Sequence record: MZ892903.1
Origin: Escherichia phage ELT1
Strand: one strand, 5' to 3'
Length of the DNA stretch: 64,000 bases
Shown: in pieces, positions 1 to 64,000 of the stretch
How the letters are laid out: each line of letters starts with the position of its first letter
How positions within the stretch are numbered: the stretch's first letter is position 1
The notes under the pieces: model-generated
Database searches by the model: none
Seen by the model: only the letters and a program-made list of their open reading frames with translations
Told to the model about the DNA's origin: nothing
Position numbers and translations under genes: made by a program

Positions 1-1
1 T

Positions 2-127
2 TTAATCTCCGTCACGAACTTCTGCGGCTGTAATGAAATCTTTCTTAGCAATGGTAATTAAAATCGCAGCAGTTTTTTCATTCAGAACATCGTTAGAAGC
101 TTTGATGATGTAAGTTACTTTAGACAT
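2..127 (-). CDS. motA: MotA-like N-terminal fragment, 41 codons, stops 2 nt from window edge
   Basis: ATG 125-127 with GGAG RBS; product MSKVTYIIKASNDVLNEKTAAILITIAKKDFITAAEVR + DGD-stop; N-terminus recalled as T4 MotA, which is ~211 aa. Confidence 0.5.
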   Translation of the reverse strand: MSKVTYIIKASNDVLNEKTAAILITIAKKDFITAAEVRDGD

Positions 128-159
128 TTTAATCTCCGTTTCAGTTCATTTATTTGATA

Positions 160-195
160 GGTCTATAGTATCATGTTTAAAGCAGAAGTAAACAC
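160..195 (-). promoter_or_regulatory. T4-type early promoter
   Basis: revcomp GTTTAC at 188-193, extended -10 (TATAGTATCAT-like) at 164-174; recurrent motif family. Confidence 0.45.
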
Positions 196-232
196 TTTTT
201 TGCACTCTTTTTCAAGAGCTCTAATAAAGTAC

Positions 233-460
233 TTACTTAATGTTCAGATTACGAACTTCGATTTCGTCTTCATGGGCAAAATCAAACTGTTTGAATTCTG
301 TGTCACCTTTAAATTTAAAAATCATTGTGAAGAAAGTCAGAACACCAGGTTTTTCTTCACGAACTCCACAGATATCATATTCAATACCATCTACAACCAG
401 TTTGTTAGCAGTCAGAGCATTTTTAGCTTTAACGATTTCGTTTTCGATTTTAAATTTCAT
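233..460 (-). CDS. hypothetical protein, 75 aa
   Basis: ORF with GGAG RBS, downstream of early promoter at 505-560. Confidence 0.5.
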   Translation of the reverse strand: MKFKIENEIVKAKNALTANKLVVDGIEYDICGVREEKPGVLTFFTMIFKFKGDTEFKQFDFAHEDEIEVRNLNIK

Positions 461-504
461 TTTTTGTATCTCCGGGTCGTTTGTTTCAGTTCATTTATTT
501 GATA

Positions 505-560
505 GTTGTATAGTACCACAGTATGCTTTGGTTGTAAACCGTTTTGTGAAAAAATTTTTG
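505..560 (-). promoter_or_regulatory. T4-type early promoter with A/T-rich upstream element
   Basis: GTTTAC (revcomp) 534-539, -10 GTATAGTACCAC-like 508-519, A/T tract 540-565. Confidence 0.5.
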
Positions 561-565
561 AAATA

Positions 566-592
566 AAAAAGGGGAGCCGAAGCTCCCCAAAA
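566..592 (-). terminator. intrinsic terminator hairpin
   Basis: GGGGAGC-CGAA-GCTCCCC stem-tetraloop flanked by A/T runs, immediately 3' of ORF 594-743. Confidence 0.55.
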
Positions 593-593
593 A

Positions 594-743
594 TTACTGT
601 TCAAACGCGATAACTATCGTGATAACACGCTGAATACCAAAAGCAAGAAGACCTCCTGCTACGGCTGGAACAACACCTACCCCCGCTAGTAAAATGCCGC
701 CAGATACTAATGCTGCGCTTGTAATACCTACGAATGGACTCAT
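594..743 (-). CDS. small hydrophobic protein, 49 aa
   Basis: ATG overlaps gene 52 stop (ATGA); product MSPFVGITSAALVSGGILLAGVGVV... predicted membrane peptide. Confidence 0.4.
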   Translation of the reverse strand: MSPFVGITSAALVSGGILLAGVGVVPAVAGGLLAFGIQRVITIVIAFEQ

Positions 744-2068
744 TTGATTTCCTCTAAATCTTTGGTGTATTCTGTAACTACATCAGTAGTTTTCCAATAT
801 TCGTTTTCTTCTTTTTTGGCTTTAGCTTCTTCAGCAAGTTTCTTTGCTTCGTCGGAAGTCATATGAAAAATGTTCATTCCAACTAGTTTATCAACATAAG
901 AAGAATACATATCAATTTTAGAAAGTTCTTCGGTCAGTTCTTTGCGAGTTTTACCTTGTACAACAATTTCACCTGAAATTACTTTCTTAATGAAATGTGC
1001 CTTGGCAAAAGCTAAACGAAATGCTGATTCAGTTTCTTTGATTTTGTTATCAATTCGTTTTTGGACATAAGTTTTACGAACTTCAACGAAGTCTTTGATT
1101 AAATCAACTACGTTATCGTAAACTTGCAGCTTTCCTTTCTCATTAATAACGGTAATATTTTGGGAACGACGCTCAATCAACCCGAAGTCTTTCATGATTT
1201 TTGCATGGCGTTCTTCTTCATTATCGCTCAAAGAGTATTCTTTGCGGAATTTAATTTTAAAGCCAAAACCATGCTCACCGCAAGCATCATCCCATGTAAT
1301 GAAGCCTTTATCTTCAAGCGGGTCTAAGATTTTACTCACATAAGTTTCACGATCATACTTATATGGAATCTCAGTGATATGCATTTGAGTTCGTGAAGTA
1401 AACTTATATGTTCCACGAATTTCATATTGCCCATCAATTTCAACGACTTCACCACGAAATTCTGGGAATTCTACCTTCGGTTTAGTTACTTTCTTTCCTT
1501 GAAGAGCTTGTAGTACAGCTTTCTTGACAGAAGAAACACTATGAGGAAGAATGTAAGTTGCATAACCAGTTGCAATACCGGAAACACCATTAAGAAGAAC
1601 AGTAGGAATAATAGGCAAATAGAAAGCAGGAGGAATGTGTTCTTTATCTTGATGTACCGGAGCATATTCAGTATCTTTATATACGTTATAGAAATTTTTA
1701 CTTACACGAGCAAAAATATAACGACTTGCTGCTGCCTTTTGGACAGTACGAGAACCAAAGTTTCCTTGACCGTCTAACAGAGGAAAGTTATTATTCCAAG
1801 TATTAGCCATCAAAGCCCCCGCGTCTTGCGCAGAGTTTTCACCATGATGATATCCAAGGTCAGCTACACCACCTGCAATAGAAGCGAGTTTGTGAAACTT
1901 ATCTTTATTTCCTCGCGCCAAATCAAGAGCTCGAGCAATAACAAATCGTTGAACTGGCTTAAATCCATCAATCATATTTGGAATAGCACGATTTTCAACC
2001 GTGTACATAGCATAAGCCAGTGCTTCATTATCAATGATACTTTTTAAATCGCGATTATTCAGTTGCAT
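740..2068 (-). CDS. 52: DNA topoisomerase II medium subunit (GyrA-like), 442 aa
   Basis: 442-aa ORF; sequence and length match recalled T4 gp52. Confidence 0.95.
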   Translation of the reverse strand: MQLNNRDLKSIIDNEALAYAMYTVENRAIPNMIDGFKPVQRFVIARALDLARGNKDKFHKLASIAGGVADLGYHHGENSAQDAGALMANTWNNNFPLLDGQGNFGSRTVQKAAASRYIFARVSKNFYNVYKDTEYAPVHQDKEHIPPAFYLPIIPTVLLNGVSGIATGYATYILPHSVSSVKKAVLQALQGKKVTKPKVEFPEFRGEVVEIDGQYEIRGTYKFTSRTQMHITEIPYKYDRETYVSKILDPLEDKGFITWDDACGEHGFGFKIKFRKEYSLSDNEEERHAKIMKDFGLIERRSQNITVINEKGKLQVYDNVVDLIKDFVEVRKTYVQKRIDNKIKETESAFRLAFAKAHFIKKVISGEIVVQGKTRKELTEELSKIDMYSSYVDKLVGMNIFHMTSDEAKKLAEEAKAKKEENEYWKTTDVVTEYTKDLEEIK

Positions 2069-2072
2069 AAAT

Positions 2073-2213
2073 TTACCATACTAGTGAATGTAGTGCCATA
2101 ATAACATCAGAAATGAAAAGCACGACTTGAATTAATCCGAACATTACTCCATAATATAGTGCTACCAATAAAGCAGCAAGGGCTACCGAGTAGCCCAAGA
2201 TTTTCTTAATCAT
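2073..2213 (-). CDS. small hydrophobic protein, 46 aa
   Basis: ATG overlaps ac stop; product MIKKILGYSVALAALLVALYYGVMFGLIQ... Confidence 0.35.
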   Translation of the reverse strand: MIKKILGYSVALAALLVALYYGVMFGLIQVVLFISDVIMALHSLVW

Positions 2214-2361
2214 TAGATAACAACGCAAATGTTAAATATGCACACATACCCTGGGCTAAAGCTTGTGAAAACACACTGCTAGCATCGATACAGATAGTTA
2301 AAACACATGCTACTATCCAACAAATAAATGAAATAACTCCTAATAATTTTGCGATATTCAT
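2206..2361 (-). CDS. ac: acriflavine-resistance membrane protein, 51 aa
   Basis: product MNIAKLLGVISFICWIVACVLTICIDASSVFSQALAQGMCAYLTFALLSND; position between 52 and stp as in T4. Confidence 0.65.
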   Translation of the reverse strand: MNIAKLLGVISFICWIVACVLTICIDASSVFSQALAQGMCAYLTFALLSND

Positions 2362-2368
2362 ATTTTCC

Positions 2369-2449
2369 TCACTGGCGTCCGAAGACGCCTTTGGTTTTAA
2401 GATTGTTACGATAGAACTGCATCACGTGTTCGTTATGGAAATTGCTCAT
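2369..2449 (-). CDS. stp: Stp peptide (suppressor of pnk; activator of PrrC anticodon nuclease), 26 aa
   Basis: product [26 protein letters not shown] matches recalled T4 Stp; start overlaps ndd stop (TAATG). Confidence 0.8.
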
Positions 2450-2907
2450 TAATATGCCTGCAAAACAAATTTAAAATTATCAGCCAACATACGATTCATT
2501 TCTTCAAGCGTTTGATACTCAGAATGATGATTACGAGTAAACGCTAAAGCTAACTGACCTTTTCCAAATCCCGTCGTCAGAGGTTTCATCTTAGAAGCAG
2601 GTAGATAAAATACCGTGTATGGAACATTGTTATTTGCAATAGTACGCGCAAGCTGAGATCGACGCTGGCGAATATGACTTAAAACCGCGCTGAATCCTTG
2701 CTTAGAACGCTGATTACCTACATAAAATCGTGCAGACACACATGGATTACTAAATGGACGACCATCTAATTTACTCACTAAAAAGTAAAATCCAGGTTTA
2801 GATAAAATATCTTTATGCGGAGTTCCCAAAAACCACTCACCGTTCTTGATTGTACCAATAACAGTTGCGCCTGCATTATTCAGATCAGTAACAGTCATAT
2901 ATTTCAT
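2449..2907 (-). CDS. ndd: Ndd nucleoid disruption protein, ~152 aa
   Basis: ORF 2449-2955 trimmed to [13 protein letters not shown]... start with GAGG RBS; matches recalled T4 Ndd. Confidence 0.85.
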
Positions 2908-2967
2908 ATTAATTTCCTCTAAATTATTTTCTACTCCAAGGCCGCATGAATACACACGGCCATTAAA

Positions 2968-3183
2968 TTACTCGTCGCAGTCGACGCTCAATTCCCAAAA
3001 CTCTTCTACGGTATAAGTTTCAGTATCATTTTCAATACAGAAACGTTCATTACTGTTATTTGCTAAAGTAGCATTAACTGTCGGTTTCTCGTTAGTGCTC
3101 TTAAGAGGTGAAATACGAATTAACTGATCACCGTTATCTAAACAGAAAATTTCACCAACTTTTATATCTTTAAAAATTTTCAT
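2968..3183 (-). CDS. hypothetical protein, 71 aa
   Basis: ORF track; ndd.1-like position. Confidence 0.45.
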   Translation of the reverse strand: MKIFKDIKVGEIFCLDNGDQLIRISPLKSTNEKPTVNATLANNSNERFCIENDTETYTVEEFWELSVDCDE

Positions 3184-3191
3184 AATTCACC

Positions 3192-3302
3192 TCAGGGAGT
3201 ATAAAATCCAAATGCAGTTGTTGACCATCCCATCCAATATAGGAAATTTGCACCAATGTAAAACATAAGAATATAAAACCAAATGTTTAGTAAATTCATC
3301 AT
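3192..3302 (-). CDS. small hydrophobic peptide, 36 aa
   Basis: own translation MMNLLNIWFYILMFYIGANFLYWMGW...; one of a run of tiny membrane ORFs. Confidence 0.3.
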   Translation of the reverse strand: MMNLLNIWFYILMFYIGANFLYWMGWSTTAFGFYTP

Positions 3303-3361
3303 TTTACACCATTCCAAATTGTTTCAACTACGGATTTTAAACCATTTTGATGAATATCAAT

Positions 3362-3496
3362 TCAGACAACTGCCATCAAATAGATTCCAACTACAACTGA
3401 ACCCAAGGCGAAAATCAGCATGAAAATGAATAAAGCCGGAAAAATATTATCGAAAAACCATTCAATAAATGTAAAAGCACTGCGTTTACGCTTCAT
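3362..3496 (-). CDS. small hydrophobic peptide, 44 aa
   Basis: own translation MKRKRSAFTFIEWFFDNIFPALFIFMLIFALGSVVVGIYLMAVV. Confidence 0.3.
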   Translation of the reverse strand: MKRKRSAFTFIEWFFDNIFPALFIFMLIFALGSVVVGIYLMAVV

Positions 3497-3503
3497 ATTT
3501 TCC

Positions 3504-3617
3504 TCACATAAATCCAAAGTAAACGTTTAATACATCAATCATTAAAACGATTGGGAATATACTCAAAACTATTAGTATTATAACTACATTCCATATAGCT
3601 TTAACAATCTTTTTCAT
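3504..3617 (-). CDS. small hydrophobic peptide, 37 aa
   Basis: ORF 3504-3752 trimmed to MKKIVKAIWNVVIILIVLSIF... because upstream part spans a promoter. Confidence 0.3.
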   Translation of the reverse strand: MKKIVKAIWNVVIILIVLSIFPIVLMIDVLNVYFGFM

Positions 3618-3639
3618 TTTCTGTTCCTCCGTAGTTGAT

Positions 3640-3695
3640 AGGGTAATAGTACCACGGAAGAACAGTCTTGTAAACAACTTTTTTAAAAATATTCG
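3640..3695 (-). promoter_or_regulatory. T4-type early promoter
   Basis: GTTTAC (revcomp) 3670-3675, -10 TAATAGTACCAC-like 3644-3655, A/T upstream tract. Confidence 0.45.
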
Positions 3696-3781
3696 TAATA
3701 AATGTGAATACCAACTACTACTGCCGAAACTTGCGCAACCCACCACGCACACGCAATAAGTACAGAATTCAAAATTTTCAT
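3683..3781 (-). CDS. small hydrophobic peptide, 32 aa
   Basis: own translation MKILNSVLIACAWWVAQVSAVVVGIHIYYEYF. Confidence 0.25.
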   Translation of the reverse strand: MKILNSVLIACAWWVAQVSAVVVGIHIYYEYF

Positions 3782-3860
3782 AATAACCTCATCACAAAAG
3801 TAAATGTTAAACAAATTATTGGAATACTAATTAACCAAACAAAACACCACCATAATGAAC

Positions 3861-4124
3861 TCATAGTTCAATCTCAGCGATTTTCATTTCATTACTATTA
3901 ATAGCCTCTTTAAGACTATCTGAAAGAATTACATTCCAGTGGTCATTCATATGACCATTAACTAAGCGTGTAATTTCTTCAGGAGTTGAAAAATAAGGCT
4001 GATCAGACTCCCAATGCGATAATCCTAAGCGAGTATAAATCATACCTTCATCATCGCTAGAATATTCAACTGACACAAACTCATCAGTTATTTTATGTTT
4101 AGCGTAATAAAATTTAAATTTCAT
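3861..4124 (-). CDS. hypothetical protein, 87 aa
   Basis: ORF 3861-4217 trimmed to MKFKFYYAKHK... start with GGAGGAG RBS. Confidence 0.45.
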   Translation of the reverse strand: MKFKFYYAKHKITDEFVSVEYSSDDEGMIYTRLGLSHWESDQPYFSTPEEITRLVNGHMNDHWNVILSDSLKEAINSNEMKIAEIEL

Positions 4125-4144
4125 TTTTACTCCTCCGTAGTTGA

Positions 4145-4200
4145 TAAGGTAATAGTACCACAGTCCTTGTGGTATGTAAACCGTTTTGTGAAATTTTTTT
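4145..4200 (-). promoter_or_regulatory. T4-type early promoter
   Basis: GTTTAC (revcomp) 4176-4181, -10 4150-4161, CCACAGTCCTTGTGG palindrome in spacer. Confidence 0.45.
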
Positions 4201-4756
4201 AAATGGAAAGATACCATCCGTTGTAGTTGCTTTTTCTTACAACCTTACGAAGGTCTTCTCTGTCACCGATGAACTTCGGAGTGTACTGGATGACACCTGG
4301 ATGAATTTCTTTAGTGTTGAATATAATTATACAGTCCGCGACTTGATGATTAAGAATGGGCCCTAGATTTATTCCAGAACCATATGGATACTCTCCGCTG
4401 CATCCTGTTGTTACAGAAATCCAACGCGAGTCAGTTTGATGTGTCTTAACTTCTACACGGAGCCCGCAGTATTTTGGATGTGCTAAAACATCCCATGCAT
4501 ACGTGTACGGATCATCGACATCTTCTTGACCTTTGTTAACATACCCGCTTAGCCAATCTGCTACAAAAAACTCTGCGTACACCGCGATACGGCATCTTTC
4601 AATAACTTCTGCTTTATCCTGGTTCGGGTTTTGTTTTAAAGAGTATCTTGCAGTATCAGCAATTTTGACCTTCATTTCACTAGTCAAGTCACTGTTCGAT
4701 AGGGTAAATGTCGGAATCTGAAATAGTCTCTGTAAACCTGGATTCGTTTTCTGCAT
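4199..4756 (-). CDS. denB: endonuclease IV (DenB), 185 aa
   Basis: 185-aa ORF; sequence and length match recalled T4 DenB. Confidence 0.8.
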   Translation of the reverse strand: MQKTNPGLQRLFQIPTFTLSNSDLTSEMKVKIADTARYSLKQNPNQDKAEVIERCRIAVYAEFFVADWLSGYVNKGQEDVDDPYTYAWDVLAHPKYCGLRVEVKTHQTDSRWISVTTGCSGEYPYGSGINLGPILNHQVADCIIIFNTKEIHPGVIQYTPKFIGDREDLRKVVRKSNYNGWYLSI

Positions 4757-5018
4757 TTAGACTTTCCTTTTTACCACTAAGATAAGCGTTATATACTTTA
4801 AGAGTACCATAATAAATTCGATCATTTTCATCTAAAGAATTATGATCAAGTTCATCGAGATTCTTTTTATCCATGACTATAATATCATTGCAGTAAAGAA
4901 ACCCAAGTTTTTCGTGACCAAACTCAAATTTATTGCAGTACACAATATTAGCGTGATGATTTCCGTGCAGTTTAATCTCTTTTATGTCGGAATCACCGAT
5001 ATTCATACAATAAATCAT
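4689..5018 (-). CDS. hypothetical protein, 109 aa, overlaps denB 5' end
   Basis: ORF track; between rIIB and denB. Confidence 0.4.
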   Translation of the reverse strand: MIYCMNIGDSDIKEIKLHGNHHANIVYCNKFEFGHEKLGFLYCNDIIVMDKKNLDELDHNSLDENDRIYYGTLKVYNAYLSGKKESLNAENESRFTETISDSDIYPIEQ

Positions 5019-5034
5019 AATTTTTCCTTAAAAC

Positions 5035-5055
5035 AAAAGGGCCGAAGCCCTTTAT
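5035..5055 (-). terminator. intrinsic terminator hairpin
   Basis: AAAAGGGCCGAAGCCCTTTATTTT. Confidence 0.5.
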
Positions 5056-5056
5056 T

Positions 5057-5251
5057 TTACTTGAATTGTGCAATTCTTTTCTCTAGACATTCAGCATAAG
5101 ATTTCATTGAGATGAACTGTGAAAGTAGAAGTTCTTGCTCAACTGCACTAACCGTTAGAAACTTTGTGCTTTCTAAAAATTTGCTCAGTGCATTAATTTT
5201 GAGCATTAATTGATCGTATTCTTCTTTTACTCGTGCTTGATAACCTAACAT
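5057..5251 (-). CDS. hypothetical protein, 64 aa
   Basis: ORF track. Confidence 0.4.
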   Translation of the reverse strand: MLGYQARVKEEYDQLMLKINALSKFLESTKFLTVSAVEQELLLSQFISMKSYAECLEKRIAQFK

Positions 5252-5267
5252 AATTTTCCTTAATGTG

Positions 5268-5288
5268 ATAAGGGCCGAAGCCCTTATT
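5268..5288 (-). terminator. terminator-like hairpin 3' of rIIB
   Basis: GGGCCGAAGCCC stem-tetraloop followed by T-run on minus strand. Confidence 0.45.
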
Positions 5289-6222
5289 TAAATTGTTCAG
5301 TAACGTCTTCAACTACTTCGTATTGGCAGGTACGCATTTTAGCATCGTTGTAATCAATCGGAATTGATACTACATCACGCGGATGTACTTTAACTTTTAC
5401 AACTCGGCTGGTTGAACTGCCAAAGTGACGAATATAAGATTTAGAACACACATGCAGACCACGAGAACAAGTTTGTGTATCATCGTCATTCACACGAGTA
5501 CGTGGCATTTTAACTACTTTACCAGGACTGTTATCAAATGTGTTTGAGTGACAGTCAAAGTAATTGCTGCGAACTACTTTCCAAGCATAGAAGTAACCAT
5601 CTTCTGTAATTTCAATATCGTTTGCTACCAAGAAATCAAAGAGTCGAGATACCGCTTTTTGGCTTGGGTTTTCCAGCAGATTTTCCAAGAACGGAAAATA
5701 AAATTCAAAGTTTTCGCCTTTTTCCATCGAATCAAGAATACGATCAACTAAACCAGACCGCAATTCAATATTTTGATAGAACAAGCTTCCACCTTCAATT
5801 CGAACATCACCGGAAATATATTTTTCAACAGCGCGACGAACGTTAATTTTTTGCGCAGCTTCTTCCAGCTTATCCGCTACAAGCAGATTAAGAATTTCCT
5901 GGAAGTTTGAATGAGTATTAGGAGTTGCGTTATAAGTTACACCGTCAACAGTAATTGAAATGAATTTTTTAGATGCATTCCAAATAATGTCAGATTTAGC
6001 AACTGGAGCAATAACTGCATCGCTATTAACTTTAACTGTAATATCACCGCTAATAGTAACTTTAGGGCGTTTAGCTTCTTCAGCATTTTTCAAAACACGA
6101 CGGATTGTGTCAACCGATACATCCTTCCAATAAGCCAATTCCTGTTGGGTGTAATTACCACTTGAATACAGTTTAACAATTTCAGCTTGTTCGTTTTTGG
6201 TCAGGCATTTAATATTGTACAT
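5284..6222 (-). CDS. rIIB: rIIB rapid-lysis/membrane-associated protein, 312 aa
   Basis: 312-aa ORF; matches recalled T4 rIIB; adjacent to rIIA. Confidence 0.9.
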   Translation of the reverse strand: MYNIKCLTKNEQAEIVKLYSSGNYTQQELAYWKDVSVDTIRRVLKNAEEAKRPKVTISGDITVKVNSDAVIAPVAKSDIIWNASKKFISITVDGVTYNATPNTHSNFQEILNLLVADKLEEAAQKINVRRAVEKYISGDVRIEGGSLFYQNIELRSGLVDRILDSMEKGENFEFYFPFLENLLENPSQKAVSRLFDFLVANDIEITEDGYFYAWKVVRSNYFDCHSNTFDNSPGKVVKMPRTRVNDDDTQTCSRGLHVCSKSYIRHFGSSTSRVVKVKVHPRDVVSIPIDYNDAKMRTCQYEVVEDVTEQFK

Positions 6223-6233
6223 AATTTTCCTTA

Positions 6234-8411
6234 TTAGGCCGCAAGGGCCTTCATAGTTTTAGCGATTTGGGAAACTTCATCATCACTTAAAGAGTTGCGA
6301 TAACCGATGAAGTCAGAAACAATACGGAATTTCTTGGTAAACTCAGCAACCATTTTATCACTGTTTTTTGAAGCATTACGTGATAATTCATCAAAGAGAT
6401 TAGTTACTGTCCAGATGTCATGACCGATAGTATCTTTTCCACCATTAAAATATACACCCTGTAATGAACTAACCATATTAGCGAGTCGTGTATATTCTTC
6501 AGAAACTTCATCTACACTGAAGTACTTCATCATAAAATCTAGCTCAGGATACTTGATAATTTTATCAATATATCGTTTAGCTGAACTTGAATAACCTACA
6601 TACTTATCATAATCTACATCATCAAAAGCATCTACATATAAATCACGCAAAGCTTCAAAAATACATTGGCACTGACCGAGTTCTTTTACCTTTTTCTGTA
6701 AAAGCGGACGAATAACATAAAATTCATTAATGCCAATAAGATTAGCCATACGAATCAAAATATTCATAGATGGATGACAAAGAGATGTAGTACCATCCAT
6801 AGAGAAAATATCAGAACGATGCATATACGCTACATAACCAGTAATTTCATCTGCTTCTGACGTAAGTGTAAACAGTTCCTCTTTTTCCCAGCGCCCATCT
6901 TTAATTTCAAACTTAAATGCTGTAGCAGCTTTAGGACGAGGAGCTTTACTTTTTACTGCCTTTGGAATATAACTTTTAACTAAAGCTTCAATTTCTGACA
7001 AATAATGAATGTTAACTTCATCATTTTCAAACATTGCCATAATATCAGGGAGTAAATCAATCTGTGATTCTACTTCCGGATTAATAAACAGAAGACGTTC
7101 GTTATGATGAATATTCAGAGTGTTATTAAATTCACTATCATCTAATGCACGTGCTAATCCACGGACAATATTAACACGATTTTTAATATTATCAATAACG
7201 ATATTAATTTTTGTTGTATTAATACCAAACAGACGATAACTTGACGCAACGGCTGATGTTTCATGACTTTGCTTAATGCGCTTCAGTCGAGGGTCAAGAT
7301 TTACTTCATACACAACTCCTGCATTACATAACTTACTGTCAGGTTCAAACATGCTCTGCATCTTTTTATATGACAGATTTTTAGTCGTGAATTTGACCGA
7401 ATTACTAATCATATAATCTCGAGCAGAATATCCCATCTTCATTAATTCGCGATATGTGTGACGAGGAGATGTAGATTCTTTAAATCGTTTTACATCTTCA
7501 TTAAATGCTTTCTCACTAAGCTCTTTAACTCGTTCAATAATATTTTTACGAGTGCGATCATCTAATGAAAGAGCTTCACGTGATGGAGCAATATCAAGTG
7601 AACCCATTGGAAATTTAATGTAATTCACTTCATTACGAATGCTTAGCCAGTTACGGTCTCTAATAACACCATCGATAGGATAAACAATACCACCATAGAT
7701 AGCATATAATCCACCACGATCTGGCCAGTATCTTTCTGGATTTACGCCGTAATAGTCATCAAAATCCGGAAAATAATCAATTTCGCGGTCAAGACCATTA
7801 ATGATAGCCAAATCTTTGAATGGTCGCATGATATAAGAAACTTCATAAGCAAAGTTTCTAAAGTCTTTTTCTTCAACTGGAACTACGATTTCAATACCAG
7901 TTTTATCATCTGGACCCATTTCTTTTACGAATGTAGGTTTAATCTGTGGTCCATCACCATCCATGTAAGCTACATAACCACGAATTTCACCTTTATGATA
8001 CGAAGTAATACTAAACGTATCAGTATAACTAAACGGAGATTTAGAACCTAAACCAAATCCGCCAATGAAATCGTTAGATTCAGCCTTAGATGAACTGAAG
8101 TATGAATTATACAGCCCAGGAGAATTATCATCACCCTGAATATCAAAATCACTCATACCCGGACCAAAATCTCGACAAACAAATCGTGGATCTAAACGTC
8201 CAGGAACTTGAATGATAAATTTTTCAGGATTTCCATTGAGAGCATGGGCATCAATCATGTTAGTAATCAATTCACGGACTACTGCGCGAATCTTGTTTGT
8301 ATACAAATCAGATGACAGAATTTTAAATACTTTAGGAGATGCTGTGATGCTAAATGCTTTTGATTTAGAACCATTACCAAGAATTGTTTCTTTTTCAGTG
8401 GTGATAATCAT
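6234..8411 (-). CDS. rIIA: rIIA protein, 725 aa
   Basis: 725-aa ORF; matches recalled T4 rIIA. Confidence 0.95.
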
Positions 8412-8421
8412 AATTTCCTCA

Positions 8422-8625
8422 TTAATTCATATTACGCTTAATAACTTCAGCAACTTCTAGTAGTTCATCTTTAGTTGCGGTGTCGGATTGAATTTTATCT
8501 CTAATATCCTTAAAGCGGTTTTTAAACTCTTCGGCTTCTCCCATATCGAAAAAGCGTTGAATGATTCTATATTCTCGATGAACTGCTTTATCAAAAAGTT
8601 CTAAATTTACTTTATATGATTTCAT
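8422..8625 (-). CDS. hypothetical protein, 67 aa (rIIA.1 position)
   Basis: ORF track. Confidence 0.45.
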
Positions 8626-8647
8626 TTCAATATCCTCATTTGCCCAA

Positions 8648-8685
8648 TTAATTATACCACATCCTTGTGGTAAAGTAAACTACTG
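8648..8685 (-). promoter_or_regulatory. T4-type early promoter inside 3' end of gene 60
   Basis: GTTTAC (revcomp) 8675-8680, -10 TTATACCAC 8652-8660, CCACATCCTTGTGG palindrome. Confidence 0.45.
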
Positions 8686-9212
8686 GCTCATCCATTCTTT
8701 ACGAAGGTCAGCGTTATCTCCCATGAGCATTTCAAAAAGCTCTTTCCAATTCTCAGGAAGTTTAACAACATCATAAACTGGGTTCTGAATCATTTCACGG
8801 TATTCAGATTTTTCCAAAGAGCCAAGTCCCTTAATATAACGGATGCTATGTTTAGGTAGAGCATCTTTGGCACTCTCATATTCAGCGACTGTATAAAACC
8901 ATTCTTGTTTTTTACCGACCTGAGCGATGATTACAGGAGTTTTGACAAAGCGAATTCTTCCTTGTTCAAACAGTTCTGGCCAATTACTAAAAAATCCGAG
9001 CAGAGAAGGATAAATAGAACCTAATCCAATAATCTCTTAATTATGAGGTATTTCAATGGATAGCCCGAAGGCTATCCATCGTGATCTGCGTCTGTCATAA
9101 TAGCGACATTCGCATAGTTCATTGAAGAGGATTTAATAGAACGACGAACATTGTTCTGCAATTTATATTTTTTCATATCAACGCTAGAAGAATCAATTTT
9201 TACAAATTTCAT
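8680..9212 (-). CDS. 60: topoisomerase II subunit gp60 with 50-nt translational bypass; coding = complement(join(8683..9024,9075..9212)), 160 aa
   Basis: codons 1-46 MKFVKIDSS...IMTDADHDG end GGA then TAG; translation resumes after landing GGA with LGSIYPSLLGFFSNWPELFEQGRIRF...WMSQ. Confidence 0.9.
9025..9077 (-). other. gene 60 bypass element: take-off GGA, UAG stop, stem-loop, 50-nt coding gap, landing GGA
   Basis: minus strand GGA TAG CCTTCGGGCTATCC...ATTATT GGA TTA; 50 nt from after take-off GGA through landing GGA. Confidence 0.9.
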
Positions 9213-10011
9213 TATACACCTCATAGAACTTTTCATCAGGAATCCAACCGCGTTTAAATTCATTAAATGCTCGGCCGAATAATTTTGAATTCACAGTTAT
9301 ATTATTAACTGATTTCCATTTAGCAACTCCCGTTCGTTTATAATGATCGGGGTCATATTTCGTGACGTACCATTCATATAAATTTGGTATTAATTTTACA
9401 GCCTCTGGATTTGTCGCTGATTTATTATACCATGGTTTCGCTTTTTCAAGTTCAGCTGCTTTTGCAGTAGCAGCAACAGTATTTCCAATACCAACTAATT
9501 TTTCAGCTTTAATGCGTGGATCATTAACATGAAGACGAAAAACTTCGCCTTTTTCATTTTTAAAGCATGTCATGCCTTTAATTCCAGGAAGCTTAACACC
9601 TTTATTAACACCGCACCATTCCTTTGGGTTAAATGATCCTTTAATTAATAAGGCGCATTTACCCGATTTAATACTTCTCATTAAAACTTTATCTTTCATA
9701 AAGTTTTTTGACCATTCAGATACTGCTCTTTGATGGTAAATTCTAGCAATTTCATATAATTTACTAGAACGTAAATATTTTTCAGTGTTTAACATTCTAT
9801 TCATCGCATATGCCATTTCACGATTACGATGAATTTTATATAGTAGAAAATGTGCTAAAAAGTGTTCACGAAAAGTCAGTTTCACCAAATTTTCTTTATC
9901 ATCAGAACCTCCCATTGATCTTGGAAGGATATGGTGAATTTCACCCTTAAATTTAGAAACGCGGGTTTTACCCCGCACTATTAAGTCATTATAGATTTTT
10001 TCGTAATTCAC
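9193..10011 (-). CDS. mobA: HNH homing endonuclease (MobA-like), 272 aa, GTG start
   Basis: HHILPRSMGGSDDKENLVKLTFREHFLAHF HNH motif; lies between 39 and 60, overlapping both. Confidence 0.75.
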   Translation of the reverse strand: MNYEKIYNDLIVRGKTRVSKFKGEIHHILPRSMGGSDDKENLVKLTFREHFLAHFLLYKIHRNREMAYAMNRMLNTEKYLRSSKLYEIARIYHQRAVSEWSKNFMKDKVLMRSIKSGKCALLIKGSFNPKEWCGVNKGVKLPGIKGMTCFKNEKGEVFRLHVNDPRIKAEKLVGIGNTVAATAKAAELEKAKPWYNKSATNPEAVKLIPNLYEWYVTKYDPDHYKRTGVAKWKSVNNITVNSKLFGRAFNEFKRGWIPDEKFYEVYNEICKN

Positions 10012-11539
10012 CTACTGTTATCCATTTACCATTAATCTGTACTTCATCATTTTCATTTACAATAATTGTATCACCATTTAGTTCGAGAGTAAACCACTCA
10101 CCGTCTTCTTTTTCTTCAAACGCCTTTTCACCAAGAACTAATCCAGTGATTGCGCAAATATCAAACAGTTCTTTGTTTTTAAGCATGTCAGCATATGACA
10201 TACCCCAGCTATTAAGAACTTTACCGCGCAATGGATAACCACCATGAAGTTCTTTATCGCGAACATCAATAAGATATCCGATAGCAGAATCACCCTCAGT
10301 CAAGAAAAGAGTAGTGTCAGCATCTTTACCACAAAGATTCGCTTTGATATGTTTATGAACCTTAGCTTTAGAAGCCTTTTTAGCTGCTTTAGTTTCTGCT
10401 GCTTTTTCTGCCGCCAATTTACGAGCCAAAGCAGCTTCAATAATTGGCATTAAAATTGCTTCATTATTTAAAATAGCACGTGAAATCTTTTTAGCATCAA
10501 GCTGAATATGACTACGGATTTCACCAAATGGAGAAGTCAAACGCTCTTTAGTTTGAGAATCAAATCGCATGTTTTTCATATCACGAACAAACATAACGAT
10601 AGTCAAACATTCTTTAACACGTGCTTTAGTTACATCAATTTTGAATTTACGTTTGATTTGCGGAATAAGGTCTTCACAAATATCATCCATAACACAGTCA
10701 ATGTGATGGCCACCATTCTTAGTATGAATGTTATTGACGTATGTTAATTGACGAAAACCATCGGGTGAACGACCGACCGCAATAGAACAGTTTTCTTGTT
10801 CTTGAACGATGGCGTGTTCATCATATTGGCGTGCATATTTCTTAAAATTACCCTGAACCTTTTTACCATTAAAGGTAAATTGAATATCAGGATAAACTAC
10901 TGCAAGTGTCTGGAGACGATCTAGTGTAATGTCAAGATAAACTTGGGACAGCTCATTAGTTTCAAATGACATAAAATCAGGAATGAAAGTAACACGAGTT
11001 CCTTTCCATTTTCCAGGAATAGTTTCCCATGATTTATTTTCCATGCCATTTGAACAACGAACTACAATATTATTTTGACCATCACCAGTTTCACCGACAA
11101 ACATCACAGAAAAAATGTTTGTCAAACTAGAACCAACACCATTCATACCGCCAGTGACGCGTTCTTTATCATCACCGAAGTTACCACCTGCTTTTGGAAT
11201 AGTCCAGGCAGCAACTGGACCAGGAATTTCTTCACCGGTAGGTGTTTTGACCATCGCTTGTGGAATACCGCGACCGTTATCTTCAACTGTTACTTGATTG
11301 TTTTTAATAGTAACATTAATTTTATTTGCGAATTTAAACTTAGTACGAATACCTTCATCTACTGAGTTATCGATAATTTCATCAATAAGCTTAACAAGAC
11401 CAGGTACATACTGAACACTTTCCCATTTACCAAACAGAAAGCGCTCATGCATTTCATTAGCAGAAGAGCCAATATACATGCCGCTACGCTTTTTGATATG
11501 TTCAATATCGCTCAGAATTTTAATTTCATTCTTAATCAT
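9989..11539 (-). CDS. 39: DNA topoisomerase II large subunit (GyrB-like ATPase), 516 aa
   Basis: ORF trimmed to MIKNEIKILSDIEHIKK... ATG with GAGGA RBS; matches recalled T4 gp39. Confidence 0.95.
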   Translation of the reverse strand: MIKNEIKILSDIEHIKKRSGMYIGSSANEMHERFLFGKWESVQYVPGLVKLIDEIIDNSVDEGIRTKFKFANKINVTIKNNQVTVEDNGRGIPQAMVKTPTGEEIPGPVAAWTIPKAGGNFGDDKERVTGGMNGVGSSLTNIFSVMFVGETGDGQNNIVVRCSNGMENKSWETIPGKWKGTRVTFIPDFMSFETNELSQVYLDITLDRLQTLAVVYPDIQFTFNGKKVQGNFKKYARQYDEHAIVQEQENCSIAVGRSPDGFRQLTYVNNIHTKNGGHHIDCVMDDICEDLIPQIKRKFKIDVTKARVKECLTIVMFVRDMKNMRFDSQTKERLTSPFGEIRSHIQLDAKKISRAILNNEAILMPIIEAALARKLAAEKAAETKAAKKASKAKVHKHIKANLCGKDADTTLFLTEGDSAIGYLIDVRDKELHGGYPLRGKVLNSWGMSYADMLKNKELFDICAITGLVLGEKAFEEKEDGEWFTLELNGDTIIVNENDEVQINGKWITVGELRKNL

Positions 11540-11566
11540 CACTTATCCTCGTTTGGTTTCGGGAAT

Positions 11567-11592
11567 ATTATACTCCGGTAATCATAAAGCTA
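11567..11592 (-). promoter_or_regulatory. middle-promoter-like element upstream of gene 39
   Basis: minus strand AGCTTTA (MotA-box-like) about 12 nt upstream of TATAAT. Confidence 0.35.
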
Positions 11593-11608
11593 AAGGCCCG
11601 AAGGCCTT
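11592..11608 (-). terminator. terminator-like hairpin
   Basis: GGCCCGAAGGCC stem-tetraloop then T-run, 3' of ORF 11609-11869. Confidence 0.45.
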
Positions 11609-11869
11609 TTATTTAAAACGAATAGTCGAATCCTTGAAGAATAGTCCAGAACATACTGTTCCTTCTACTTTCTGCCCAGTAGGTCCAATAGCACGAAATC
11701 CAGTATGCTGGAAATCATTTTCAGAGCAACCGAACCAATTATATCCAGTGATTTCAATATTAGTAAAACCGCTTGAAGACAAAACTTTGGTTGCATTATC
11801 AGCATCAGTACATCCTACTAAAGATACTGCTAATACTAATGCTGCGATAGAACGATTAACATATTTCAT
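11609..11869 (-). CDS. predicted lipoprotein, 86 aa
   Basis: signal peptide with lipobox LVGC. Confidence 0.5.
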   Translation of the reverse strand: MKYVNRSIAALVLAVSLVGCTDADNATKVLSSSGFTNIEITGYNWFGCSENDFQHTGFRAIGPTGQKVEGTVCSGLFFKDSTIRFK

Positions 11870-11871
11870 AA

Positions 11872-12048
11872 TTACCCTTTAAGTAAGTCGTAAAATCCAC
11901 CGTTCACATGCTTAGGAGCGGAAACTAACCGAATAGCAATCCGATGACAATCAGGACATACATCAGTATCCCTTTCAGAAATTTTCTTGATTTTTTCGTA
12001 TTCTTTTGCACAGTCTTTGGATTGACATTTATAATCATAAAGAGGCAT
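11872..12048 (-). CDS. zinc-ribbon protein, 58 aa
   Basis: own translation MPLYDYKCQSKDCAKEYEKI...CPDCHRIAI; two CxxC pairs. Confidence 0.45.
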   Translation of the reverse strand: MPLYDYKCQSKDCAKEYEKIKKISERDTDVCPDCHRIAIRLVSAPKHVNGGFYDLLKG

Positions 12049-12050
12049 AA

Positions 12051-12476
12051 TTATTCCTTAAAGTGAGCTTTCAACATCTGATACAAAGACCATGCCTGTT
12101 CATTATTTTCAATAGTAACTTTCATGACAGGAAATTCTGTGAAATCTTCTATTTGTTCTTGCTCTTTCTCTTCCTGCTCTTGCTCTTCAGCTGCCTGGTA
12201 TGGATTTTCAACTTCATCAAAGAATTCAGCTTCGCTAGTAGAAAGCCAAATAAAATCTTCATCCAAAATATCTTTACCGGAGGATAATGCCAATCTTCCA
12301 GTAGATGTCACAATTTTAGTAGGACGACCAAGATAGTCAATATCTATAACTTTAAAAGGTTCCATACCTAAACGTCGTGCATAAATTCCGTTTTCAGTAT
12401 GATATTTAATAAATTTTTCTTGAGCTTGTTTATTTTTGAATTGATACCATTTATTAACTTCAAATTTAATAGCCAT
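12051..12476 (-). CDS. goF: GoF (comC-alpha)-like protein, 141 aa
   Basis: ORF trimmed to [13 protein letters not shown]...; length and position as T4 goF. Confidence 0.55.
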
Positions 12477-12691
12477 TAATAAATTTCCTTCCAATAAGTT
12501 GTGCCATTTTCAGTAATTTCACGAAATACACCATAAATTGGTTGTTTATCACCGACTTTCTCATACACATAAACAGAAGTCAAGTGAGTAAACTTGCTAG
12601 TATGTTCCTTTTGAACTACTACCAAATTTGGATCAAATAATACATCTTCAAATTCATCATTAGTGCAATTCTGAACAATTTTACGTTTCAT
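12476..12691 (-). CDS. cef: Cef-like protein (modifier of suppressor tRNAs), 71 aa
   Basis: 71-aa ORF in T4 cef position. Confidence 0.55.
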
Positions 12692-12799
12692 TACAATTTC
12701 CTCATTAATTAAACATTGGAGCGATGCGTTTCAGAAGAGTATCAGCACCTTTGGCGAATTTCCATTTTATTCTCCAAGTTGTTTTCTGTATCAGTAGTT

Positions 12800-12850
12800 G
12801 ATATTGATATAGTACCATAATCAACTACTGATGTATATAGTTTTATGAAA
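12800..12850 (-). promoter_or_regulatory. promoter-like element with flanking 11-bp inverted repeat
   Basis: -10 ATATAGTACCAT 12807-12818 inside CAGTAGTTGAT...ATCAACTACTG palindrome; -35 degenerate. Confidence 0.3.
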
Positions 12851-12862
12851 AAATTTTAAACT

Positions 12863-13360
12863 TTATGCACAGCGAGCTTTGCTATAGTGTTTAATCCAAC
12901 TTTCAGGAATGACTTTGTATGTTCCTAAAAATACCGCGTTGTACAGCTTAACACCATCTTCTACCCACTGATCGGTAATGTATGCGCACATAGCACGAGT
13001 ACGGCGTTTTTGAACAACCCCTTCCTCATCTTCAGTAAATTCGAATTCATAAGGAGCAATGAACTTAATAGCTTGACCGAGTTTCCACTTAAAGTCTACA
13101 CCTACATGCGAAGTATCAATCGTTTCAATTCCTTTAGCGGGAACAGCTTTCAAAAACGCAGATTCAAGAAATTTCGCGCGAACATAACCAAACTGAGGTT
13201 TAGACTTTCCATCTTTAGGAATGATACGCACTTTTACTTCAGAATCTTCATCTTTAACGCCGTGTTTAAGCTGAATGCTTACAATTTCGACCAATTTTCC
13301 TGCTGCTTTAGAGCGGGATTTATCAGATACACGAGCAATTTCACCAATATTAATAATCAT
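12863..13360 (-). CDS. motB: MotB-like protein, 165 aa
   Basis: length and position as T4 motB; shares C-terminal motif with next ORF. Confidence 0.55.
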   Translation of the reverse strand: MIINIGEIARVSDKSRSKAAGKLVEIVSIQLKHGVKDEDSEVKVRIIPKDGKSKPQFGYVRAKFLESAFLKAVPAKGIETIDTSHVGVDFKWKLGQAIKFIAPYEFEFTEDEEGVVQKRRTRAMCAYITDQWVEDGVKLYNAVFLGTYKVIPESWIKHYSKARCA

Positions 13361-13404
13361 AGTTATCTCTCACTTGTTAAAAAGATTTTATACTCCACAG
13401 GACC

Positions 13405-13440
13405 ATTATACTCTGGTCCCAAGAGTTTGTAAACTATTAA
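13405..13440 (-). promoter_or_regulatory. T4-type early promoter
   Basis: GTTTAC (revcomp) 13429-13434, -10 TATACTCT 13407-13414. Confidence 0.4.
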
Positions 13441-13982
13441 TTCAAAATAGCTACCACCGCACTACGAGGTACTACACTAAAATCTCCTGCATGGACAACG
13501 TTCAGAAGCTCAACACCATCTTCAATCCACTGGTCTGTTACCCAACCACAGATAGGATTATCAAAAGGACGACGGATAGACACAGCAGCACACAACAGGT
13601 CTGTAGGGTCTTGTTCTTCAACTTCTTGGAACAGGATGAACTCATCTTCATAAACCAGGTTTTTCTTTATTTTGTTATTATCTAACCGGCGACCGTGGAT
13701 GACGTAAGATTTGTCAAACCACTCACTTTTGGCAAATTCTTCAACAATAAATTCGCCTTCGCCAAAAACATCAGTCAGAGTTTTATGACCAGAAATCAAG
13801 GCATTAGTTTTAATTTTAGGTTCAACCAGTTTGTAGGTTTTGCCGATTTCAATAGCGGTAGTCATAGTAGGTTCCTTAATTTCCAGTGGTTTAACAGGGC
13901 ATACATAAGTGCTTACAACATCAAAATCAATCAGTTTAGCTACCGGATTCGGTGTGTATTCAGGATTATAATTAAATTTCAT
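13437..13982 (-). CDS. MotB paralog, 181 aa
   Basis: C-terminus VTDQWIEDGVELLNVVH resembles motB ITDQWVEDGVKLYNAVF. Confidence 0.5.
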   Translation of the reverse strand: MKFNYNPEYTPNPVAKLIDFDVVSTYVCPVKPLEIKEPTMTTAIEIGKTYKLVEPKIKTNALISGHKTLTDVFGEGEFIVEEFAKSEWFDKSYVIHGRRLDNNKIKKNLVYEDEFILFQEVEEQDPTDLLCAAVSIRRPFDNPICGWVTDQWIEDGVELLNVVHAGDFSVVPRSAVVAILN

Positions 13983-13984
13983 AA

Positions 13985-14524
13985 TTATCTCATTTCAATA
14001 AAATCTACGAGTTCAGCATGCGATTTGCGGAACATTACTTGGTGCCCACCAATGATAACTTCATCTTCAGGAACTTCGTATACAGCGAGATAAAATCCTT
14101 TAGAAGATAATTCTTCCCGCTCTTCTCGTGTGAACCATCTCATCATATCATATTCGCTAGCGAAAGCAAAATGATAAAGACCTATAAACCACCCTGGAAT
14201 ATGATATTCTACTCCAACATAATCTTTCTTGAACTTAGTATTAATTACTATATTAGCGTTTTTAACTAATAGTTTATCTTCGTGTGGTAAAGGAATTCTT
14301 TTATTATTATCGCTATGATGCATAAAATTAGGTCTGTCATAACCTACGTGTAATAGCCACTCTTCGCTCCATGAATCTATTATACTCCTGTATGGCGTTA
14401 TTTGAACACAAAGATTTCGACGTATTGTTATAGCATCTTCATAATTAAGAATACTAAACGATGATTCAACACGATAAATTTTCATTTTATTATCCTCAGT
14501 AGCTATGATGTTATAATACCACAA
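13985..14524 (-). CDS. hypothetical protein, 179 aa
   Basis: ORF track. Confidence 0.45.
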   Translation of the reverse strand: MWYYNIIATEDNKMKIYRVESSFSILNYEDAITIRRNLCVQITPYRSIIDSWSEEWLLHVGYDRPNFMHHSDNNKRIPLPHEDKLLVKNANIVINTKFKKDYVGVEYHIPGWFIGLYHFAFASEYDMMRWFTREEREELSSKGFYLAVYEVPEDEVIIGGHQVMFRKSHAELVDFIEMR

Positions 14525-14545
14525 CTAACCGAGGAAGTAAACAAT
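14505..14545 (-). promoter_or_regulatory. T4-type early promoter
   Basis: GTTTAC (revcomp) 14537-14542, -10 TTATAATACCAC ~14510-14522. Confidence 0.4.
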
Positions 14546-14548
14546 TTT

Positions 14549-15232
14549 TTATCGTTTTGTTGGAAGAGACAGAGGATCGCACTCTTCCTCTGATGGAGTA
14601 TCTTCAAGACCCATAGCGTATCGCAAAGCATACTTCATCATCAGGATGTCTTTCGCACAGTCATGAATAGAATTATGCGCAACAAATCCATCTAAAGTTC
14701 CCTTTGGAAGGGGGCATGTTGTCATATCACGAACAAGCAGAAGTGCTTCAATTCTGGTACGAATATCACGCTGATTCCAGAATTTACATGGTTCTAACTT
14801 AAATGTGTCAAGCTCATTCTCAGATACACCATTAAGGCGTTGAATATCACGAATGAGATCGACTAAAATTGGAAAATCAAACGACATTCCACGGCACCAG
14901 CCTTGAGATTTCCAAGGATCGATATTATGTGCATTGATGTAATCATTAAATTTTGCAATACCATCGATAGTGCTTACATCTTCATCTGATGGTGCAATAT
15001 TTTTTCTAGCTTCAGGTGATTGATTTTTCCACCATTCGATAGTACTTTTAGTAAAAAGACGATGTCCTTTTTGGCTTTTTAAATCAAACTTGATTTTAAT
15101 GCCGCGTGAAACTAATTCATCAAATGTTTCAATCACTTCTGGGTTAGGGTCAAAGGCAATAACAGCCAAATCAATAACGGCTGCTTTTTCACCACTTCCC
15201 ATTGTTTCAAAATCTATAATAAAATCAAACAT
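14549..15232 (-). CDS. dexA: exonuclease A (DEDD-type 3'-5' exonuclease), 227 aa
   Basis: 227-aa ORF matches recalled T4 DexA. Confidence 0.85.
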   Translation of the reverse strand: MFDFIIDFETMGSGEKAAVIDLAVIAFDPNPEVIETFDELVSRGIKIKFDLKSQKGHRLFTKSTIEWWKNQSPEARKNIAPSDEDVSTIDGIAKFNDYINAHNIDPWKSQGWCRGMSFDFPILVDLIRDIQRLNGVSENELDTFKLEPCKFWNQRDIRTRIEALLLVRDMTTCPLPKGTLDGFVAHNSIHDCAKDILMMKYALRYAMGLEDTPSEEECDPLSLPTKR

Positions 15233-15507
15233 TAAATTTTCCTTGCTAAATCGCGAATTTGACCTACAGTATAGTCTTGAATATAAACTTTATTAATGGG
15301 CTCATCAATAAATTTTGCCACAGATTCAATGTCTTTTTGTATCTCTTCAAGACTGTATACTATCTTTGAAGCTTTTTCGCGAATAGTAATATTTTCAGGA
15401 CCTGGATTTTCTTCAATGACATCTTTAACATTTGTTATAAGAGATTTAAACTGCCACCAACTTAATTCAATCATTAATAACCGCCTTATAAAGATAGCTA
15501 ATTTCAC
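15232..15507 (-). CDS. hypothetical protein, 91 aa
   Basis: ORF track. Confidence 0.45.
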   Translation of the reverse strand: MKLAIFIRRLLMIELSWWQFKSLITNVKDVIEENPGPENITIREKASKIVYSLEEIQKDIESVAKFIDEPINKVYIQDYTVGQIRDLARKI

Positions 15508-15727
15508 CTAAAATATAATCACTGATTGTAACAGTTTTTACTTCACCACAAAAGAATTCTAACGCAATTAAATCTCGTTCAATTTCTTCTAATTGAAGCA
15601 TCAACTTACTAGATTCAGTTTTCACATTTTTGCGATTTTTGCTATAAGCTATTTCATAAATTTCGCTTACTTTATCTTGAAGAAAATAAAACTGATCTTT
15701 AGTTATTTCCACGAATAGCTTCCTCAA
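15467..15727 (-). CDS. hypothetical protein, 86 aa
   Basis: ORF track. Confidence 0.45.
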   Translation of the reverse strand: MRKLFVEITKDQFYFLQDKVSEIYEIAYSKNRKNVKTESSKLMLQLEEIERDLIALEFFCGEVKTVTISDYILGEISYLYKAVIND

Positions 15728-15733
15728 ATTTAA

Positions 15734-17053
15734 TCATACATAAAATACATCATAACGACCACGGGTAACACCAACATAAAGAAGTTGTTGGGCCAATTCA
15801 GCATCTGCATAATGAATACAAGGCGTATAAATGAAAGCACGGTCTACAGACATACCCTGAGCTTTATGGAATGTTGATGCAGGAAGTGCTTTCACTTTAC
15901 TGAACTGTGATTTAGCATCCCAAAAATCACTCCAAGGTGCTTTTCCGCCTTTATTCCAGTTCTTATAAGTTTCTGCCGTTTTACCTAAAAATAGGTTAAA
16001 CTTATATAGCTCTTCATCAGATGAAATTATTTTAATCTTTTCACGATAATATTCATCATCGCCGTAAGTTTCTACTGTTAAATCCCAATGACGAATTAGA
16101 TATTCTCCAGAAACACCACGAGCTTTAACAAATGTTGATGTATACTCTGCTTCTATAATACGAACTAATTGTCCGTTATTAAAAATAATTTCTGACACAG
16201 GCTTTCCATCAATTTTATATGTTTTAATTAATGGTTCCTGCATTACAATAATTTCACCGACAATAAAATCTTTATCAGTTTCAAAAATCTTTTTACGAAT
16301 AATGCTATTTAACTTATCAACAGATTTATTCGTAAATGCCATTACACGATTTTCAAACAAATCATCTAAAGATTTTACGATTGAAAAATAATTTACCATA
16401 AAATCGCGTAAAGCGGTATCACCAGTAAATCCACGTACTCCATGACCGTCAACAATTTTATCATAAATCCACTTACCGTTACGAACATCAGTAGCTACAT
16501 CAATAATAGGAGCATTACTGCGTTTAACTTCAGTAAGTTCACACTGATAAAAATCTTTGTGTGTAAAGAATGGACTGATATAAGCAGTATTTTCTCCTGG
16601 GTCAACAGGTCTAATTTGCTTATTATCGCCTATTCCAATTATAGTACACCATGGCGGGATAGTTGAAAGCAGAATTTTAAATAGCTTTCTATCATACATT
16701 GACACTTCATCGCAGATTAATACCCTGCATTTAGCTAAATCTGGTACTTCCTTCTGTTCAAAAAGAACGTTTTCTTCATATGTTACTGGGTTAATTTTGA
16801 GAATACTGTGAATAGTACTCGCTTCTTTCCCTGATAGTTTTGAAAGAATCTTTTTAGCTGCATGAGTAGGAGCTGCTAAAATAATGCCAGTTTCGCCCGT
16901 AGATATTAAGGCTTCAATGATGAACTTAGTAAGAGTAGTCTTACCGGTACCAGCAGGTCCATTAATAGTTACATGATGTTTCTTTTCTTTGATAGCCCTC
17001 ATAACGATGTTAAAGGCATTTTTCTGGCCTTCGGTCAAATCATCAAATGTCAT
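15734..17053 (-). CDS. dda: Dda SF1 DNA helicase, 439 aa
   Basis: Walker A GPAGTGKT; sequence and length match recalled T4 Dda. Confidence 0.95.
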   Translation of the reverse strand: MTFDDLTEGQKNAFNIVMRAIKEKKHHVTINGPAGTGKTTLTKFIIEALISTGETGIILAAPTHAAKKILSKLSGKEASTIHSILKINPVTYEENVLFEQKEVPDLAKCRVLICDEVSMYDRKLFKILLSTIPPWCTIIGIGDNKQIRPVDPGENTAYISPFFTHKDFYQCELTEVKRSNAPIIDVATDVRNGKWIYDKIVDGHGVRGFTGDTALRDFMVNYFSIVKSLDDLFENRVMAFTNKSVDKLNSIIRKKIFETDKDFIVGEIIVMQEPLIKTYKIDGKPVSEIIFNNGQLVRIIEAEYTSTFVKARGVSGEYLIRHWDLTVETYGDDEYYREKIKIISSDEELYKFNLFLGKTAETYKNWNKGGKAPWSDFWDAKSQFSKVKALPASTFHKAQGMSVDRAFIYTPCIHYADAELAQQLLYVGVTRGRYDVFYV

Positions 17054-17361
17054 CGTAAATTCCCTGCAATTGGTATACTAACAATACGCCCAGTATCTAA
17101 AATTCGCCGATATAATCTTTGTGTGTCTACATCAGGCTTAACATGTTTAACTTCTATTTTATTAAACCAAAACTTGCGTGGAGTCTCAACTAGTCTTGGA
17201 ATTCCCATACCTAAAGCTAGTCGATACTGCTCTTTAAGAGTGGTAAATACTTTATCAGCAATCTCCCTTTCAAAAAATACAGCAGGGCGATGTTCATCAA
17301 GCGGAACTGGCGCCGTAAATCCGTCTTTGTCTCGGTAAACTATCGCATATACATAAACCAT
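17050..17361 (-). CDS. hypothetical protein, 103 aa
   Basis: ORF track. Confidence 0.45.
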   Translation of the reverse strand: MVYVYAIVYRDKDGFTAPVPLDEHRPAVFFEREIADKVFTTLKEQYRLALGMGIPRLVETPRKFWFNKIEVKHVKPDVDTQRLYRRILDTGRIVSIPIAGNLR

Positions 17362-17362
17362 A

Positions 17363-18109
17363 TTATCCTCGGATAAGTTTAAAAATTGAACAATTCAGCG
17401 GATATCCTCTTTTCAGTTTGAGTTTATCAATAAATGATAAGTTTTGAAACCGCTCTACACCTTGAATAATTTTATCACACATATCATATTGCATTTCTGC
17501 TTCTGACAACTTTTTCACAGTTTTCCAATCCGAGCCTTTAAGAAGAACGTTCAATTTAACAACTTCAGCGCCTTCTGCTATGCGAGAACCATCAATACGA
17601 GCTTTAAGTGCTATAATCGTTAGCTTAACGTCAGAAGTTTGTTTTGATTTAGAAAGCTGAGAAATGTGTTCAATTCGGTTTTCACGTTTTTTCTGTATAG
17701 CTTTAATTTGATTATAAGTCTTTTTGATTTTAGCCCATTTCTTTTCATCTAAATTTAGTTTATGAACTTTTTTCGCAGATGAACGACCAATTCGCAAAGC
17801 AAATAAATCACGCTTTTCAATCAACTCTTCTAAAGTATAATCAGAACGAAATGTATTATACTTTTTCTTTACTGCAATAACATTCCCTTTAATGTATCCA
17901 ACGTTATTATCAAAACGTTCTAATGATAATTTCTCTCCTTCAATACGATTATCAAAAGGTTCTCCCGAGTAAGCACAAACTTTTTGATCTAAAATGTTCT
18001 TAATGTAATTGAAGTCTAAGTTAAAATCTTTAGAACGTCTTTTTGCAGATGCCTGAGTATGCTCTAGACGACGTGTAATTTTACGAATTTGATTTTTAGA
18101 CAGTTTCAT
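17363..18109 (-). CDS. srd: Srd-like protein, 248 aa
   Basis: length and position between dda and modA as T4 srd. Confidence 0.55.
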   Translation of the reverse strand: MKLSKNQIRKITRRLEHTQASAKRRSKDFNLDFNYIKNILDQKVCAYSGEPFDNRIEGEKLSLERFDNNVGYIKGNVIAVKKKYNTFRSDYTLEELIEKRDLFALRIGRSSAKKVHKLNLDEKKWAKIKKTYNQIKAIQKKRENRIEHISQLSKSKQTSDVKLTIIALKARIDGSRIAEGAEVVKLNVLLKGSDWKTVKKLSEAEMQYDMCDKIIQGVERFQNLSFIDKLKLKRGYPLNCSIFKLIRG

Positions 18110-18234
18110 ATTTTTCTCACATCTTACGGACGATTTAATACTTTATTACTATAACATTTTTACCTTAACTTGTAAACAACTTTATGTAAAAATGCTTTAA
18201 AACTTTCGTGGTATAATGAATCTAAGTCCTTCCA

Positions 18235-18836
18235 TTATAGATTAAATCCTTCAAAATCAAGAGTATAGATAGTGTATGTTGAATACTTTTTATACTCATA
18301 TCTATCCGCAATTCTAAATACACTTCCAGCTGGTATCATTACTTCTTGTTCATCTGAAACTAATTCCATATTACGATAACGATGGCTATCTGGAAACTTA
18401 AAACTCGGACTATATTCTTTACAGCGTAGAGCTTTTATAGCATACTCCTGGAAATTAAACACCATAGGAGCTTTGAATTCAAAAATAACTTGTGTGTTAT
18501 ACTCTAAACCGGAAGCAAAATGTAGAGCTATATTTTTATCATATGAAGCTGATACTACTTTATCAAATGTAATAATATCAATTCCTTGATTTAACACCTG
18601 CTTAGTCTCAGCTGGAACACCTCTCCAAAGAGGTTTATCGTTTGGTTCCAAACGAGATTTGATTATTTCATTTAACCAAGTAGGTCATCTGGTTTATTAG
18701 TAATACAATGAATTAAAAGTTCAATTTCAGATAAATTAAATCCTTCAGAAAGTAATTCTTCACGAATAGAAGCACGCACCGATGCATCCATTGATTTTAT
18801 TTTAAAATCTTTTAGTTGCATTACTGAGTATTTCAT
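18235..18836 (-). pseudogene. modA: modA ADP-ribosyltransferase, split by a -1 frameshift near 18681-18686
   Basis: 5' ORF 18672-18836 MKYSVMQLKDFKIK...NKPDDLLG-stop; 3' ORF 18235-18651 carries ART motifs LWRG, SAS, EQEV; frames join to exactly 200 aa if one base is restored. Confidence 0.55.
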
Positions 18837-19456
18837 TCAACTACCTCAATATCATAAACTTTAAATATTCCAAACGAATCGTGTAATTTTTCTTTTGAAA
18901 TAGAAGTTATTCTATACTTTCCAATTGGAATCATCCATTCTTGTTCACGTACAATCATCATTAAGTTATCAGTACGCTCTGAATCTAGCCCATCAGTATC
19001 TTCATACGTGTACTTGAACTCAGTATTAGGAGAAGAAAGTATAATATCGCTGATATGGTCAGAATAATTAAAAGCTTTATCAGTTTTTAAGCGAAATATT
19101 ATTTCAGTGAAATACTCAACATAAGAAAAACCACATGCTGTGAGTAAACTAGTAGTAAATGAATCTACCCTGTTCGTTGAAAACACTTCTCCAACTTGTA
19201 AATCTTTAATAAGTTCTTCTGTTGATTTTGATATACCACGATATAACTGATATGGTGATTTAGTTAAATGCTTTTTAATGATTTTATTCAATTGCCGATG
19301 AAGAGCTTCATTCTTTTTAGCTTCCATACATTGCCAAAGAACAGACTGCTCAAAGTCAGTAAATTTTTCACAGACTTTTTTATACATATCATATTGAAAA
19401 TCAACGCTTTCAGCTTTTATAGATAACTGTTCAACATCTGCAAGATTAATAATCAT
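18833..19456 (-). CDS. modB: ModB ADP-ribosyltransferase, 207 aa
   Basis: ORF trimmed to MIINLADVEQ...; ART motifs LYRG, STN, EQEW. Confidence 0.7.
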   Translation of the reverse strand: MIINLADVEQLSIKAESVDFQYDMYKKVCEKFTDFEQSVLWQCMEAKKNEALHRQLNKIIKKHLTKSPYQLYRGISKSTEELIKDLQVGEVFSTNRVDSFTTSLLTACGFSYVEYFTEIIFRLKTDKAFNYSDHISDIILSSPNTEFKYTYEDTDGLDSERTDNLMMIVREQEWMIPIGKYRITSISKEKLHDSFGIFKVYDIEVVE

Positions 19457-19523
19457 GATAGCCTCCATATACTTCAGAAGCTATCATATCATCGTTAGAA
19501 AGGAAAGTAAACAACTTTTTGAA

Positions 19524-19706
19524 TTATTTTGCCCAGGGAGCCCAAGGCGGAGGGTCAAGATGGTATGAAGCTAGTTCTTCTAGAAGAGCATCTGGGGCTT
19601 CAATTCCATAATTCTGTAATACTATACGGTACTCTTTCTTATAATCACTAGAATCATTCTGGTTATTCGTAGAATGATTATCTTCTAACATCTCAAATAA
19701 ATCCAT
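19524..19706 (-). CDS. hypothetical protein, 60 aa
   Basis: ORF track. Confidence 0.4.
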   Translation of the reverse strand: MDLFEMLEDNHSTNNQNDSSDYKKEYRIVLQNYGIEAPDALLEELASYHLDPPPWAPWAK

Positions 19707-19714
19707 ATTAATTC

Positions 19715-20185
19715 CTAGCGATAAAAACCAAAATGACGATTAGCTTCAGCAATCTTTCTTTCTTCTTCGGACATTCTCCAGCGTAGTCCAACATCAAAAT
19801 GAGCCCAGACCATCCTAACAAATGCATTTATATCTTTAATATCTTCAATAATGAATGTTTTACTTTTAAAAGGCTGACTCGCTAATTTAACTTTATCATC
19901 TTCAAACAGGTCAAAAAGACCATATTCATGAGCTCTTTTATAGCCTTTAATAGTTAAAGCTTCAGAAGAAGAAAACGGTGAATCAGTATTCTGCAAAATA
20001 TCTTCAGTATGCTTTATAATTAGAATAATATTTTCTGGATATTTTCTTTCTTTTATATCTTTAATTAAAATATCCGGATTTTCTGCTAAAGGAATAATTA
20101 ATGAGCAATTTTTGTCAAGAGTATTTACTGATTTACCTTCTTTAGACATAAATTCTATTGAATAATGTTTTGCTACTTCAATCAT
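19715..20185 (-). CDS. hypothetical protein, 156 aa
   Basis: ORF track. Confidence 0.45.
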
Positions 20186-20330
20186 GCGATTTCCTCTTGC
20201 CTACTAATGGGCCGTCAGGAATTTTGTTTTCCTGGATATATTTCTCATTTTCTTCCATCATTTTACTACCGATTTTAAGAAGCAAATCCAATGCTTCATT
20301 TGCTTTAGCCTTGGCCTCTTCTAACGTCAT
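20178..20330 (-). CDS. hypothetical protein, 50 aa
   Basis: own translation [30 protein letters not shown]... Confidence 0.3.
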
Positions 20331-20338
20331 ATCTCTGT

Positions 20339-20542
20339 TCACGATTTATCCCCATAGATGTCTCTCATCAATTTAAGCGCTGAGCGTTCTAATTTCTTTT
20401 CTTTCTCAGCACTAATCATTGATTTCATCCATTCTTCTGATTCGTTCTGCATTTCTTTATTTGCTTGTTCAACCCAGCCATCATCAATATACATTGAGTT
20501 TGGTCTATTGAACCATTCAAACATTTTCTTCAGAACTTTCAT
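20339..20542 (-). CDS. hypothetical protein, 67 aa
   Basis: ORF track. Confidence 0.4.
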
Positions 20543-21014
20543 TTGTTTTACCTAAAACAACAGTAGGAGCATCATCAAATTCATGAATTTTTAGCAAATT
20601 TGGATGTAAACTATTCCATACAGAAGAAATAAAGTATGATAACGCATCTTCACTCGCAATTATAAATTTGTTTCCTTTGTCTATTTTCCAGTTATATACT
20701 GAATCGTACGAATAAAAAGATAAAGGCTTATCATTATATTGTTCTGCGCTAACATTAATGTATTCGGATTTAGTAAATGCTTCAATTGCTCTAAATGGAA
20801 TATTTGGTACAGTTTCAATAATTCCGATCTTTTTAAGTTTTATTTCAGCATCTTCTGGAACTGGCATTGAAACAAAATTTTCTACGAGATACATTGGGTC
20901 ACAATAACCCTTATCAATCATTACTGCTACGGTAATTGGAACGTCTTTAGCAAACGACATACTATTACTACTAATATACATTTCAAACAAAATCGCTTCC
21001 ATAATTTTCCTCAA
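20517..21014 (-). CDS. hypothetical protein, 165 aa
   Basis: ORF track. Confidence 0.45.
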
Positions 21015-21352
21015 TCACAAGATGTAGATGAACAACTAGAATCACAAGAACTTCCACACGAATCGCCCGTCCATACATGAACAGGAACATTAGTGTCATA
21101 TGAATCAGAACTAGACTGTGTATTCTGTGTATTAGATGATGCAGTAGGTGTTGACCAGCGCCAAGGATTTTTATAATATTCTTGGGCTTCTTCATAAGTC
21201 ATAGTAACTGCTTCTACTGTTCCATCTCCCATATAAACATATTCAACTACAGTTAAAGGAAGGTAGTCGTTTGAAATAGGAACTACACCTTCTCCAGGAG
21301 CTGTAGAGAAAAAATCCGTAAAGAAACTTTTAAACCAATTAAAGATAAACAT
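21011..21352 (-). CDS. hypothetical protein, 113 aa, hydrophobic N-terminus and Cys/Ser-rich tail
   Basis: C-terminus [18 protein letters not shown]. Confidence 0.45.
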
Positions 21353-21557
21353 TACAAAAAGCCTCTCTTAAATTCAACTTGCTTTTCGCCATAATCATAT
21401 CGAATCTCTGCATTAAATTCGACAGAACCATCTGCGTACATCATAAATGAATGCACAACAACTTCTGTAGACCATGGCTGTAGTTCATATTTTTCATTAC
21501 GTGTCGTGAAATGATAATATCTAAATCTTCATTCGGTTTAATCCAACGATTTAACAT
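21352..21557 (-). pseudogene. small gene in two frames (apparent -1 frameshift), ~68 codons if repaired
   Basis: ATG 21555-21557 with GAGGAG RBS gives 38 aa MLNRWIKPNEDLDIIISRH...; overlapping frame continues ...EKYELQPWSTEVVVHSFMMYADGSVEF... with no start. Confidence 0.3.
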
Positions 21558-21583
21558 AGCGCTCTCCTCTATAAGATAATTCT

Positions 21584-21614
21584 ATTATACCATACTCATT
21601 TTGGAAAGTAAACC
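21584..21614 (-). promoter_or_regulatory. T4-type early promoter
   Basis: GTTTAC (revcomp) 21608-21613, -10 TATTATACCAT 21584-21594. Confidence 0.45.
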
Positions 21615-21627
21615 ATTTAAATGAAAA

Positions 21628-21650
21628 AAGGACTCCCGAAGGAGTCCTTG
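21628..21650 (-). terminator. intrinsic terminator 3' of soc
   Basis: GGACTCC-CGAA-GGAGTCC flanked by A/T runs. Confidence 0.55.
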
Positions 21651-21655
21651 AATTA

Positions 21656-21901
21656 TTAACCACCAGTTACTTTCCACAAATCTTCGTTTGCAGCAATCCA
21701 TTCAGTACGCTGATTTTCTTCATATACAGTAGTATATGCTGCTTTTTCTGAAGGGAACGTCTGGTAATGAGCACCAGAAATTTTGTGAACGTCAGAATAA
21801 AGAGGGAAAGCTACTGAAATTTCCTTTCCTTCAATTTTCTTATTTCCATCTAATTTCTGCTCAAATGTTTTGATATTAACATAACCGCGAGTACTAGCCA
21901 T
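21656..21901 (-). CDS. soc: small outer capsid protein Soc, 81 aa
   Basis: matches recalled T4 Soc; AAGGAG RBS. Confidence 0.9.
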   Translation of the reverse strand: MASTRGYVNIKTFEQKLDGNKKIEGKEISVAFPLYSDVHKISGAHYQTFPSEKAAYTTVYEENQRTEWIAANEDLWKVTGG

Positions 21902-21931
21902 GTAATTCTCCTTTTATTTAAATTACATGAT

Positions 21932-21939
21932 TATTTATA
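21932..21939 (-). promoter_or_regulatory. late promoter TATAAATA upstream of soc
   Basis: exact TATAAATA on minus strand ~30 nt upstream of soc ATG. Confidence 0.5.
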
Positions 21940-21969
21940 ATAAATTCTCGCGGCTTTTAAGACGAGCTG

Positions 21970-22488
21970 TTAATAACCTCGGTCTTGACGAGCGAAATTT
22001 TCAGCATTTTTCAGATAATAAAGTTTAAAGATTTCTTCAGCCGTAAGACCGAGGCCTTGGAACATGTTCAGAACGAAATGAAGAATATCAATCATTTCGA
22101 ATTTAATTTCCAACTGGTCTTGTGGAGACAAATCAGTAATCAGAGTTTCACGTCGTTCACCATGTTGAGCTTTCCAAGGCTTCCATACAGCAGATGCATC
22201 TTTTTCACCATTGCTCATACCACCAAGAGAAGTCAGAAGTTCGCGGAATTCATCATCAATATAGTCTTTCTGATTGCGCAGCCAATCAACAACTTCACCT
22301 GCGGTAGCCAAATCATCAGGATGACGGTTATATTCAGGTTTATCTTTAGCTAAACGAATCTGCAGAGATTTCTGCATGTCAAGCATTACCTGCAGCGGGT
22401 CTTTTTCATCACCAAGAATATCCCAGTATTCATTTTGAGCTTTATCCGCGCCTTCAATCAGTTGACTACATTCGTTGAAATGTGGCAT
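21970..22488 (-). CDS. 56: dCTPase/dUTPase (MazG-like), 172 aa
   Basis: matches recalled T4 gp56. Confidence 0.85.
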   Translation of the reverse strand: MPHFNECSQLIEGADKAQNEYWDILGDEKDPLQVMLDMQKSLQIRLAKDKPEYNRHPDDLATAGEVVDWLRNQKDYIDDEFRELLTSLGGMSNGEKDASAVWKPWKAQHGERRETLITDLSPQDQLEIKFEMIDILHFVLNMFQGLGLTAEEIFKLYYLKNAENFARQDRGY

Positions 22489-22489
22489 G

Positions 22490-23140
22490 TTATTTTTCCT
22501 TTCTTATGAAGTTTTCTATCATATGTCTATAGCAGATATTAGGATAACCTGCCTTGACAGCTATTTTATTAAATTTTGTGCGCTTAGGTCTATTATTATA
22601 AACCCATAATTCATAAAGCGCATCATAACTATTCCATATTTCCCCTCGCCTAGGATTTGGTAAACCATATCGAGGCGAATTTTTACCGCTAAATCTTCCT
22701 TTTCGGGCTTTACTCATATTAGCCTTGGCTTCATCGGATATAATTTTACCTTTATGAGCTAGACGCATTTTGGCTTTAGTTTCTTCTGGAGTCTTTTTGC
22801 CTTTAATCCATGACGGCTTGCCATATCTAGGATTATTTTCACCCGAGAAAAGAACAGAGTTTTGGATTTTAAGGGTTTCTATTAATCTACTTGTTAATTT
22901 AACACCTTTATTATATCGCATTAAATTTACAGCATAATGCAATCCTCTCACATCTGGATATATTTTAGTTAATAATCTATGAGCTATAAAATGCTCACGC
23001 GCAGTTAACTCAACAAGATTGTTTTTGTCATCTGCTCCTCCCATACATCTAGGAATTATATGATGGCGTTCTTTATATCCATCAAGATGCCGGCATTTAG
23101 CTTTTGTAATTAAAGCCGAGTAAATTTTTTGGTAATTCAC
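22490..23140 (-). CDS. HNH homing endonuclease, 216 aa, GTG start
   Basis: N-terminus MNYQKIY... and HHIIPRCMGGADDKNNLVELTAREHFIAH; free-standing between 56 and dam. Confidence 0.75.
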   Translation of the reverse strand: MNYQKIYSALITKAKCRHLDGYKERHHIIPRCMGGADDKNNLVELTAREHFIAHRLLTKIYPDVRGLHYAVNLMRYNKGVKLTSRLIETLKIQNSVLFSGENNPRYGKPSWIKGKKTPEETKAKMRLAHKGKIISDEAKANMSKARKGRFSGKNSPRYGLPNPRRGEIWNSYDALYELWVYNNRPKRTKFNKIAVKAGYPNICYRHMIENFIRKEK

Positions 23141-23199
23141 ATATATCCTTTCAATTCATTAATAAGTTAAATAATTATATCATTTGAATATGTAAGCAA

Positions 23200-23988
<789 letters not shown>

Positions 23989-24089
23989 TCATTTATTGCA
24001 GCAAAAATGAATTATACAGTTCTTCATCATATGTATTTGATAGTAATACTAATACGTTTTGCGATAAATATTAATTTAAAGGAGGACAT

Positions 24090-24290
24090 ATGGTACAAAA
24101 ATTAATGGCACTTGTTAATGCCATCAAAGGTAATAAAAAGCGTATAGCTTTTACTATTTCTGCTACGGTAGGAATTTTACTCTGGAACTTTATTTTATCA
24201 CCTGTTGCTATTGCTCATGGCGTTAGTATTCCAGTAGTTACTCTTGATACATTCGTAGATTTAGCATTTGCTTTAGTTGGGTTAATTTAA
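24090..24290 (+). CDS. small membrane protein, 66 aa, plus strand
   Basis: strong RBS AAGGAGG 6 nt before ATG; hydrophobic product; only convincing plus-strand gene, convergent with gene 61. Confidence 0.5.
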   Translation: MVQKLMALVNAIKGNKKRIAFTISATVGILLWNFILSPVAIAHGVSIPVVTLDTFVDLAFALVGLI

Positions 24291-25315
24291 ATCTTAGCAT
24301 ATTTAGATAACCGCATTTTAGCCATCAACCCCTGTGCAATATTATTTTTCATATATTCCATAATTTGTTCAGGGGTTGCACCTTCCTTTCTAATCATATC
24401 ATTAACATCTTTTGATTTCCAGGGAGATTTATCCCAAAACATAACCCTTTCTCCTGCATCAACTAATTTAGTCATTCGTTTGATAGTGTCAGGATGACGA
24501 GGTTCATTATCTAAAACCCACACTCGTCTATCTTTAAATGGAACAACTTCTAGGTCTAATTGACCACCCGTAATAGCTATACCATTTTCAATAAAAAGTG
24601 AATCTATAGGTCCTTCTAGAACATATACATCACCATCTTTAACCCGTTCGACTCCATAGATTTTTGTTGCCTCAGGATAAGCTTTGATGGTGATATATTT
24701 TTGAGGAGCATCTTTCTTTAATGCACGTCCTTGAAAAGACTCAGCTTTTCCATTAGCATTATAAATTGGAATAACAAGACGAGGCTCAGAAATTTCCTTT
24801 TTATATGTTCCCGGTGCTATGCTATTAACCAATTTAGGCCATTCAGTTGTAAACCAAAGATATTTCCATTTATCCTTTGGAATACAACGAGCTTTTACAT
24901 ATTTTATAATTGGATGGTCTTCCGCCAGTTTATCTAATCTAACACATGACGGAAGAGATTTAATTATTTTCTTCTCAGGTTGTTTAGGAAGTTCTTTAGG
25001 TTTTTCTACTGGACGACTTTTACCTTTTTCTTTTCTTATTTCAAAGATATACTCACGATATAAATCGGGTTCAAACTCCTTTAAATATATTCCGATTGGT
25101 GCATGATAGTTACAGTTATAACAATGAATATTTCCTTCATTATTATCACCATAATACCATCCACGGGCTTTATTTTGGTCGGTTTTTGAATCTCCACACA
25201 CTGGGCATCTAAACCGCAATTTAAAAGTTGAACTATTATTTACTTGTGTGAATTTAGGTAAATGAGCTAATGCACGGTATGCAAACTCATTATCAATCCA
25301 AGGTATTGATGACAT
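24287..25315 (-). CDS. 61: DNA primase, 342 aa
   Basis: zinc-finger CPVCGDSK...CYNC; matches recalled T4 gp61. Confidence 0.95.
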   Translation of the reverse strand: MSSIPWIDNEFAYRALAHLPKFTQVNNSSTFKLRFRCPVCGDSKTDQNKARGWYYGDNNEGNIHCYNCNYHAPIGIYLKEFEPDLYREYIFEIRKEKGKSRPVEKPKELPKQPEKKIIKSLPSCVRLDKLAEDHPIIKYVKARCIPKDKWKYLWFTTEWPKLVNSIAPGTYKKEISEPRLVIPIYNANGKAESFQGRALKKDAPQKYITIKAYPEATKIYGVERVKDGDVYVLEGPIDSLFIENGIAITGGQLDLEVVPFKDRRVWVLDNEPRHPDTIKRMTKLVDAGERVMFWDKSPWKSKDVNDMIRKEGATPEQIMEYMKNNIAQGLMAKMRLSKYAKI

Positions 25316-25317
25316 TT

Positions 25318-25482
25318 TTACTCTTCTTTTTCTTTAGATTCCTCTTTTTTCTTTTTAGGAATCTGTTCAGGACCTTTATTTACTACAGCACCTGATGTTG
25401 TTCCAGTAGAGATATTTTCAGGATTACCACCTGAATCTCCAGCGACCATATCTTCTTTGATAAATTCTTTAAATGTTTTCAT
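25318..25482 (-). CDS. hypothetical protein, 54 aa
   Basis: own translation MKTFKEFIKEDMVAGDSGGNPENISTG...; GAGG RBS. Confidence 0.4.
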   Translation of the reverse strand: MKTFKEFIKEDMVAGDSGGNPENISTGTTSGAVVNKGPEQIPKKKKEESKEKEE

Positions 25483-25483
25483 A

Positions 25484-26110
25484 TTAACCTCTATTCATAA
25501 AAGCATTAAAAATTTGGTCATCAATAGAAACATTTACTTTAGACTGTTTTTCGGATGGTAATTCATATCCACATATTACAATTTTGTGATCAATATCAAA
25601 ATACACAGAAGCAATATGATTAATGCTGTTTTCAGTAAAGTCTAAATCAACATCAATATCTTTTTGACCAAAGCCCAAAGGATAAATAATGCGAGTAATT
25701 CGATTATCTTTAACAAAGATTCCACCGACATACTCTGTACTGCGTTTAAAGTCTACACGCCGACGAAATGAAAAATATTCAGGCTCTTTATGAGCTCGGC
25801 TTATAGGGCACAACGAATAACTAGAATAAGAGATGTCAAATCCTACGCCTTCAATATGAACTAAATTGTCATGATTAAACCAATTATAATCATATGCCAA
25901 GTCCATTAGATTGTCATATGTGAAAGGCACCGGATTAACATCATTGGTCACAAGCATATAATTAGCAACTGCTATAATTTCATTATTTTTAACGAATACA
26001 AACCGTGATTGATGCGAATGGCCTGGACCTGCGTTTTCACGATTAATGATATAACACTGGGCACCTTTATATTTGTACGTGTCTTTACACTTGTGCATTT
26101 GATAAAGCAT
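25484..26110 (-). CDS. hypothetical protein, 208 aa
   Basis: ORF track. Confidence 0.5.
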   Translation of the reverse strand: MLYQMHKCKDTYKYKGAQCYIINRENAGPGHSHQSRFVFVKNNEIIAVANYMLVTNDVNPVPFTYDNLMDLAYDYNWFNHDNLVHIEGVGFDISYSSYSLCPISRAHKEPEYFSFRRRVDFKRSTEYVGGIFVKDNRITRIIYPLGFGQKDIDVDLDFTENSINHIASVYFDIDHKIVICGYELPSEKQSKVNVSIDDQIFNAFMNRG

Positions 26111-26403
26111 TATTCACCTACCACTTCAGCGATGATATTTTTATTATTAAAGTTTTTATCGCAATACAGAACATAATTATACTGCATTACACCACCAGAC
26201 TTAAGTTGTTTTTGCACTTCAGCTTTCATTTCAGGACGATCGCGCTCAACGATATTCATAATATCTGCTTCAATCTGAGTTTCAACCTCAGTCTGATCTG
26301 CAGTCATAGACCATTCACACAAATCTTTATCATATCCTGCCATAGCAGGCTGAGCAGCACAAGAAGCCAAAGTAAAAATTGTAGCAAAAATAAATTTTTT
26401 CAT
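26110..26403 (-). CDS. sp: Spackle-like periplasmic protein, 97 aa
   Basis: signal peptide MKKFIFATIFTLASCAAQPAMA; length and position as T4 sp. Confidence 0.7.
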   Translation of the reverse strand: MKKFIFATIFTLASCAAQPAMAGYDKDLCEWSMTADQTEVETQIEADIMNIVERDRPEMKAEVQKQLKSGGVMQYNYVLYCDKNFNNKNIIAEVVGE

Positions 26404-26463
26404 GATAATCTCCTCAGTAGTTTATGTTTATATAGTATCTCAATTTCCAACAAAAGTAAACAG

Positions 26464-26721
26464 CTATTTTAAAACTTCTGCGTAATCACATGTTACAAAC
26501 TGTTTCTCTAGCTTAACGATTTTACGAAAATACCTTTTATACTGACGAATCTGCCTCTTCGTAGGACGTACAGCAAACTTAATAAATTCCACTCGACCAA
26601 ATGGAGGACTTTCTTCTGCTGGAATATCTAACACCAATTCCCACGTATCTGCAATAAGTGCTTTGAATTGAGTATTTTTCCTGACGTTATACGGAGTAGG
26701 TTTAAATAAAACAATATGCAT
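26464..26721 (-). CDS. hypothetical protein, ~85 aa
   Basis: ORF 26464-26763 trimmed to an internal Met to avoid overlap with dmd. Confidence 0.4.
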   Translation of the reverse strand: MHIVLFKPTPYNVRKNTQFKALIADTWELVLDIPAEESPPFGRVEFIKFAVRPTKRQIRQYKRYFRKIVKLEKQFVTCDYAEVLK

Positions 26722-26722
26722 A

Positions 26723-26905
26723 TTATCCTCGGCAATCCACTTCGCACACTTTCTTGTCATCAATGAAAGCTTTAACTAATGCTTTATTAACTTCAGCATA
26801 TTGAGTAGTAGCCCATTGAACGTCATCTTTCATCATTGTGATTTCTTTAATAAACATGCTTTCATTCTTAAACCATCCCATAAAAACTACCTTTACCAAT
26901 TCCAT
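26723..26905 (-). CDS. dmd: Dmd-like protein (discriminator of mRNA degradation), 60 aa
   Basis: 60-aa ORF MELVKVVFMGWFKNESMF...; length and position as T4 dmd. Confidence 0.65.
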   Translation of the reverse strand: MELVKVVFMGWFKNESMFIKEITMMKDDVQWATTQYAEVNKALVKAFIDDKKVCEVDCRG

Positions 26906-26929
26906 AACAATCTCCTCATTTAACCAACA

Positions 26930-26966
26930 AGACTACTATACCATAGTCTTGTCAGCTTGTAAACTA
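26930..26966 (-). promoter_or_regulatory. T4-type early promoter
   Basis: -10 CTACTATACCAT 26933-26944 and GTTTAC-like -35 near 26959-26964. Confidence 0.4.
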
Positions 26967-28391
26967 AAATTTTAATTCGTTTGCTAAAGCATCTAACTGG
27001 GCTCGAGTAGATTCATTTCTTTGATAGCGATTCTGTTCAGCCTGAATCTGCTGTGAACCTGCTACTTCGTTAACTTCAGTTGGAGTAGAATCTTGTTCAA
27101 TTTCTACCCATTTCTGATTTCCTTTTTGAACACCCATCAAAAACTTATTCCATTTATTCTTATCACCGTATCGTGATTTGATTTGCTTAATGAGTTGTTG
27201 TTCAGCAGCTGCTAACTCCTCGGTTTCAATGACCGCAAGCATAAAATCGGCTGTTGCTGGAAGACCGGCGGATTCTGCAATATCGCTCATGTTAACATCA
27301 GAAGAATCCCAAGCTTGTTTACCAACCTGTGCTGCAGTCCAAAGAACAGTTTCGGTTTCAACAGCCAGAGCACGCAATTCCTCTGCAATGGCTTTAACAG
27401 TTGTGTAACTATTTTCTGAGTAAACTCTGATGCGGCAAGATTTACAAATACCTAGATAGTCAACAATAATGATTGTTGGAACAAAATTCTTCTTGAGCTT
27501 TAATTCGTTTAAAAGTGATCGAAATGTATTAGCGTCTGCTCCACCAGTAGGATATTGCTTAACGATTAAACGACCGAGAGTAGATTTCTCACGCCATTTT
27601 TCCATTTTTCCTTTATATTCAGCGTAAGAAATATGCCCATCATCAATGTCATCAAGAGAAACGTCAAGCATATTAGCATCAATACGTTTAGCACAGACTT
27701 CTTCTGCCATTTCCATGGAAATGTAAAGAACATTATGTCCGAGCTGCAAATAATCTGCTGCCAATGAACACAGACCTAATGACTTACCAACGTTAACACC
27801 AGCCATTAAAACGTTCAGTGTTCCAGTTTCAGCTCCGCCTTTAGTAATTTTATTTAGAATTTTGAGTTTAAATGGAACCTTACGAGCTTTATTCATATAA
27901 GATAGCCAACGTGCTTCATAGTCATCCATCCAATCATGACCAACGTAACTATCAAATGAAATTGATAATGCTTGGCGCATGATGTCAGGAATAGCACCAA
28001 CATCCGGCATTTTCTTATTTCGTTTTTCCGGAGGAAGCTCAGCATTAGTTTGAATTTCAATTATTTTAGACGTAGCATTAAACATCGCCCTTTGCTGAAC
28101 ATATTTTTCTGTTTCTTTTACTAACCAGCTGTGGTCTTCCGGAGAATCAGCCAGTTTTGAAATAAGTGTTTTTACACCAGAATATTCTGTTTCAGTAAAT
28201 GAACTATTTTCTAATGCAACATTTAACGCATTAATAGATGGAACACTATGATACTCATTGACATGAGATTTAATTAATTTGAATGTATTTTTAGCTGGAC
28301 CACTTTCAAAATATTCTGAATCCATATATGGCCAAACTTTTGAAAAATAAGCTTGATCAAATATGAGATGGGAAAGAATAATTTCTACCAC
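26964..28391 (-). CDS. 41: replicative DNA helicase (DnaB-like), 475 aa
   Basis: Walker A GVNVGKS; matches recalled T4 gp41. Confidence 0.95.
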   Translation of the reverse strand: MVEIILSHLIFDQAYFSKVWPYMDSEYFESGPAKNTFKLIKSHVNEYHSVPSINALNVALENSSFTETEYSGVKTLISKLADSPEDHSWLVKETEKYVQQRAMFNATSKIIEIQTNAELPPEKRNKKMPDVGAIPDIMRQALSISFDSYVGHDWMDDYEARWLSYMNKARKVPFKLKILNKITKGGAETGTLNVLMAGVNVGKSLGLCSLAADYLQLGHNVLYISMEMAEEVCAKRIDANMLDVSLDDIDDGHISYAEYKGKMEKWREKSTLGRLIVKQYPTGGADANTFRSLLNELKLKKNFVPTIIIVDYLGICKSCRIRVYSENSYTTVKAIAEELRALAVETETVLWTAAQVGKQAWDSSDVNMSDIAESAGLPATADFMLAVIETEELAAAEQQLIKQIKSRYGDKNKWNKFLMGVQKGNQKWVEIEQDSTPTEVNEVAGSQQIQAEQNRYQRNESTRAQLDALANELKF

Positions 28392-28400
28392 ACTTACTCC

Positions 28401-28763
28401 TTAAAAGAATTTAAACTTTTTCTTTGACCTTTTATTGAATGCATCTTGTAGTTGCATTGTAATACATTTTTCTACATGAGGAGCTAACTCAGCTTTTCTT
28501 TCTTGGTCAAGAACAGCAAAGTCCATTACAACCTTTCCATCAACCCAATCTAATTTTGTCACATACACAATGTGTGTAGAACCATCTTCTAGTTTAATGA
28601 CAATCTCCTGGATAACATTTTCCATGGCAGATTTAATTATCTTAAGAGACTCATTAAAAAGACGTTCTTTTCTTTCTTCTTCCCCCTCCGAAGAGGGGGA
28701 TTCATCGATAATTTCTAGATCTAAGTCTAAATCATCTTTATTCATTAAATTCTTCCATATCAC
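28401..28763 (-). CDS. 40: gp40-like head vertex assembly protein, 120 aa
   Basis: length and position between uvsX and 41. Confidence 0.6.
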   Translation of the reverse strand: MIWKNLMNKDDLDLDLEIIDESPSSEGEEERKERLFNESLKIIKSAMENVIQEIVIKLEDGSTHIVYVTKLDWVDGKVVMDFAVLDQERKAELAPHVEKCITMQLQDAFNKRSKKKFKFF

Positions 28764-29385
28764 TTAACTGCTCGAGGTCAGTTTCTAAATCAGCAGCTGA
28801 TTTACTTTTACTTTCTGGAGATTTAAATTTTTCAACCTTTGAGTTAATCAATTCATCAACTTCAGCTTCAACAATTTCATTACTATCAATAGCACCTAAC
28901 TGATAAGCACGTTTAATAGCATCTCGGAATGGTTGATGCTTAAATAAAGGACCCCAGAATGTAGTGCAGTTGGTATCTTTTGCACGCCAAGATTTTTCTT
29001 CGCGAATCATCTCGCCGGTTTCTTCATCAAGAAATTCACGAGCATACCAGCCATTTTTTGGTTTTACTACAAATCCTAATTCTAGAGCCATATCTAACAA
29101 TCCAGAATAAGGATCGATACCACCGTCAAATTTAACATCAATAAAGAATTTACTTTTTTCTTTAACGGTACGAGATTTTTCTACATTTAGAACAAATTGA
29201 TACCCCTGAAGATCAGAACCATCTTTAATCTGACGCTTACCGATAATGAATACAGTATCAGCCGAATACATTACGCCTGTATTGTGTGTAACGATACCAT
29301 TTTCTAAAACATAATGCTCTACGTCAGCAACAGACAAATCATAGACTTCTTTTTTACCAACAGATTTAACAGATTTAATTTTCAT
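28738..29385 (-). CDS. uvsX: UvsX C-terminal piece: 35-aa C-intein fused to ~180-aa UvsX C-extein
   Basis: MKIKSVKSVGKKEVYDLSVADVEHYVLENGIVTHN then TGVMYSADTVFIIGKRQIKDG... (UvsX C-terminal half); own ATG with AAGG RBS. Confidence 0.85.
   Translation of the reverse strand: MKIKSVKSVGKKEVYDLSVADVEHYVLENGIVTHNTGVMYSADTVFIIGKRQIKDGSDLQGYQFVLNVEKSRTVKEKSKFFIDVKFDGGIDPYSGLLDMALELGFVVKPKNGWYAREFLDEETGEMIREEKSWRAKDTNCTTFWGPLFKHQPFRDAIKRAYQLGAIDSNEIVEAEVDELINSKVEKFKSPESKSKSAADLETDLEQLSDMEEFNE
29281..29385 (-). mobile_element. split intein C-fragment, 35 aa
   Basis: intein blocks F/G VYDLSV...H.Y..NGIVTHN followed by +1 Thr. Confidence 0.8.
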
Positions 29386-29417
29386 ACTTTACCTTGTGTT
29401 TCGTAGTAGCTAGTTTC

Positions 29418-29442
29418 AATATACATATTTCATGAAAGCATA
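29418..29442 (-). promoter_or_regulatory. middle-promoter-like element upstream of UvsX C-piece
   Basis: minus strand ATGCTTTCA (MotA-box-like), 12 nt, then TATATT. Confidence 0.35.
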
Positions 29443-29527
29443 ATCTTGATTGTCGCGTTCATTCCAAATTCTTTTACCATATCTTCGAATGTAGTGCGAA
29501 CCCGTAAAGAACTCGCATTGGAATGCC

Positions 29528-30250
29528 TTAACCACGTGCATCTACTGCATAAGCCCATCCTTTTGTGTTAGCTTTAATTTTGTTGATAATTGTGTTAGGA
29601 TTAATTCCCAGCGCTCTTGCAGCAGGTCTGACGCCCCGGTATTCAATACCGTTTATGATAACGCCTTTTTGTCTAGGATGAGAATGCTTTAATCTTTTCT
29701 TTGCTTTTTCTGATATTTCATTAATTGTTTCTTTGGTGTGTTTCTTACCATAGAACCCATTGTTTTCTCCTGTAATACCTTCTGATATGTGCTTACGGTG
29801 TTCATCAGAAGATTTCACGCCTTTTGTGACGCCAACATACACACCAGATTTAACAAGCGGATGGTTTCTTTCAAGACGAATACATTTACCTGTTATATGA
29901 TGCTTGTATGATGCAAAATCAGCATTAGCATATGAATTATGTCCACAAGCATAATCCAAATTAAAATAATCTGGATTTGTTTTAACGTTTACTTGTTTCT
30001 GATAGAAATTTTCGCGCTCTAGCAGTTTAGCATGTTTAATATCATCATATTGCTCCAGTATTTCAACAGTAACATTATTGATAAAATCATGATATCCGGG
30101 ATATCTCGATGAGCCATAGTACTCGCGACCACGGGCGTCAATAATCTTACCGTCTACATAAGAAGCATTTGTCTTGCTTCCTATGTAGTAATACGGCGGA
30201 GTGCCGTTTTTAATTCTATCGTTGAACACAATTTTATAGACAAAATTCAT
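29528..30250 (-). CDS. free-standing GIY-YIG homing endonuclease (Seg-like), 240 aa
   Basis: N-terminal FVYKIVF...YYYIGSK, NUMOD-like NGFYGKKHT, C-terminal helix-turn-helix-like tail; sits between the two uvsX pieces. Confidence 0.7.
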   Translation of the reverse strand: MNFVYKIVFNDRIKNGTPPYYYIGSKTNASYVDGKIIDARGREYYGSSRYPGYHDFINNVTVEILEQYDDIKHAKLLERENFYQKQVNVKTNPDYFNLDYACGHNSYANADFASYKHHITGKCIRLERNHPLVKSGVYVGVTKGVKSSDEHRKHISEGITGENNGFYGKKHTKETINEISEKAKKRLKHSHPRQKGVIINGIEYRGVRPAARALGINPNTIINKIKANTKGWAYAVDARG

Positions 30251-30253
30251 ATG

Positions 30254-30286
30254 GGTACCTCAAAAATATACATTAGTCCGGTACCC
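30254..30286 (-). promoter_or_regulatory. hairpin sequestering the RBS of the endonuclease gene
   Basis: inverted repeat GGGTACC (30254-30260) / GGTACCC (30280-30286); 3' arm covers GAGG just upstream of ATG 30248-30250. Confidence 0.45.
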
Positions 30287-30293
30287 ATATTTA

Positions 30294-31223
30294 TTACCTT
30301 ACAACACAATCCATTCCAGCTACTAAATCTTTAGCTTCAACCCAAGTTGGAATGTCTTTAACCATTACCAGGAACTTGTGGGTATCTGAAGTAGTTACTT
30401 TATAACCGTCTTCGAATTCAATTTCGAAACATTCAGGAGTACCTTCAGCCAGAGTTTCTGGGTCCCAAACATAAGTTACTTCATTATCACCGACCATGGT
30501 TTTAACACGTTCACCTGGACGAATATCTTCAACTGCTTTAGTAGAACCATCGGACATCTGGATTTTAGTACCAGCAATAACACAACCACCTGTCATCACG
30601 GTTTTACTAAACAGTTCAATTGTTTCAATTGTATGGTTAACCGCAACACACGGAATGTTTTTAATACTAAAATAAGGAGTAACAATACGGAATAATGACT
30701 TCAGTGATTTAGCACGAGTCATATCTGCCACAGATTTTTCATTCAAGGCATCTTCCGTTTCTTTCTTAGAAGCCATATTACCAATTGAGTCAATGAATAC
30801 AATAACTTTTTCACCACGCTCAATAGCTTCAAGCTGATTCACCATATCAATTTTCAGCTGTTCAACTGACTGAATTGGTGTATGAATTACTCGTTCCGGG
30901 TCAACTCCCATGGATCGCAAATAAGCTGGAGTAATACCAAATTCGCTATCATAGAATAGACAAACCGCGTCAGGATATTTGTTCAAATACGCCGCAACCA
31001 TAGTCAAAGACATATTTGATTTAAAGTGTTTAGAAGGACCTGCAAAAATGGTTAAACCAGACTGCATACCACCATCAATCGCACCAGAAATAGCGATATT
31101 AAGCATTGGGATTTTTGTACGGATTACATCCTTTTCATTAAAGAATTTAGATGTAGTCAGTTCAGCAGTCATTTTAGAAGTGGAAGCTTTAATTAAACGG
31201 GATTTTAAATCTGCAATAGACAT
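30294..31223 (-). CDS. uvsX: UvsX N-terminal piece: ~213-aa N-extein fused to 96-aa N-intein
   Basis: MSIADLKSRLIKAS..., Walker A GPSKHFKS, ...KTVMTGG then CVIAGTKIQ...TTSDTHKF...MDCVVR-stop. Confidence 0.85.
   Translation of the reverse strand: MSIADLKSRLIKASTSKMTAELTTSKFFNEKDVIRTKIPMLNIAISGAIDGGMQSGLTIFAGPSKHFKSNMSLTMVAAYLNKYPDAVCLFYDSEFGITPAYLRSMGVDPERVIHTPIQSVEQLKIDMVNQLEAIERGEKVIVFIDSIGNMASKKETEDALNEKSVADMTRAKSLKSLFRIVTPYFSIKNIPCVAVNHTIETIELFSKTVMTGGCVIAGTKIQMSDGSTKAVEDIRPGERVKTMVGDNEVTYVWDPETLAEGTPECFEIEFEDGYKVTTSDTHKFLVMVKDIPTWVEAKDLVAGMDCVVR
30297..30584 (-). mobile_element. split intein N-fragment, 96 aa
   Basis: intein block A CVIAGTKI and block B TTSDTHKFLV; ends at in-frame TAA. 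Confidence 0.8.
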
Positions 31224-31300
31224 TCATTTTTTCCATAGGCATCATTATATTTTCCTCACTGGTTAAAGATAGAGTAATTATAACACAATAAATTTAGGCA

Positions 31301-32143
31301 TTAATCAACTGCTATTGGATGAATAGCATTAAACTTATGAAATGCTTCTGATTTTTCTTTACGCGAAACACACATGCGAAGAACCTTTAGTGGTTCATCT
31401 TCTTCACCCAACGATTTTCGTTTTTCAATATTTGAAGTTTTCCAACGAGCTTGCTCTGGAAACTCTCTATTGATTTGCTCAAGCGCTCTATTATGTTTAG
31501 AATTACTACGAATTGAACTACATCCACCGGGAGCGTGTGATTTTCCAGATACAACTAGATATTTGAACAAGGCCAAATGCGGATAACCTTGATTAATTAA
31601 ATTGAGAAATGCATACATATCTTCGCATAAATCAATTTTTCCATACCCAATTTGTTCTGTCGTAAGTTTTCCGAGGTCATACCATGTATTCGTGAATCCA
31701 TATGAGTTTTCACGATAATTACCCCAAGATGAAGTAATTTTAAAAATTGGTAGACGAGCATGGCCATGATAATACCCACAATCCATGGCATCTTCAACGT
31801 ATTGAATCAATTCATAGAACTGTTCACGAGTTAATTGATTAATTTTATCTACACGCCGTTTATCGTCTCTCTTTCGTATTGAACTCATACGAATAGTAGT
31901 ATCATCATCAATCATCCAGATTCGTTGACCTGCATACATATCAGTAATTGCTTTACGAGTACCGGCAATTCCATTAACATCATCAGGAATAGTTACAATT
32001 TTAGCTCTAGACCCATAAGCATCATAATAAGCTTTTTCTTCGTGTTCACGCACTACAATATGGGGTTCATAATCAGTCGGAAACATATTAAGGGCAGAAA
32101 CTGCCCCTACACGCTGATAACTTGGAATTACGAATTGAATCAT
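31301..32143 (-). CDS. putative glycosyltransferase (GT-A-like, DxD), 280 aa, in the position of T4 b-gt
   Basis: WMIDDD motif; unlike the recalled 351-aa T4 beta-glucosyltransferase. Confidence 0.55.
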   Translation of the reverse strand: MIQFVIPSYQRVGAVSALNMFPTDYEPHIVVREHEEKAYYDAYGSRAKIVTIPDDVNGIAGTRKAITDMYAGQRIWMIDDDTTIRMSSIRKRDDKRRVDKINQLTREQFYELIQYVEDAMDCGYYHGHARLPIFKITSSWGNYRENSYGFTNTWYDLGKLTTEQIGYGKIDLCEDMYAFLNLINQGYPHLALFKYLVVSGKSHAPGGCSSIRSNSKHNRALEQINREFPEQARWKTSNIEKRKSLGEEDEPLKVLRMCVSRKEKSEAFHKFNAIHPIAVD

Positions 32144-32781
32144 TTAAGTGCCTTACATTTGTCAAAATGGTATCTTGTCATATTTGGCCCACGTCCTTTT
32201 AGTCCGCAATGCGGACATATTTTTTCTATCAAATTATGAGGTTTTCCTTTACGATTTTTAGACATCGTTTCTTTAATTATTTTAGCTTTTTCTACGCCAA
32301 AAATTTCTTCATAAGTTTTACCAGAATTTTCCTTGGCTCGATTTATAATTCCATATGCCTGCTCATTTTTACCATACATTGGATTACCTTCGCCTTTCAT
32401 TCTTTTAGAATGATCAGGACGCTTGATTCCACGAAAGGCATTTCCGCACTTATATCTTTCTTCTGGAGATAGTTTTTTACCGTACATTCCATTTAATTTG
32501 CCTGGAAAACTTCCTCCCCATGCTTCATTCTTTAAATTATATGAATCCGGACAATTAGCAGCATCTAAACAAGTTAAAATAATTTCTTCAACCTGTCTAA
32601 ACATTGGTCCTTCATATAATATTTCTTTATTAAAGGATTTTATTCCATATTTCTTTTTAGCATGTTGCCAAACTACACCCGAACCATCATAATTCGGGTT
32701 GTGACCATCATGACTTCCTATATACCACTTTTTAGTTTTAGGATGTTTATACTTATAAACATGTGGCACATTTACTTCCAT
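32140..32781 (-). CDS. GIY-YIG homing endonuclease (Seg-like), 213 aa
   Basis: HVYKYKHPKTKKWYIGS, NUMOD-like NGMYGKK and NPMYGKN, C-terminal CPHCG zinc finger. Confidence 0.65.
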   Translation of the reverse strand: MEVNVPHVYKYKHPKTKKWYIGSHDGHNPNYDGSGVVWQHAKKKYGIKSFNKEILYEGPMFRQVEEIILTCLDAANCPDSYNLKNEAWGGSFPGKLNGMYGKKLSPEERYKCGNAFRGIKRPDHSKRMKGEGNPMYGKNEQAYGIINRAKENSGKTYEEIFGVEKAKIIKETMSKNRKGKPHNLIEKICPHCGLKGRGPNMTRYHFDKCKALK

Positions 32782-33512
32782 TTTCCAGTATAATCCTTTT
32801 TAGCAATATGAGTCTCACCGGTGTTCCACCAATGGTCAACTAAATAAAACTGATTTTCGTACACATGAAGACTTCCAACGTTCCATATAATAGAACCTGC
32901 TTTATATTGCCGCGATGGGTCGCCTGCATTCAAATCAGATACTAATTTATCTAGTACGTATTTTTGCCAAGCATAATCATTACGATAGCCTGCCCAGCAA
33001 TCATTGCTTCTCATGCTAACAACCGCATTGACTTTCTTATCACGAATCAGGTACTGTACTGTATTAGTACACATGAAATCTGACATACCATCTTTATTGT
33101 AGTCAAATTGCATGGATGGACGAGTATAAATCATGATACCACGTCGAGAATCAGGATTTTGACCAAGTTCAGCTAAACACATATCATACTGGGCATAGTT
33201 ATCTTCTGACCAGATAGCCCAACCATAATTCGAGTTAATTTCACCTTTAGAAGATGCTACCTGCTGCCAAATCTTCGGTGTTTCACCTGGAATATCTTTA
33301 ACAAACAGACTTTGAGACTTATACCATTCAAGTTCACGCTGAATGTATTCATCATTAAGAGCGCCAAAAATAAACGGTTCATCTGCTACAAATGATGCGC
33401 CAATAATTTCAATAGTTTTAACGCCAGTTTTATCAACTACGAAATCTTTTTCCTTTAATGCAAGCCCCAAATGAAGACGGATTTCTTCAACTGTCATAGA
33501 GTCACTAATCAT
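32772..33512 (-). CDS. 42: dCMP hydroxymethylase, 246 aa
   Basis: matches recalled T4 gp42. Confidence 0.95.
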   Translation of the reverse strand: MISDSMTVEEIRLHLGLALKEKDFVVDKTGVKTIEIIGASFVADEPFIFGALNDEYIQRELEWYKSQSLFVKDIPGETPKIWQQVASSKGEINSNYGWAIWSEDNYAQYDMCLAELGQNPDSRRGIMIYTRPSMQFDYNKDGMSDFMCTNTVQYLIRDKKVNAVVSMRSNDCWAGYRNDYAWQKYVLDKLVSDLNAGDPSRQYKAGSIIWNVGSLHVYENQFYLVDHWWNTGETHIAKKDYTGKWK

Positions 33513-33519
33513 TTAAACC

Positions 33520-33669
33520 TCAATTGATACATTCATATTTAACTTGTAACAGTAATAAACCCCAACCTAAAATAATAGTTGGAATCATAAGAGGAACCGT
33601 TACACTATAGTATATACTTATTATAACCATCAAGATTAAAAGCAATGCTGTTATAATTTTGCTTTTCAT
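33520..33669 (-). CDS. small hydrophobic protein, 49 aa
   Basis: own translation MKSKIITALLLILMVIISIYYSV...; ATG overlaps imm stop. Confidence 0.35.
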   Translation of the reverse strand: MKSKIITALLLILMVIISIYYSVTVPLMIPTIILGWGLLLLQVKYECIN

Positions 33670-33917
33670 TCCTTCTCTCTGATGATAATTACCTGATTTG
33701 GCTGCGCAGACTTTTTAGTTTCACCCGCAATTGACCAAATAAATGTAATAAACCAACCAATAATTGACCAGTTAAACAGTAAAGATGTGAAAAAGATTCC
33801 TACTGTCGATTTTGACCCACGCATCAAGGCGATAAACCACGGAAGCATGTATATAATAATAGCCAACACGCCTGAAACTAAAACCATAAAAATTGAACCT
33901 GCTACTAAAGTTTCCAT
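33666..33917 (-). CDS. imm: Imm superinfection immunity membrane protein, 83 aa
   Basis: matches recalled T4 Imm. Confidence 0.8.
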   Translation of the reverse strand: METLVAGSIFMVLVSGVLAIIIYMLPWFIALMRGSKSTVGIFFTSLLFNWSIIGWFITFIWSIAGETKKSAQPNQVIIIREKE

Positions 33918-33924
33918 GTTTTCC

Positions 33925-34305
33925 TCACTTAGTCAAATTTTTTACACATGAATTATAAGAATTCACTACATACTCCATCGGAGCATTTTTACCTGTACGC
34001 CATTGGTAATTATTAGCCCAATTTGCCCAAAGTTCTGCACAGTAGTTTTCAATTTTTTCTTCGCGTGTAATTACATCCGAATTACGATATGCTTGAGCAG
34101 ATTCATCTGGACGAATAGCTTCGTCAAAATTCGCCTGCATTTGTTCTACTGTCTGTTTTGGAGCTTCTTTATAACACTTGACATTAGGATTATAAAATTT
34201 GCTTGAACAGTTTACAATTTTTCCTACATCAGACTGATTTACTACCGGTCCTTGAGCTACACAACCAGTAAGACCTAATGCAATAACCAAAATAGCGATT
34301 TTCAT
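33925..34305 (-). CDS. predicted lipoprotein, 126 aa
   Basis: signal peptide with lipobox LTGC. Confidence 0.5.
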   Translation of the reverse strand: MKIAILVIALGLTGCVAQGPVVNQSDVGKIVNCSSKFYNPNVKCYKEAPKQTVEQMQANFDEAIRPDESAQAYRNSDVITREEKIENYCAELWANWANNYQWRTGKNAPMEYVVNSYNSCVKNLTK

Positions 34306-34315
34306 AATAATTTCC

Positions 34316-34573
34316 TCAAATACAAGTAGTAATTACTCCAGTAGTGCTTACACAGATATTACCTAATTGAACACCCAGCGTTCCATTAGTATTCATATGA
34401 AGATTATCATCAATTTTTGTTGATACTTTACCATTCATGTGAATAACAGTATTAGATTCAATCACATTCTGAGTGTCATTTTCAATATCAATAAATGGAA
34501 CAGCTGCTAATGCAACTAGAACAACTGCTAATGCAACTAAACACGCTGCTAAACAACCATAAACAATTTTCAT
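34316..34573 (-). CDS. small membrane protein, 85 aa
   Basis: ORF 34316-34762 trimmed to MKIVYGCLAACLVALAVV... because the upstream part spans a promoter. Confidence 0.45.
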   Translation of the reverse strand: MKIVYGCLAACLVALAVVLVALAAVPFIDIENDTQNVIESNTVIHMNGKVSTKIDDNLHMNTNGTLGVQLGNICVSTTGVITTCI

Positions 34574-34599
34574 TTTATTCTCCAAATCCGTATCAGTTG

Positions 34600-34660
34600 A
34601 TAGTTGTATAGTACCATGGAAGAACAGGGATGTAAACGGTTTTGTGAAAAAATTTTTAAT
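34600..34660 (-). promoter_or_regulatory. T4-type early promoter with A/T-rich upstream element
   Basis: GTTTAC (revcomp) 34632-34637, -10 GTATAGTACCAT 34607-34618. Confidence 0.5.
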
Positions 34661-34719
34661 GAATTCCAGAGGTCCAGAATCATCTATTTTTCCTAAGTAT
34701 AGATTTATATTACTTGTAT

Positions 34720-34745
34720 GAAAAAGGGACCCGGAGGTCCCTAGA
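34720..34745 (-). terminator. intrinsic terminator 3' of gene 43
   Basis: GGGACC-CGGA-GGTCCC flanked by A/T runs. Confidence 0.55.
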
Positions 34746-34754
34746 TTTATTCTA

Positions 34755-37451
34755 TCAGCCAAACAGGAAGTCTAACGAAGCTTTTTCTTCATAGTCCATG
34801 CCAGCCGATTCACACATACCTGCAAGCGGTTTAACAAACGATTTTTGGAACAAAGTTGAATGGTCAATCCAAGATAGTACATCAGAACGAATTTCTTTTG
34901 GAAGTTCTGTACCCGATGGCCAAGCAATGCACTTGTCACCAAATGGATTTCCTTCACGTAATGGAAGAACCATTACTTTATTTCCATCCAAAATTGGAGC
35001 TACACCTAGACCACTAACAGCTCGACGATAAGTTAGCACACCGCGAATATGGAATGGGCATTTAAACCCTGGCCAACCTTTATCATCATATTTCGCTATA
35101 TCGTTCGCGGTTTTTACTTCAGCAATAACTTTATAGTCAAGTTGACGATATTCTTTCTCGAAGTTCTTGTAGTATTCTTGGACGGACTCTTCACCTTCCT
35201 GAAGAATACGACGAATACTTTCTTCGAGAGCTTCTTGTACTGCTTTTGGTGTTGAACTCTGCTGAGTTTCCATACCCATGATTTTTAAATGCGGTTCAGC
35301 AAATCGCTTATCTTCCATATCATAAACGTTCAGAGCATAACGCTTTTTCGCTTTCCAAAATCCACCAACACCCTTTGAACCAAGTGGAGGGCAAGAAATA
35401 GCTTCACGGTCCATATGCATCAGATGCTCGCGGTTATTCATATAATCACATAACTCACGATATGCAACATCAATCATAGGTTCCATCTTTTTCTTACCGA
35501 ACTGATTCATAAATTCAACCAAATCGTTCTGCTCTTTGAATCGGTCAAGACCAACTTTTTCAATAACTTTATCTACACAAACATATACCGAATCAGTATC
35601 ACCTGCTGCAATGAAATCTTCGCCATTAGTTCCGCATACTTTATTCAGATATTCATTAATTTTACGAGCAATCCACTGAATACCAACTTGGCCGAAAATT
35701 GTGATAGCAGTAGCATTTCGCAAATCATAGTAACGGAAATGAATATTACCAAGAGCACCGTAAAGACTGTTAATGAGAATTTTACGGTTCAGCTGATTTG
35801 TGTTAGCAAGTGTAGCAGCTTTTTCACATTCCTCAATCAGACTATTGAGAACAGATTCGGTGTAATTCGATAGTTCATTTAAGAAATCATCACTGAACTT
35901 AACATATCGTTCAACTTCTGGTTTAGTTGAACAAGACCCTGCGCCTTTCATAATAATCTTTTTAATAGCTTCGGCATTCATTTCTTCAGCGAACATTTTC
36001 TTTTTCCAATCTTTACGCTGGAAAAATACTTTAGCGATTTCCTTTGGAATGATACCTTCTTGATGCTTATCATACATCCATCCATTCGGAGAACAAGAAT
36101 ATTCATCACTCGGTTTAGGAGCTGTTCCTGCAATATATTCATGAATTGGATGAACTTTAAACTGCCCACGAATAGTCTCAGGACTAATGTTAACCTGACG
36201 AATAATGCTAGGATACAGAGACGTCAAGTCAAAACTCATAATATATCGACGAGCAATTGGTTTAGGTTCAAACACAAATGCACCCGGAAAACTTTGTTTA
36301 ACGTGCGAACCCTGTTGAGGAATAACCTTATGTTCACCTTTCAATGAGTTAAAAATAATAGCATCCCAAGTTTTAATAGGACTCATTACACCAGAAAAAG
36401 GCATTTTAGCGTAATAAGACATACTTAAAACTAGATCGATAAACCCGCGAATTTTATCAATTGCTTGAACTGATTCTACGTCAATGATGTTATAACTAAT
36501 GTATCGTTGATGATTAGTCTCACGAAGTTTATTAATAGGACCGTCGTATGGTAATTTACCTTTTTTGGTTTCATGTTGAGCAACTGATTCCAAAGAGAAT
36601 GACGGCAAATTAGTAAAAGCAAATTTCTTGTACAAATCTAAATAATCAAGAATAGATACACCATCAATAGAATAAATTTCTTTGCTGCCGTACATATTTT
36701 GAATTAGTTTAGATTTTACTCGACCGATTGGAGAGAAGCGTTTCATACTACGTTCACCGAGAACCATTTTAACGCGATTCATGATATACGGAACGTCAAA
36801 TCCCTCAATATTCCAACCAGTAAAAATAGCAGGTCGTTTCTGTTCCCAGAGATTGATATATTCCATGAGCATATCACGCTCATTATCGAATGGCATATAA
36901 ATTACTCGGTCAAGAATTTCTTGAGGAACTTCATCACCACCTTCACAGTCAAGCTTAGCAGCTAACTTTGCATCCCATTTTGATACTGAACCATACATTG
37001 AATTCAAAAGGTCGAAAACATAAAAACGATCGTCAATTGAATCATAATGAGTGATAGCATCAATTTCATATTCTGCTTTCATTGGGTCAGGAAATTTATC
37101 GCCAGTAACCTCAATGTCACAGTTAGCTACACGAACAAATTTTCGGTCATAAACAATTTCTGAACCATACGTATCACTGATATAAGCGAGTTTAAAATCG
37201 TTCATACCAAGAGCTTCGAGACCGATGTCTTCCATTCGCTTCATCCAATCTCGTGCATCTTTCATTGATGGAAATTTTTGAGGAGCGCAATTTTTACCAT
37301 AGATGTCTTTATATTTTGACTCTTCCTTACAATGCCTAAACATAGTCGGAAGATATTCTACTTCACGAGTACGTTCCTTTCCGTTTTCATCAATATAACG
37401 CTCAACAATGTTATTTCCGACTGTTTCAATAGAGATATAAAATTCTTTCAT
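34755..37451 (-). CDS. 43: DNA polymerase (family B), 898 aa
   Basis: exonuclease and polymerase motifs; matches recalled T4 gp43. Confidence 0.97.
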   Translation of the reverse strand: MKEFYISIETVGNNIVERYIDENGKERTREVEYLPTMFRHCKEESKYKDIYGKNCAPQKFPSMKDARDWMKRMEDIGLEALGMNDFKLAYISDTYGSEIVYDRKFVRVANCDIEVTGDKFPDPMKAEYEIDAITHYDSIDDRFYVFDLLNSMYGSVSKWDAKLAAKLDCEGGDEVPQEILDRVIYMPFDNERDMLMEYINLWEQKRPAIFTGWNIEGFDVPYIMNRVKMVLGERSMKRFSPIGRVKSKLIQNMYGSKEIYSIDGVSILDYLDLYKKFAFTNLPSFSLESVAQHETKKGKLPYDGPINKLRETNHQRYISYNIIDVESVQAIDKIRGFIDLVLSMSYYAKMPFSGVMSPIKTWDAIIFNSLKGEHKVIPQQGSHVKQSFPGAFVFEPKPIARRYIMSFDLTSLYPSIIRQVNISPETIRGQFKVHPIHEYIAGTAPKPSDEYSCSPNGWMYDKHQEGIIPKEIAKVFFQRKDWKKKMFAEEMNAEAIKKIIMKGAGSCSTKPEVERYVKFSDDFLNELSNYTESVLNSLIEECEKAATLANTNQLNRKILINSLYGALGNIHFRYYDLRNATAITIFGQVGIQWIARKINEYLNKVCGTNGEDFIAAGDTDSVYVCVDKVIEKVGLDRFKEQNDLVEFMNQFGKKKMEPMIDVAYRELCDYMNNREHLMHMDREAISCPPLGSKGVGGFWKAKKRYALNVYDMEDKRFAEPHLKIMGMETQQSSTPKAVQEALEESIRRILQEGEESVQEYYKNFEKEYRQLDYKVIAEVKTANDIAKYDDKGWPGFKCPFHIRGVLTYRRAVSGLGVAPILDGNKVMVLPLREGNPFGDKCIAWPSGTELPKEIRSDVLSWIDHSTLFQKSFVKPLAGMCESAGMDYEEKASLDFLFG

Positions 37452-37509
37452 AGATATTCCTTAGTTTATAGCCCGAGTTATTAGGCTCTTGATATATTAT
37501 ACTCCAATT

Positions 37510-37528
37510 AAGGGGCCGAAGCCCCTTG
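37510..37528 (-). terminator. terminator-like hairpin 3' of regA
   Basis: GGGGCCGAAGCCCC. Confidence 0.5.
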
Positions 37529-37529
37529 C

Positions 37530-37898
37530 TTAATTACCAATCGTATATTTAGGAACGAGTTTCCATTCATGTTTTTGTTTAAAAGAAATAACTCGGAAGT
37601 TATTAGTTAAATCTTTCATAAAAGTTCTTTGACCAGGGACGATTTCAATCAGTCCCCAATCTTCTAACAGCCATGCAATCGAATCACGACGAACTTCATC
37701 TTCTTCTGTCATTTCAACTTGGCGACCATCCATACGAAGCATTTCTTTAAAATGAACGATATAGTATAGTCCTTTTTTCTGAAGAATATGACAGGACTGA
37801 TACAGAACTTTATCTTTATTATTAGCAATTCCCATACGAGTCAAAGTTTCTTTTACTTTCAGAAAATCTTCAGGTTTTTTAAGAGTAATTTCAATCAT
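37530..37898 (-). CDS. regA: RegA translational repressor, 122 aa
   Basis: matches recalled T4 RegA. Confidence 0.9.
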   Translation of the reverse strand: MIEITLKKPEDFLKVKETLTRMGIANNKDKVLYQSCHILQKKGLYYIVHFKEMLRMDGRQVEMTEEDEVRRDSIAWLLEDWGLIEIVPGQRTFMKDLTNNFRVISFKQKHEWKLVPKYTIGN

Positions 37899-37899
37899 T

Positions 37900-38463
37900 T
37901 TACCATTCCAATGCTAGTTTTTTGAGTTGTTTCTGTTCTTTTACGTTCTTAGTCACTTCTTTCAAAAAATCATCCGTGACTAAACCTTTTAGTTCTTTTA
38001 ATACTAAAGGAAGTTTTCCATTTTTAGTAAGAATTGATTTATAGTTAATTGCATCATTTGTATTAACTTGATACCGTTTAGCAAGTAACTTAATAATCAA
38101 TACTTCGGTGGAATCTTCAACCAGTTTTGCCCATTTACCATATCTTTTACCACGAGGAACTGCAGCCATCAGATAATTAAAATGAGCTTCATCACTTAAT
38201 CCAGAACCGATTAAATTCATAGCATATACAGCTGGCATGCACTCTGGAAATTGTGATAATGCATTCTCAACCATGTATTTTGAATAATCTTTTTGAGCAA
38301 TAGAGCATTTAGTTTTATTATTAATAGCTCCAATTATTTCAAAAAATTCATTTTCAGCTTTTTCTTTAAAAGAATCAGCAGCGGATTGGACAGCTGTCCA
38401 ATCTTTTGAATACCAAGCAACTTGATGCTCGTTTAATTGAATATCATCTTCAAATAAGCTCAT
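37900..38463 (-). CDS. 62: clamp loader small subunit, 187 aa
   Basis: ORF trimmed to [18 protein letters not shown]...; matches recalled T4 gp62. Confidence 0.9.
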
Positions 38464-38464
38464 A

Positions 38465-39424
38465 TCACTTCCACTGCATTTCACATGCTAACTGAATGAA
38501 AAGATATGCTAAATGTAATTCAGTATTAGCCGCAATTCCATGATACTGGTTATTTTCACCAACAATTTCATACATACGAATAATACTTTGCGGAGTTACG
38601 CGTGTATAGATTTCTTCGGCAAGTTTACCTACGAACCACGAATAATCAGCTGCATATTTTGGTGCTAAAGCTCTGAGCTGTTTAACATCTTTATTTTTGA
38701 GAGACTCAAGAACATCATCAATAGCACCACGATCGTTAGTAACCAGTGATAAAATACCAGCATCCAAAACACCTTTAGATGAATAACTATCGAGCTCGCC
38801 AATAGTTTTACGAAAATCAGGAAAATTCTTTTTAACCAAAGCTGCTACAACTTTCATATCAGCTATAGCAATTCCTTCACGCTTGCAGATTTCAGTCAAT
38901 CGACGAATCATCTGCTTCATCATTTCAATTTTATCTTCATCGGTCGGTTGACCGAATGTAATAACTCGGCAGCGTGACTGAAGTGGTTTAATAATACCAT
39001 CAATATTGTTAGCAGTAATAATAATACTACAGTTTGAACTATAAGCTTCCATAAAGGAACGAAGATGTCGCTGAGACTCTGCTAACCCTGAACGGTCAAA
39101 TTCATCAATAACGATTACTTTTTGACGACCATCAAATGAAGCTGCACTAGCAAAATTGGTCAAAGGACCGCGAACGAAATCAATTTTACAATCTGACCCA
39201 TTCACAAACATCATATCAGCATTTACATCATGACACAATGCTTTTGCTACAGTTGTTTTACCTGTTCCTGGAGAAGGAGAATGAAGAATAATATGTGGAA
39301 TCTTACCTTTACTTGTAATAGATTTAAAGGTTTCTTTATCAAAGGCGGGAAGAATACATTCATCGATAGTAGATGGACGATATTTCTGTTCAAGAATGTG
39401 TTCTTTTTCATTTACTGTAATCAT
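38465..39424 (-). CDS. 44: clamp loader ATPase subunit (AAA+), 319 aa
   Basis: ORF trimmed to [11 protein letters not shown]...; Walker A GTGKTT; matches recalled T4 gp44. Confidence 0.95.
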
Positions 39425-39455
39425 AATTTCCTCATTCAAGTTTTAGTGTAAATTA

Positions 39456-39475
39456 TAAAGGGCCGAAGCCCTTTA
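39456..39475 (-). terminator. terminator-like hairpin 3' of gene 45
   Basis: AAAGGGCCGAAGCCCTTT. Confidence 0.5.
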
Positions 39476-40162
39476 TTAAAAATCGTGGGTAGAATCAGCT
39501 TCAAGAGCTACTACATAATTCGCATGTTCACCTTCAAATTTAGCAGCACCTTGTTTACCTTTTGCCCAGAGCAGAAGTTTATAATTTCCTGGTTGCATTT
39601 TCATATTTGCCATATTGATAATGAAATTAAATGTATTTTCACCATCATAATCACCAAGAGTCAAAGAATATTTAACACGAGTCAAAGCAGAATCTTCTAC
39701 TTTATTAAAACCGTTAATTACGATTTTACCTTCTTTTACCGTGATAGCAATTGTATCAATCTGCAGACCACGAGATACACGCAACAGTTGTTGAAGGTCT
39801 TCAGCTTTAATTTCAGTAACAACAGATGCTACCGGGAATGGAATTGGTTTATTAGGAGCAACTACTGTACTCGGATCGGCTGCTGGCCAAAAAATTGTTG
39901 AACGAGCATCAGCAATTTTAATATTTCCATCTTCTGACTGGGAAATTTCTGCATCATCATTAACTAGAGACAGAATACCGAGAAAACCGTTCAAATCGTA
40001 AATTGCTACATCAAAATCAATAACGTCAGAAATATTTGCTTCCGCATAAGTTGTACCATTAACTGCGCGAGTCATAATAAATTGACCGGATTTAAGCATA
40101 ATACCGGAGTTAATAGTAGCGAAATTTTTCAAAATATTCAGTGTATCTTTAGACAGTTTCAT
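39476..40162 (-). CDS. 45: sliding clamp, 228 aa
   Basis: matches recalled T4 gp45. Confidence 0.95.
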   Translation of the reverse strand: MKLSKDTLNILKNFATINSGIMLKSGQFIMTRAVNGTTYAEANISDVIDFDVAIYDLNGFLGILSLVNDDAEISQSEDGNIKIADARSTIFWPAADPSTVVAPNKPIPFPVASVVTEIKAEDLQQLLRVSRGLQIDTIAITVKEGKIVINGFNKVEDSALTRVKYSLTLGDYDGENTFNFIINMANMKMQPGNYKLLLWAKGKQGAAKFEGEHANYVVALEADSTHDF

Positions 40163-40217
40163 GTAATTTCCTTCAATTCAAATGAGATTTAATTTTATAA
40201 CTAATTTAATAAAGCAA

Positions 40218-40607
40218 TTAACGATTAAAATCAGCCGCAATTGTTTCGGCAACAATTTGAGCAGCAACAATTAGACGTTCATCTGCATTACCGCAATAAT
40301 CATCTTCAAGGCGTTCACCACATGAAGTCATAATAAATTTAGCACCGGCGTTTAGGGATTCTGTAGTATGTTTGCGCATTAGTTCAATCCATTTATTACT
40401 TACTTCACGATCGATAGCTTCATAATACGCATGACGAGCAGGTGCAGATTTAATTTTATTCTGAATAACTTCCATTGCGTTATCAGAAAGAGACAAAACC
40501 CATGCTCGACGAATTTTATTTTGGTTTTGTGGATTTGATTCAGAACGCACGTGTTTTGGCTGAATATCTTTTGCATCAACAGTATAATTCACAGTAATTT
40601 TAGTCAT
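40218..40607 (-). CDS. rpbA: RpbA-like RNA polymerase-binding protein, 129 aa
   Basis: length and position between 45 and 46. Confidence 0.6.
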
Positions 40608-40616
40608 AATACACCT

Positions 40617-40805
40617 TTAGTCATAATAATCAGTAACAGTCCAAGCTTCATTTCTATTGGACATTATTTTTGTATATTCTGATTTAAATGCATTCCTAAG
40701 CATAGATTCAGTAACTATATGCTCTTCATTAGAAAAATTATTTCTCAGAATATATCGTTTTATTTCAGGAATAGTTAATAGATGCTGTCCAGTTGAATAT
40801 TCCAT
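40617..40805 (-). CDS. hypothetical protein, 62 aa
   Basis: ORF track. Confidence 0.45.
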   Translation of the reverse strand: MEYSTGQHLLTIPEIKRYILRNNFSNEEHIVTESMLRNAFKSEYTKIMSNRNEAWTVTDYYD

Positions 40806-40860
40806 GTTTTTCCTCCATAGAGATTATACTCTAATAAATTAAAGCATAATCTCTTATAAA

Positions 40861-42543
40861 TTAAACCATTACAGTAAATCGACCGACTTTCTTCATTTGA
40901 AGATGCTGACCATATTCTTGTGGGTCATGGTCTTTATGCGAAATTATAAAAACATTAGTGTTTTTCATTGAATTTATAATATTAGCTACACCTTTAATAC
41001 CTTCGGCATCAAATGACCCATCAAACACTTCATCAAGAATTAATGTACTAATACTAACACCAGATACGATAGAAGCAATATCACGCCAAGTAAATAAAAG
41101 AGCAATATCAATTCTTGCCTTTTCACCTTCACTAAATGAAGCATAACTAAAATCTTCACGACCACGGGATTTAATTGTCTCATTAAATTCTTCATCTAAT
41201 GTAAACACATAATCCGCTTCCATTATTTTAAGATAATGGTTAATCTGCTTATTAAATAATGGAATGTACTTTTTAATAATAGCACCTTTAATACCAGAAT
41301 CTTTGAGCATATCAGTCAAAATTCCTCGGTGGTATTTTTCCATTACTAAATTAGTTTTTGTCTTAACAATTTTATCAAGTTCTTCTTGAAGCAGTGCTAT
41401 TTCATCAGCATGGTCAATAAACTCAGAAGATGCTTTTTCTATAGCCGCTTTAACCTTTTTAGCTTTATCTACTGCTGCGATCAGAGATTGCTTTTTATTG
41501 CGAATATCATTTGCCAACGACTGTTGGGTTTTAATATTATCTCGGTATTCATCAACAAGAACTTTTAAATTATCACGATGTGTTGAAAGCTGTTCAAACG
41601 AATGCGTACATTCAGAAACTTTATCTTTAATTTTAGAAACAACTTTATCACCGGAACTTAATTGTGACAAACAGGTTGGACATAATCCACCTTCGTGATA
41701 CATATTAATGACTTTATTATACGAGTCAATTTTTGATTTAATTAAAACTGCTTCTTGACCGATTTTATTAAATGCATCAGTCGGGTCTTCATCTAAAACA
41801 ATATTAACTAATCTTTCGTTAGCTTCTTCTATTTCCGATTTTAGCGTTCTAGCTTCTTTTGCCAAATCATCATACATATTTTGAAGACGAGTAAGATTGT
41901 CACCAGACAATTTTTTCTGGCGTTCAACATTATCGTTATATATTTTAATTTGTTGGATAATACTATCTTTTTTAACATCAAGCACTTGGTTTTGTGAGTT
42001 TAATTCACGTATTAGTGCTTTATTAAGCTTATCCATTTCAGCTAATGTTCCTACCTCAAGCAGGTCTTCCACAAGCTTTCTTCGCGCAGGGGTCGACAAA
42101 CCCATGAAAGGGGTATACCCTGCTGTACCAAGGACAACAATCTGCTTGAAACTGACATATGACATTCCGATAAGCTGTTCAAATTCTGCTTGGAAATCTT
42201 TACTGCTGGCAGATTCATTAAGACGTGTACCGTTAACGGTGATTTCAAAAACGTTCGGTTTTTGTCCTCTTTTGATATAGTACTTTTTCTCATCATATTC
42301 CATCCACAGTTCAACTAAAAGTTCTTTCTTATTTGTGCTGTTTATTAATTGACCTTTCTTTACATCGCGAAATGGCTTGCCAAAAAGCCCAAATGTGATG
42401 GCTTCTAACATAGTAGACTTACCACCGCCATTTCGTCCAGTAATAAGAGTTTTTTGAACCTTATCTAATTGAATGTCAACTCCATTTTGACCAACTGACA
42501 TTATATTTTTATATTTTACTCTATTAAGTTTAAAATTCTTCAC
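40861..42543 (-). CDS. 46: recombination nuclease subunit (Rad50/SbcC-like), 560 aa
   Basis: Walker A GRNGGGKST, coiled-coil middle; matches recalled T4 gp46. Confidence 0.95.
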   Translation of the reverse strand: MKNFKLNRVKYKNIMSVGQNGVDIQLDKVQKTLITGRNGGGKSTMLEAITFGLFGKPFRDVKKGQLINSTNKKELLVELWMEYDEKKYYIKRGQKPNVFEITVNGTRLNESASSKDFQAEFEQLIGMSYVSFKQIVVLGTAGYTPFMGLSTPARRKLVEDLLEVGTLAEMDKLNKALIRELNSQNQVLDVKKDSIIQQIKIYNDNVERQKKLSGDNLTRLQNMYDDLAKEARTLKSEIEEANERLVNIVLDEDPTDAFNKIGQEAVLIKSKIDSYNKVINMYHEGGLCPTCLSQLSSGDKVVSKIKDKVSECTHSFEQLSTHRDNLKVLVDEYRDNIKTQQSLANDIRNKKQSLIAAVDKAKKVKAAIEKASSEFIDHADEIALLQEELDKIVKTKTNLVMEKYHRGILTDMLKDSGIKGAIIKKYIPLFNKQINHYLKIMEADYVFTLDEEFNETIKSRGREDFSYASFSEGEKARIDIALLFTWRDIASIVSGVSISTLILDEVFDGSFDAEGIKGVANIINSMKNTNVFIISHKDHDPQEYGQHLQMKKVGRFTVMV

Positions 42544-42803
42544 AAAAGATTCCTTTTAATGTATCTTTTAGACCATTCTATCATATCATCATAATCTAAA
42601 AAGTATTCATCAAATTCAGCCATGCAAACAACACCTTGTGCTGTTTTTGATGTAATATAAATTATTCCAACATATCTAGAATCTTCTTCGATATAATCAA
42701 TATTTGCTATGAATTCATCATTAATGTCAAATGTCGAAAACTTCACAGTATGCATCCTTAATACAAGATACAGCCATATCTTGTAATGATTTAGGTGTGT
42801 CAT
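42540..42803 (-). CDS. hypothetical protein, 87 aa
   Basis: ORF track; begins inside another frame of the upstream region. Confidence 0.45.
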   Translation of the reverse strand: MTHLNHYKIWLYLVLRMHTVKFSTFDINDEFIANIDYIEEDSRYVGIIYITSKTAQGVVCMAEFDEYFLDYDDMIEWSKRYIKRNLL

Positions 42804-42989
42804 TATCTAAAATGTTGAAGTTAAAAGATACAGCCCAGTCAGTGCAGACTGTGACCTTTTTAATACAATTATCTTCAACCTCTAGTGGTTCAAACCAGTA
42901 TTCAATAATTTCTTTATGCCCATATCATCTTTTACTTCACATTCAAAATGCTGACTCATCATAACATTTTTAAATTCATCAAAAGTCAT
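42721..42989 (-). pseudogene. small gene between 47 and 46 read in successive frames (apparent frameshifts)
   Basis: ATG 42987-42989 gives 35 aa MTFDEFKNVMMSQHFECEVKDDMG...; -1 frame continues HKEIIEYWFEPLEVEDNCIKK...AYCEVFDI with no start; GACATTTGACATT direct repeat at the next frame change. Confidence 0.3.
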
Positions 42990-44005
42990 TGTGTTGCCTC
43001 TACATATAGCTGGTTTGCATATTGAATAAGTGCTTCACGGTCAGAATCAGTGATGTCTGGAATTGCATTAATGTATTCTTCCATCAACGTCTGAAGAGAT
43101 TGAACTTCAACTTCTTCACTGTCATCTGACTCGACAGAGTTATCAATCTTTGACACAACTCGTAATGAATGCACAACTTTTTCTAGTTCAGATTCGAACT
43201 TCGTCAGATTTTTGTCTACTTCAGTTACTATAACACGTACTGATAGATTTGTAAAATCTTTATAGTCAATTTTTCCTTTAAATGGATAATGAATTCTACG
43301 ATGCCAAGTAGTATTGTTTGGAATAAATTCCATTCGTTCTGTTTCTGTATCAAACATCCAGAACCCACGAGGGTCATTCTCGTCACCTGCAGTTAGTGTC
43401 CATGGTGTCCCAATATATCTGACGTTAGCAGCCTCAGAGATAGTATGGAAGTGACCAGACCACACTTCTTTATAAGTCTTAAGGAAATCAGGTTCAAGAC
43501 CGTGAGATTTCATTCCTTTATAAAAATAAAATCCATTCAGTTCCCAGTGACCAACACAAAAAGAAGCAGATGAAGTTTTGATGTGCTCAAGAATTTCACC
43601 AGTATTTTCTTCGCACATCCAAGGAATTAAATCAATCAAACATCCGTCAAAATCTACTGTAGTAGGCTTATCATATACTTTAACATTAGGATATTTAGCC
43701 AAAAGCTCAGTAGAGGCATTTGGAGTTAAAGTATTTTTAAAGTGCATATCATGGTTTCCTACAACAGTATGTAGGGTAATACCAGCATCATCAAGCATTT
43801 GAACTATTTCACGAGCGAACTCCATAGTTTTATGCGTGATTGCTTTTCGCACATCAAAAATATCGCCATATTGAATCCAGGTAGTAATTCCATTTTTCTT
43901 AGAATATTCTATTGCTTGTTTAATTCCATCCAACTGAATGGATTGAACCCACTCATCATCGGCTTTAACGCCTAAATGCCAATCACCTAAATTTAAAATT
44001 TTCAT
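42986..44005 (-). CDS. 47: recombination nuclease subunit (Mre11/SbcD-like), 339 aa
   Basis: phosphoesterase motifs GDWHLG and GNHD; matches recalled T4 gp47. Confidence 0.95.
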   Translation of the reverse strand: MKILNLGDWHLGVKADDEWVQSIQLDGIKQAIEYSKKNGITTWIQYGDIFDVRKAITHKTMEFAREIVQMLDDAGITLHTVVGNHDMHFKNTLTPNASTELLAKYPNVKVYDKPTTVDFDGCLIDLIPWMCEENTGEILEHIKTSSASFCVGHWELNGFYFYKGMKSHGLEPDFLKTYKEVWSGHFHTISEAANVRYIGTPWTLTAGDENDPRGFWMFDTETERMEFIPNNTTWHRRIHYPFKGKIDYKDFTNLSVRVIVTEVDKNLTKFESELEKVVHSLRVVSKIDNSVESDDSEEVEVQSLQTLMEEYINAIPDITDSDREALIQYANQLYVEATQ

Positions 44006-44142
44006 ATATCAAGAACCGTCATTGAAATGCAAAATAAAATTATTGAAATAAACCCATCTGGTGTGCTAAAGAATCCAATCCAACACGCTCTAGTGAAAAG
44101 ATAAAACGCGAGAAAAAGTATCACATATCCAAGAAATATCAT
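44002..44142 (-). CDS. small hydrophobic protein, 46 aa
   Basis: own translation MIFLGYVILFLAFYLFTRACWIGFF...; stop overlaps gene 47 ATG. Confidence 0.35.
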   Translation of the reverse strand: MIFLGYVILFLAFYLFTRACWIGFFSTPDGFISIILFCISMTVLDI

Positions 44143-44164
44143 TATATCAAACTCCGCATAAAGC

Positions 44165-44185
44165 TAAAGGGCCGAAGCCCTTTAT
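44165..44185 (-). terminator. terminator-like hairpin 3' of a-gt
   Basis: AAAGGGCCGAAGCCCTTTATTTT. Confidence 0.5.
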
Positions 44186-45384
44186 TTTGTAATAATGTCA
44201 AACTGTTCTTTAAAGCAGAAGCTTGAATCTTGATGCTGATACAAAAATTCATAAGCTTTTTCACGTTCGCGGTCATAAAGAGTTCGGTCAGATGACAGTT
44301 CTTTAATACGTTCAAATGTTGATTCCATGTCATTTTCATCAAACCAAATGATACCGCTATCATGCGAGGTCAAAGGAGTATTATCAACACGGAATTTTAA
44401 ATTATCACCCGTTGATTTCCAAAATACCGGAATTGTACCGCAAGCACCTAATTCAAGATGAGTATATTCGAGTGAGCGTTGTAAGTATTTCTGGTTAAGT
44501 TTACTCAACTGATATCCAAAGCCAGATTTACTCATTCGTTCAAGCATTTCACTATTAATATAACAATCTAGGATTTGTGCCGGTTGATTCGGCGTGAGAT
44601 TCATTTTATCAATCTCACGATTACCATAATATTCATACGGAATACCTTTTTCCTTAATTGCAATAAAAGCAGGGGAACGTTCAAGACCTTCCATTACAGT
44701 GGATTTACCAGCAGGTTTTAAGAATTTTTCGTGAAAATCAAACATCTGATAAAAACCTTTCCATGTAGTCGTACGACCAATCCAACGGTTGATGTTCATG
44801 TTAATTTCAGAAACATCTTTCCAATAAGTTGACCGAACCTTCGCAATATCCATAGGAGGCTGAAAATTATATACTGTTGGTGCTTCTTCAATATCATCAA
44901 ACAGAGAAACAGTTTCTGGATACCATTCTTTCATCAGAACTTTATTAAAATCACCATTATCAGAATGGCTAAAAATAACATCAGCTCGACGAACAGTTTC
45001 TTCTAATCCCAAATTTCGACGCAAAGAAAGCACAGAATGATCATGCTGATAAACTACAACACGAATAGAAGGTTTAATATTATCTAAAAGTTTTTTATAG
45101 TTATTAATCGTAGCTTCTTGAACGGAAGTAGCAGGAACAGAATTAATAATTAGAATATCACAATCATTTACCAGCTTAAGTGCTTTATCGTATTCTTTAG
45201 CTAAAATAACTGGAATTGAAAATGATTTGTGGTCATGAGAACTTGTACGAGTAAATGATTTATCTTTAGCATAAACCAAAGTTACTTCATGACCATTTTT
45301 AATAAACCAATCACGCTGCTCAAGAGAAAATTTAGTTACACCGCAACCTTCAAGGCCCCGAGCCAGAAAAATGCATACTTTCAT
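44182..45384 (-). CDS. a-gt: DNA alpha-glucosyltransferase, 400 aa
   Basis: matches recalled T4 alpha-glucosyltransferase in sequence and length. Confidence 0.9.
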   Translation of the reverse strand: MKVCIFLARGLEGCGVTKFSLEQRDWFIKNGHEVTLVYAKDKSFTRTSSHDHKSFSIPVILAKEYDKALKLVNDCDILIINSVPATSVQEATINNYKKLLDNIKPSIRVVVYQHDHSVLSLRRNLGLEETVRRADVIFSHSDNGDFNKVLMKEWYPETVSLFDDIEEAPTVYNFQPPMDIAKVRSTYWKDVSEINMNINRWIGRTTTWKGFYQMFDFHEKFLKPAGKSTVMEGLERSPAFIAIKEKGIPYEYYGNREIDKMNLTPNQPAQILDCYINSEMLERMSKSGFGYQLSKLNQKYLQRSLEYTHLELGACGTIPVFWKSTGDNLKFRVDNTPLTSHDSGIIWFDENDMESTFERIKELSSDRTLYDREREKAYEFLYQHQDSSFCFKEQFDIITK

Positions 45385-45434
45385 TTAATATCCTCTTTGT
45401 TTTGGTTTATTTTATCAAAAAAATTATAAAGCAA

Positions 45435-45455
45435 TATAGGAGCCGAAGCTCCTAT
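45435..45455 (-). terminator. terminator-like hairpin
   Basis: ATAGGAGC-CGAA-GCTCCTAT. Confidence 0.45.
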
Positions 45456-45628
45456 CCGCATAATACGCCATACAAAGGCTCGTTAGAGCTTCTAAATTTT
45501 TATGCGCTTATATGTTATAGTTCCTTCTGCTTTAGCTTTATCGTAAGACTCTTTAAAGCGTCTCATCATTTCTACTTTAGAGGAACGAATTTTATTATAA
45601 TCTATTTCAGAAGTCTGGTGTTCATCTT

Positions 45629-45835
45629 TCATAACTGCCACCATTTTTTGACTTGATAAGAATCAACCCACACTTTCATATTAGGGTCTGCTCTTACAAT
45701 AGGAGGATTAACTTCTTTAATTGAACTATCATGGTATTCTTTTTCAGAAATTTTCACGCAAAGATGACCGTTCAAAGATTCAGTAAATCCTGCATTAATT
45801 TTAAGACGCTTGAATTTTACGTGTGTAAGCATCAA
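45629..45835 (-). CDS. hypothetical protein, 68 aa
   Basis: ORF track. Confidence 0.4.
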   Translation of the reverse strand: MMLTHVKFKRLKINAGFTESLNGHLCVKISEKEYHDSSIKEVNPPIVRADPNMKVWVDSYQVKKWWQL

Positions 45836-46118
45836 TCATATCCTCAATCTGCGATCTAGTAGTCTTCCAAAGAATACTGATGAGTTCATCGTTATATGGC
45901 TGTTTTAGAATATCCCGACTTTTCTTGATAGCATATTCGTATTGAGCAAAATTATTATTTTCAGCTGCGATCTGAGCGTGCTTATAAAGACGATTCAGTT
46001 CGCGTTTGTTTTTAGACAATAACTTATTTGCTTTTCTTTCTGCTTCAAGACGGTTCTTTTCTTCAATAGAAGAAATAAGCTTTTCCACTTCATCATTAAT
46101 TTCGGGTTTATCAGTCAT
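45801..46118 (-). CDS. hypothetical protein, 105 aa
   Basis: ORF track. Confidence 0.45.
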   Translation of the reverse strand: MTDKPEINDEVEKLISSIEEKNRLEAERKANKLLSKNKRELNRLYKHAQIAAENNNFAQYEYAIKKSRDILKQPYNDELISILWKTTRSQIEDMIDAYTRKIQAS

Positions 46119-46119
46119 A

Positions 46120-46338
46120 TTATTTCTCTAATATAAAATAAAAATCATCATCTGTTAAATGATACCGATAGTTTAATTCTACACCATTAGATTTAAAAGC
46201 GGTATCATACGGATTTTCTGGATCAATATCAATGTCAAGAGCTAAAACTTCCCTGAGATACATTTTAAGTAAATAGGGAATAGCTTCAACTTCAGGTATT
46301 TCTTCCAAGAATCCGGAGAGGTTAATCGTTAGCCTCAT
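46120..46338 (-). CDS. hypothetical protein, 72 aa
   Basis: ORF track. Confidence 0.45.
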
Positions 46339-46879
46339 ATAAAAAATCCAAACTAGGAGAATCGTCTACAACACTTTTCTTTTCAGCCCCCGGTGTTCTA
46401 TAGGTTGATTCTTCGTAATGCGTCATTTTATCATAGATGTCTTGAATAAAAGTTTCATCTACTAACGCAACCATATCGTCGTCACGGCTGTCATAGACAT
46501 TGTGAACGAAGTAACTATATTTCTTTGCAACTTCCTTACGTTCTTTTTTAATACGTTGGACGAATGCATTAAAACAAGCTTGAGTTATATATGCATGTGG
46601 GTTTTTATATTTCGTTTCATCAAAATTATGAAGCCCCTTAATAGAAGCTTCTATACCATCTGCAATCATTTCTTGTTTCCAGGATTGGGTGTATCCTGAA
46701 AAGTTGAAACGTTTAGATAAGCCTTCTGCAATAAGCATAATGGCTAATCCGATAGTATCATTCTGACGAACTACTTTATTTGGGTCTTTATTATTTGCTA
46801 ATTCTGTTTTCCAATCAATAATAGCTTGTAAAAGCTCTTTATTGTTTACGTAATTATATTTAGGCTTAGTTTCTGACAT
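46322..46879 (-). CDS. 55: late-transcription sigma factor, 185 aa
   Basis: ORF trimmed to [23 protein letters not shown]...; matches recalled T4 gp55. Confidence 0.9.
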
Positions 46880-46957
46880 TTTCACCTCTTAGCTCAATTC
46901 ATAGATCTATTATATCATAATATTTGAAGATCTATCTTAAAGCATAGAGGATATCAG

Positions 46958-47227
46958 TTATCTAAGTAAGCAGTATGCTTGGAACACTTTTTCCATCATC
47001 TTTTTAAATTCATGAATATCTATATAATGACTAGTTAGATCAGCATGATATAAAAAGTCTAAAAACTTTTCATGTGTACTAACATATTCACTTCCATTTA
47101 ATTCAGAAACATGGCTTTCCCAATATCCAACACCAGTCTTATTTGGGAAAAATGAAATTTTCATGTATTGGTCAACATAGAAAATGCCATAATTTTCAAT
47201 AGTAATAGAAATATTAATAAATTTCAT
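46958..47227 (-). CDS. hypothetical protein, 89 aa
   Basis: ORF track. Confidence 0.45.
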   Translation of the reverse strand: MKFINISITIENYGIFYVDQYMKISFFPNKTGVGYWESHVSELNGSEYVSTHEKFLDFLYHADLTSHYIDIHEFKKMMEKVFQAYCLLR

Positions 47228-47439
47228 ACATTCATCAACTTAGCCGCTTCGAGAGCTGCATCTAGTGAATCAAATTGGTCAACATATTCAATCAATTCGC
47301 CGTAATTGGCATATAACCACCATTGGCTAAATTCATACTCAAGGATGAATCCATTTCCTTCAATTTGAGTTAAACCATTGCCGTTTGTATTTACTTCATA
47401 TCCGGCAAGACGCAAATCGTTAATAAGAGCTTCGTTCAT
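47224..47439 (-). CDS. hypothetical protein, 71 aa
   Basis: ORF track. Confidence 0.45.
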   Translation of the reverse strand: MNEALINDLRLAGYEVNTNGNGLTQIEGNGFILEYEFSQWWLYANYGELIEYVDQFDSLDAALEAAKLMNV

Positions 47440-47441
47440 AA

Positions 47442-47768
47442 TTATACCTTAGTAATTTTCAGGTCTGCAAATTTTTTCTTGCGTTGATTTTTCATACGAC
47501 GAATAGTTTTATCAGAAATTTCATGCTTTTGATAAGCTTTAGATTCTACACCAAAAGCTTTAACATCAAATTCTGACAAGATATATTGAACCAACAATTC
47601 ACGGACAGTATTGCGTCCAATCTTCTGATCATTCTGTTTCATCGTCTGATGAAGCTCTTTTTCCCATTTATCCAAAATTTGAGGAGTTACAATATCGCCT
47701 TTTTCTAGCAAAGAAACTACTTTATCATATGCGTAAGAATTAATGGCGTTTTTAATTTGAATAGTCAT
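47442..47768 (-). CDS. hypothetical protein, 108 aa
   Basis: ORF track. Confidence 0.45.
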   Translation of the reverse strand: MTIQIKNAINSYAYDKVVSLLEKGDIVTPQILDKWEKELHQTMKQNDQKIGRNTVRELLVQYILSEFDVKAFGVESKAYQKHEISDKTIRRMKNQRKKKFADLKITKV

Positions 47769-47804
47769 ACATTATCCTCAATTACATTAAAATTTTATTA
47801 TCCA

Positions 47805-47822
47805 AAAAGGGCCGAAGCCCTT
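47805..47822 (-). terminator. terminator-like hairpin
   Basis: AAAGGGCCGAAGCCCTT. Confidence 0.45.
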
Positions 47823-48021
47823 AGCTAAACTTTTTGGCACCCTTCCAGCCTTCGTACATCATTGCGACTGACAATGACAAAGCTCCTTCACATGCTGCAT
47901 ACTTATTATTCCAGAACCAATTTAGAAAAACTTCATCCTCAATACCATTGTGTTTCATGTTCTGGAAAAATTTGGCGCGTTCTTCAGCAATTCGCTGCGA
48001 TAATTTAGATTCAGGATTCAT
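47821..48021 (-). CDS. hypothetical protein, 66 aa
   Basis: ORF track. Confidence 0.4.
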   Translation of the reverse strand: MNPESKLSQRIAEERAKFFQNMKHNGIEDEVFLNWFWNNKYAACEGALSLSVAMMYEGWKGAKKFS

Positions 48022-48237
48022 TTAAATTTCCCAATTACCATTTTCATCAATAAATTTAATCCAGTCATTGACTGACCACTTAGTTGTATCGCCTTTTGGA
48101 GTAACATTTAAAGTGTATAACCCTTGCTTAAAAAGCATTCGTTTGATATTCATATTTTCCTCAGCTATAACGATAACACTCGTTTGATTTACGTTTAGCA
48201 ACTCGTTGAGAAGTATTATAATCAAAATCGTCATCAA
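48022..48237 (-). CDS. hypothetical protein (71-aa ORF; true start may be an internal Met)
   Basis: ORF track; overlaps the next ORF unless started at MNIKRMLF... Confidence 0.35.
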   Translation of the reverse strand: MMTILIIILLNELLNVNQTSVIVIAEENMNIKRMLFKQGLYTLNVTPKGDTTKWSVNDWIKFIDENGNWEI

Positions 48238-48454
48238 TGTAAACTGATTTTTTCAACTTTCTTACTTCACTGCGCAATTGACGATTTAACTCATCTTTAA
48301 CTTCTGAATCAATGCCTTTCATTCTACGCCATTTATCTGAGCGAAAAATGTTTTCAACCATATCTTTATGACTTACCCCATCAGGAGCTTTACGCTTTCC
48401 GAAATAGTCATAATCACGCACTTTTAAGTCTTTACGACGATACGTTTTACCCAT
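48161..48454 (-). CDS. hypothetical basic protein, ~97 aa
   Basis: ORF 48161-48499 trimmed to MGKTYRRKDLKVRDYDYFGKRK... Confidence 0.4.
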   Translation of the reverse strand: MGKTYRRKDLKVRDYDYFGKRKAPDGVSHKDMVENIFRSDKWRRMKGIDSEVKDELNRQLRSEVRKLKKSVYIDDDFDYNTSQRVAKRKSNECYRYS

Positions 48455-48629
48455 AGAGTTTAATTTCCTTAGCAACTGAACTAAATACAGCACGGTCACA
48501 AATCATGTGTTTATGTAACTTAAGTATAAGATAATAAACATCATAACCATTTACGTAAGTAACGCGAACAGCATTACCATTAATAAGATAATACTGTCCC
48601 TTTTTAATTTCTTTATCAATCATAACCAT
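48447..48629 (-). CDS. hypothetical protein, 60 aa
   Basis: ORF track. Confidence 0.4.
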   Translation of the reverse strand: MVMIDKEIKKGQYYLINGNAVRVTYVNGYDVYYLILKLHKHMICDRAVFSSVAKEIKLYG

Positions 48630-48659
48630 ATCAATTCCTCAAAGGCAATTCATGTGTTA

Positions 48660-48695
48660 ATAATACCACGGTTTGAACTTGTTGTAAACAACTTT
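48660..48695 (-). promoter_or_regulatory. T4-type early promoter
   Basis: GTTTAC (revcomp) 48684-48689, -10 TAATACCAC 48661-48669. Confidence 0.45.
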
Positions 48696-48765
48696 GTGAA
48701 AATATTTTAGGGAATGATAAGAAAGGAACGATAGCTTAGAATGGTAATATACAGAATGTAAGAAA

Positions 48766-48785
48766 GAAAGGCCCAGAGGGCCTAT
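48766..48785 (-). terminator. terminator-like hairpin 3' of nrdH
   Basis: AGGCCC-AGA-GGGCCT. Confidence 0.45.
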
Positions 48786-48786
48786 C

Positions 48787-49110
48787 TTAGTCTTCTATGA
48801 TATCTCTATCATATCCAAGTGAAATGAGGGTTTCTTTGAAGTGTTTAATGTTCTTTTGTCTGGAATCATTAATGAAAATGACTGGATAACGAATGTTAAG
48901 AGATGTGAATCCGGCGCGTTTAGCAAGAGATACAATCAGTGGACGATCATACTCAATCTTACCATTATTTGTAAGAACTTTATAGAAAGTAAAAGGAGCA
49001 TTGAGCTCCTTTAGAAGTTTTGTAACTGATTGACATCCAGGACAACGACCTACTTCATCTGGAATTCCATAGACTTCAATCTTATTCTTTAAGTTCGAGT
49101 TTTGTTCCAC
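48787..49110 (-). CDS. nrdH: NrdH glutaredoxin-like protein, ~107 aa, start uncertain (GTG proposed)
   Basis: CPGC active-site motif; 150-aa ORF overlaps upstream gene, so trimmed to GTG with AAGGA RBS. Confidence 0.55.
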   Translation of the reverse strand: MEQNSNLKNKIEVYGIPDEVGRCPGCQSVTKLLKELNAPFTFYKVLTNNGKIEYDRPLIVSLAKRAGFTSLNIRYPVIFINDSRQKNIKHFKETLISLGYDRDIIED

Positions 49111-49393
49111 GAGAAATAATTCCTTGATAAGCCCAGTATGGCGGGTTAACAGAATCCTCACCAGAGTTTTCTTCAGGAAAATAAACCTGGATAACGAAGC
49201 CGGATTCATCAAAGGTAAAATAAACCGTAGGCAGTTCACCTAACAAATCGGCACGAGCGTTGATTTCTTCGAGGTCTTGTTCACGTCCAGCCCAGAAGCT
49301 TGGGTTCAGACTACATTCATAGAAATAATAGTCATTACCGAACATATCAAAACCATTCCAACTCTCTACTACATACCGCTCAAAACTAATCAT
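49082..49393 (-). CDS. hypothetical protein, 103 aa
   Basis: ORF track. Confidence 0.45.
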   Translation of the reverse strand: MISFERYVVESWNGFDMFGNDYYFYECSLNPSFWAGREQDLEEINARADLLGELPTVYFTFDESGFVIQVYFPEENSGEDSVNPPYWAYQGIISRGTKLELKE

Positions 49394-49395
49394 AA

Positions 49396-49611
49396 TTAAG
49401 CCTTTTTATCAAGAACAGCATTCAGCTTGTTAGTAATTTTATCCAGACGCTCATTGAACTCACTAGAAGATAAACCTTTTTCTGGAGAAATTAAGCTAAT
49501 CACGAAAAATACAACAATAAAAGGAATAAGGAAAATAGCTCCAACTGCCATAAACAGAAAGAATGTTACAGTTGTAAGAAAATCAGCTAAACCTTTACGA
49601 AATTTATACAT
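49396..49611 (-). CDS. hypothetical membrane protein, 71 aa
   Basis: hydrophobic stretch TVTFFLFMAVGAIFLIPFIVVFFVISLI. Confidence 0.45.
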   Translation of the reverse strand: MYKFRKGLADFLTTVTFFLFMAVGAIFLIPFIVVFFVISLISPEKGLSSSEFNERLDKITNKLNAVLDKKA

Positions 49612-49726
49612 ATTTTATCCTTAATTAATTAACCAAGCATTGATAAGTACTAAACTATACTGCGAATAAAATTCTGGACCAAAATGAAAAATCATATCAT
49701 TTATAGTATCAATAATATAATTCAGT

Positions 49727-50197
49727 TTAATCATGTTTCCACACCCCATCGGTATTTGACCAAAGTCGCTGATTATCTGATCCTCGCCACAGCTTTTTGG
49801 TCGGAAGATTTTTCTCATACTTCCCATCAATAATAACATCAACATATTTAAGCATTTCTAGTTGTTTAATATCTTCAAACTTATATCCTGTCCACAACCA
49901 GATATCTTTCTCCGGAAATCTTGCTTTAACCCAAGAAACTAAATTTGAAATCTCTTCTCGGTTCTGTGGATAAAGTGGGTCACCACCGGTTAAGGTAAGG
50001 CCTTGGATATACGATTTGCTTAAATGGGACGCAAGTTCTTTAACGGTATTCATAGTGAATAACTGTCCGTTACGAGCATTCCAAGTACTACGATTATAAC
50101 AACCTTCGCATTTATGCAAACATCCAGTGACGAAGAGAACGACCCTGCATCCAGGACCATTAACAAAGCAGCACGGGTATATTCTATCATAATTCAT
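49727..50197 (-). CDS. nrdG: anaerobic ribonucleotide reductase activating protein (radical SAM), 156 aa
   Basis: ORF trimmed to MNYDRIYPCCFVNGPGCRVV...; cysteine cluster CLHKCEGC. Confidence 0.85.
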   Translation of the reverse strand: MNYDRIYPCCFVNGPGCRVVLFVTGCLHKCEGCYNRSTWNARNGQLFTMNTVKELASHLSKSYIQGLTLTGGDPLYPQNREEISNLVSWVKARFPEKDIWLWTGYKFEDIKQLEMLKYVDVIIDGKYEKNLPTKKLWRGSDNQRLWSNTDGVWKHD

Positions 50198-50819
50198 CTT
50201 TATATTTCCAAGTATATCCCTTATGAATAGATTGAATTCCTTTGCAACATTTATAAACAGCAGAATGAAAAAATCCTGCATTTCTTATTTCAGTTGCTCC
50301 AGTTAGTTCTATTGTATTTCCGTCTGGTGAATAGCCAATAACCGTTTTGGTGTTAAAGCGATTTCTAGAACTATTTTTGATATGCTCTTTATGACTAGTA
50401 GACAAAGTTCTTCCTGTTAGCCCATCAGATATCCTTTTTCCAAAATCATCAGGAAGAGTTACTTTAGACCTAGCTATGCTCATTAGCTTCTTAGTTTTAT
50501 CGCTTCTTTTTGTGCCACGCTGATTTTCAAATTTCTTAGCTTTTGCATACGCGTATTGTGAAGAAGTAACTTTTCTATGCTTACTATTACTCATTATCCA
50601 ATATGCATCATACATCTTTCCACCACATATTTTAGCCAATAAATGGTGAGCAGTATAGTGGGCCTTATAAGTTAAAAATACTAAGTTGTCTAAATCATCT
50701 GAACCACCCATGCTTCTTGGAATTATATGATGAAGTTCATACCCGGCTTTAGTTTGACGGGGCTTAGATGGGTGTTCAGCAGAATTAACTAGATTTGAAT
50801 AGATTCTGTCATAATTCAT
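50187..50819 (-). CDS. HNH homing endonuclease, 210 aa
   Basis: MNYDRIYSNL... and HHIIPRSMGGSDDLDNLVFLTYKAHYTAHH; free-standing between nrdG and nrdD. Confidence 0.75.
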   Translation of the reverse strand: MNYDRIYSNLVNSAEHPSKPRQTKAGYELHHIIPRSMGGSDDLDNLVFLTYKAHYTAHHLLAKICGGKMYDAYWIMSNSKHRKVTSSQYAYAKAKKFENQRGTKRSDKTKKLMSIARSKVTLPDDFGKRISDGLTGRTLSTSHKEHIKNSSRNRFNTKTVIGYSPDGNTIELTGATEIRNAGFFHSAVYKCCKGIQSIHKGYTWKYKDEL

Positions 50820-50831
50820 TGGTGTTTAACC

Positions 50832-52111
50832 CTATGCATGTTTTACTCGTTTTACCATTTCTTTCATTTTACCTAAATTCCATGGGACAACGCTAGGAGT
50901 TCCAAGATATCCGCATGTTCTTCTTATGGTGTTCATCTTTTTAGGATCAGTTTCTCCACAAATAGAACAAACAAATCCGTTTTCAGTAGGAGTCATTTCA
51001 TGGGTACTTCCACATGTAAAACATTTATCTACTGGCATGTTAACACCAAAATAATCTAAATGTTGCGCAGCATAATCCCATACGGCCTCAAGACCTTTTA
51101 AGTTATTTTTCATATCAGGAAGCTCAACATAAGAAATGTGACCACCTGTCGCAATGAAATGATATGGCGCTTCACGAGAAATCTTTTCAAACGGAGTAAT
51201 ATTTTCTTCTACTGAAACATGGAAACTGTTAGTGTACCAGCCTTTATCAGTAACATCTTTTACACTTCCATATTTTTCTGTATCGAGTTTACAGAAGCGA
51301 TAACAAAGGTTTTCAGCAGGAGTCGAATATAAACTAAAAGCAAATCCGGTTCTTTCAGTCCACTGTTTAAGATGGGCATTCATTTTAGTTAAAATTTCTT
51401 GTCCAATATCACGACCGACAAGAATATTCAATTCATGAATACCAATGTATCCTAAAGACACTGAACTTCTACCGTTTTTAAATAACTCAATTATGTCGTC
51501 ATCAGGTTTAAGACGAACCCCGAATGCACCTTCTTGGTAAAGAATAGGAGCAACAGTCGCTTTAACTCCTTTTAAGGAACTAATTCTACACATCAAAGCT
51601 TCAAAACACAAATCCATTCGTTCATTGAATAATTCAACAAATTTCTGTTCATTGAACTGTGTTCCAATATAAGAATCTAATGCGATACGAGGAAGATTCA
51701 GTGTTACAACACCAAGATTATTACGTCCATCAAGAATTTCATTACCAGTCGAATCTTTCCATACACTCAAGAAACTACGGCAACCCATTGGAGAAACAGG
51801 AACAGATGAACCAGTGATAGCTTTATTGTTCTTAGCTGAAATAATATCAGGATACATTCTTTTGCTTGCGCACTCTAGAGCAAGCTGCTTAATATCATAG
51901 TTCGGATCGTCTTTATAAAGATTAACACCTTCTTCAACGAACATAACAAGCTTAGGGAAAATAGGAGTTATCCCATCACGACCAAGACCTTTAATACGAT
52001 TTTTCAGAATTGCTTTCTGAATCATTCGTTCAGTCCAGTCAGTTCCCGTACCAAATGTAATTGTTACAAAAGGCGTTTGTCCATTAGAGCTGAAAAGTGT
52101 ATTTACTTCAT
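50832..52111 (-). CDS. nrdD: anaerobic ribonucleotide reductase NrdD, exon 2 (426 codons incl. split Tyr)
   Basis: glycyl-radical C-terminus and zinc ribbon CFTCGSTH...CSICGE; exon 1 + exon 2 = 605 aa as recalled for T4 NrdD. Confidence 0.85.
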
Positions 52112-53156
52112 CATTATATTCAGCATGAGTCGCAAATTCATGCCCGTTTATATGAAACAACAAAATTTGGATAGTCCATAGATATGCAACGTTCTTTTAT
52201 AGTGCTAGGATGAAAATTTAGCGCTTTAGCTGCTTCTATATAAGACGTATACTTAATACCGTCAACAACCACATATTCAGGAACTTTATGAATAGTAGTC
52301 TTAATACTCAAAACAAGAGGATGAGTTTCGACTTCACTTTCAGTGCAATTTAAATATTCCGCTGCTTTTTTAAAACTTCTAAAAGTTTTATTTTTAAGCT
52401 TTATCGATACTTGTTTTTTACTTTTTCGACTATTGACATTATTTTGCACATGTTCCTTAGATCTTCCGTTTTTAGCATAATATTCAGCTACAGAAGATTT
52501 TATATTGTTTTTATGAGATTCGGATAACACTTTACCCTTATGAGCATCTCTTAATTTTTGAATATGTTCTTCAGTATCCGGATGCTTATAAAACTTTTTA
52601 CCGCCTATGGATTTATTTAAACATTTTTTGCTATAAAAATATTTACGTATGACCTCTTCTTCATGTTTTAATGCATCTTTATAACTATCAAATGTTTTTA
52701 AAATTATCCATTTAGTAGGTGTATCAGTTTTTAAGCGTTCATTTATATACTTAGATGACGTTGTGTAAGTTTTCCAGTTTGTGGGCTTGTTTTTAATTGT
52801 TCTAAATTTTTTATAACCGATATAAATGTCGCCATTAGAAAACTTAACTAAGTATGTAAATGCGTCTTTATCTTTTATTTTAGTACAACGTCTTTTTATC
52901 CATTTCATTGTTTCACCTCGTATTCATAAGATAATCTTATTTATACAAGATGACTGCTGCATGTCGCCATGCAGATTAGACTATATCTTCATCTTTCGAT
53001 GCCGGCCGTTTCGAATAGCATTAGCTTCTATTCTACACCGCTACATTCATCACGGTTAGTCGTTAGGCATTTAGTTCAAAAGAACATTTAGCACGGGATT
53101 GTCTACTAGAGAGGTTCCCCGTTTAGACCGGTTTTACATGAGCCTGAATTAAATTA
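52112..53156 (-). mobile_element. group I self-splicing intron in nrdD carrying the I-TevII ORF
   Basis: ~1.0-kb non-coding interruption of nrdD with internal GIY-YIG ORF; junction placed by homology (AFQAYE|YEVNTLF vs E. coli AFQALEYEVNTL); last intron base is G. Confidence 0.65.
52138..52908 (-). CDS. intron-encoded GIY-YIG homing endonuclease I-TevII, 256 aa
   Basis: YLVKFSNGDIYIGYKK motif; GAGGTGA RBS; inside nrdD intron. Confidence 0.85.
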   Translation of the reverse strand: MKWIKRRCTKIKDKDAFTYLVKFSNGDIYIGYKKFRTIKNKPTNWKTYTTSSKYINERLKTDTPTKWIILKTFDSYKDALKHEEEVIRKYFYSKKCLNKSIGGKKFYKHPDTEEHIQKLRDAHKGKVLSESHKNNIKSSVAEYYAKNGRSKEHVQNNVNSRKSKKQVSIKLKNKTFRSFKKAAEYLNCTESEVETHPLVLSIKTTIHKVPEYVVVDGIKYTSYIEAAKALNFHPSTIKERCISMDYPNFVVSYKRA

Positions 53157-53694
53157 ACTCATACGCCTGGAATGCATCGTATACGTCTTTTTCTGTTTTA
53201 GATTGGGCATAATTCAACGCATCAGCGATTTGCCATTTTTCTGCATCCTCAATATGTTTTGCATAGGTGCGTTTAACATAAGGAGAAAGTACTTTATCTA
53301 CATTCGCAAAAGTCGTTCCGCCATATTGATGGGAAGCAACCTGCGCAGTAATTTGTGCCATAATTGCAGTAGCAACACCGATTGATTTAGGAGTTTCAAT
53401 CTGTGCATTACCAAGCTTAAATCCGTTCTCAAGCATTCCTTTTAAATCTACTAAACAGCAATTAGTAAATGGAAGAGCAGGGGAATAATCAATATCGTGC
53501 ACGTGAATAATTCCGCTTTCATGCGCTTTCATAATAAAAGACGGGACCATATTTTTGGCAATGTGTTTAGACACAATACCGGCCATAAGGTCCCGTTGAG
53601 TTGGAAAAACACGAGAATCTTTATTAGCATTCTCGTTTAAAAGGTCTTTATTAGTTTTATGAATCAATCCTTCAATTTCTTTTTCAATTGTCAT
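53157..53694 (-). CDS. nrdD: anaerobic ribonucleotide reductase NrdD, exon 1 (179 codons + first base of split Tyr)
   Basis: MTIEKEIEGLIHK...DVYDAFQAYE; ORF runs into intron and stops after ELI. Confidence 0.85.
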
Positions 53695-54164
53695 TTTAAA
53701 CTCTTTCTAAGCTGCTTCTTAAATGAAGCTATTAATTGTGTTTTGGTGTCAGATTCATTATATTCAAATCCTCTTTGAAGCATCTCAGCCATCATTTCCT
53801 CTTTTCCTAAACGAGAAAATTCCTTTGATTTATCTCCAACGAAGTTAGGGTGAATATTATTTTGGGTGTAATCGGATTTTAAATAAGTAAGTAAATTTTC
53901 TAACCATTCAAGATAATCAACACCTTGTCCCTTTAAGCCAGAACGATTAAATTTGTGCTTCATTTGACCTTCTGCAGCATTGCAGAGATTACAAAGCAAT
54001 CCACGTATCTTTCCTGCTTTTGGTCCATTTAATTCATGGTCATGGTCGAGGTGATTAGCTTGAACATCAGGATTTAGTTCTCGTTGGCAAATTAAGCATT
54101 TACCGTTTTGTGCATTATAAAATTTTTGTTTTTCTTCTTTGTATAATTTGCCAGTCAATAACAT
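53691..54164 (-). CDS. 49: endonuclease VII (Holliday-junction resolvase), 157 aa
   Basis: zinc-binding CLIC...C; matches recalled T4 gp49. Confidence 0.85.
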   Translation of the reverse strand: MLLTGKLYKEEKQKFYNAQNGKCLICQRELNPDVQANHLDHDHELNGPKAGKIRGLLCNLCNAAEGQMKHKFNRSGLKGQGVDYLEWLENLLTYLKSDYTQNNIHPNFVGDKSKEFSRLGKEEMMAEMLQRGFEYNESDTKTQLIASFKKQLRKSLK

Positions 54165-54213
54165 AATAAAACCCTTACCTTAAATAGATAAGGGTATTTA
54201 TTATTTTCAAGTA

Positions 54214-54678
54214 TTAAAACGCTCGGTCAGAAAAAGAAATTTGAGTTTCAAGCCATTCAATATATTCTGCCGCGGCTTGCATCAAATTTCCTTCATAACC
54301 ATCGTTATTTTCTTGTGCAGCTAATTTAGCTAATGCATATGAAATGCGTTCACCTTGAAAAGCGGCTTTAGGTTTATGAATAGCTTGATCAACTCGTTCT
54401 ACGACTTCTTCAATTTCGCCATTTTCTACTGATTCAGTATTCCACAAGCACCAATACGTAATTGGCTTATCGTAGATGTTAATAATCTTTCCATCAGAAA
54501 GTTCAATTTCAATAATTCCAGTATCAGGTTCTATATCATCTTCACATTCTTTTGCAAGTTCACGAACTTTAAAGACAGTACCTGCACTAAGTTCCGGCCA
54601 GTAATTACACAGCCCTATATCAGCACGATTAATTCTAAACCACTTATCTACTGTAATCATGTCCCATCTCCATATCAA
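54214..54678 (-). CDS. hypothetical protein, 154 aa
   Basis: ORF track. Confidence 0.45.
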   Translation of the reverse strand: MIWRWDMITVDKWFRINRADIGLCNYWPELSAGTVFKVRELAKECEDDIEPDTGIIEIELSDGKIINIYDKPITYWCLWNTESVENGEIEEVVERVDQAIHKPKAAFQGERISYALAKLAAQENNDGYEGNLMQAAAEYIEWLETQISFSDRAF

Positions 54679-54783
54679 TTAAGTCATTTATCGTAGGTTC
54701 ATTATATACTGTTTCTTCATCAGTGTAAACCGGTTCTTCCGGCTCTGGCTCTACAGTTTCCCATCTAGCCGCCCACCAGGGTT

Positions 54784-55104
54784 TTATAGCGTAATCCATT
54801 CTCGTATTGTCTGGGTTACTACACGTTCACGGGGCTCGACTAATTCAACAGTCGGAACTGCATAATACCAGTCAGAATGGTAAGAACCTGAACGGCATTC
54901 ATTTACGGAAACATGTACATTATGTTTTGGGCTAAAATAAACACACTGCCGATATTGGCATTTGCCATCTTGTACCCAGTCTTCTATTTCGATAGGTTTA
55001 AGATAATCCGAAAAATCGAAATCATAATTTTCTGAAAATGCATCATGGTCTTCGATGATTTCACTCAGAACTGCATCAACATCTAATTTATTTTCAATAT
55101 TCAT
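54784..55104 (-). CDS. hypothetical protein, 106 aa
   Basis: ORF track. Confidence 0.45.
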   Translation of the reverse strand: MNIENKLDVDAVLSEIIEDHDAFSENYDFDFSDYLKPIEIEDWVQDGKCQYRQCVYFSPKHNVHVSVNECRSGSYHSDWYYAVPTVELVEPRERVVTQTIREWITL

Positions 55105-55114
55105 TTTTCACCAA

Positions 55115-55324
55115 TTAATTTCGCAATTTATTAAGTTCTTCATAATCAATCCAGGATTCTAATCCTGATGGCAAATCAGATTCAATTTCCCAAAGAAGTT
55201 CTTCAATTTTATGAAGACGATCTAATTCTTCAGCTGGAATAGTAACCATTGATGGAGTTCTTGATACACTAATATCGTAAATCATATTTACCCCAGTTTG
55301 ACCATGCAATCGCCGTATTTCCAC
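55115..55324 (-). CDS. hypothetical protein, 69 aa
   Basis: ORF track. Confidence 0.4.
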   Translation of the reverse strand: MEIRRLHGQTGVNMIYDISVSRTPSMVTIPAEELDRLHKIEELLWEIESDLPSGLESWIDYEELNKLRN

Positions 55325-55503
55325 TTAGAAATAGACTTTTCGCCATTAGAATAATAAACTTCGAGTTTAGCACGGTTATTTTTAATTTGAATAATCTTTG
55401 CTGTCATCAAAGTTCCATATCCATAGTAAACTGCAACTTCATCACCTACATATACCGCGCTTCCACGATAATCATGGATATAATCAGTTCCTTCGAGCAT
55501 CAT
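55288..55503 (-). CDS. hypothetical protein, 71 aa
   Basis: ORF track. Confidence 0.4.
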   Translation of the reverse strand: MMLEGTDYIHDYRGSAVYVGDEVAVYYGYGTLMTAKIIQIKNNRAKLEVYYSNGEKSISKWKYGDCMVKLG

Positions 55504-55763
55504 TTAAAGTATTCCCGCAATTGGTCAAATCCACCAATATGACTTCCATCAGGAGCAAATACCTGAGGCATTGTCAAGCCGATTTGAGTATCACGACCTA
55601 GTTTAGTCAGAAGCTCAGCAATTTTCTCATCATCAAAAACACCTTTTTCCGGCATAATGTTGATAAATTCAAACGGCTGTTTCTTCACAGTCAAGAGACG
55701 TTTTGCATTATCGCAATACACGCATTTGTGGATGTTGCTATCATAACCATATACTTTAAACAT
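55500..55763 (-). CDS. nrdC: NrdC thioredoxin/glutaredoxin, 87 aa
   Basis: active site CVYC; length as recalled for T4 NrdC. Confidence 0.8.
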   Translation of the reverse strand: MFKVYGYDSNIHKCVYCDNAKRLLTVKKQPFEFINIMPEKGVFDDEKIAELLTKLGRDTQIGLTMPQVFAPDGSHIGGFDQLREYFK

Positions 55764-55764
55764 A

Positions 55765-56007
55765 TTATTCCTTAATTCCTAGTACTTGTTTAAAAGTCTC
55801 GTCGTAATCAAGACTTTGGCCCGTTTGTTCTTTATGTTTGTATATAATATCACTTACTTCTGATAGCATATTTTTATATGAACGAGTTAAAGCAGATTTA
55901 AACACGCTGTATCTATCAGGAAATTTACCATGTTCATTATAATACGCTATTGCTAATTCACGGACTGCCTTTTCAGCAGTCTCCATATATTCTTTACGCT
56001 TGGCCAT
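55765..56007 (-). CDS. hypothetical protein, ~80 aa
   Basis: ORF 55765-56148 trimmed to [13 protein letters not shown]... Confidence 0.4.
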
Positions 56008-56308
56008 TTTCTTCTCGGTCAAATCGGTGTTTACAATGACGACATTTATAACGAAGATTACTAGTCTGCCAATGGACCAATTGCACCTGTTCAGTTCCAC
56101 ATTCAGGGCAATTAGGAACGTTTTTAGAAGCCCTTTCACGACGTTCAACCATAACCATTACAGAATCCCAATTAACAGGAGGGCTATAATCATCACAACC
56201 ATGAATCTTTCCACGCATTTCCAGATCGTCTTCTTCACCAGCCATAATAATTTTAATTAGACTAGAATTACTTGAAGCTGCAATGTCTTCTAATAGACGC
56301 TTTTTCAT
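55994..56308 (-). CDS. zinc-ribbon protein, 104 aa
   Basis: CPECG...CRHC. Confidence 0.45.
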
Positions 56309-56655
56309 TTCAATACCTCAATAGCATTGCGTAAACCATTTGCTTTTGCATTAAGAGCTTTTAACAATTTGGTGTGTTCTGCAATTTGGGCTTCAACTTC
56401 AATCAAACGAGCATTGAGATATTCGCGTTCTTCACTCAGATTATCAGCCTTTTCTGCTTTAGGTTCTTTTACAACTTGCTTATATGTATTAGGGTTCTTC
56501 AGTTTAATTAGAATGCGTGAACTGTACAGCATTGAACCATTATCTTCGGTTTCGTCATACATTTCCACTACGTCCATCATCTCCACCATCGTGCAGAGTT
56601 TATAAGACAACGAACGAATAATTTTGTTGTGCTTATTAATTTCTCTAGCTGTCAT
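56305..56655 (-). CDS. hypothetical protein, 116 aa
   Basis: ORF track. Confidence 0.45.
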   Translation of the reverse strand: MTAREINKHNKIIRSLSYKLCTMVEMMDVVEMYDETEDNGSMLYSSRILIKLKNPNTYKQVVKEPKAEKADNLSEEREYLNARLIEVEAQIAEHTKLLKALNAKANGLRNAIEVLK

Positions 56656-56695
56656 GGTGCCGAGATTACGTGAGTAATAATAAGGAACCTGGATA

Positions 56696-57235
56696 TTAAT
56701 TAATTAATACTGATGAACCACCTGGCTTGTGTGTTACTTCATCAGCAATAACCCAATCCTTAACATGAACTGTATTTGTACGGTCATCGCCCGCGGTAAA
56801 TAGTTTACGAGCATGCTTAAAAAGCATATTCACTTGGTCATTGAATTGACAAGCGAATTTATCAGCAAATTTAGTTTCGGGAATGGTAGATAACCAATCA
56901 GCCAAATGGGTCTTTTTAACATCGTTAACAATAGTAAATTCAACCAAATCGGTTATAGATGTCGCAGTTTTAATGAATCTCGGCTTCATAAAGTTTTTAA
57001 TGTTATCGCGAGCTACAGTAGAAGATAACATACGAGAACGTTTAAACCATTCAAGTAAATTGCCTAACGAATGAGAATAAGCGTTCTGAGTATCTTTACA
57101 GATATGATTTTCCTGGCCAACATACTGAAGGAAATCACGAAGAATATTATTGATTACTGCTCTGTGTCCTATCTGATAATCACGATGTTTAGTAATAAGA
57201 CTGTCAAAATAATCAATATAATGTTTACGAGTCAT
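56696..57235 (-). CDS. hypothetical protein, ~179 aa
   Basis: ORF 56696-57265 trimmed to MTRKHYIDYF... Confidence 0.45.
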   Translation of the reverse strand: MTRKHYIDYFDSLITKHRDYQIGHRAVINNILRDFLQYVGQENHICKDTQNAYSHSLGNLLEWFKRSRMLSSTVARDNIKNFMKPRFIKTATSITDLVEFTIVNDVKKTHLADWLSTIPETKFADKFACQFNDQVNMLFKHARKLFTAGDDRTNTVHVKDWVIADEVTHKPGGSSVLIN

Positions 57236-57261
57236 ATTAATCTCCTCAGTAGAAAGTAAGA

Positions 57262-57296
57262 ACATTATACCACATCCTTGTGGCGAAGTAAACTAG
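57262..57296 (-). promoter_or_regulatory. T4-type early promoter
   Basis: GTTTAC (revcomp) 57289-57294, -10 ATTATACCAC 57265-57274, CCACATCCTTGTGG palindrome. Confidence 0.45.
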
Positions 57297-58312
57297 TTTA
57301 GTGCATTGTTTAGTTTAGAACGTTGCTTCGTGAGATTTTTGACTTTTTCTTGAGCTTTTTCTAGCATCTTTTCAGCTTCTAACACTTCATTAGTTGCTTT
57401 AACGAGTTCATCATCTACTGCCTTGATAGACTTCTCAATCGCATCCGCGTGCCATTTTTCAACAGGTTTAAGACTCGGATTTTCAACAGGAAGAAAACTC
57501 ACTTTATTAAGTTTACATGCATCTATATTGCTTGAGCTATACATCCAAAATTTAGGATCGTTTGATAAGTAATTGGATAAATTTAAATTTAAGGTATCTT
57601 GCACTTCTTGCTTTTTCTCTTGCGGGACTTCGTCCTTTCTCAAAAAATCGTATTTAAATGAAACGATCATATCAAGTTCATATGTTGTTGTGTCTAATTT
57701 AAATCGCTCAAAACGAGGTAAAATCTTAGATTGAACAGCAGAAACAACATCCATATACTTAAATGCTTCTGTCAACTGCGATTTAAGGCATTCGCAAATT
57801 GAAAGAGAATTTTTTGTATTAGGTTTAAAGCTAATTCGTGCAGTTCTATTATTTTCTTTTAATGGTCTTACTTCCATCTGAAGAGTATAACCATCAAATT
57901 TCAGGTTCTTTAAGTTAATGTCAGAACCTTTTAATCGACTAGCCGTCGACAAAATTTGCTTTAATTGTTTACGGAATAGAGCAATAAATCTCCATTCAAT
58001 ACGATAATGATTTGGATTGAAAAATCCAGATGATAAATCGACCTTACTCTGACCAACGCCTTGAGCAAATAGAGGATTTTTATAATCAATGGTTTTACAG
58101 AAATCGGTGAGCTGCTCACGAGCCGTCATTTGTGTAATATACCCCGCTTTACTAAAATGACGTAACCATTCACTGCTATTTAGATATTTAAAGTGATGAA
58201 TAGCACGATTAACTTTATCAGGGTCTAAATTATTTTCACACAAAAATGTCATAACATTACGAGTATCGCTGGCAGTACGAACCATATCTTCAATTTGAGA
58301 ACGAGTTTTCAT
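57293..58312 (-). CDS. hypothetical protein, 339 aa, coiled-coil C-terminus
   Basis: ORF track; C-terminal ...ELVKATNEVLEAEKMLEKAQEKVKNLTKQRSKL. Confidence 0.5.
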   Translation of the reverse strand: MKTRSQIEDMVRTASDTRNVMTFLCENNLDPDKVNRAIHHFKYLNSSEWLRHFSKAGYITQMTAREQLTDFCKTIDYKNPLFAQGVGQSKVDLSSGFFNPNHYRIEWRFIALFRKQLKQILSTASRLKGSDINLKNLKFDGYTLQMEVRPLKENNRTARISFKPNTKNSLSICECLKSQLTEAFKYMDVVSAVQSKILPRFERFKLDTTTYELDMIVSFKYDFLRKDEVPQEKKQEVQDTLNLNLSNYLSNDPKFWMYSSSNIDACKLNKVSFLPVENPSLKPVEKWHADAIEKSIKAVDDELVKATNEVLEAEKMLEKAQEKVKNLTKQRSKLNNALN

Positions 58313-58320
58313 GGTATTCC

Positions 58321-59244
58321 TTAAGATTTAAGTAAATCGACAATTTTAATTAACTTTTCACGCTCAGATTTAGCTTTACTACTCAGTCCAGATAGTCTGA
58401 AAATTTCATCATCATATTGTTGAATAGAAATATTCAGCTCTTCAATCTGTTTATTAAAATAATCAATTTGTTCAGAATGTTTTTCGTTACTACGAACTGG
58501 TACAGGTTTCGTAGGCAATGTAGTTGAACTGGATTCATCCGGGCGATAAATTAAAATACAACTTGAACCAATAGAGCATTTTGCACCAGATGAATATTCT
58601 AATGTTCCAACTTCTTTTAAAACTTCAAAAGCTAAACAGAGATGATGCCCCATATTGACATAATCTGTAGAGCGAGCTCTGATGTAATAATCATCTCCAC
58701 GAATACTAAATTTAAAGAATTTAAGGTCTTCTGTATTATTGGTCTTAAAAATCATTTGTTTATCTAGACCTTTAGCTAATCGAGCACCTAATGCTAATAA
58801 TCGTCGTTGATTTTCCCACAAATCCGCAATCATTTGGTCGAATGATAATTTTGGCATTAGTCGACCATAAAGGTCATATCCTTTATTATAATTGCGAAGA
58901 ATTTCACTCGCGTTAATGCGAGACAACGCTCCAATTTTATTAAGGACTTTCATGATGCGATTAGATAAAAGCATTCCAGACTCGTTTGTTCGTTGTAAAT
59001 GTTTTTCTAATCCAAATCCAATATCAACTTTAAATTTATCTAAAATTTCAGCATGAACATCTTTATCAATAACATTTAAATTTAGTACTGGGTTAAATTT
59101 ATGAAAAAATTTATCTGACTCGTCGCGTTGAAGTACAGTCCATTCATTTGATTTTTTATTAACTAAAGATTTAATTACTGCATTGACATTATTAATTGCT
59201 ACTGACATATTTTCCTCACTCAATTTCAATTTTACTAAATACAC
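58321..59244 (-). CDS. hypothetical protein, 307 aa, coiled-coil C-terminus; likely paralog of 57293-58312
   Basis: similar central pattern (R..L..RL.KG.D) and C-terminal coiled coil. Confidence 0.5.
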   Translation of the reverse strand: MYLVKLKLSEENMSVAINNVNAVIKSLVNKKSNEWTVLQRDESDKFFHKFNPVLNLNVIDKDVHAEILDKFKVDIGFGLEKHLQRTNESGMLLSNRIMKVLNKIGALSRINASEILRNYNKGYDLYGRLMPKLSFDQMIADLWENQRRLLALGARLAKGLDKQMIFKTNNTEDLKFFKFSIRGDDYYIRARSTDYVNMGHHLCLAFEVLKEVGTLEYSSGAKCSIGSSCILIYRPDESSSTTLPTKPVPVRSNEKHSEQIDYFNKQIEELNISIQQYDDEIFRLSGLSSKAKSEREKLIKIVDLLKS

Positions 59245-59623
59245 AGAATATGATGGAACAGACTATATAAGCACCACACACAGATTGAACTAATACCATT
59301 CCAAAGAACCAAACAATATTATCAAACAATGTCTGTTTTACGTCAAAAGGACGTAAACTTACAGTAATATTATCGCCTTTTTCTATTGAAGAATACATCT
59401 CTGGGGAAATATATTCACTAAATCTATAACCGTCTTTGAGTTCATATATAGCAATAAACGATAAACTAGACCCCTTTCCTTGTGTTCCTGTAATAGTATT
59501 AACTACAGTAACATCATAATCTTTATAATGCATATAATCATTAATTGCGTAATAACCATATGCAATTGCTATACATAAACAACATATCAATAAATTCAAT
59601 CTTTTAATTATCAACTGTTTCAT
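59216..59623 (-). CDS. hypothetical membrane protein, 135 aa
   Basis: two hydrophobic segments. Confidence 0.45.
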   Translation of the reverse strand: MKQLIIKRLNLLICCLCIAIAYGYYAINDYMHYKDYDVTVVNTITGTQGKGSSLSFIAIYELKDGYRFSEYISPEMYSSIEKGDNITVSLRPFDVKQTLFDNIVWFFGMVLVQSVCGAYIVCSIIFCVFSKIEIE

Positions 59624-59678
59624 AATAATCTCAATTAAAAGGGCTTAGAACCATTATACCATCCTTGGTATAAAGCAG

Positions 59679-60206
59679 TTATGCGAGTACCGTCTTTAAC
59701 CGTTCTTCAAACTTCCGAAGAGTATTTTGGCGTTCAGCTCTTTGCTTTTTGTAAGTTTCAATACGCTCTGAAATGAGAGTGTATCGTTCATTTACTGATT
59801 CTTTCATAAAATCAGGAATTTCACGAGAAGCTTTAATCTCGTCAAATTTATCAATAACAGCTTGCTCTTCAGCAATTAAGTTATCATACATCAAAATATC
59901 TTTCTTGATGAACTCAATATCTTCTTGAGTTACACGAGATAATTTAGATGCTTTATCCTTTTTGTACTGTTCGTTAGTATCACGAGACCAGTGTAATGTA
60001 CGATTTTTATTCGTATTCTTGTAAATTTCTACAATACCAATCTCATCAATAATAACGATCCAATTCCAACGGGATTTGTAAATTTGTCCTCCATCAACCG
60101 TGATTTCACCTCCGATTGAGATGTCATTAAAGAACTTGCTTTGTGCTTCAGATTTAAATTTACCATCGTTGTAATTTACCAGGTTGAAAATATCTTTAGC
60201 GTTCAT
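59679..60206 (-). CDS. hypothetical protein, 175 aa
   Basis: ORF track. Confidence 0.5.
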   Translation of the reverse strand: MNAKDIFNLVNYNDGKFKSEAQSKFFNDISIGGEITVDGGQIYKSRWNWIVIIDEIGIVEIYKNTNKNRTLHWSRDTNEQYKKDKASKLSRVTQEDIEFIKKDILMYDNLIAEEQAVIDKFDEIKASREIPDFMKESVNERYTLISERIETYKKQRAERQNTLRKFEERLKTVLA

Positions 60207-60227
60207 TTTGTGTTCCTCCGTAGTTGA

Positions 60228-60266
60228 TAGTTGTATAGTACCACAGAGGAACAGTCTTGTAAACCA
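60228..60266 (-). promoter_or_regulatory. T4-type early promoter
   Basis: GTTTAC (revcomp) 60259-60264, -10 GTATAGTACCAC 60233-60244. Confidence 0.45.
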
Positions 60267-60581
60267 CTAAAAGAAACTTCTTTCACAATTTTTTCCACTG
60301 AACCATGCGCTCACTGCTTTCTTAGTCTCAGGAGCAGTGTTATCCATAAACCATTCAAAGGCAGCCTTTTTATGATTCTGGAGGGCTTCTCGGGCTTTAA
60401 TCTGCTCACGGTCTATTAACACTAACATATGAGCCTTTCTTGTCACCAGGGGCTTCTTATGATTTTTTGAATACTCCCAATCATTTGTCCATCGCATCGT
60501 TGTTGCGAATTGAAGTACAGCTTCTTTAATCTTAGTTTCGTAAATTTCACGAGCCTTTGAGTATAACATCATTACCTCCAT
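60267..60581 (-). CDS. hypothetical protein, 104 aa
   Basis: ORF track. Confidence 0.45.
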   Translation of the reverse strand: MEVMMLYSKAREIYETKIKEAVLQFATTMRWTNDWEYSKNHKKPLVTRKAHMLVLIDREQIKAREALQNHKKAAFEWFMDNTAPETKKAVSAWFSGKNCERSFF

Positions 60582-60671
60582 TTACCAGTTTAATTCTAGT
60601 CATCTTTTTAACGGCAGTCCATATAATCTATTTCTGAACTGCCTTTTTGTCTTAGAAGTCCTCTTATGAAT

Positions 60672-61652
60672 TTATTTCAGAAGAGTAACCTCAGCAATTT
60701 CTTGCCAACCGTTTTTGTCGGTCATAATAAAGTCAGCAAGATAAAGTGCAGTACGCAGTGAAACATTACGTAAACGGTTAACATTGACTTTCATCCATGA
60801 TAATGCTTTATAAGTTTCTTCATCAGAAAGACCACGCTTTTGCATCATGTCGGTTGAAAGAATAACATCTTCAACCCTGACCATAATTTCTTCATTAGTG
60901 TGAACACCCAAATCTAAATAAACTGAGCGGGACACTAATGCTTGTAAATGTGGAGCAAGTTTAGTACCACGGTCTAATTCGCGGTCAATGTCAACGTTTG
61001 TGATAAAAACAATCGTTCCTTTAAATTCAAACTCACGCTCAATGCCTTTTTCTTCTAAGTAAGAAGATGCGGTGCTCCAGCAGACTTTACGGGTCTCTCC
61101 GGTGTCCAGAGCAGCTTTCAGAAGATTAAGAATGTCCATATCAGAGAAAACATCCACATCATCAATCAAAAGGACAGAATTCTCTTCACGATTATTCCAG
61201 AGCTGTTCATAAAGACCGATACCAGAGATTTTACCGTTAATGCTTTTATATTCAATGTATCCATTATCATTTGCTTTATTTAAAGCTTTATCTAAAGAAT
61301 ACGTTTTACCAATACCCGCCGCACCAGAGATAATTAATGAACGAATGTTTCCGTTAATAATACCATTCGTCATCATTCCCATAACATTAAATCTTTTATT
61401 AATGCGGGTTTTCATATCTTCATATGATTCTTTAACTTCTTCAACTTTTACACCATCATATGAAATGTCTGATTTGTAAACCCAAACACCGCGACGCTTA
61501 CCGTCAATTTCAACAAAAACTTTACCATCTCCTTGTGCATCTACCGGAGCATTATCTGGGAACCATTCGCCTAAGAGCTCAAAAGTTCCAGAGATTTCTT
61601 TACCGAAGTAGATACCCTTATTGATAGTTACAGTTTTCATTTTATTCTCCAA
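60672..61652 (-). CDS. predicted AAA+/P-loop ATPase, 326 aa
   Basis: Walker A GAAGIGKT, Walker B LLIDDVDVF, sensor-like FITN. Confidence 0.55.
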   Translation of the reverse strand: MENKMKTVTINKGIYFGKEISGTFELLGEWFPDNAPVDAQGDGKVFVEIDGKRRGVWVYKSDISYDGVKVEEVKESYEDMKTRINKRFNVMGMMTNGIINGNIRSLIISGAAGIGKTYSLDKALNKANDNGYIEYKSINGKISGIGLYEQLWNNREENSVLLIDDVDVFSDMDILNLLKAALDTGETRKVCWSTASSYLEEKGIEREFEFKGTIVFITNVDIDRELDRGTKLAPHLQALVSRSVYLDLGVHTNEEIMVRVEDVILSTDMMQKRGLSDEETYKALSWMKVNVNRLRNVSLRTALYLADFIMTDKNGWQEIAEVTLLK

Positions 61653-61669
61653 TTTTACATTTGTTTTGA

Positions 61670-61708
61670 TAGGGTAATAGTATCACACTACTACCCTACT
61701 GTAAACAA
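61670..61708 (-). promoter_or_regulatory. T4-type early promoter with flanking inverted repeat
   Basis: GTTTAC (revcomp) 61701-61706, -10 TAATAGTATCAC 61674-61685, AGGGTA...TACCCT palindrome. Confidence 0.45.
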
Positions 61709-61709
61709 T

Positions 61710-61973
61710 TTATTTTAATGTTTGCCAAATTTTTACTGCTTCGCGACGAGATACTTCTACAGCTCCAAGTTCTACAGCTTTTTGGCGTCGCCGAGCGTGT
61801 AAGTCATAATGTTTAATGCGTTTATCTTGAAACCAAGAACGTTTCATTCCTATTGCTTCTGCCATTTTATGAAGCTCTTCAATATCTCCATCAGTGAACA
61901 TATGACAATTTTTAGTTGGATGACCGCGAAGTTTCCATCCATGATTCATTAAAACATCTACGTAAACTGTCAT
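61710..61973 (-). CDS. hypothetical protein, 87 aa
   Basis: ORF track. Confidence 0.45.
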   Translation of the reverse strand: MTVYVDVLMNHGWKLRGHPTKNCHMFTDGDIEELHKMAEAIGMKRSWFQDKRIKHYDLHARRRQKAVELGAVEVSRREAVKIWQTLK

Positions 61974-62188
61974 TGATTCTTCTCCAAATAAGTTTCGATA
62001 ATTTTCTGAGCGAGATAAACTGCATTATCTTCAGTTGCATCTTCTAAGAAACTTTCAAAACACTCTGAAATTTCTTCTGTGTCAATCAACTTTTTTACTT
62101 CAATTGGTGTAATTTTCATTTTGTTTTTCCGTTTAAGTGTTTGTTTTGATAGTTGTATAGTACCATAAAGCTTTATGCTTGTAAACAA
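61970..62188 (-). CDS. hypothetical protein, 72 aa
   Basis: ORF track. Confidence 0.4.
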   Translation of the reverse strand: MFTSIKLYGTIQLSKQTLKRKNKMKITPIEVKKLIDTEEISECFESFLEDATEDNAVYLAQKIIETYLEKNQ

Positions 62189-62200
62189 CTTTGTGAAAAA
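62150..62200 (-). promoter_or_regulatory. T4-type early promoter with A/T-rich upstream element
   Basis: GTTTAC (revcomp) 62181-62186, -10 GTATAGTACCAT ~62153-62164. Confidence 0.45.
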
Positions 62201-62211
62201 TTTTTGAAATA

Positions 62212-62236
62212 AAAAAGGGAGCCCGAAGGCTCCCTA
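62212..62236 (-). terminator. intrinsic terminator
   Basis: GGGAGCC-CGAA-GGCTCCC flanked by A/T runs. Confidence 0.55.
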
Positions 62237-63247
62237 TCATTTATAATAACTTCGGTGGTTTTCAAGATAGACCTTCTCAAGGAAGTCATCCCAGAAACTC
62301 ATGTCTACTGTTTTAGGCATACCGTTCTTAGAAGCTTCAGTAGATGCTGCTTCTACTTGATCGACCACATCTTCCAAAAACTCTTGAACTGTTTTAAATG
62401 GATGTTTACCCAACTTCACGTCGAGAATAAATGGAGCGTCTTGGAGTGGATAAACCAAGTCACCAGTTTTGTAAATTTCCAATAGTTGAAGTCCACCGCG
62501 ACAAGCATGGCTCAGAGCTTTCCAGTCAATACCTTCATTGGCTTCGGCCTTACGAGCACGTTCACCGTATTCAGCATCTAATTTGTTCAGTGACTGCTTA
62601 AGCTCAATAAGAGAAAGAGTTGTCTGATATTTACGACCCAACACTGTGTAAAACGTCTGTGGGCCTGTTTTCTCATGATTATGGAACACCCATTCACAGA
62701 ATTCGTTTTCTGGAAGACGATGCTTAATATCTTCAACTTTAGTGCGGCGAAGTCTATCAGGGATTCCTTCTTGATAGTCGACCCACTGGTCAGGGATTTG
62801 ATTAACTACTTTCAATACATCGCGTAATGCAGCCAAACGAGAACCCTTGACGCCGTATTTAGAAGCTTGCTTGCGGACATATCCTAAATATGATTTCATG
62901 TTAGTCGTATAAAAACGAGAACGGTTGTCTTGAATAAACTTCCACACATCAGGCAAATCAGATTTAACCACTAGTTCAGGTGGAGTGTGAAGCATATCCA
63001 ATGCTACGGTTTCACCATCTGCTGCTAATTTAAAGAAATATTTAAGACTGTATAGTTCATGGTCAATATCATCTTTGGTGTTTTTAGATGATGTGTTGTT
63101 AGTGTTTTTACTCATATGCTCTTTAACATTTCCGATAAGAATATCACGAGCAGGAGGAACAAAGATTTCTTTAAAATCTACATCAGATTCTGGAGTAGAA
63201 GTTCCATAAAGATGACTACCAAAATAAGACTTAACTACAGTTTTCAT
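62237..63247 (-). CDS. predicted Pol-beta-superfamily nucleotidyltransferase, 336 aa
   Basis: N-terminal GSHLYGTSTPESDVDF (GS...DxD) plus downstream acidic residue; helical C-terminal region. Confidence 0.45.
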   Translation of the reverse strand: MKTVVKSYFGSHLYGTSTPESDVDFKEIFVPPARDILIGNVKEHMSKNTNNTSSKNTKDDIDHELYSLKYFFKLAADGETVALDMLHTPPELVVKSDLPDVWKFIQDNRSRFYTTNMKSYLGYVRKQASKYGVKGSRLAALRDVLKVVNQIPDQWVDYQEGIPDRLRRTKVEDIKHRLPENEFCEWVFHNHEKTGPQTFYTVLGRKYQTTLSLIELKQSLNKLDAEYGERARKAEANEGIDWKALSHACRGGLQLLEIYKTGDLVYPLQDAPFILDVKLGKHPFKTVQEFLEDVVDQVEAASTEASKNGMPKTVDMSFWDDFLEKVYLENHRSYYK

Positions 63248-63431
63248 TATTCCACCTAATCATTTCAAGATATTGAACTAACTTAGCTTTAGATTTATCC
63301 AAATCCTTTTTAGCTGCTTCTATACCGTCGTATGAATATCCTTCACAATGCTCAACTGCCAATTGGTATGAATCTATTTCAACATCACGTGCTAATTTAA
63401 TGATTTTTTCAAACTGTTCACGTGTTAACAT
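63231..63431 (-). CDS. hypothetical protein, 66 aa
   Basis: ORF track. Confidence 0.4.
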   Translation of the reverse strand: MLTREQFEKIIKLARDVEIDSYQLAVEHCEGYSYDGIEAAKKDLDKSKAKLVQYLEMIRWNNENCS

Positions 63432-63433
63432 AC

Positions 63434-63652
63434 TTAAACTCTCGTATTATGATCAATAATTTCATCAAGAAACATATCTAACGCTTCTACAGCATTATCA
63501 ACTTTAGCTTCAAATTCTTCAATACCTGATAAGGCAAAGTTAATGCGTTCCTCATCTGCTTTACGAATTAAAGCTACCAATTCTTTAATCTTATCCGCTT
63601 GTTCGATACTAATCATTATTCCACCACATATGAAAGAGAGAATATTGCACAC
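63434..63652 (-). CDS. hypothetical protein, 72 aa
   Basis: ORF track. Confidence 0.4.
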
Positions 63653-63849
63653 GCCATATGAGTTGCAGCTTCATCACACATATCATAACGTTTCTTAAGA
63701 AGTTCTACAAGTTCTTCACTAGTGACTTCATCCATGTCGACGAAAAAATCACCATTAATGATGACGTAGATATTTCCTTCTTGATTAAGTGCTTCAATTT
63801 TCATGATGTTCTCCTCTTTATCCGATAGTTGTATAGTACCACAGCTCAA
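63616..63849 (-). CDS. hypothetical protein, 77 aa
   Basis: ORF track. Confidence 0.4.
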
Positions 63850-63866
63850 ACGGAAAGTAAACCGGT
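63828..63866 (-). promoter_or_regulatory. T4-type early promoter
   Basis: GTTTAC (revcomp) 63858-63863, -10 GTATAGTACCAC 63830-63842. Confidence 0.45.
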
Positions 63867-63875
63867 AAAATGAAA

Positions 63876-63897
63876 AAAGTCTCCCGAAGGAGACTAA
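63876..63897 (-). terminator. intrinsic terminator
   Basis: AGTCTCC-CGAA-GGAGACT flanked by A/T runs. Confidence 0.5.
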
Positions 63898-63899
63898 TG

Positions 63900-64000
63900 T
63901 TATTCGAGGGAAAGAAGATACTTACTCTGGTAAAACATTCCAGTAATATCATCTATCGTGCTTTGGATGGCTGGAGGCATTTCTTTATAAATGCTGTTAG
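63900..64000 (-). CDS. 3' end of a gene continuing beyond the right edge (partial)
   Basis: open frame ending ...[12 protein letters not shown]-stop at 63900-63902, followed by terminator. Confidence 0.3.

Follow-up and report, generated by a model that had tools for sequence, protein, structure and literature searches.

The window, by which we mean the whole stretch of 64,000 nucleotides of Escherichia phage ELT1 that was analysed (GC content 34.6%), carries the genes and mobile elements listed in Table 1. The listing of its open reading frames revealed a frame of 280 amino acids that runs from ATG to stop, hereafter ba-gt and its product ba-GT. According to our own arithmetic, a random frame would stay open over 280 codons with a probability of ~1e-9 at this GC content, so that chance does not account for the ORF. 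The motif WMIDDD occupies residues 76-81 of the protein (W76-M-I-D79-D80-D81). Coordinates, length and motif had all been given correctly in the first-pass annotation, which left the strand (minus) unstated. The ATG of ba-gt overlaps the stop of the upstream ORF (ATGA), and in the raw sequence an AAGG lies 7 bases upstream of the ATG. A promoter and terminator scan of positions 31150..33700 returned 13 sigma-70-like sites against 11.3 ± 3.7 in shuffles, i.e., no excess, and is therefore uninformative on ba-gt transcription. The gene had been placed between uvsX and gene 42, and both do flank it, with uvsX downstream. However, uvsX is split in two ORFs and an endonuclease ORF of 213 amino acids intervenes before gene 42.

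Table 1. Features of the ELT1 window discussed in the text.
Feature	Position	Strand	Basis or remarks
uvsX, two ORFs parted by a split intein and an endonuclease gene	28738..31223	-	Alignment with T4 UvsX
35-aa C-intein ending His-Asn, then Thr and the remaining UvsX	28738..29385	-	
Free-standing NUMOD3 homing-endonuclease ORF, 240 aa	29528..30250	-	
UvsX N-terminal part and 96-aa N-intein beginning with Cys	30294..31223	-	
ba-gt, beta-glucosyl-HMC-alpha-glucosyltransferase (TAGT family, GT-A fold), 280 aa	31301..32143	-	DxD D79-D81, candidate catalytic base E174-D175, conserved G206-G207, R212
Free-standing homing-endonuclease ORF, 213 aa	32140..32781	-	PHROG 314 'homing endonuclease', E 2e-31
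Gene 42, dCMP hydroxymethylase, supplies hydroxymethyl-dCMP (first pathway step)	32772..33512	-	Thymidylate-synthase-family Pfam match; position of gene 42 in T4/T2/T6; so annotated in relatives
a-gt, DNA alpha-glucosyltransferase, makes the alpha-glucosyl-HMC acceptor of ba-GT	44182..45384	-	393/400 identical to T4 alpha-GT; PF11440, E 4e-258

At its start, the 213-aa endonuclease ORF overlaps gene 42 by 10 nt, and at its stop it overlaps ba-gt in an AAATGA. It is absent from phages T2, T6, EL (vB_Eco_EL) and Solly, where the start of ba-gt overlaps the stop of gene 42 itself (AAATGA), and its insertion recreates this native gene 42/ba-gt junction. The insert was found in 77 phage records, in 70 of them at an identity of at least 99%, which suggests from the sequence comparison that the endonuclease ORF has spread recently. 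On the other side of ba-gt, a global alignment with T4 UvsX placed a clean insertion after Gly-Gly and before the T4 residues TGPMYSADT (GGG in T4, TGG in the window). The same fractured uvsX was detected in 8 of the 478 records that match ba-gt, corresponding to six phages, namely HY03, pSe_SNUABM_01, SYGD1, SP21535, BYEP01, and RPN226. The UvsX N-extein differs from T4 at many positions and the C-extein at one residue only, a contrast pointing to recombination, or else co-conversion, in the surroundings of the mobile element. No description of a split intein in coliphage uvsX was found in the literature searched. Neither the endonuclease insert nor the fractured uvsX changes the identification of ba-GT.

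The corresponding slot of T4, which likewise lies between uvsX and gene 42, is taken up by segA and b-gt (351 aa). The first-pass annotation had proposed that an unrelated ORF replaces b-gt in ELT1, and this was confirmed. BLASTP of the ELT1 protein against T4 b-gt found no similarity (best E 4.1), and T4 b-gt matches PF09198 (E 9e-98) and a GT-B-type family, while the ELT1 protein matches only PF20691. In addition, a tblastn search of the whole 64-kb window with T4 b-gt as query returned nothing better than E 1.3. Kinship between ELT1 ba-GT and T4 beta-GT was rejected on the combined grounds of missing BLASTP similarity, different Pfam families and different folds (GT-A versus GT-B). The T4-like character that had been ascribed to a-gt is equally sound, as tblastn of the T4 gene aligned 44185..45384 at 98% identity.

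The expectation that such an arrangement would be unusual was not borne out. Whereas ~476 phage records carry ba-gt, just 29 have a T4-type b-gt; these comprise T4 stocks, RB55/RB59 and a handful of recently isolated phages, and no close relative of ELT1 is among them. Alpha- and beta-GT have been reported together in 6/753 genomes (PMC13216743). The ratio of records makes ba-gt the norm of the genus, that is, the majority state in Tequatrovirus, and T4 the exception. In records KM607002 (RB55), KM607003 (RB59), and PP434423, a b-gt that is 100% or 97% identical to that of T4 is labelled 'beta-glucosyl-HMC-alpha-glucosyl-transferase', which appears to be a mis-annotation conflating two unrelated enzymes.

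A Pfam scan of the 280-aa protein identified PF20691, 'TET-associated glycosyltransferase' (TAGT), as its sole family, with a score of 40 bits, above the gathering threshold of 27.5, and residues 3-207 aligned to profile positions 2-205 of 205. Among the PHROGs, the protein matched PHROG 842 (phrog_842), 'beta-glucosyl-HMC-alpha-glucosyltransferase', over residues 1-275 with an E of 5.9e-88, and no NCBIfam model matched it. The first-pass annotation had called for such a profile search, and both families thereby recovered are transferase families. T2 (AP018813) and T6 (AP018814) carry ORFs of 280 and 279 amino acids, respectively, between uvsX and gene 42, and ELT1 ba-GT is identical to these at 270/280 and 268/280 residues (96%), at the same locus. 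An even closer match is TRBEL_047 of vB_Eco_EL, with 279/280 identical residues and N19D as the sole difference.

At the nucleotide level, megablast of ba-gt against 50,697 phage records hit 478, of which 476 contained at least 80% of the gene. The carriers are nearly all Tequatrovirus from Escherichia, Shigella, Yersinia and Salmonella hosts, with 90-99% identity. The 20 kb around ba-gt are 97.9% identical to Escherichia phage HY03, with the same gene order. In protein space, a word-indexed search yielded 11 matches, and an exhaustive search of representatives was needed for a useful alignment; phmmer run in this way over 1.84 billion representatives returned 369 relatives. We are thus very confident that the 280-aa ORF is the T2/T6-type beta-glucosyl-HMC-alpha-glucosyltransferase. 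The gene is well known from T2/T6-like coliphages, ordinary and very common in its phage genus, and its assignment amounts to annotating it correctly, not to discovering anything new. Winkler and Ruger reportedly cloned and sequenced both the T2 and the T6 gene in 1993.

The AF2 model of the protein has a GT-A fold, with a single Rossmann-like alpha/beta/alpha domain that can be superposed on solved GT-A enzymes. Residues D79-D80-D81 directly follow the strand 74-78 of the model, where the fourth strand ends. Conservation was assessed in an alignment of 81 full-length family members reaching down to ~20% identity. R11, D80, D175, and G207 are invariant in this alignment, I6, P7, R63, D79, D81, G186, G206, R212, and P229 are conserved in at least 90% of the sequences, and ELT1 ba-GT retains every one of them. 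The first-pass description of a GT-A-like, DxD-type transferase therefore agrees both with the model and with the conservation of DDD across the family. The T6 enzyme, modelled with AF3, was likewise assigned to GT-A, as a sister to GT2 (PMC13216743). Sequence searches of the PDB, with the single sequence and with the 81-sequence profile, returned no solved relative but chance matches only (E > 0.001), so that residue roles are assigned by fold analogy only. By this analogy, DDD (79-81) should bind the divalent metal together with the diphosphate of UDP, and E174-D175, where a helix begins, is likely to be the catalytic base, comparable to the 'ED' of inverting GT2 enzymes. Hence, ba-GT would be a metal-dependent inverting GT-A enzyme.

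Both enzymes that make the acceptor of ba-GT are encoded in the window, i.e., the dCMP hydroxymethylase (gene 42) and the DNA alpha-glucosyltransferase. In the pathway that we propose, gene 42 would provide hydroxymethyl-dCMP, which would be incorporated into the phage DNA. Subsequently, alpha-GT would use UDP-glucose to attach an alpha-linked glucose to the hydroxymethyl group. Finally, ba-GT, again with UDP-glucose as donor, would join a second glucose to the 6-OH of the alpha-glucose with inversion, and the resulting beta-1,6 linkage would give gentiobiosyl-HMC. It has been described that the PF20691 enzyme of T2/T6 glucosylates cytosine that is already alpha-glucosylated, leading to 5-gentiobiosyl-methylcytosine (PMC13216743). 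Furthermore, Tequatrovirus isolates with alpha-GT and TAGT and without beta-GT contained 5hmdC, alpha-glucosyl-mdC and alpha-gentiobiosyl-mdC and no beta-glucosyl form (HPLC/MS, PMC13390438). In EL, the three were present at a ratio of about 1:2:2, again with no beta-glucosyl form, and the authors assigned the second glucose to the TAGT, which is syntenic with T4 beta-GT (HPLC/MS, PMC13390438).

We consider this three-step sequence from gene 42 through alpha-GT to ba-GT almost certain, and ELT1 DNA should accordingly carry 5hmC, alpha-glucosyl-5hmC and alpha-gentiobiosyl-5hmC and no beta-glucosyl-5hmC. The suggestion in the first-pass annotation of a gentiobiosyl-type transferase as in T2/T6 was well founded, given the identity to both of these enzymes, the PHROG 842 match, and the near identity to the enzyme of EL, for which gentiobiosyl-5hmC was measured. 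Its wording of a 'second-sugar' modification different from that of T4 calls for a correction, as T4 has no second sugar; what the beta-GT of T4 makes is another kind of monoglucosylation.

The extent of diglucosylation is known to vary, and gentiobiosyl-HMC accounts for ~5% of cytosines in T2 and 72% in T6 (PMC13390438). We compared ba-GT across eight Durham phages whose DNA chemistry is known (EL, BGP, Geo, Solly, CP, EH2, TB37, and Some). The comparison revealed two allele classes that differ at positions 50, 89, 95, 97, 101, 202, and 203. The EL-type allele (V50, I89, K95, R97, I101, S202, H203) is found in ELT1, HY03, EL, BGP, and Geo, and the T6/Solly-type allele (I50, M89, R95, C97, V101, A202, Q203) in Solly, CP, EH2, TB37, Some, T2, and T6. 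EL, BGP, and Geo share the ratio of about 1:2:2 of 5hmC, alpha-glucosyl and gentiobiosyl forms, that is, partial conversion with ~40% gentiobiosylation, while Solly, CP, EH2, TB37, and Some contain roughly one-third 5hmC, two-thirds gentiobiosyl and a trace of the alpha-glucosyl form, corresponding to near-complete conversion (HPLC/MS, PMC13390438). Allele class and HPLC/MS modification group thus co-segregated in 8/8 phages, which should be taken as a lead and not as evidence of cause, since EL, Geo, and BGP are closely related.

With respect to the T2 enzyme (AP018813, L001:5283-6125), position 11 is a His, while all 81 aligned family members have Arg. R11H and P251S are its only differences from the Solly allele, and R11H may be regarded, judging from this comparison, as a candidate cause of the classic low gentiobiosylation of T2. 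That natural ba-GT alleles set the extent of conversion from the mono- to the diglucosylated form, this reading of T2 R11H included, appears rather doubtful to us. If true, ELT1 DNA would be predicted to show intermediate, mixed glucosylation owing to the enzyme itself. The two public genome records of T6 are each damaged in ba-gt. In AP018814 (L002:5135-5974), ba-GT is without one Asp of DDD (WMI-DD), and in MH550421 (L006:138-980), a stop interrupts ba-gt at codon 10 and the annotation begins at Met20, with loss of the invariant R11. Laboratory stocks of T6 may therefore differ in gentiobiosylation.

It could be argued that ELT1 ba-GT is a TAGT of another specificity, using another donor, forming another linkage or acting directly on 5hmC, in which case the modification would not be gentiobiosyl-HMC. 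PF20691 is a diverse family that is found with alpha-GT, with beta-GT or alone and whose specificity varies (PMC13216743), and the ELT1 allele departs from that of T2/T6/Solly at the seven shared positions. However, these differences are conservative or fall outside the invariant motifs, and against the T2/T6 enzymes all conserved residues are equal within the 96% identity. Moreover, a single residue separates ELT1 ba-GT from the enzyme of EL, whose DNA contains gentiobiosyl-5hmC. It is on account of this 279/280 identity that we rejected a divergent specificity, which we regard as extremely improbable.

A further reading accepts the enzyme and supposes that ba-gt is silent or weak in ELT1, leaving its DNA essentially alpha-monoglucosylated, in the manner of T2. 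The T2 gene is indeed almost identical, yet gentiobiosyl-HMC in that phage reaches just ~5%. The ba-gt lesions in laboratory T6 records suggest that the gene is dispensable in culture, and the endonuclease insertion, which has displaced ba-gt from gene 42, could alter the level of its expression. In ELT1, however, the ORF is intact and has kept all family-invariant residues, including R11, which is H in T2. The ATGA coupling junction and the AAGG ribosome-binding motif are likewise kept, and the arrangement of endonuclease and ba-gt persists in all 77 phage records with the insert. Since phages with the same enzyme allele also display ~40% gentiobiosylation, we find a silent or weak gene unlikely, and we retain an active ba-GT that forms gentiobiosyl-HMC as the preferred interpretation.

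The modification serves to shield the phage genome against host nucleases directed at 5hmC or at monoglucosylated DNA. Which of the host's defences a T-even phage evades, and which it sets off, depends on the sugar type carried by its hydroxymethylcytosine. The defences concerned include McrBC, restriction of the GmrSD/BrxU type, the Brig1 glycosylase and CRISPR-Cas. The possession of alpha-GT with ba-GT, rather than alpha-GT with beta-GT, hence predicts the restriction phenotype of the phage, as well as the behaviour of its DNA with restriction enzymes and in sequencing. ELT1 represents the standard T2/T6 state, which has been documented genetically (1993) and chemically (1962, and by LC-MS in 2026 on a phage with a 279/280-identical enzyme).

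Among known systems, the ba-GT of T2/T6 ('ggt') resembles that of ELT1 in its length of 280 amino acids, its 96% identity, the uvsX-gene 42 locus, the partner alpha-GT and the DDD/ED/GG motifs. It differs in that the ELT1 protein departs from it at 10-12 residues and that in ELT1 an endonuclease ORF parts the gene from gene 42. The TAGT of vB_Eco_EL, from the Durham collection, belongs to the same genus and the same alpha-GT and TAGT set and matches at 279/280 residues, but the uvsX of EL is intact and no endonuclease ORF lies between its gene 42 and the transferase. The GT2-type inverting GT-A enzymes (e.g., SpsA, TarP and the catalytic domain of cellulose synthase) are far more distant, with just 7-15% identity to ba-GT. 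In contrast to them, ba-GT has as its acceptor a sugar on duplex DNA, and it bears an extra beta-hairpin (82-98) as well as an extension at the C-terminus (~208-280) that lies beyond the Pfam core. Finally, T4 beta-GT (GT-B, CAZy GT63, PF09198) occupies the same genomic slot as ba-gt. Both enzymes use UDP-glucose as donor in the glucosylation of 5hmC DNA, and both are inverting and form a beta linkage. However, T4 beta-GT acts on the free hydroxymethyl of 5hmC, whereas ba-GT acts on the glucose already placed by alpha-GT.

Follow-up and report, generated by a model that had tools for sequence, protein, structure and literature searches.

What is the gene that separates gene 42 (dCMP hydroxymethylase) from the glucosyltransferase gene (gt) in the T2-like Escherichia phage ELT1, and how did it come to lie there? 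A first-pass annotation of a 64,000-nucleotide stretch of this genome (MZ892903.1; "the window" below) placed a free-standing, Seg-like GIY-YIG endonuclease of 213 amino acids between the two genes, and the program-made list of open reading frames bears this ORF out at 32140-32781, on the minus strand and with an ATG start. Phage T4 has no endonuclease gene at this point, and the ELT1 protein is not among the 15 endonucleases of T4 (PMC2988022, Table 1). A literature search found no described endonuclease gene beside gene 42. The features discussed below are collected in Table 1.

Table 1. Features of the gene 42-gt region of the ELT1 window.
Feature	Position	Strand	Basis
Seg-type GIY-YIG homing endonuclease gene, free-standing, 213 aa	32140..32781	-	ORF; PHROG 314; 70 homologues; AF2 model and Foldseek match to I-TevI
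Gene 42, dCMP hydroxymethylase (thymidylate-synthase family); host gene on the upstream side, probably also the target	32772..33512	-	Pfam Thymidylat_synt, E 1.5e-14; PHROG 160
gt, beta-glucosyl-HMC-alpha-glucosyltransferase of T2/T6 type, 280 aa; downstream neighbour	31301..32143	-	PHROG 842, E 6e-88; Pfam TAGT; pi = dxy from the first 100 nt
Insertion of 632 bp relative to phages without the gene; boundary ambiguous by 2 nt (AA)	32144..32775	-	Comparison of empty and occupied sites
Endonuclease start codon inside the last gene 42 codons (AAA ATG GAA GTA A)	32772..32781	-	ORF coordinates and sequence
ATGA stop/start overlap of endonuclease gene and gt	32140..32143	-	Same overlap as between gene 42 and gt in the empty allele
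Catalytic GIY-YIG domain, about aa 1-92; conserved Y9, Y20, G22, Y31-x-G33-S34-G35, K44, E65, Y81-N82	32506..32781	-	Conservation; AF2 model; Foldseek 1MK0; BLASTP to SegC
Linker/DNA-binding region with two NUMOD3 cores, NGMYG (aa 97) and NPMYG (aa 133)	32362..32502	-	Pfam NUMOD3; motif positions
C-terminal CCHC zinc-finger-like module (C189, C192, H205, C209)	32155..32217	-	Conservation; AF2 model
Gene 42 haplotype travelling with the endonuclease gene, last ~245 nt; putative co-conversion tract, with the putative cleavage site in it or at its edge	32772..33016	-	pi versus dxy
Nine substitutions fixed between carriers and non-carriers	32773..32802	-	10 carriers versus 9 non-carriers
Gene 42 codons 168-176 (MRSND + CWAGY here; VVFGF in T2); left edge of linked haplotype, candidate target region (speculative)	32985..33011	-	

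Family assignment and fold

The 213-aa protein matches PHROG 314 ('homing endonuclease') with an E-value of 2.3e-31 and has 70 database homologues, and for these reasons its sequence similarity to homing endonucleases is far beyond chance. Yet the domain search that had been suggested as a check reached Pfam GIY-YIG only through homologues: PF01541 (GIY-YIG) and PF19835 (SegE_GIY-YIG) gave no match to the protein itself at E <= 1, and are matched by 6 and 13, respectively, of 36 homologues. A match to TIGR01453 ('group I intron endonuclease') remained under threshold (E 3e-5; 24 bits against a cut-off of 56). When PDB sequences were searched, phmmer with the single protein returned a chance match only, and the family profile had as its best, marginal match the catalytic domain of I-TevI (E 0.08).

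The AF2 model of the protein (pLDDT 87.8) has I-TevI (1MK0) as its top Foldseek match (E 1.9e-3, probability 1.00, TM 0.67 on the target, 100 aligned columns), and contains the three-stranded sheet with flanking helices of the I-TevI catalytic domain. Furthermore, among the predicted viral protein structures of BFVD the model found 193 matches, and of the first 50, those that carry a name are with few exceptions Seg-like or intron endonucleases. Among T4 proteins, SegC is the nearest paralogue (BLASTP, 35% identity over aa 7-138, E 2e-14). The PHROG match, the Pfam matches of homologues, the I-TevI fold and the BFVD matches thus support the original description of a free-standing Seg-like GIY-YIG endonuclease. 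By identity, architecture and fold, the protein is an uncharacterised member of the known Seg-type kind.

Catalytic domain and DNA-binding modules

The GIY-YIG-like motif noticed in the first-pass annotation, HVYKYKHPKTKKWYIGS, corresponds to residues 7-23 with GIY-N10-YIG spacing and carries the conserved Tyr pair. It reads H7-V8-Y9 ... Y20-I21-G22 around a 10-residue spacer; in the 36-sequence family alignment, Y9 is present in 34 of 34 aligned sequences, and Y20 and G22 in all 36. The Gly of 'GIY' is replaced in the ELT1 protein (P6-H7-V8-Y9 versus the G-Y-V-Y of the family). The modelled domain is composed of strands 7-12, 19-24 and 51-57 and helices 36-45 and 61-72, with a single helix between strands 2 and 3.

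The assignment had been staked on three catalytic residues, Arg, Glu and Asn, and two of these were found. The metal-binding Glu is E65 on helix 61-72 (31 of 36 sequences), adjoined by E66 (24 of 36), in a register relative to E75 of I-TevI that is uncertain by 1-2 residues; the Asn is N82 (34 of 36), and Y81-N82 aligns to Y89-N90 of I-TevI. The Arg, in contrast, has no alignable equivalent: in the profile-to-I-TevI alignment, the helix that bears Arg27 of I-TevI is an insertion relative to the whole family; K44, R62 or the Y31-GSG loop might take its part. T4 SegC has the same architecture devoid of the Arg helix (H..DDGY.GSG..KKYG) and figures among the active endonucleases in Table 1 of PMC2988022, so the missing Arg does not refute the endonuclease reading. 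The GIY-YIG phylogenomics paper offers nothing on the Arg question for Seg proteins.

These features bear on a different view of the protein, namely that it is a remnant, catalytically dead or domesticated, that still binds a specific DNA sequence (for instance, to regulate the gene 42-gt operon) and has spread by ordinary recombination or selection. The canonical Arg without a counterpart, the failure of Pfam GIY-YIG to detect the protein and the replaced Gly of the first motif would all suit such a remnant; however, active SegC shares the Arg-less architecture, and homologues of as little as ~30% identity retain both Tyr, the Glu and the Asn, which would not be required of a dead domain. We consider such a remnant unlikely, and return to it with the population data.

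The NUMOD-like repeats and the zinc finger that had been proposed downstream of the catalytic domain were both recovered, the former as a pair of N[GP]MYG cores (residues 97 and 133) and the latter as C189-x2-C192-x12-H205-x3-C209, which is kept in 33 of 36 homologues and is modelled as two short strands and a helix. Pfam NUMOD3 is sub-threshold on the protein itself (E 0.0027; 18 bits against a cut-off of 20.4) and is found at E <= 0.01 in 22 of 36 family members (best 4.5e-10). The predicted order is a SegC/SegE-like catalytic variant, two NUMOD3 helices, a helical segment and the CCHC finger, and the C-terminal parts would form the DNA-binding module. The CCHC module is also found by itself in other endonuclease genes.

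Junctions with gene 42 and gt, and expression

The endonuclease ORF was described as overlapping both of its neighbours, and it does so exactly: its start shares 10 nt with gene 42, and its TGA (32142-32140) shares bases with the gt ATG (32143-32141). Since the endonuclease ATG lies inside the last gene 42 codons, translation is probably achieved by coupling to, or re-initiation from, gene 42; the ribosome-binding site is weak. This ATG, within the 'GKW/GEW' codons of gene 42, is kept in relatives in MHG19, L006 and Roth78. The T2-type empty allele reads GAG TGG at the gene 42 end and so has no ATG.

No sigma-70-like sites were found on the minus strand inside the ORF, no late promoter (TATAAATA) for it and no terminator specific to it; hairpins resembling terminators occur on the opposite strand or within gt, and the one in gt also occurs in non-carriers. 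In T4, seg and mob genes typically overlap an upstream ORF and are promoter-less cassettes (PMC2988022). We read the ELT1 gene likewise as a promoter-less cassette that is transcribed together with gene 42, with a stop codon that re-creates the ATGA overlap coupling gt. We also considered whether an RNA hairpin hides the start codon, as it does in mobE and I-TevI, and rejected this, as the fold of 32730-32830 (minus strand) is no better than that of shuffles (z -0.42).

Insertion polymorphism and distribution

Phages with and without the gene differ by a clean insertion. The empty site in T2 and T4_ev151 reads ...TGGAA/ATGATTC and the occupied site ...TGGAA/GTAAATG...CACTTAA/ATGATTC (slashes mark the junctions), and the compared span measures 2212 bp when occupied versus 1580 bp when empty. 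The gene is present in 77 of ~506 Tequatrovirus records, and 70 of these 77 copies are at least 99% identical; in ~430 others gene 42 and gt are adjacent, with the ATGA overlap and no insert. All nine empty alleles examined have one precise junction in which the ATGA overlap is retained. Frameshifted copies occur in other phages (Shinka, REP2/3, PYps5T and Roth78), which implies that the element is dispensable and can decay. The GenBank pipeline labels of the gene include 'hypothetical', 'homing endonuclease' and 'similar to segC', and the ACG-C40 record carries the remark 'similar to T4 segC'.

In Yersinia phage MHG19, Klebsiella phage Roth78 and a metagenomic T4-like contig, this position is taken by more distant relatives with 65-71% identity. 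Indeed, for relatives of at least 47% identity, a thymidylate-synthase-family ORF lies directly upstream on the same strand in 22 of 22 IMG/VR loci, and the same upstream gene is seen in six individually examined contigs and in phage Roth78. Four partial matches at 40-47% identity have no such ORF directly upstream, and among loci at 25-36% identity only one of 25 (L047) does. The downstream neighbours of the relatives vary, and comprise glycosyltransferases, a helicase, an IMPDH-like gene and unknowns.

Diversity of the insert and its linkage to gene 42

Gene 42 and gt were compared by coordinates in a population sample of 19 genomes only, 10 carriers and 9 non-carriers. The insert has a pi of 0.0029 among the 10 carriers, the flanking genes of which differ by 2-7%. 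In gt and in the 5' 440 nt of gene 42, the carriers have a pi of 0.013-0.074 per 100-nt bin, equal to that of the non-carriers. The last 300 nt of gene 42 depart from this pattern, with a pi among carriers of 0.006-0.020 versus a dxy of 0.084-0.23; elsewhere, pi equals dxy. Linkage to the insert is therefore confined to the final ~250 nt of gene 42 and does not extend to gt. Nine differences are fixed between carriers and non-carriers, all between -31 and -2 relative to the gene 42 end; they are the sole fixed differences in gene 42 and gt, with none in gt, and change the gp42 tail from ..IVKKDYNGEWK to ..IAKKDYTGKWK. Of the 13 amino acid differences between gp42 and that of T2, 12 fall within aa 161-246, and patches of the tract are nearer to gene 42 of MHG19, Roth78 and L006 than to that of T2. 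The non-carrier T4_ev151 has the carrier-type haplotype up to -32, which indicates that most of the gene 42 haplotype is not strictly tied to the insert.

The combination of a near-invariant insert and one-sided linkage fits homing with one-sided co-conversion, and on these comparisons the gene seems to have moved recently between phages that are otherwise diverged. A different history, in which the gene is ancestral at the gene 42/gt position and its patchiness reflects repeated deletion, seems to us very improbable. The relatives at the same position in MHG19, Roth78 and the metagenomic contig do speak for an old association with gene 42, but the insert is near-uniform in Tequatrovirus genomes with diverged flanks, the carriers are no closer to each other in these flanks than the non-carriers are, and the single ATGA-keeping junction of nine out of nine empty alleles is unlikely to be the product of many independent deletions. 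The same data weigh against the dead remnant discussed above: an insert ten times less diverse than its flanks, with one-sided linkage, is what break-driven drive predicts, and the frameshifted copies show that the host has no strong need of the protein.

Two variants of gp42 were considered as marks of immunity or carriage and were set aside. 'HVYENQF' (versus 'HVYSRHF') was rejected as an immunity mark because carrier L006 has SRH and non-carrier T4_ev151 has ENQ, and 'CWAGY' (versus 'VVFGF') beside MRSND was rejected as carrier-specific because it is the common state in many lineages as well as in T4_ev151. 'CWAGY' marks the edge of an imported tract and is not proven immunity.

Proposed mechanism

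We regard it as probable that the ORF is an intact, likely active Seg-type homing endonuclease, which cuts in or near the 3' third of gene 42 and has spread by intronless homing; its nuclease activity, the place where it cuts and its coupled translation are what we infer from the data above. When a carrier and a relative without the gene infect the same cell, the enzyme would cut the naive genome within ~250 nt of the insertion point, inside or close to the 3' third of gene 42. Double-strand-break repair would then use the carrier genome as template and copy the endonuclease gene along with the 3' end of gene 42. The outcome would be 'intronless homing' accompanied by localised marker exclusion, of the kind described for SegF and SegG.

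Where the cut would fall may be read differently. If the enzyme recognised the uninterrupted gene 42/gt junction and cut within ~25 bp of it, rather than 200-250 nt upstream, carriers would be immune through their split site and the nine changed bases. This reading accounts for the confinement of all nine fixed differences to the 31 nt adjoining the insertion point and for T4_ev151, which shares the upstream haplotype without the gene, so that only the junction-proximal bases track the insert perfectly; I-TevI, moreover, cuts 23-25 nt upstream of the insertion site to which it binds (PMC2988022). However, the downstream neighbour varies completely across the family, so a junction-spanning site cannot be conserved, characterised free-standing phage endonucleases cut hundreds of bp from their own genes (PMC2988022), and the reduction in diversity reaches ~250 nt rather than 30 nt. 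We therefore hold a cut at the junction to be the less favoured reading, albeit one that deserves more credit than a dead remnant, and retain cleavage further inside gene 42.

Comparison with known endonucleases

The ELT1 protein shares with SegC the catalytic variant (Y-x10-YIG, H..DGY.GSG, KKYG, no Arg helix) followed by NUMOD3-type repeats, and a promoter-less cassette with a start that overlaps the upstream ORF (by 20 bp in segC). T4 segC, however, is located between genes 5.1 and 5.3, and this other locus implies another presumed target; the C-terminal halves are unrelated past the NUMOD3 region, where the ELT1 protein ends in the CCHC finger. At 35% identity, sequence comparison indicates that the two proteins are not orthologues.

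SegF and SegG are encoded by free-standing genes beside a conserved gene (56 and 32, respectively), inside which they cleave at a distance, and the interval is obligatorily co-converted (PMC2988022). The mechanism that we propose is shared with these enzymes, and the one-sided linked tract of ~250 nt is the trace that it would be expected to leave; the host genes and sequences are different.

With I-TevI and I-BmoI, the protein has in common the fold (1MK0), a catalytic domain joined to an extended DNA-binding region with a zinc finger, and the association with a thymidylate-synthase-family gene. Those enzymes are intron-encoded and possess the Arg27 helix, a terminal helix-turn-helix and a zinc finger in the linker, whereas the ELT1 endonuclease has no intron and no Arg helix, carries its finger at the C-terminus and is marginal in sequence similarity (E 0.08).

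A hotspot between uvsX and gene 42

The uvsX-42 interval had been called a hotspot of homing endonucleases, and this holds. T4 segA sits between uvsX and beta-gt (PMC2988022), in Salmonella phage Manna another endonuclease gene lies between the glycosyltransferase gene and uvsX, and in the window a GIY-YIG ORF lies between two intein-bearing halves of uvsX. SegA is of the same enzyme class and from the same neighbourhood as the ELT1 enzyme, but its gene in T4 is on the other side of the glycosyltransferase gene and it cuts uvsX, whereas the gene described here lies between gt and 42 and is linked to 42. It thereby occupies a third point of insertion within the uvsX - glycosyltransferase - 42 interval, documenting the hotspot.

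Significance

By itself, the gene is one more selfish endonuclease gene of a T-even phage and an element of an ordinary kind. What it offers is an unusually clean natural-population signature of intronless homing, consisting of a near-invariant insert and ~250 nt of one flank, which predicts the location of the cut and which gp42 amino acid variants are dragged along. For the engineering or recombination of T2-like therapeutic phages, non-random inheritance of markers near gene 42 would be expected, which may be relevant.

The persistence of one address at 45-71% identity in unrelated neighbourhoods suggests long-term fidelity to a nucleotide-metabolism gene as target, and this fidelity could serve to find the recognition site of the endonuclease. 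It is possible, and we put it forward tentatively, that the gene represents an undescribed, old Seg lineage specialised on dCMP hydroxymethylase and thymidylate synthase genes across many phage groups, always located just 3' of them, which would cut at the MRSND/RND active-site codons ~240 nt upstream and, like SegC, perform catalysis without the canonical GIY-YIG arginine. If this is true, the lineage would be the free-standing counterpart of the intron enzymes I-TevI and I-BmoI, and its members would be candidates for the role of a 'pre-adapted' partner in collaborative homing.

A free-standing endonuclease gene between gene 42 and gt

The window derives from a T2/T6-like Tequatrovirus, in which the first-pass annotation had placed a 213-aa ORF with GIY-YIG- and NUMOD-like motifs between gene 42 and the glycosyltransferase gene (gt), overlapping both. 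The ORF listing and junction sequence bear out its position, motifs and both overlaps: the ATG lies within the final codons of gene 42 (AAA ATG GAA GTA A; 10-nt overlap), and the TGA shares bases with the gt ATG as ATGA.

Features of the window and of compared loci
Feature	Sequence	Position	Strand	Basis or remark
Endonuclease ORF, 213 aa	window	32140..32781	-	ORF listing; between gene 42 and 280-aa glycosyltransferase
Gene 42, dCMP hydroxymethylase	window	32772..33512	-	Pfam Thymidylat_synt, PHROG 160
gt, 280-aa T2/T6-type beta-glucosyl-HMC-alpha-glucosyltransferase	window	31301..32143	-	PHROG 842, E 6e-88
GC-rich hairpin, 9 bp (TAGGGGCAGTTTCTGCCCTTA)	window	32089-32109	-	within 5' end of gt
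25-aa CPHCG..G.GPNMTRYHFDKC module	window	32155-32217	-	
uvsX, split into two ORFs	window	28738-31223	-	
uvsX N-part	window	30294-31223	-	ends in Hint/intein N-terminal segment
uvsX C-part	window	28738-29385	-	intein C-terminal segment (...VTHN), then UvsX C-domain
Free-standing 240-aa GIY-YIG/NUMOD ORF	window	29528-30250	-	between uvsX parts
Third endonuclease-like ORF, 216 aa	window	22490-23140	-	PHROG 655 'homing endonuclease', E 2e-60
Decaying copy	Shinka (L012)	3732-4352		
Decaying copy	Roth78 (L004)	4001-4653		
Truncated relative	IMG/VR locus L042	2998-4290		
Extra homing endonuclease gene	Salmonella phage Manna (L013)	5217-5882		annotated; between glycosyltransferase and uvsX
Gene 42 without endonuclease gene	T4_ev151 (L002)	1501-2241		

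Megablast with the ORF retrieved 77 phage records, of which 70 share at least 99% identity with it. The gene 42-to-gt interval was found in 506 records; its full 2212 bp occurs only in the 77 carriers, and most of the remainder are 632 bp shorter, at 1580 bp. In the empty allele (T2, T4_ev151) gene 42 ends ...GAG TGG AAA TGA, overlapping the gt ATG, whereas the carrier junctions read ...AAA TGG AA/G TAA ATG TGC ... CAC TTA A/AT GAT TC, so that the cassette restores the ATGA coupling for gt. The embedded ATG within gene 42 is the product of the cassette and a Glu-to-Lys substitution in the tail of gp42, and is kept in relatives of 65-71% identity (Yersinia phage MHG19, Klebsiella phage Roth78 and a metagenomic contig).

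The locus shows no evident promoter or late promoter for the ORF, and no hairpin that would mask its start. Among the T4 free-standing endonuclease genes, 7 of 12 are promoter-less cassettes, and segC, segF, mobA and mobC share 11-24 bp with the ORF upstream of them (PMC2988022), a pattern that the 42-gt gene matches. The hairpin within gt is kept in carriers and non-carriers, and Yersinia phage fPS-65 has an annotated terminator feature somewhere in the matched interval. The copies in Shinka, REP2/REP3, PYps5T and Roth78 carry 1-nt indels or are split in two pieces, and are therefore regarded as decaying; frameshifted copies are expected from the life cycle of homing elements.

Family, fold and catalytic residues

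The domain search gave a mixed result: the protein matches PHROG 314 'homing endonuclease' over its full length (E 2.3e-31), whereas on the single sequence Pfam reports only NUMOD3 (18 bits, cut-off 20.4) and TIGR01453 reaches 24 bits (cut-off 56). A database search yielded 70 homologues, and within an alignment of 36 family sequences, 22 members match NUMOD3, 13 SegE_GIY-YIG and six GIY-YIG in Pfam. The best match of the alignment profile among PDB sequences is the I-TevI catalytic domain, at a marginal E of 0.08. An AlphaFold model from this alignment (pLDDT 87.8) has I-TevI (1MK0) as its top Foldseek match (probability 1.00, TM 0.67 on target), and nearly all of the named proteins among the top 50 of 193 matches in BFVD (predicted viral protein structures) are Seg-like or intron endonucleases. 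The nearest T4 paralogue is segC, located between 5.1 and 5.4, with 35% identity over residues 7-138. These data support a free-standing Seg-type GIY-YIG homing endonuclease with predicted nuclease activity.

The family consensus reads G-[YF]-V-Y-x10-Y-I-G-S-H ... Y-x-G-S-G ... K-K-Y-G ... E-E-x-I-L ... S-Y-N-L. The ELT1 copy possesses all of the conserved catalytic-domain positions: Y9 (34/34), Y20, G22 and G33 (each 36/36), Y31 (35/36), K44 (33/36), E65 (31/36) and N82 (34/36). Of the Arg, Glu and Asn looked for as catalytic residues, Glu (E65) and Asn (N82) are thus in place; the exception is the canonical Arg, I-TevI R27. The profile alignment places the helix that carries it in an insertion that the family lacks, and the model shows only one helix linking strands 2 and 3. 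The same shortened layout, lacking the Arg helix, is seen in SegC, which Table 1 of PMC2988022 gives as an active endonuclease; the missing Arg is consequently treated here as a probable trait of this Seg sub-type, and not as a sign of inactivity.

The predicted NUMOD-like repeats and C-terminal zinc finger were both recovered: two NUMOD3 cores (NGMYG at residue 97, NPMYG at residue 133) precede a helical segment in the model (residues 140-177) and a C189-x2-C192-x12-H205-x3-C209 motif kept in 33 of the 36 sequences, the other three having a different C-terminal domain swapped in. The finger module alone is found in other endonuclease genes, one annotated HNH, which is the usual modular shuffling. 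The 25-aa CPHCG module, for which Pfam holds no family, matches endonuclease genes of unrelated phages at up to 76% identity (Erwinia phage Kaldavass), with a longer match (residues 115-205) in a phage Bp7 gene annotated as HNH. Among the aligned members, P0058 combines a GIY-YIG domain of the canonical kind (with Arg helix and a PF01541 match) with the family's NUMOD3/zinc-finger tail; in P0035, P0037 and P0040 the catalytic domain is retained and the finger has been exchanged for another C-terminal domain.

Neighbouring endonuclease genes

The T4 catalogue places segA between uvsX and beta-gt and has no entry for the 42/beta-gt interval (PMC2988022). Literature searches for a description of the 42-gt gene found none, and GenBank labels its copies 'hypothetical protein', 'homing endonuclease', 'putative endonuclease segE' or 'similar to T4 segC'; the enzyme class is known, the gene itself uncharacterised. 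The uvsX-42 interval had been called a hotspot, a remark justified by three distinct insertion sites within about 3 kb: between 42 and gt (this gene), between gt and uvsX (segA and the extra Manna gene), and between the two intein-bearing uvsX halves of the window (the GIY-YIG ORF). In Manna, the extra gene and a copy of the 42-gt gene flank one glycosyltransferase gene. The uvsX layout is a 'fractured gene' or split-intein-like arrangement; this DNA occurs in only about eight phage records (HY03 being 100% identical). The 216-aa ORF elsewhere in the window combines an HNH-type N-terminus with a NUMOD3-like region common to the family.

A conserved address after thymidylate-synthase-family genes

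Six homologues looked up singly (45-71% identity) and the Roth78 copy each lie directly 3' of a Thymidylat_synt-family gene, and their downstream genes are completely different. In a neighbourhood survey of 80 IMG/VR loci, such a gene was directly upstream, on the same strand, in all 22 loci with full-length relatives of at least 47% identity (gaps of -10 to 76 bp; 229 bp in two), in none of four partial matches at 40-47%, and in one of 25 loci at 25-36% (L047). The clade of at least 45% identity has thus held to a single address, suggesting that its target lies within the thymidylate-synthase-family gene. At L042, a truncated 41%-identical relative without zinc finger sits upstream of such a gene and shares its open frame; it is possibly a fusion, or else a copy that has decayed on the opposite side of the target gene.

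Probable one-sided co-conversion of gene 42

We compared diversity by coordinate between 10 carriers and nine non-carriers.

Nucleotide diversity within (pi) and divergence between (dxy) carriers and non-carriers
Region	pi carriers	pi non-carriers	dxy
Insert	0.0029	n/a	n/a
gt, per 100-nt bin	0.013-0.074	0.009-0.068	0.016-0.065
Gene 42 upstream of -300	0.021-0.070	0.023-0.055	0.023-0.059
Gene 42 last 300 nt	0.006-0.020	0.033-0.094	0.084-0.23

Across gt and the initial ~440 nt of gene 42, diversity is alike in carriers and non-carriers and the groups are undifferentiated; within the final 300 nt of gene 42, carriers are near-uniform and strongly differentiated. The linked haplotype begins near -245 (counted back from the gene 42 end), the nine fixed differences all fall between -31 and -2, with none in gt, and 12 of 13 gp42 amino-acid differences from T2 fall within residues 161-246. 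Vertical inheritance of the gene with repeated loss is argued against by the near-invariant insert and single linked flank, set in otherwise unrelated backgrounds. Repeated break-induced gene conversion, set off by cleavage on the gene 42 side, would drag the insert and one flank only through such backgrounds, and the diversity pattern is what this process would leave.

Two patches of the linked tract are nearer to gene 42 of MHG19, Roth78 and the metagenomic T4-like contig than to T2, as expected from import together with the endonuclease gene. The left edge of the tract adjoins the codons of a conserved MRSND...RND motif, with CWAGY there and VVFGF in T2; since CWAGY is not limited to carriers, a cut at these codons is offered as a hypothesis only. 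T4_ev151 lacks the endonuclease gene, yet has the carrier-type haplotype (CWAGY, DPSRQ, ENQ) up to -32, followed by a non-carrier tail, and is either a recombinant after gene loss or the background first invaded. Only two points go beyond the routine for this homing endonuclease: the constancy with which its family follows thymidylate-synthase-family genes, and a co-conversion signature confined to one flank.

Follow-up and report, generated by a model that had tools for sequence, protein, structure and literature searches.

Gene order and layout of the 46.2/46.1 locus

The 64,000-nt stretch of Escherichia phage ELT1 DNA analysed here (MZ892903.1, in the following termed the window) belongs to a T4-like phage (Tequatrovirus), and the region around the locus described in this study aligns with over 500 Tequatrovirus records at 97-98% identity. 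A tblastn comparison with 82 T4 proteins yields the order of the T4 early genes on the minus strand, i.e. a-gt, 47.1, 47, 46.2, 46.1, 46, 45.2, rpbA and 45 onwards, placing the two small genes 46.2 and 46.1 on the minus strand between gene 47 and gene 46. Gene 47 (42986..44005, minus strand; ORF list and tblastn) encodes gp47, the Mre11/SbcD-like nuclease subunit of 339 aa. Residues 1-339 of T4 gp47 are covered at 96.5% identity, and a gp47 protein identical to that of the window is encoded on many public contigs. Gene 46 (40861..42543, minus strand; ORF list) starts with GTG and encodes gp46, the Rad50/SbcC-like ATPase of 560 aa, which is 99.3% identical to T4 gp46 according to tblastn.

The ATG of 46.2 overlaps the TGA stop codon of gene 47 as ATGA (42989-42986), a layout common to T4, phage 55 and Bp7, and direct reading of the sequence reveals a Shine-Dalgarno motif, GAGG (42997..43000, minus strand), 7 nt 5' of the ATG at 42989. 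From here 46.2 is found in two segments. The 5' segment (42882..42989, minus strand) is listed as an ORF of 35 codons followed by TAG (MTFDEF...LNH*) and corresponds to gp46.2 residues 1-29 in tblastn, and the 3' segment (42727..42921, minus strand; YGHKEIIEYW...CEVFDI*) comprises residues 24-87 and the TGA at 42729-42727, being covered at 98.4% identity by T4 gp46.2 (tblastn). The latter lies in the -1 frame relative to the gene's own start and has no usable start codon.

Gene 46.1 (42540..42746, minus strand), assigned by T4 annotation, tblastn, Pfam and PHROG, is intact and encodes 68 aa from a GTG start at 42746-42744 to a stop codon at 42542-42540; T4 residues 1-68 are covered without gaps at 98.5% identity (tblastn). 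Its Shine-Dalgarno motif, AAGGA (42755..42759, minus strand), ends 8 nt before the start codon and is formed by the codons for Lys-Asp in CIKDAY, a conserved motif of gp46.2, and the 46.1 stop codon overlaps the GTG of gene 46 as GTGA. The stop codon of 46.2 is spanned by a 13-mer direct repeat, GACATTTGACATT (42723..42735, minus strand), which was located in the sequence and in the alignments. The ORF list additionally holds an ORF of 87 codons (42540..42803, minus strand), which we do not regard as a gene: it is a mechanical extension, the conserved 46.1 starting at GTG 42746.

In the T4 annotation, 46.2 has 264 nt (87 aa, MTFDEF...CEVFDI) and 46.1 has 207 nt (68 aa, GTG start), and the two overlap by 20 nt. 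The same layout is found in ESh25 and PhiZZ30, and the older T4 record X01804 names the two ORFs orf F and orfG, with the ribosome-binding sites marked. Thus, public T4 records, X01804 among them, already annotate the pair and its overlap, which are conserved across T-even genera. The region measures 702 nt in the relatives vs 701 nt in the window.

Both genes can be assigned to families. When the reading frame of 46.2 is repaired, its translation matches the Pfam family PF25721 (T4_Y03C) with 146 bits (cut-off 27) over profile positions 1-84 of 85 and phrog_2192 at 5.4e-48; a database homologue of 87 aa (P0001) shares 98% identity with it. In the window, 46.2 is not a single ORF of ~85-87 codons, as residues 1-29 are in one frame and residues 24-87 in another, i.e. 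it is a disrupted member of the T4_Y03C family, or a mis-assembled one. 46.1 matches PF17589 (DUF5487) with 164.7 bits (cut-off 27) over profile positions 1-66 of 66, and also phrog_2327.

A one-base deletion interrupts 46.2

At the first junction, alignments with relatives reveal that one T of a TT pair in codon 23 of 46.2 is missing (42921..42922, minus strand). The relatives read GATATTGG(G/T)CAT where the window has GATATGGGCAT, and this position is the only gap in a four-way alignment (GATATTGG in the relatives vs GATA-TGG in the window). Each aligned relative has one extra base at this site, and its 46.2 reads as one 87-aa ORF. The 1-nt deletion postulated for this junction in the original prediction is thus borne out, whereas the alternative given there, i.e. 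genuine overlapping small genes, does not apply to this junction, as relatives read 46.2 as one ORF. That prediction had also described a well-initiated ORF ending after 35 codons and a start-less frame continuing from there, both of which are present, but the three successive frames that it had counted are only two: the first and the third segment share a frame, so that the path runs from frame 1 to frame 3 and back to frame 1.

The deletion was searched for among phage records with a 91-nt query across the site. In none of the 456 matching records (INPHARED) is the deletion found; no match reaches >=99% identity, and all matches listed span 92 nt. The 12 loci that were fetched all carry GATATTGG, six of them encoding a gp47 identical to that of the window. 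Exact-pattern scans of IMG/VR, metagenome contigs and GTDB genome contigs did not return the deleted version, and the undeleted one is present in 3 IMG/VR contigs. Neither the 35-aa product nor that of the extended 87-aa ORF has an exact match on record. By comparison of sequences, the one-base deletion is thus private to the window.

Other frameshifts in the window

Further genes in the window are read in two frames. In modA (18238-18836, minus strand), a private 1-nt deletion at ~18683 changes AAGAATGG to AAGTA-GG and shifts the frame after ~51-52 codons; some alignments show an adjacent substitution, and 0 of 501 phage records share the deletion. mrh.2 (21355-21557, minus strand) has privately lost one C at ~21493 (ATATTTCTTC to ATATTT-TTC on the plus strand), which shifts the frame after ~22 codons and is shared by 0 of 379 phage records. 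In a-gt.2 (45455-45644, minus strand), a run of T is extended by one at ~45497-45501 (TTTT to TTTTT), and the last 14 codons are frameshifted; among 484 records Escherichia phage JEP6 alone shares this insertion, with 100% identity over 91 nt. This insertion is probably a real lineage-specific allele. Finally, T4 NrdC.3 is found in two frames in the nrdC.3 region (56308-57232, minus strand), as residues 3-186 and 179-308 at 55-61% identity, for which a further frameshift or a divergent two-gene layout may account.

Mutation or assembly error

The missing T may reflect a true mutation or a sequencing or assembly error, i.e. an indel in the consensus of a phage that has an intact 87-aa 46.2. We lean towards a real null allele, which we consider, on balance, probable, over the assembly error, which we regard as quite possible.

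Several observations point to an error. The deletion is unique in comparison with the 456 phage records and all collections scanned, and 46.2 lies intact beside gp47 in all phages that encode a gp47 identical to that of the window. Moreover, modA and mrh.2, in the same 64-kb window, are likewise each broken by a private 1-nt deletion, and modA, mrh.2 and 46.2 are intact in about 380-500 relatives each. Long homopolymers, where natural slippage usually occurs, are not the site of any of the three deletions, and three private, gene-breaking 1-nt deletions in 64 kb are what incomplete indel polishing would also give. Additionally, an intergenic homopolymer at 48699 carries a private A5-to-A4 change, so that all of these private changes are deletions. 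Deletions are the commonest residual error of long-read consensus sequences, and nanopore base-calling is difficult on the DNA of T-even phages, which contains glucosyl-hydroxymethylcytosine.

Other observations, however, argue against an error. Among the substitutions in conserved genes that are private to the window, 85 are synonymous and 17 nonsynonymous (83% synonymous), the latter being mostly conservative, and the sequence may therefore be taken as natural and accurate at base level. tblastn detects no frameshift in ~18 kb of large genes (43, rIIA, 46, 39, 41, dda, a-gt and 47); none of the large or essential genes tested is broken, and private frameshifts are confined to small accessory genes. 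Of the private indels, about half fall between genes, in a region that is ~94% coding, and such an intergenic excess is the pattern expected after selection. Finally, the +1 insertion in a-gt.2 is also found in the independent record JEP6, and therefore at least some of the frameshifts in this lineage are real.

Predicted effect of the deletion on gp46.2 and gp46.1

If the phage DNA itself has lost the T at 42921/42922, translation from the 46.2 ATG would end after 35 codons. The encoded 35-codon product contains ~22 native gp46.2 residues, the remainder being out of frame. In the AF2 model, intact gp46.2 (pLDDT 84.9) has a helix (residues 3-9), four strands (15-20, 26-39, 42-50 and 55-59) and a second helix (66-82). 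The truncated peptide would keep only helix 1 and strand 1 of this predicted α-β4-α fold, and it would be a null product because it retains just the first helix and the first strand. In the remainder of 46.2, the first in-frame start codon is that of Met-72. Thus, we favour a true null allele of 46.2, although that the change exists in the DNA, that function is lost and that the phage tolerates this loss are all steps that we infer. The one observation that points to 46.2 being dispensable is its absence from Karamvirus.

The deletion might also affect the downstream gene. As ribosomes would stop ~135 nt upstream, 46.1 may lose translational coupling. Within the coding sequence of 46.2, a consensus scan suggests a weak hairpin of the terminator type followed by a T-rich tail (42830..42852, minus strand), ~30 nt downstream of the premature stop; the region folds no better than shuffled sequences do (z = -0.33). 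One may speculate that in this allele the hairpin (42852..42830) would be left uncovered by ribosomes, resulting in polarity. Structure at the start of 46.1 is not significant (z = -1.4), and a promoter scan gave background level.

Searches for folds and functions returned little for either protein. The AF2 models of gp46.2 (pLDDT 85) and gp46.1 (pLDDT 88) both contain a four-stranded β meander and a C-terminal helix. NCBIfam has no family for gp46.2 or gp46.1, a sequence search of the PDB gave nothing below E = 1 for the two, and no functional study of gp46.2 or gp46.1 was found in the literature. Foldseek against the PDB gave no convincing fold match (best E 0.13 and 0.06; none at E < 0.1 for gp46.2), and against BFVD it retrieved only uncharacterised phage homologues. 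For gp46.1 there are weak Foldseek hits to PUR repeat III and T7 gp1.2 (E 0.13-0.4, TM ~0.4). Paralogy of 46.2 and 46.1 is unsupported (hhalign probability 1.5%). A four-stranded meander followed by a helix is the topology of a PUR or Whirly-type half-domain, and one might imagine gp46.2 and gp46.1, encoded next to each other between the two nuclease genes, pairing as a small heterodimeric nucleic-acid-binding or inhibitor module that modulates gp46/gp47, but we consider this very improbable. If it were true, the window would represent a natural knock-out of 46.2 with 46.1 left alone.

Recoding is very unlikely

A gene read in two frames might still be expressed if ribosomes slipped into the -1 frame within the 39-nt overlap of the 46.2 frames, e.g. 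at A-AAG in ATA AAG AAA. At A-AAG, tRNA-Lys of E. coli is known to slip weakly into the -1 frame; the tetranucleotide lies in the zero frame inside the overlap, and a slip there would restore the downstream frame and give near-native full-length gp46.2, with DMGIKEII in place of DIGHKEII. However, the overlap, which runs from ATG GGC to CAC TAG, contains a lone A-AAG and no slippery heptamer of the type X XXY YYZ. The predicted downstream structure is not exceptional either, with an MFE of -18.4 kcal/mol vs a shuffle mean of -17.5 (z = -0.33), and in the folded stretch the first 23 nt, covering the slip site and a few nt after it, are unpaired. Moreover, the two-frame arrangement is seen in none of the 456 records and in none of the 12 loci fetched, and relatives read the same bases in another frame (CAT AAA GAA). 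As no relative has the two-frame arrangement, no signal could have been selected. Programmed frameshifting is thus very unlikely, and recoding as an explanation has, in our estimation, hardly any chance of being correct; low-level fortuitous slippage at A-AAG may occur and would give near-native protein.

The second junction is a normal gene overlap

The second junction, where 46.2 ends and 46.1 begins, is of a different nature. The start of 46.1 lies in the +1 frame relative to 46.2, inside the last codons of the latter, and in the window as well as in T4 it reads AAGGA-N8-GTG. The stop codon of 46.2 and the repeat GACATTTGACATT are identical in T4, ESh25, PhiZZ30 and 9 further loci. Because repeat and stop are identical in T4 and the close relatives examined, this junction is no lesion of the window, and the repeat is a conserved Tequatrovirus sequence. 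Other genera have the same arrangement. In Mosigvirus phage 55, AAGGA-N8-ATG is found at the same place and the overlap is 14 nt; in Dhakavirus Bp7, AAGGA-N8-ATG is likewise at the same place (648), the record annotating the next in-frame ATG (657) with an overlap of 8 nt; and in Gaprivervirus TH40, judged from the ORF translation and not from the DNA, the two ORFs again overlap and ATG starts stand at the corresponding position. Neither of the two junctions that were read, those of phage 55 and Bp7, contains the repeat. In the window, period-7 repeated 6-mers number 15 vs 31 +/- 6 in first-order Markov simulations; repeats of this kind are as frequent as expected by chance or rarer, and the one at the junction carries no signal.

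Thus, the second junction is a normal 20-nt overlap of two separate genes. The idea of genuine overlapping small genes, which does not hold for the first junction, is right for 46.2/46.1, given the T4 annotation and the same arrangement in other genera. Separate genes conserved in relatives, named in the original prediction as an observation that would refute a split gene, are found at this junction in T4, Mosigvirus, Dhakavirus and Gaprivervirus.

The split gene itself, i.e. one ancestral gene of ~150 aa (originally given as once continuous, with ~155 aa) that was divided by a 7-nt tandem duplication (GACATTT) and the 1-nt deletion, leaving 46.1 as an out-of-frame pseudogene tail, is the least probable reading. 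In its favour, removal of one GACATTT copy joins both frames in the sequence as ...EVFDINDEF..., and the fused translation matches both Pfam families end to end. The proposed 7-nt duplication, however, does not fit the relatives: repeat and stop are identical in all Tequatrovirus relatives examined, including those with intact genes, and three other genera keep both genes in the +1 relation with the start 8 nt after AAGGA (for TH40 from the translation only) and without the repeat at the junctions read (phage 55 and Bp7). Repeats of the type GACATTTGACATT also occur at chance frequency. The distance from the 46.1 start to the motif differs between T4 and Mosigvirus by whole codons, and a 7-nt insertion within 46.1 is therefore excluded. 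Either gene is also found on its own: in Karamvirus ZX13, the space from gene 47 to gene 46 holds 46.1 alone, and in Tequatrovirus F2 a MobD-like homing endonuclease comes after 46.2, with no 46.1. When the proteins are aligned, each of the two families is conserved across genera in stand-alone form.

The fused protein, which would have 147 aa, was not found either. It is absent from 5.8 billion clustered proteins, where a word-indexed search gave 4 hits, all single-domain, and from 1.84 billion representative proteins, where an exhaustive HMMER search returned only homologues of 86-87 aa, along with long, repetitive proteins whose multi-stretch matches seem spurious. In tblastn, a spread sample of rows across 763 matching phage records showed two pieces or one gene, and no fused ORF. 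The model of a single gene with a 7-nt duplication is thus refuted to the extent possible in silico.

Other features of the window

Some other regions of the window differ from T4. uvsX (28738-31223, minus strand) is 'fractured' into three ORFs. The N-terminal ORF (30294..31223, 309 aa) contains UvsX residues 1-233 followed by ~75 aa from GGC/VIAGTKIQ..., and this tail gives sub-threshold matches to the N-terminal part of Hint / Intein_splicing. In the C-terminal ORF (28738..29385, 215 aa), an intein C-terminal block comes first, ...GIVTHN/T, which covers positions 122-155 of 155 of the Intein_splicing profile, and UvsX residues 207-391 follow. Between the two lies a free-standing NUMOD3 homing-endonuclease gene (29528..30250, 240 aa). 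The arrangement resembles a split intein into which a homing endonuclease has been inserted, the 'fractured gene' type of Dassa et al. 2009 (PMC2677866), who do not have uvsX among the fractured genes listed. Phage HY03 has the 1.2-kb insert with 100% identity, and the insert is present in ~8 phage records, which annotate it only as 'homing endonuclease', 'DNA repair protein' and 'recombinase'.

T4 b-gt and segA have no counterparts at 31301-32781 (minus strand). In their place there is a 280-aa ORF that matches the Pfam family TAGT (TET-associated glycosyltransferase, E = 5e-10), together with a seg-like ORF of 213 aa that matches NUMOD3 weakly; this may be a DNA-glucosylation module different from that of T4.

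Implications and comparison with known systems

Taken together, the locus is an ordinary, already-annotated overlapping pair of T4 accessory genes, one of which carries a private single-base deletion. For annotation this means that the 35-codon ORF, the start-less frame and the 87-codon ORF are to be read as a disrupted 46.2 and a normal 68-aa 46.1 with a GTG start; to annotate three genes or one pseudogene would be wrong. A real deletion would make this a natural null allele and 46.2 a gene that a Tequatrovirus can do without. An artefactual one, together with the frameshifts in modA and mrh.2, would flag residual indel errors in the assembly.

The closest known counterparts are the T4 genes themselves. 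With T4 gene 46.2 (AAD42474), the window copy shares the position directly after gene 47, the ATGA overlap and a DNA that is 97-98% identical, but it lacks one T in codon 23 and is split over two frames. With T4 gene 46.1 (AAD42473), the 46.1 of the window shares the GTG start, the AAGGA motif, the 20-nt overlap with 46.2 and the GTGA overlap with gene 46, the sole difference being a private substitution of Thr19 by Ile.

A gene in two frames, the second of them start-less, also recalls programmed -1 frameshifting as in dnaX or the G/GT proteins of phage tail chaperones, but the window differs from these systems in having neither a heptamer nor a stimulatory structure nor conservation of the arrangement in relatives. 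The second junction, on the other hand, is an ordinary example of the overlapping and translationally coupled small early genes of T-even phages, such as 47/46.2 (ATGA) and 46.1/46 (GTGA): the start codon and the Shine-Dalgarno motif of the downstream gene lie inside the last codons of the upstream gene and are kept across four genera, with the difference that here, unlike in the intact allele, the upstream ribosomes would stop ~135 nt early.

Follow-up and report, generated by a model that had tools for sequence, protein, structure and literature searches.

The nrdD gene of Escherichia phage ELT1 (sequence record MZ892903.1) is interrupted by a 1,045-nucleotide (nt) element that is, with high probability, a mobile self-splicing group I intron, representing a second, deeply diverged lineage at the site that the nrdD (sunY) intron occupies in T4. 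The DNA analysed here is a 64,000-nt stretch of this record (the window), and all positions refer to it, with minus-strand features read from higher to lower numbers. The evidence is computational and comprises the structure of the interrupted gene, the fold of the predicted ribozyme, the endonuclease reading frame within the element and comparison with other carriers and with intronless alleles.

nrdD reading frame and intron boundaries

The block of minus-strand genes surrounding the element begins with gene 49 (endonuclease VII, 54164..53691), followed by nrdD, a mobC-type HNH gene (50819..50187) and nrdG. The nrdD coding sequence is in two pieces: the exon-1 frame (53694..53149, minus strand) ends in ...DVYDAFQAYELI* at a stop codon at 53149, and a second minus-strand frame picks up with ...EVNTLFSSNGQTPFV and runs to 50832. 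A preliminary description of this DNA had proposed that nrdD is interrupted and resumes approximately 1.0 kb downstream, and both the two frames and the 605-amino acid (aa) spliced product bear this out. The parts of the interrupted gene are as follows.

53157..53694, minus strand: nrdD exon 1, 538 nt, comprising codons 1-179 and the first base of codon 180 (from the list of open reading frames [ORFs])
52112..53156, minus strand: group I (IA2-type) intron, 1,045 nt, with an Rfam RF00028 match; predicted 5' splice after U53157 and 3' splice after G52112
50832..52111, minus strand: nrdD exon 2, 1,280 nt including the stop codon (from the ORF list)

When 53157 is joined to 52111 (T|AT), the 538 + 1,280 nt give 605 codons and one terminal stop, and the protein reads AYE-Y-EVNTL across the junction. 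Spliced NrdD aligns with the T4 NrdD crystal structure (1h78) in a single stretch over residues 1-604 (1,377 bits) and is gap-free across the junction when compared with a cellular NrdD (9d3x; ...QSLEYEINTLF...). The T|AT split codon and 605-aa NrdD of the preliminary description are thus upheld by the frame and by both alignments. That description had staked its reading on the junction restoring the NrdD frame, and the frame is restored.

In five intronless alleles (those of T6, Sf22, RB69, RB68 and ATK47), the sequence at the insertion site is contiguous, reading ...TATGAAT|ATGAAGTAAAT. The boundaries 53156..52112 are unambiguous, because moving them one base to either side fails to restore the intronless sequence: the intron is exactly 52112-53156, 1,045 nt. 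From this we infer a ligated exon junction of ...GCGUAUGAGU|AUGAAGUAAAU. The preliminary description had given the same boundaries and considered them uncertain by a few bases, setting 1045 nt against approximately 1033 nt for T4; the intronless alleles show them to be exact. In T4, the nrdD intron measures 1,033 nt (NC_000866, 45847..44815), and the mismatch in length reflects no boundary error, because the ELT1 allele differs from the T4 intron and internal indels add up to the 12 nt.

Group I ribozyme

The Rfam group I intron family (RF00028, Intron_gpI) matches 53192..52957 at 70.6 bits, where the gathering score is 50 (E 1.6e-17), and the match is full-length, covering model positions 1-253 of 253. 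It was obtained in a scan of 51900-53400 (1.5 kb) under permissive filters; a default scan of the whole window at the gathering threshold gave no match, which, given the regional scan, is a filter miss. A match to snoRNA Z159 at 52033-52121 was rejected as due to chance (17.9 bits vs 39, E 4.4).

The preliminary description had proposed folding the intron for P1-P9 and an internal guide sequence, and such a fold was found. The predicted elements, all on the minus strand, are listed below.

53137..53163: P1, formed by exon UAUGAGU (53163..53157) and guide GCUCAUG (53143..53137)
52957..53131: catalytic core, comprising P3, P4, P5, P6, P6a, P7, P7.1, P7.2, P8 and P9
53131-26/53007-02: P3, pseudoknotted with P7
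53061-57/52983-79: P7, pseudoknotted with P3
53056-53/53040-37: P7.1, with compensatory changes relative to T4
53033-28/53018-13: P7.2, with compensatory changes relative to T4
53001-52990: P8, CAUC-GAAA-GAUG
52974-52957: P9, with a GCGA loop
52122..52144: 3'-terminal hairpin, P9.2-like, GGCAUGA/UCAUGCU, from folding

Pairs were counted after aligning the intron with that of T4 nrdD, and P3/P7 were treated as a pseudoknot. All 49 of 49 pairs in P1, P3-P6, P6a, P7, P7.1, P7.2 and P9 are standard in both introns; compensatory double changes are found at 12 pairs (in P3, P4, P6a, P7.1 and P7.2), a one-sided change at a single pair (C-G to U.G) and broken pairs at none. With the 3' partners slid by 1-3 columns as a control, 32-38% remain paired; the comparison is of two sequences only, and shuffle statistics are weak.

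The splice-site rules for group I introns are obeyed, as U53157 pairs with G53143 (U.G) in P1 and the terminal intron base, G52112, precedes exon 2. P5 is 3 bp in the ELT1 allele, and P10 is likewise only 3 bp, in that intron nt 10-12 (UCA, 53147..53145) can pair with exon-2 positions +2..+4 (UGA, 52110..52108). Both P7.1 and P7.2 lie between P7 and P3', the extra elements by which Michel and Westhof are said to have defined subgroup IA2 in 1990. The 3' splice site is approximately 0.8 kb from the core because the ORF is downstream of P9, an arrangement common to the ELT1 and T4 nrdD introns and reportedly noted for T4 sunY by Michel et al. in 1992. The endonuclease stop codon (UGA, 52140..52138) sits within the stem of the 3'-terminal hairpin, the position of which is kept with different stems in the T4 nrdD (GUAGAG/CUCUAC) and td (GGUAAG/CUUAUC) introns.

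These features bear on whether the element is an intron at all. Were the insertion unspliced, nrdD would be truly split, its two parts encoding separate polypeptides on either side of a free-standing endonuclease gene. Most GenBank records of the allele are annotated in this way (two NrdD coding sequences [CDS] and a 'homing endonuclease'), and there is a precedent in nrdA of Aeh1, an intron-less ribonucleotide reductase (RNR) gene split by mobE (PMC3653736). A split gene would not, however, account for a match to the whole group I model that exceeds the gathering score, for boundaries (U.G and terminal G) that restore the frame exactly or for a ribozyme fold kept through twelve compensatory pair changes. 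The exon base at -2 also argues for an intron: it is G in every carrier examined, completing P1 with an intron-specific G-C pair, and A in every intronless allele examined. Furthermore, the annotated 'second CDS' starts at an arbitrary in-frame TTG or ATG within the intron. We consider a truly split gene highly improbable and treat the element as a group I intron below.

Comparison with the T4 nrdD intron

The ELT1 and T4 nrdD introns share their insertion site (codon 180, T|AT, ...TATGAGT|ATGAAGT...), have identical P1 guide and P9 sequences and contain the same set of helices, including P7.1 and P7.2. They differ in P8, which in ELT1 has a shortened 4-bp stem with a GAAA loop (vs CAACUC-UAA-GAGUUG in T4), and in P7.2, which is 7 nt longer in ELT1. 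The exons of the two phages are approximately 98% identical, but similarity collapses exactly at both splice sites: the introns are only 66% identical over 97% of the intron length, with approximately 75% identity in the core.

It could be argued that ELT1 simply carries the T4 nrdD intron with I-TevII itself, and that the 12-nt difference is a boundary error. Gene, insertion site, architecture and neighbourhood (gene 49, nrdD, mobC, nrdG) are all the same. Nevertheless, identity drops from approximately 98% in the exons to 66% in the intron. True T4-type introns were found in 25 records (duplicate entries included), every one of them 99.2-100% identical, and the ELT1 intron, at 66%, does not fall among these. 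The encoded protein is 56% identical to I-TevII and belongs to a separate cluster (see below), and the boundaries are set independently by intronless alleles. Identity with the T4 intron is thus barely conceivable, and a distinct lineage at the same site is the reading that we retain.

Endonuclease gene and its control

The intron contains the following minus-strand features between P9 and its 3' end.

52138..52908: homing endonuclease gene, I-TevII-like, 771 nt encoding 256 aa; GIY-YIG N-terminal domain and NUMOD1
52913..52953: predicted regulatory hairpin 5' of the endonuclease gene, fold -17.3 kcal/mol, z -5.6
52915..52930: operator-like copy of the homing site in intronless alleles, CTTATGAATACGAGGT vs CTTATGAATATGAAGT, 16 nt with 2 mismatches

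The 256-aa frame (52908..52138) contains YLVKFSNGDIYIGYKK. Its product matches Pfam SegE_GIY-YIG (27.3 bits, cut-off 25), in agreement with the GIY-YIG ORF that the preliminary description had placed between the exons, as well as NUMOD1 (25.2 bits, cut-off 22.8, residues 171-193) and the 'homing endonuclease' family PHROG 314 (103 bits). It is 56% identical over its full length to I-TevII (258 aa), and the blocks FTY..x10..YIG, KHEE..IRKYF and LNKSIGG are common to this protein and active I-TevII. A three-way MAFFT alignment including I-TevI (approximately 25% identity) is unreliable in the N-terminal domain, where the catalytic Arg/Glu/Asn residues are not confidently placed. In a search of PDB sequences with the ORF, only noise was returned and no solved structure was matched.

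By the Nei-Gojobori method, the ELT1 ORF and I-TevII differ with dN 0.39 and dS 1.54 (ratio approximately 0.25). Both genes are therefore old and each has been kept under protein-level constraint; this is a long-term estimate made against I-TevII, as the ELT1-type carriers are too near-identical to one another to inform on current selection. In a collection of 5.8 billion proteins, the family consists of two 90%-identity clusters, one ELT1-type (64 members) and one containing I-TevII (38 members). A tblastn search of the phage collection with the ORF similarly gave 44 records with at least 95% identity, approximately 25 with 55-57% and none further above 35%, and no intermediate endonuclease lineages were found by either search. 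The preliminary description had called the element a group I intron encoding I-TevII: the group I intron with its GIY-YIG gene stands, but the 'I-TevII' label is rejected on the basis of the 56% identity and the separate 90%-identity cluster.

A T4 late-promoter box, TATAAATA (52945..52938), is located inside the regulatory hairpin, and the Shine-Dalgarno sequence GAGG (52919..52916) is in its 3' strand and would be sequestered. A late promoter and a hairpin sequestering the ribosome-binding site are common to the ELT1 and T4 nrdD introns; the T4 counterpart has a fold of -15.5 kcal/mol (z -5.4), relative to which the ELT1 hairpin has an 11-nt palindromic insert. For I-TevI and I-TevII, as for I-TevIII, there is a translational block on read-through transcripts, from which late transcripts are free (PMC2988022).

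The operator-like site overlaps the ribosome-binding site and is the sole match with at most 2 mismatches in the 64-kb window (0.15 expected), while 12 of 100 shuffles give an equal or better match somewhere in the window. It is suggestive of the autorepressor-operator arrangement proposed in a review (PMC2988022), with which it fits, although it is weak by itself.

Distribution, mobility and decay

Counted with duplicate RefSeq/GenBank entries included, 693 records of the phage collection match the spliced junction region, 621 of them with at least 80% of a 400-nt junction probe in one place; the T4-type intron is present in 25 records at 99.2% identity or above, and the ELT1-type allele in approximately 44, from both Tequatrovirus and Mosigvirus. 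Among the matches listed of the 621, all but one are contiguous and intronless. The T4-type carriers include T4 stocks, RB55, RB59, PST, U5, G8, fPS-2, EC128 and Manna. The U5 record, AY262145, was the one nrdD-intron entry encountered from what we take to be the accession series of the 2004 survey by Sandegren and Sjoberg (J Biol Chem), and its intron is T4-type. When IMG/VR was scanned for exon ends of the occupied-site type (GAGT), one locus was identified, on a contig of 169,650 bp.

The ELT1 intron has 1-4 mismatches per 1,045 nt with those of the Mosigvirus and Tequatrovirus carriers (99.6-99.9% identity). Against five Mosigvirus carriers, mismatches number 2-4 of 1,045 in the intron, 33-40 of 538 in exon 1 and 62-91 of 1,280 in exon 2, so that the exons of these carriers are 92.6-95.2% identical to those in the window (5-7% different). 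Identical exon sequence extends for a variable distance on both sides of the insertion site: upstream it ends between -8 and -53, and downstream at +14 (KAW3E185), +23 (215Ecol030PP) or +56 to +95 (the other Mosigvirus carriers), giving a minimum shared co-conversion tract among carriers of -7..+13. All differences near the insertion site are synonymous. Near-identity of the intron across genera, together with variable co-conversion tracts, indicates that the ELT1-type allele spread recently by homing.

Compared with intronless alleles, ELT1 exon 2 has six consecutive third-position synonymous changes at +14..+29 (52098..52083). T4 has a different set of changes, at +8..+20, +35 and +38.

I-TevII reportedly cuts 13-15 nt 3' of the insertion site (Bell-Pedersen and colleagues are said to have shown this in 1990). 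The shortest downstream tract end among the ELT1-type carriers (+13/+14) coincides with this reported position.

Not all copies retain an intact ORF. In 215Ecol030PP, a 566-nt deletion in the ORF leaves a 479-nt intron with ribozyme and 3' end intact, and in F1, FN and 236Ecol005PP the ORF is frameshifted and the ribozyme intact; the ORF is intact in approximately 40 records.

The persistence of ORF-deleted and frameshifted copies in some phages could mean that the intron splices but that its own endonuclease does not, or no longer does, move it; its spread would then be due to general recombination, or to the action in trans of a free-standing endonuclease nearby. There is a documented case of trans-homing, in which mobE mobilises the defunct T4 nrdB intron (PMC2790892), and mobC, approximately 1.3 kb downstream, abuts nrdD in ELT1. 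There are, however, Mosigvirus carriers without mobC, in which nrdG directly follows nrdD, and these have the same intron with 2-4 mismatches. Short co-conversion tracts with the insertion site at their centre are what a cut a few bases away would be expected to leave, and the ORF, in addition to being intact in most of the records noted above, has been under long-term constraint in comparison with I-TevII (dN/dS approximately 0.25). Movement independent of the intron's own endonuclease is, in our judgement, improbable; homing by the encoded enzyme is preferred.

Relationship to other phage introns

The T4 td intron (encoding I-TevI) has the same IA2-type core as the ELT1 intron, and 59 nt of P3'-P4-P5-P6 and J6/7-P7 are identical between the two. 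The endonuclease regulatory logic is also the same (PMC2988022). The td intron differs from that of ELT1 in its gene and guide sequence, in the position of its ORF (in the P6 loop, not after P9) and in having no long P7.1 loop, and I-TevI is approximately 25% identical to the ELT1 ORF product.

The RB3/T4 nrdB intron (encoding I-TevIII) is likewise mobile, belongs to group I and interrupts a T-even ribonucleotide reductase gene. In nature it occurs in intact as well as in ORF-deleted form (PMC1865063), the latter paralleling the 479-nt copy in 215Ecol030PP. In contrast to the ELT1 intron, it encodes an HNH rather than a GIY-YIG endonuclease, and its P3-P6 core sequence is unrelated.

Introns in nrdD of Vibrio phages (e.g. 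1.084.O and F96) are similar in P7-P9 (74-85% over ELT1 intron nt 85-204), but their position in the gene is another one (PMG|CRS, close to the active-site cysteine) and their ORFs (winged-helix or HNH) are unrelated. A shared insertion site was considered for these introns and is ruled out by their PMG|CRS position.

The similarity to td is concentrated in one segment.

53057..53127, minus strand: segment that matches the T4 td intron exactly, 42 nt (53127..53086) plus 17 nt (53073..53057)

In intron coordinates, nt 30-71 are identical to td at 42 of 42 positions and nt 84-100 at 17 of 17, with the P6a hairpin as the only interruption; exact runs in common with the T4 nrdD intron reach at most 19 nt. 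Over the whole catalytic core, the ELT1 intron is approximately 75% identical to each of T4 nrdD and T4 td, with this similarity unevenly spread, as seen from the informative sites.

Intron nt 1-25 (P1, guide): nrdD-like 11, td-like 3, unique 1
Intron nt 26-100 (P3-P7): nrdD-like 2, td-like 13, unique 3
Intron nt 101-215 (remaining core): nrdD-like 8, td-like 6, unique 17

A Fisher test on these sites gives p of approximately 0.001, with boundaries that were chosen post hoc, after the data had been seen. The td-identical P3-P7 segment suggests a chimeric origin, in which td-type and nrdD-type introns recombined in the past. Whether the td-like tract might be ancestral and common to the nrdB intron was also checked, but the nrdB core is too divergent to tell. 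Recombination between td- and nrdD-type introns has reportedly been seen in the laboratory, by Bryk and Belfort in 1990.

A broader reading would be that the ELT1 intron is a natural td/nrdD chimera, that the specificity of its endonuclease has diverged from that of I-TevII and that the exon-2 clusters are lineage-specific immunity marks. We regard this combination as unlikely, if still worth stating. If it were true, the chimera would correspond in nature to the 'domain shuffling' done with T4 introns in the laboratory, two intron lineages would compete for the single nrdD site and the exon-2 marks near the presumed cut would shield occupied alleles, instead of being passive co-converted donor sequence.

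Proposed mechanism

Splicing, endonuclease activity and the position of cleavage are deduced here from the sequence, and the following steps are proposed. In the pre-mRNA, the last seven bases of exon 1 (UAUGAGU) would pair with the guide GCUCAUG to form P1. The P3-P9 core, with its P3/P7 pseudoknot, would then bind guanosine, and the RNA is predicted to be cut after U53157. The 3' splice site, which lies far from the core, may be drawn to it by the 3'-terminal hairpin and short P10, and the terminal G52112 would there be used in exon ligation, producing codon 180 (Tyr, T|AT) and an intact 605-aa NrdD.

The ORF, 3' of P9 and outside the catalytic core, would specify the I-TevII-like GIY-YIG endonuclease. 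On early read-through transcripts, the hairpin over the ribosome-binding site would block translation of the endonuclease; on transcripts from the embedded late promoter, this block would be lifted. During mixed infection, the predicted endonuclease would cut intronless nrdD a few bases into exon 2, and double-strand-break repair would copy the intron and a variable length of exon flank into the recipient.

Annotation and significance

No published description of the ELT1-type allele was found by a full-text literature search, which did not take in the Sandegren and Sjoberg 2004 survey. Some GenBank records already label the ORF as 'homing endonuclease' or 'intron-associated endonuclease 2', and in most of the carrier records examined NrdD is annotated as two fragments accompanied by a 'homing endonuclease' or 'hypothetical protein'. 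Plus-strand ORFs within the intron (e.g. 52826-53059) and a plus-strand 'terminator' (52123-52143) were rejected as mirror images of minus-strand features. The exact splice coordinates permit a correct joined nrdD CDS to be annotated in approximately 44 public records (duplicate entries included).

Although the understanding of group I introns and GIY-YIG enzymes is unchanged by this element, the classic nrdD intron site is shared in nature between two old lineages (66% intron identity, endonuclease dS approximately 1.5), each of which is nearly clonal and has spread recently. The non-T4 lineage is the commoner of the two in the phage collection searched (approximately 44 vs 25 records, counting duplicates) and crosses genus boundaries. 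The carriers give a natural series of co-conversion end-points, the ELT1-type intron is a probable case of recombination between introns, and the two homologous endonucleases are a natural pair for comparing target recognition.

Decayed copies of the nrdD intron and related introns

The same intron allele occurs in Escherichia phage 215Ecol030PP (PP328843), where it carries a 566-nt deletion, bounded by short AAGAC repeats, inside the endonuclease gene. The annotation of this record at the intron locus consists of two NrdD CDS with no feature in between.

L003 (215Ecol030PP locus, PP328843) 1701-2179: ORF-deleted intron, 479 nt left

In the genomes of phages F1 (MT682712/NC_054912), FN (MZ170041) and 236Ecol005PP (PP434423), the endonuclease ORF of this intron allele is matched by tblastn in two pieces, indicating a frameshift; these three ORFs appear to be pseudogenised copies.

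An Rfam scan of the whole window (1-64000) at the default gathering threshold returned zero matches; once a 1.5-kb stretch was scanned with Rfam, the intron scored 70.6 bits, above the gathering score of 50. The filters that speed up such scans can miss introns in which a large ORF is inserted.

Group I introns are also present in the nrdD genes of Vibrio phages 1.084.O and F96:

L015 (1.084.O locus) 1880-2613: nrdD group I intron
L016 (F96 locus) 1875-2627: nrdD group I intron

Their P7-P9 sequence resembles that of T4-type introns. These two introns occupy another nrdD insertion site (...PMG|CRSFL...), close to the active-site cysteine, and the ORFs inside them are of winged-helix or HNH type. 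The F96 nrdD gene appears to have more than one interruption.

The nrdD 3' end and mobC

For the 24 kb at window positions 40000-64000, no match above approximately 97% was found in the phage collection, the best being JEP6 and HY03. The window therefore comes from a Tequatrovirus that this collection does not include. Within this stretch, an HNH gene lies between nrdD and nrdG, and the start of nrdG is duplicated in its first codons (MNYDR...).

50187-50819 (-): mobC-like HNH endonuclease gene, 210 aa, approximately 99% nucleotide identity to T4 mobC
50816-50910 (-): region of the nrdD 3' end; NrdD C-terminus ...TPSVVPWNLGKMKEMVKRVKHA then stop in the window vs ...NPNERGFNLGKNKEIMHRVKHQ then stop in T4

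The window and T4 NrdD C-termini differ at 11 residues within the last 22 codons. An out-of-frame sequence, ATG CAT AGG GTT AAA CAC CAA TGA (MHRVKHQ, then stop), overlaps and then follows the window nrdD stop codon, and also overlaps the mobC start; in T4 this sequence is the real NrdD C-terminus, whereas in the window it is only a remnant. Both 3'-end types, window-like and T4-like, are also present in other phages, where what lies downstream varies: mobC, nrdG immediately after nrdD, or a different insert. This suggests that recombination has occurred at the shared CATGCATAGG motif, beside the insertion point of a free-standing endonuclease.
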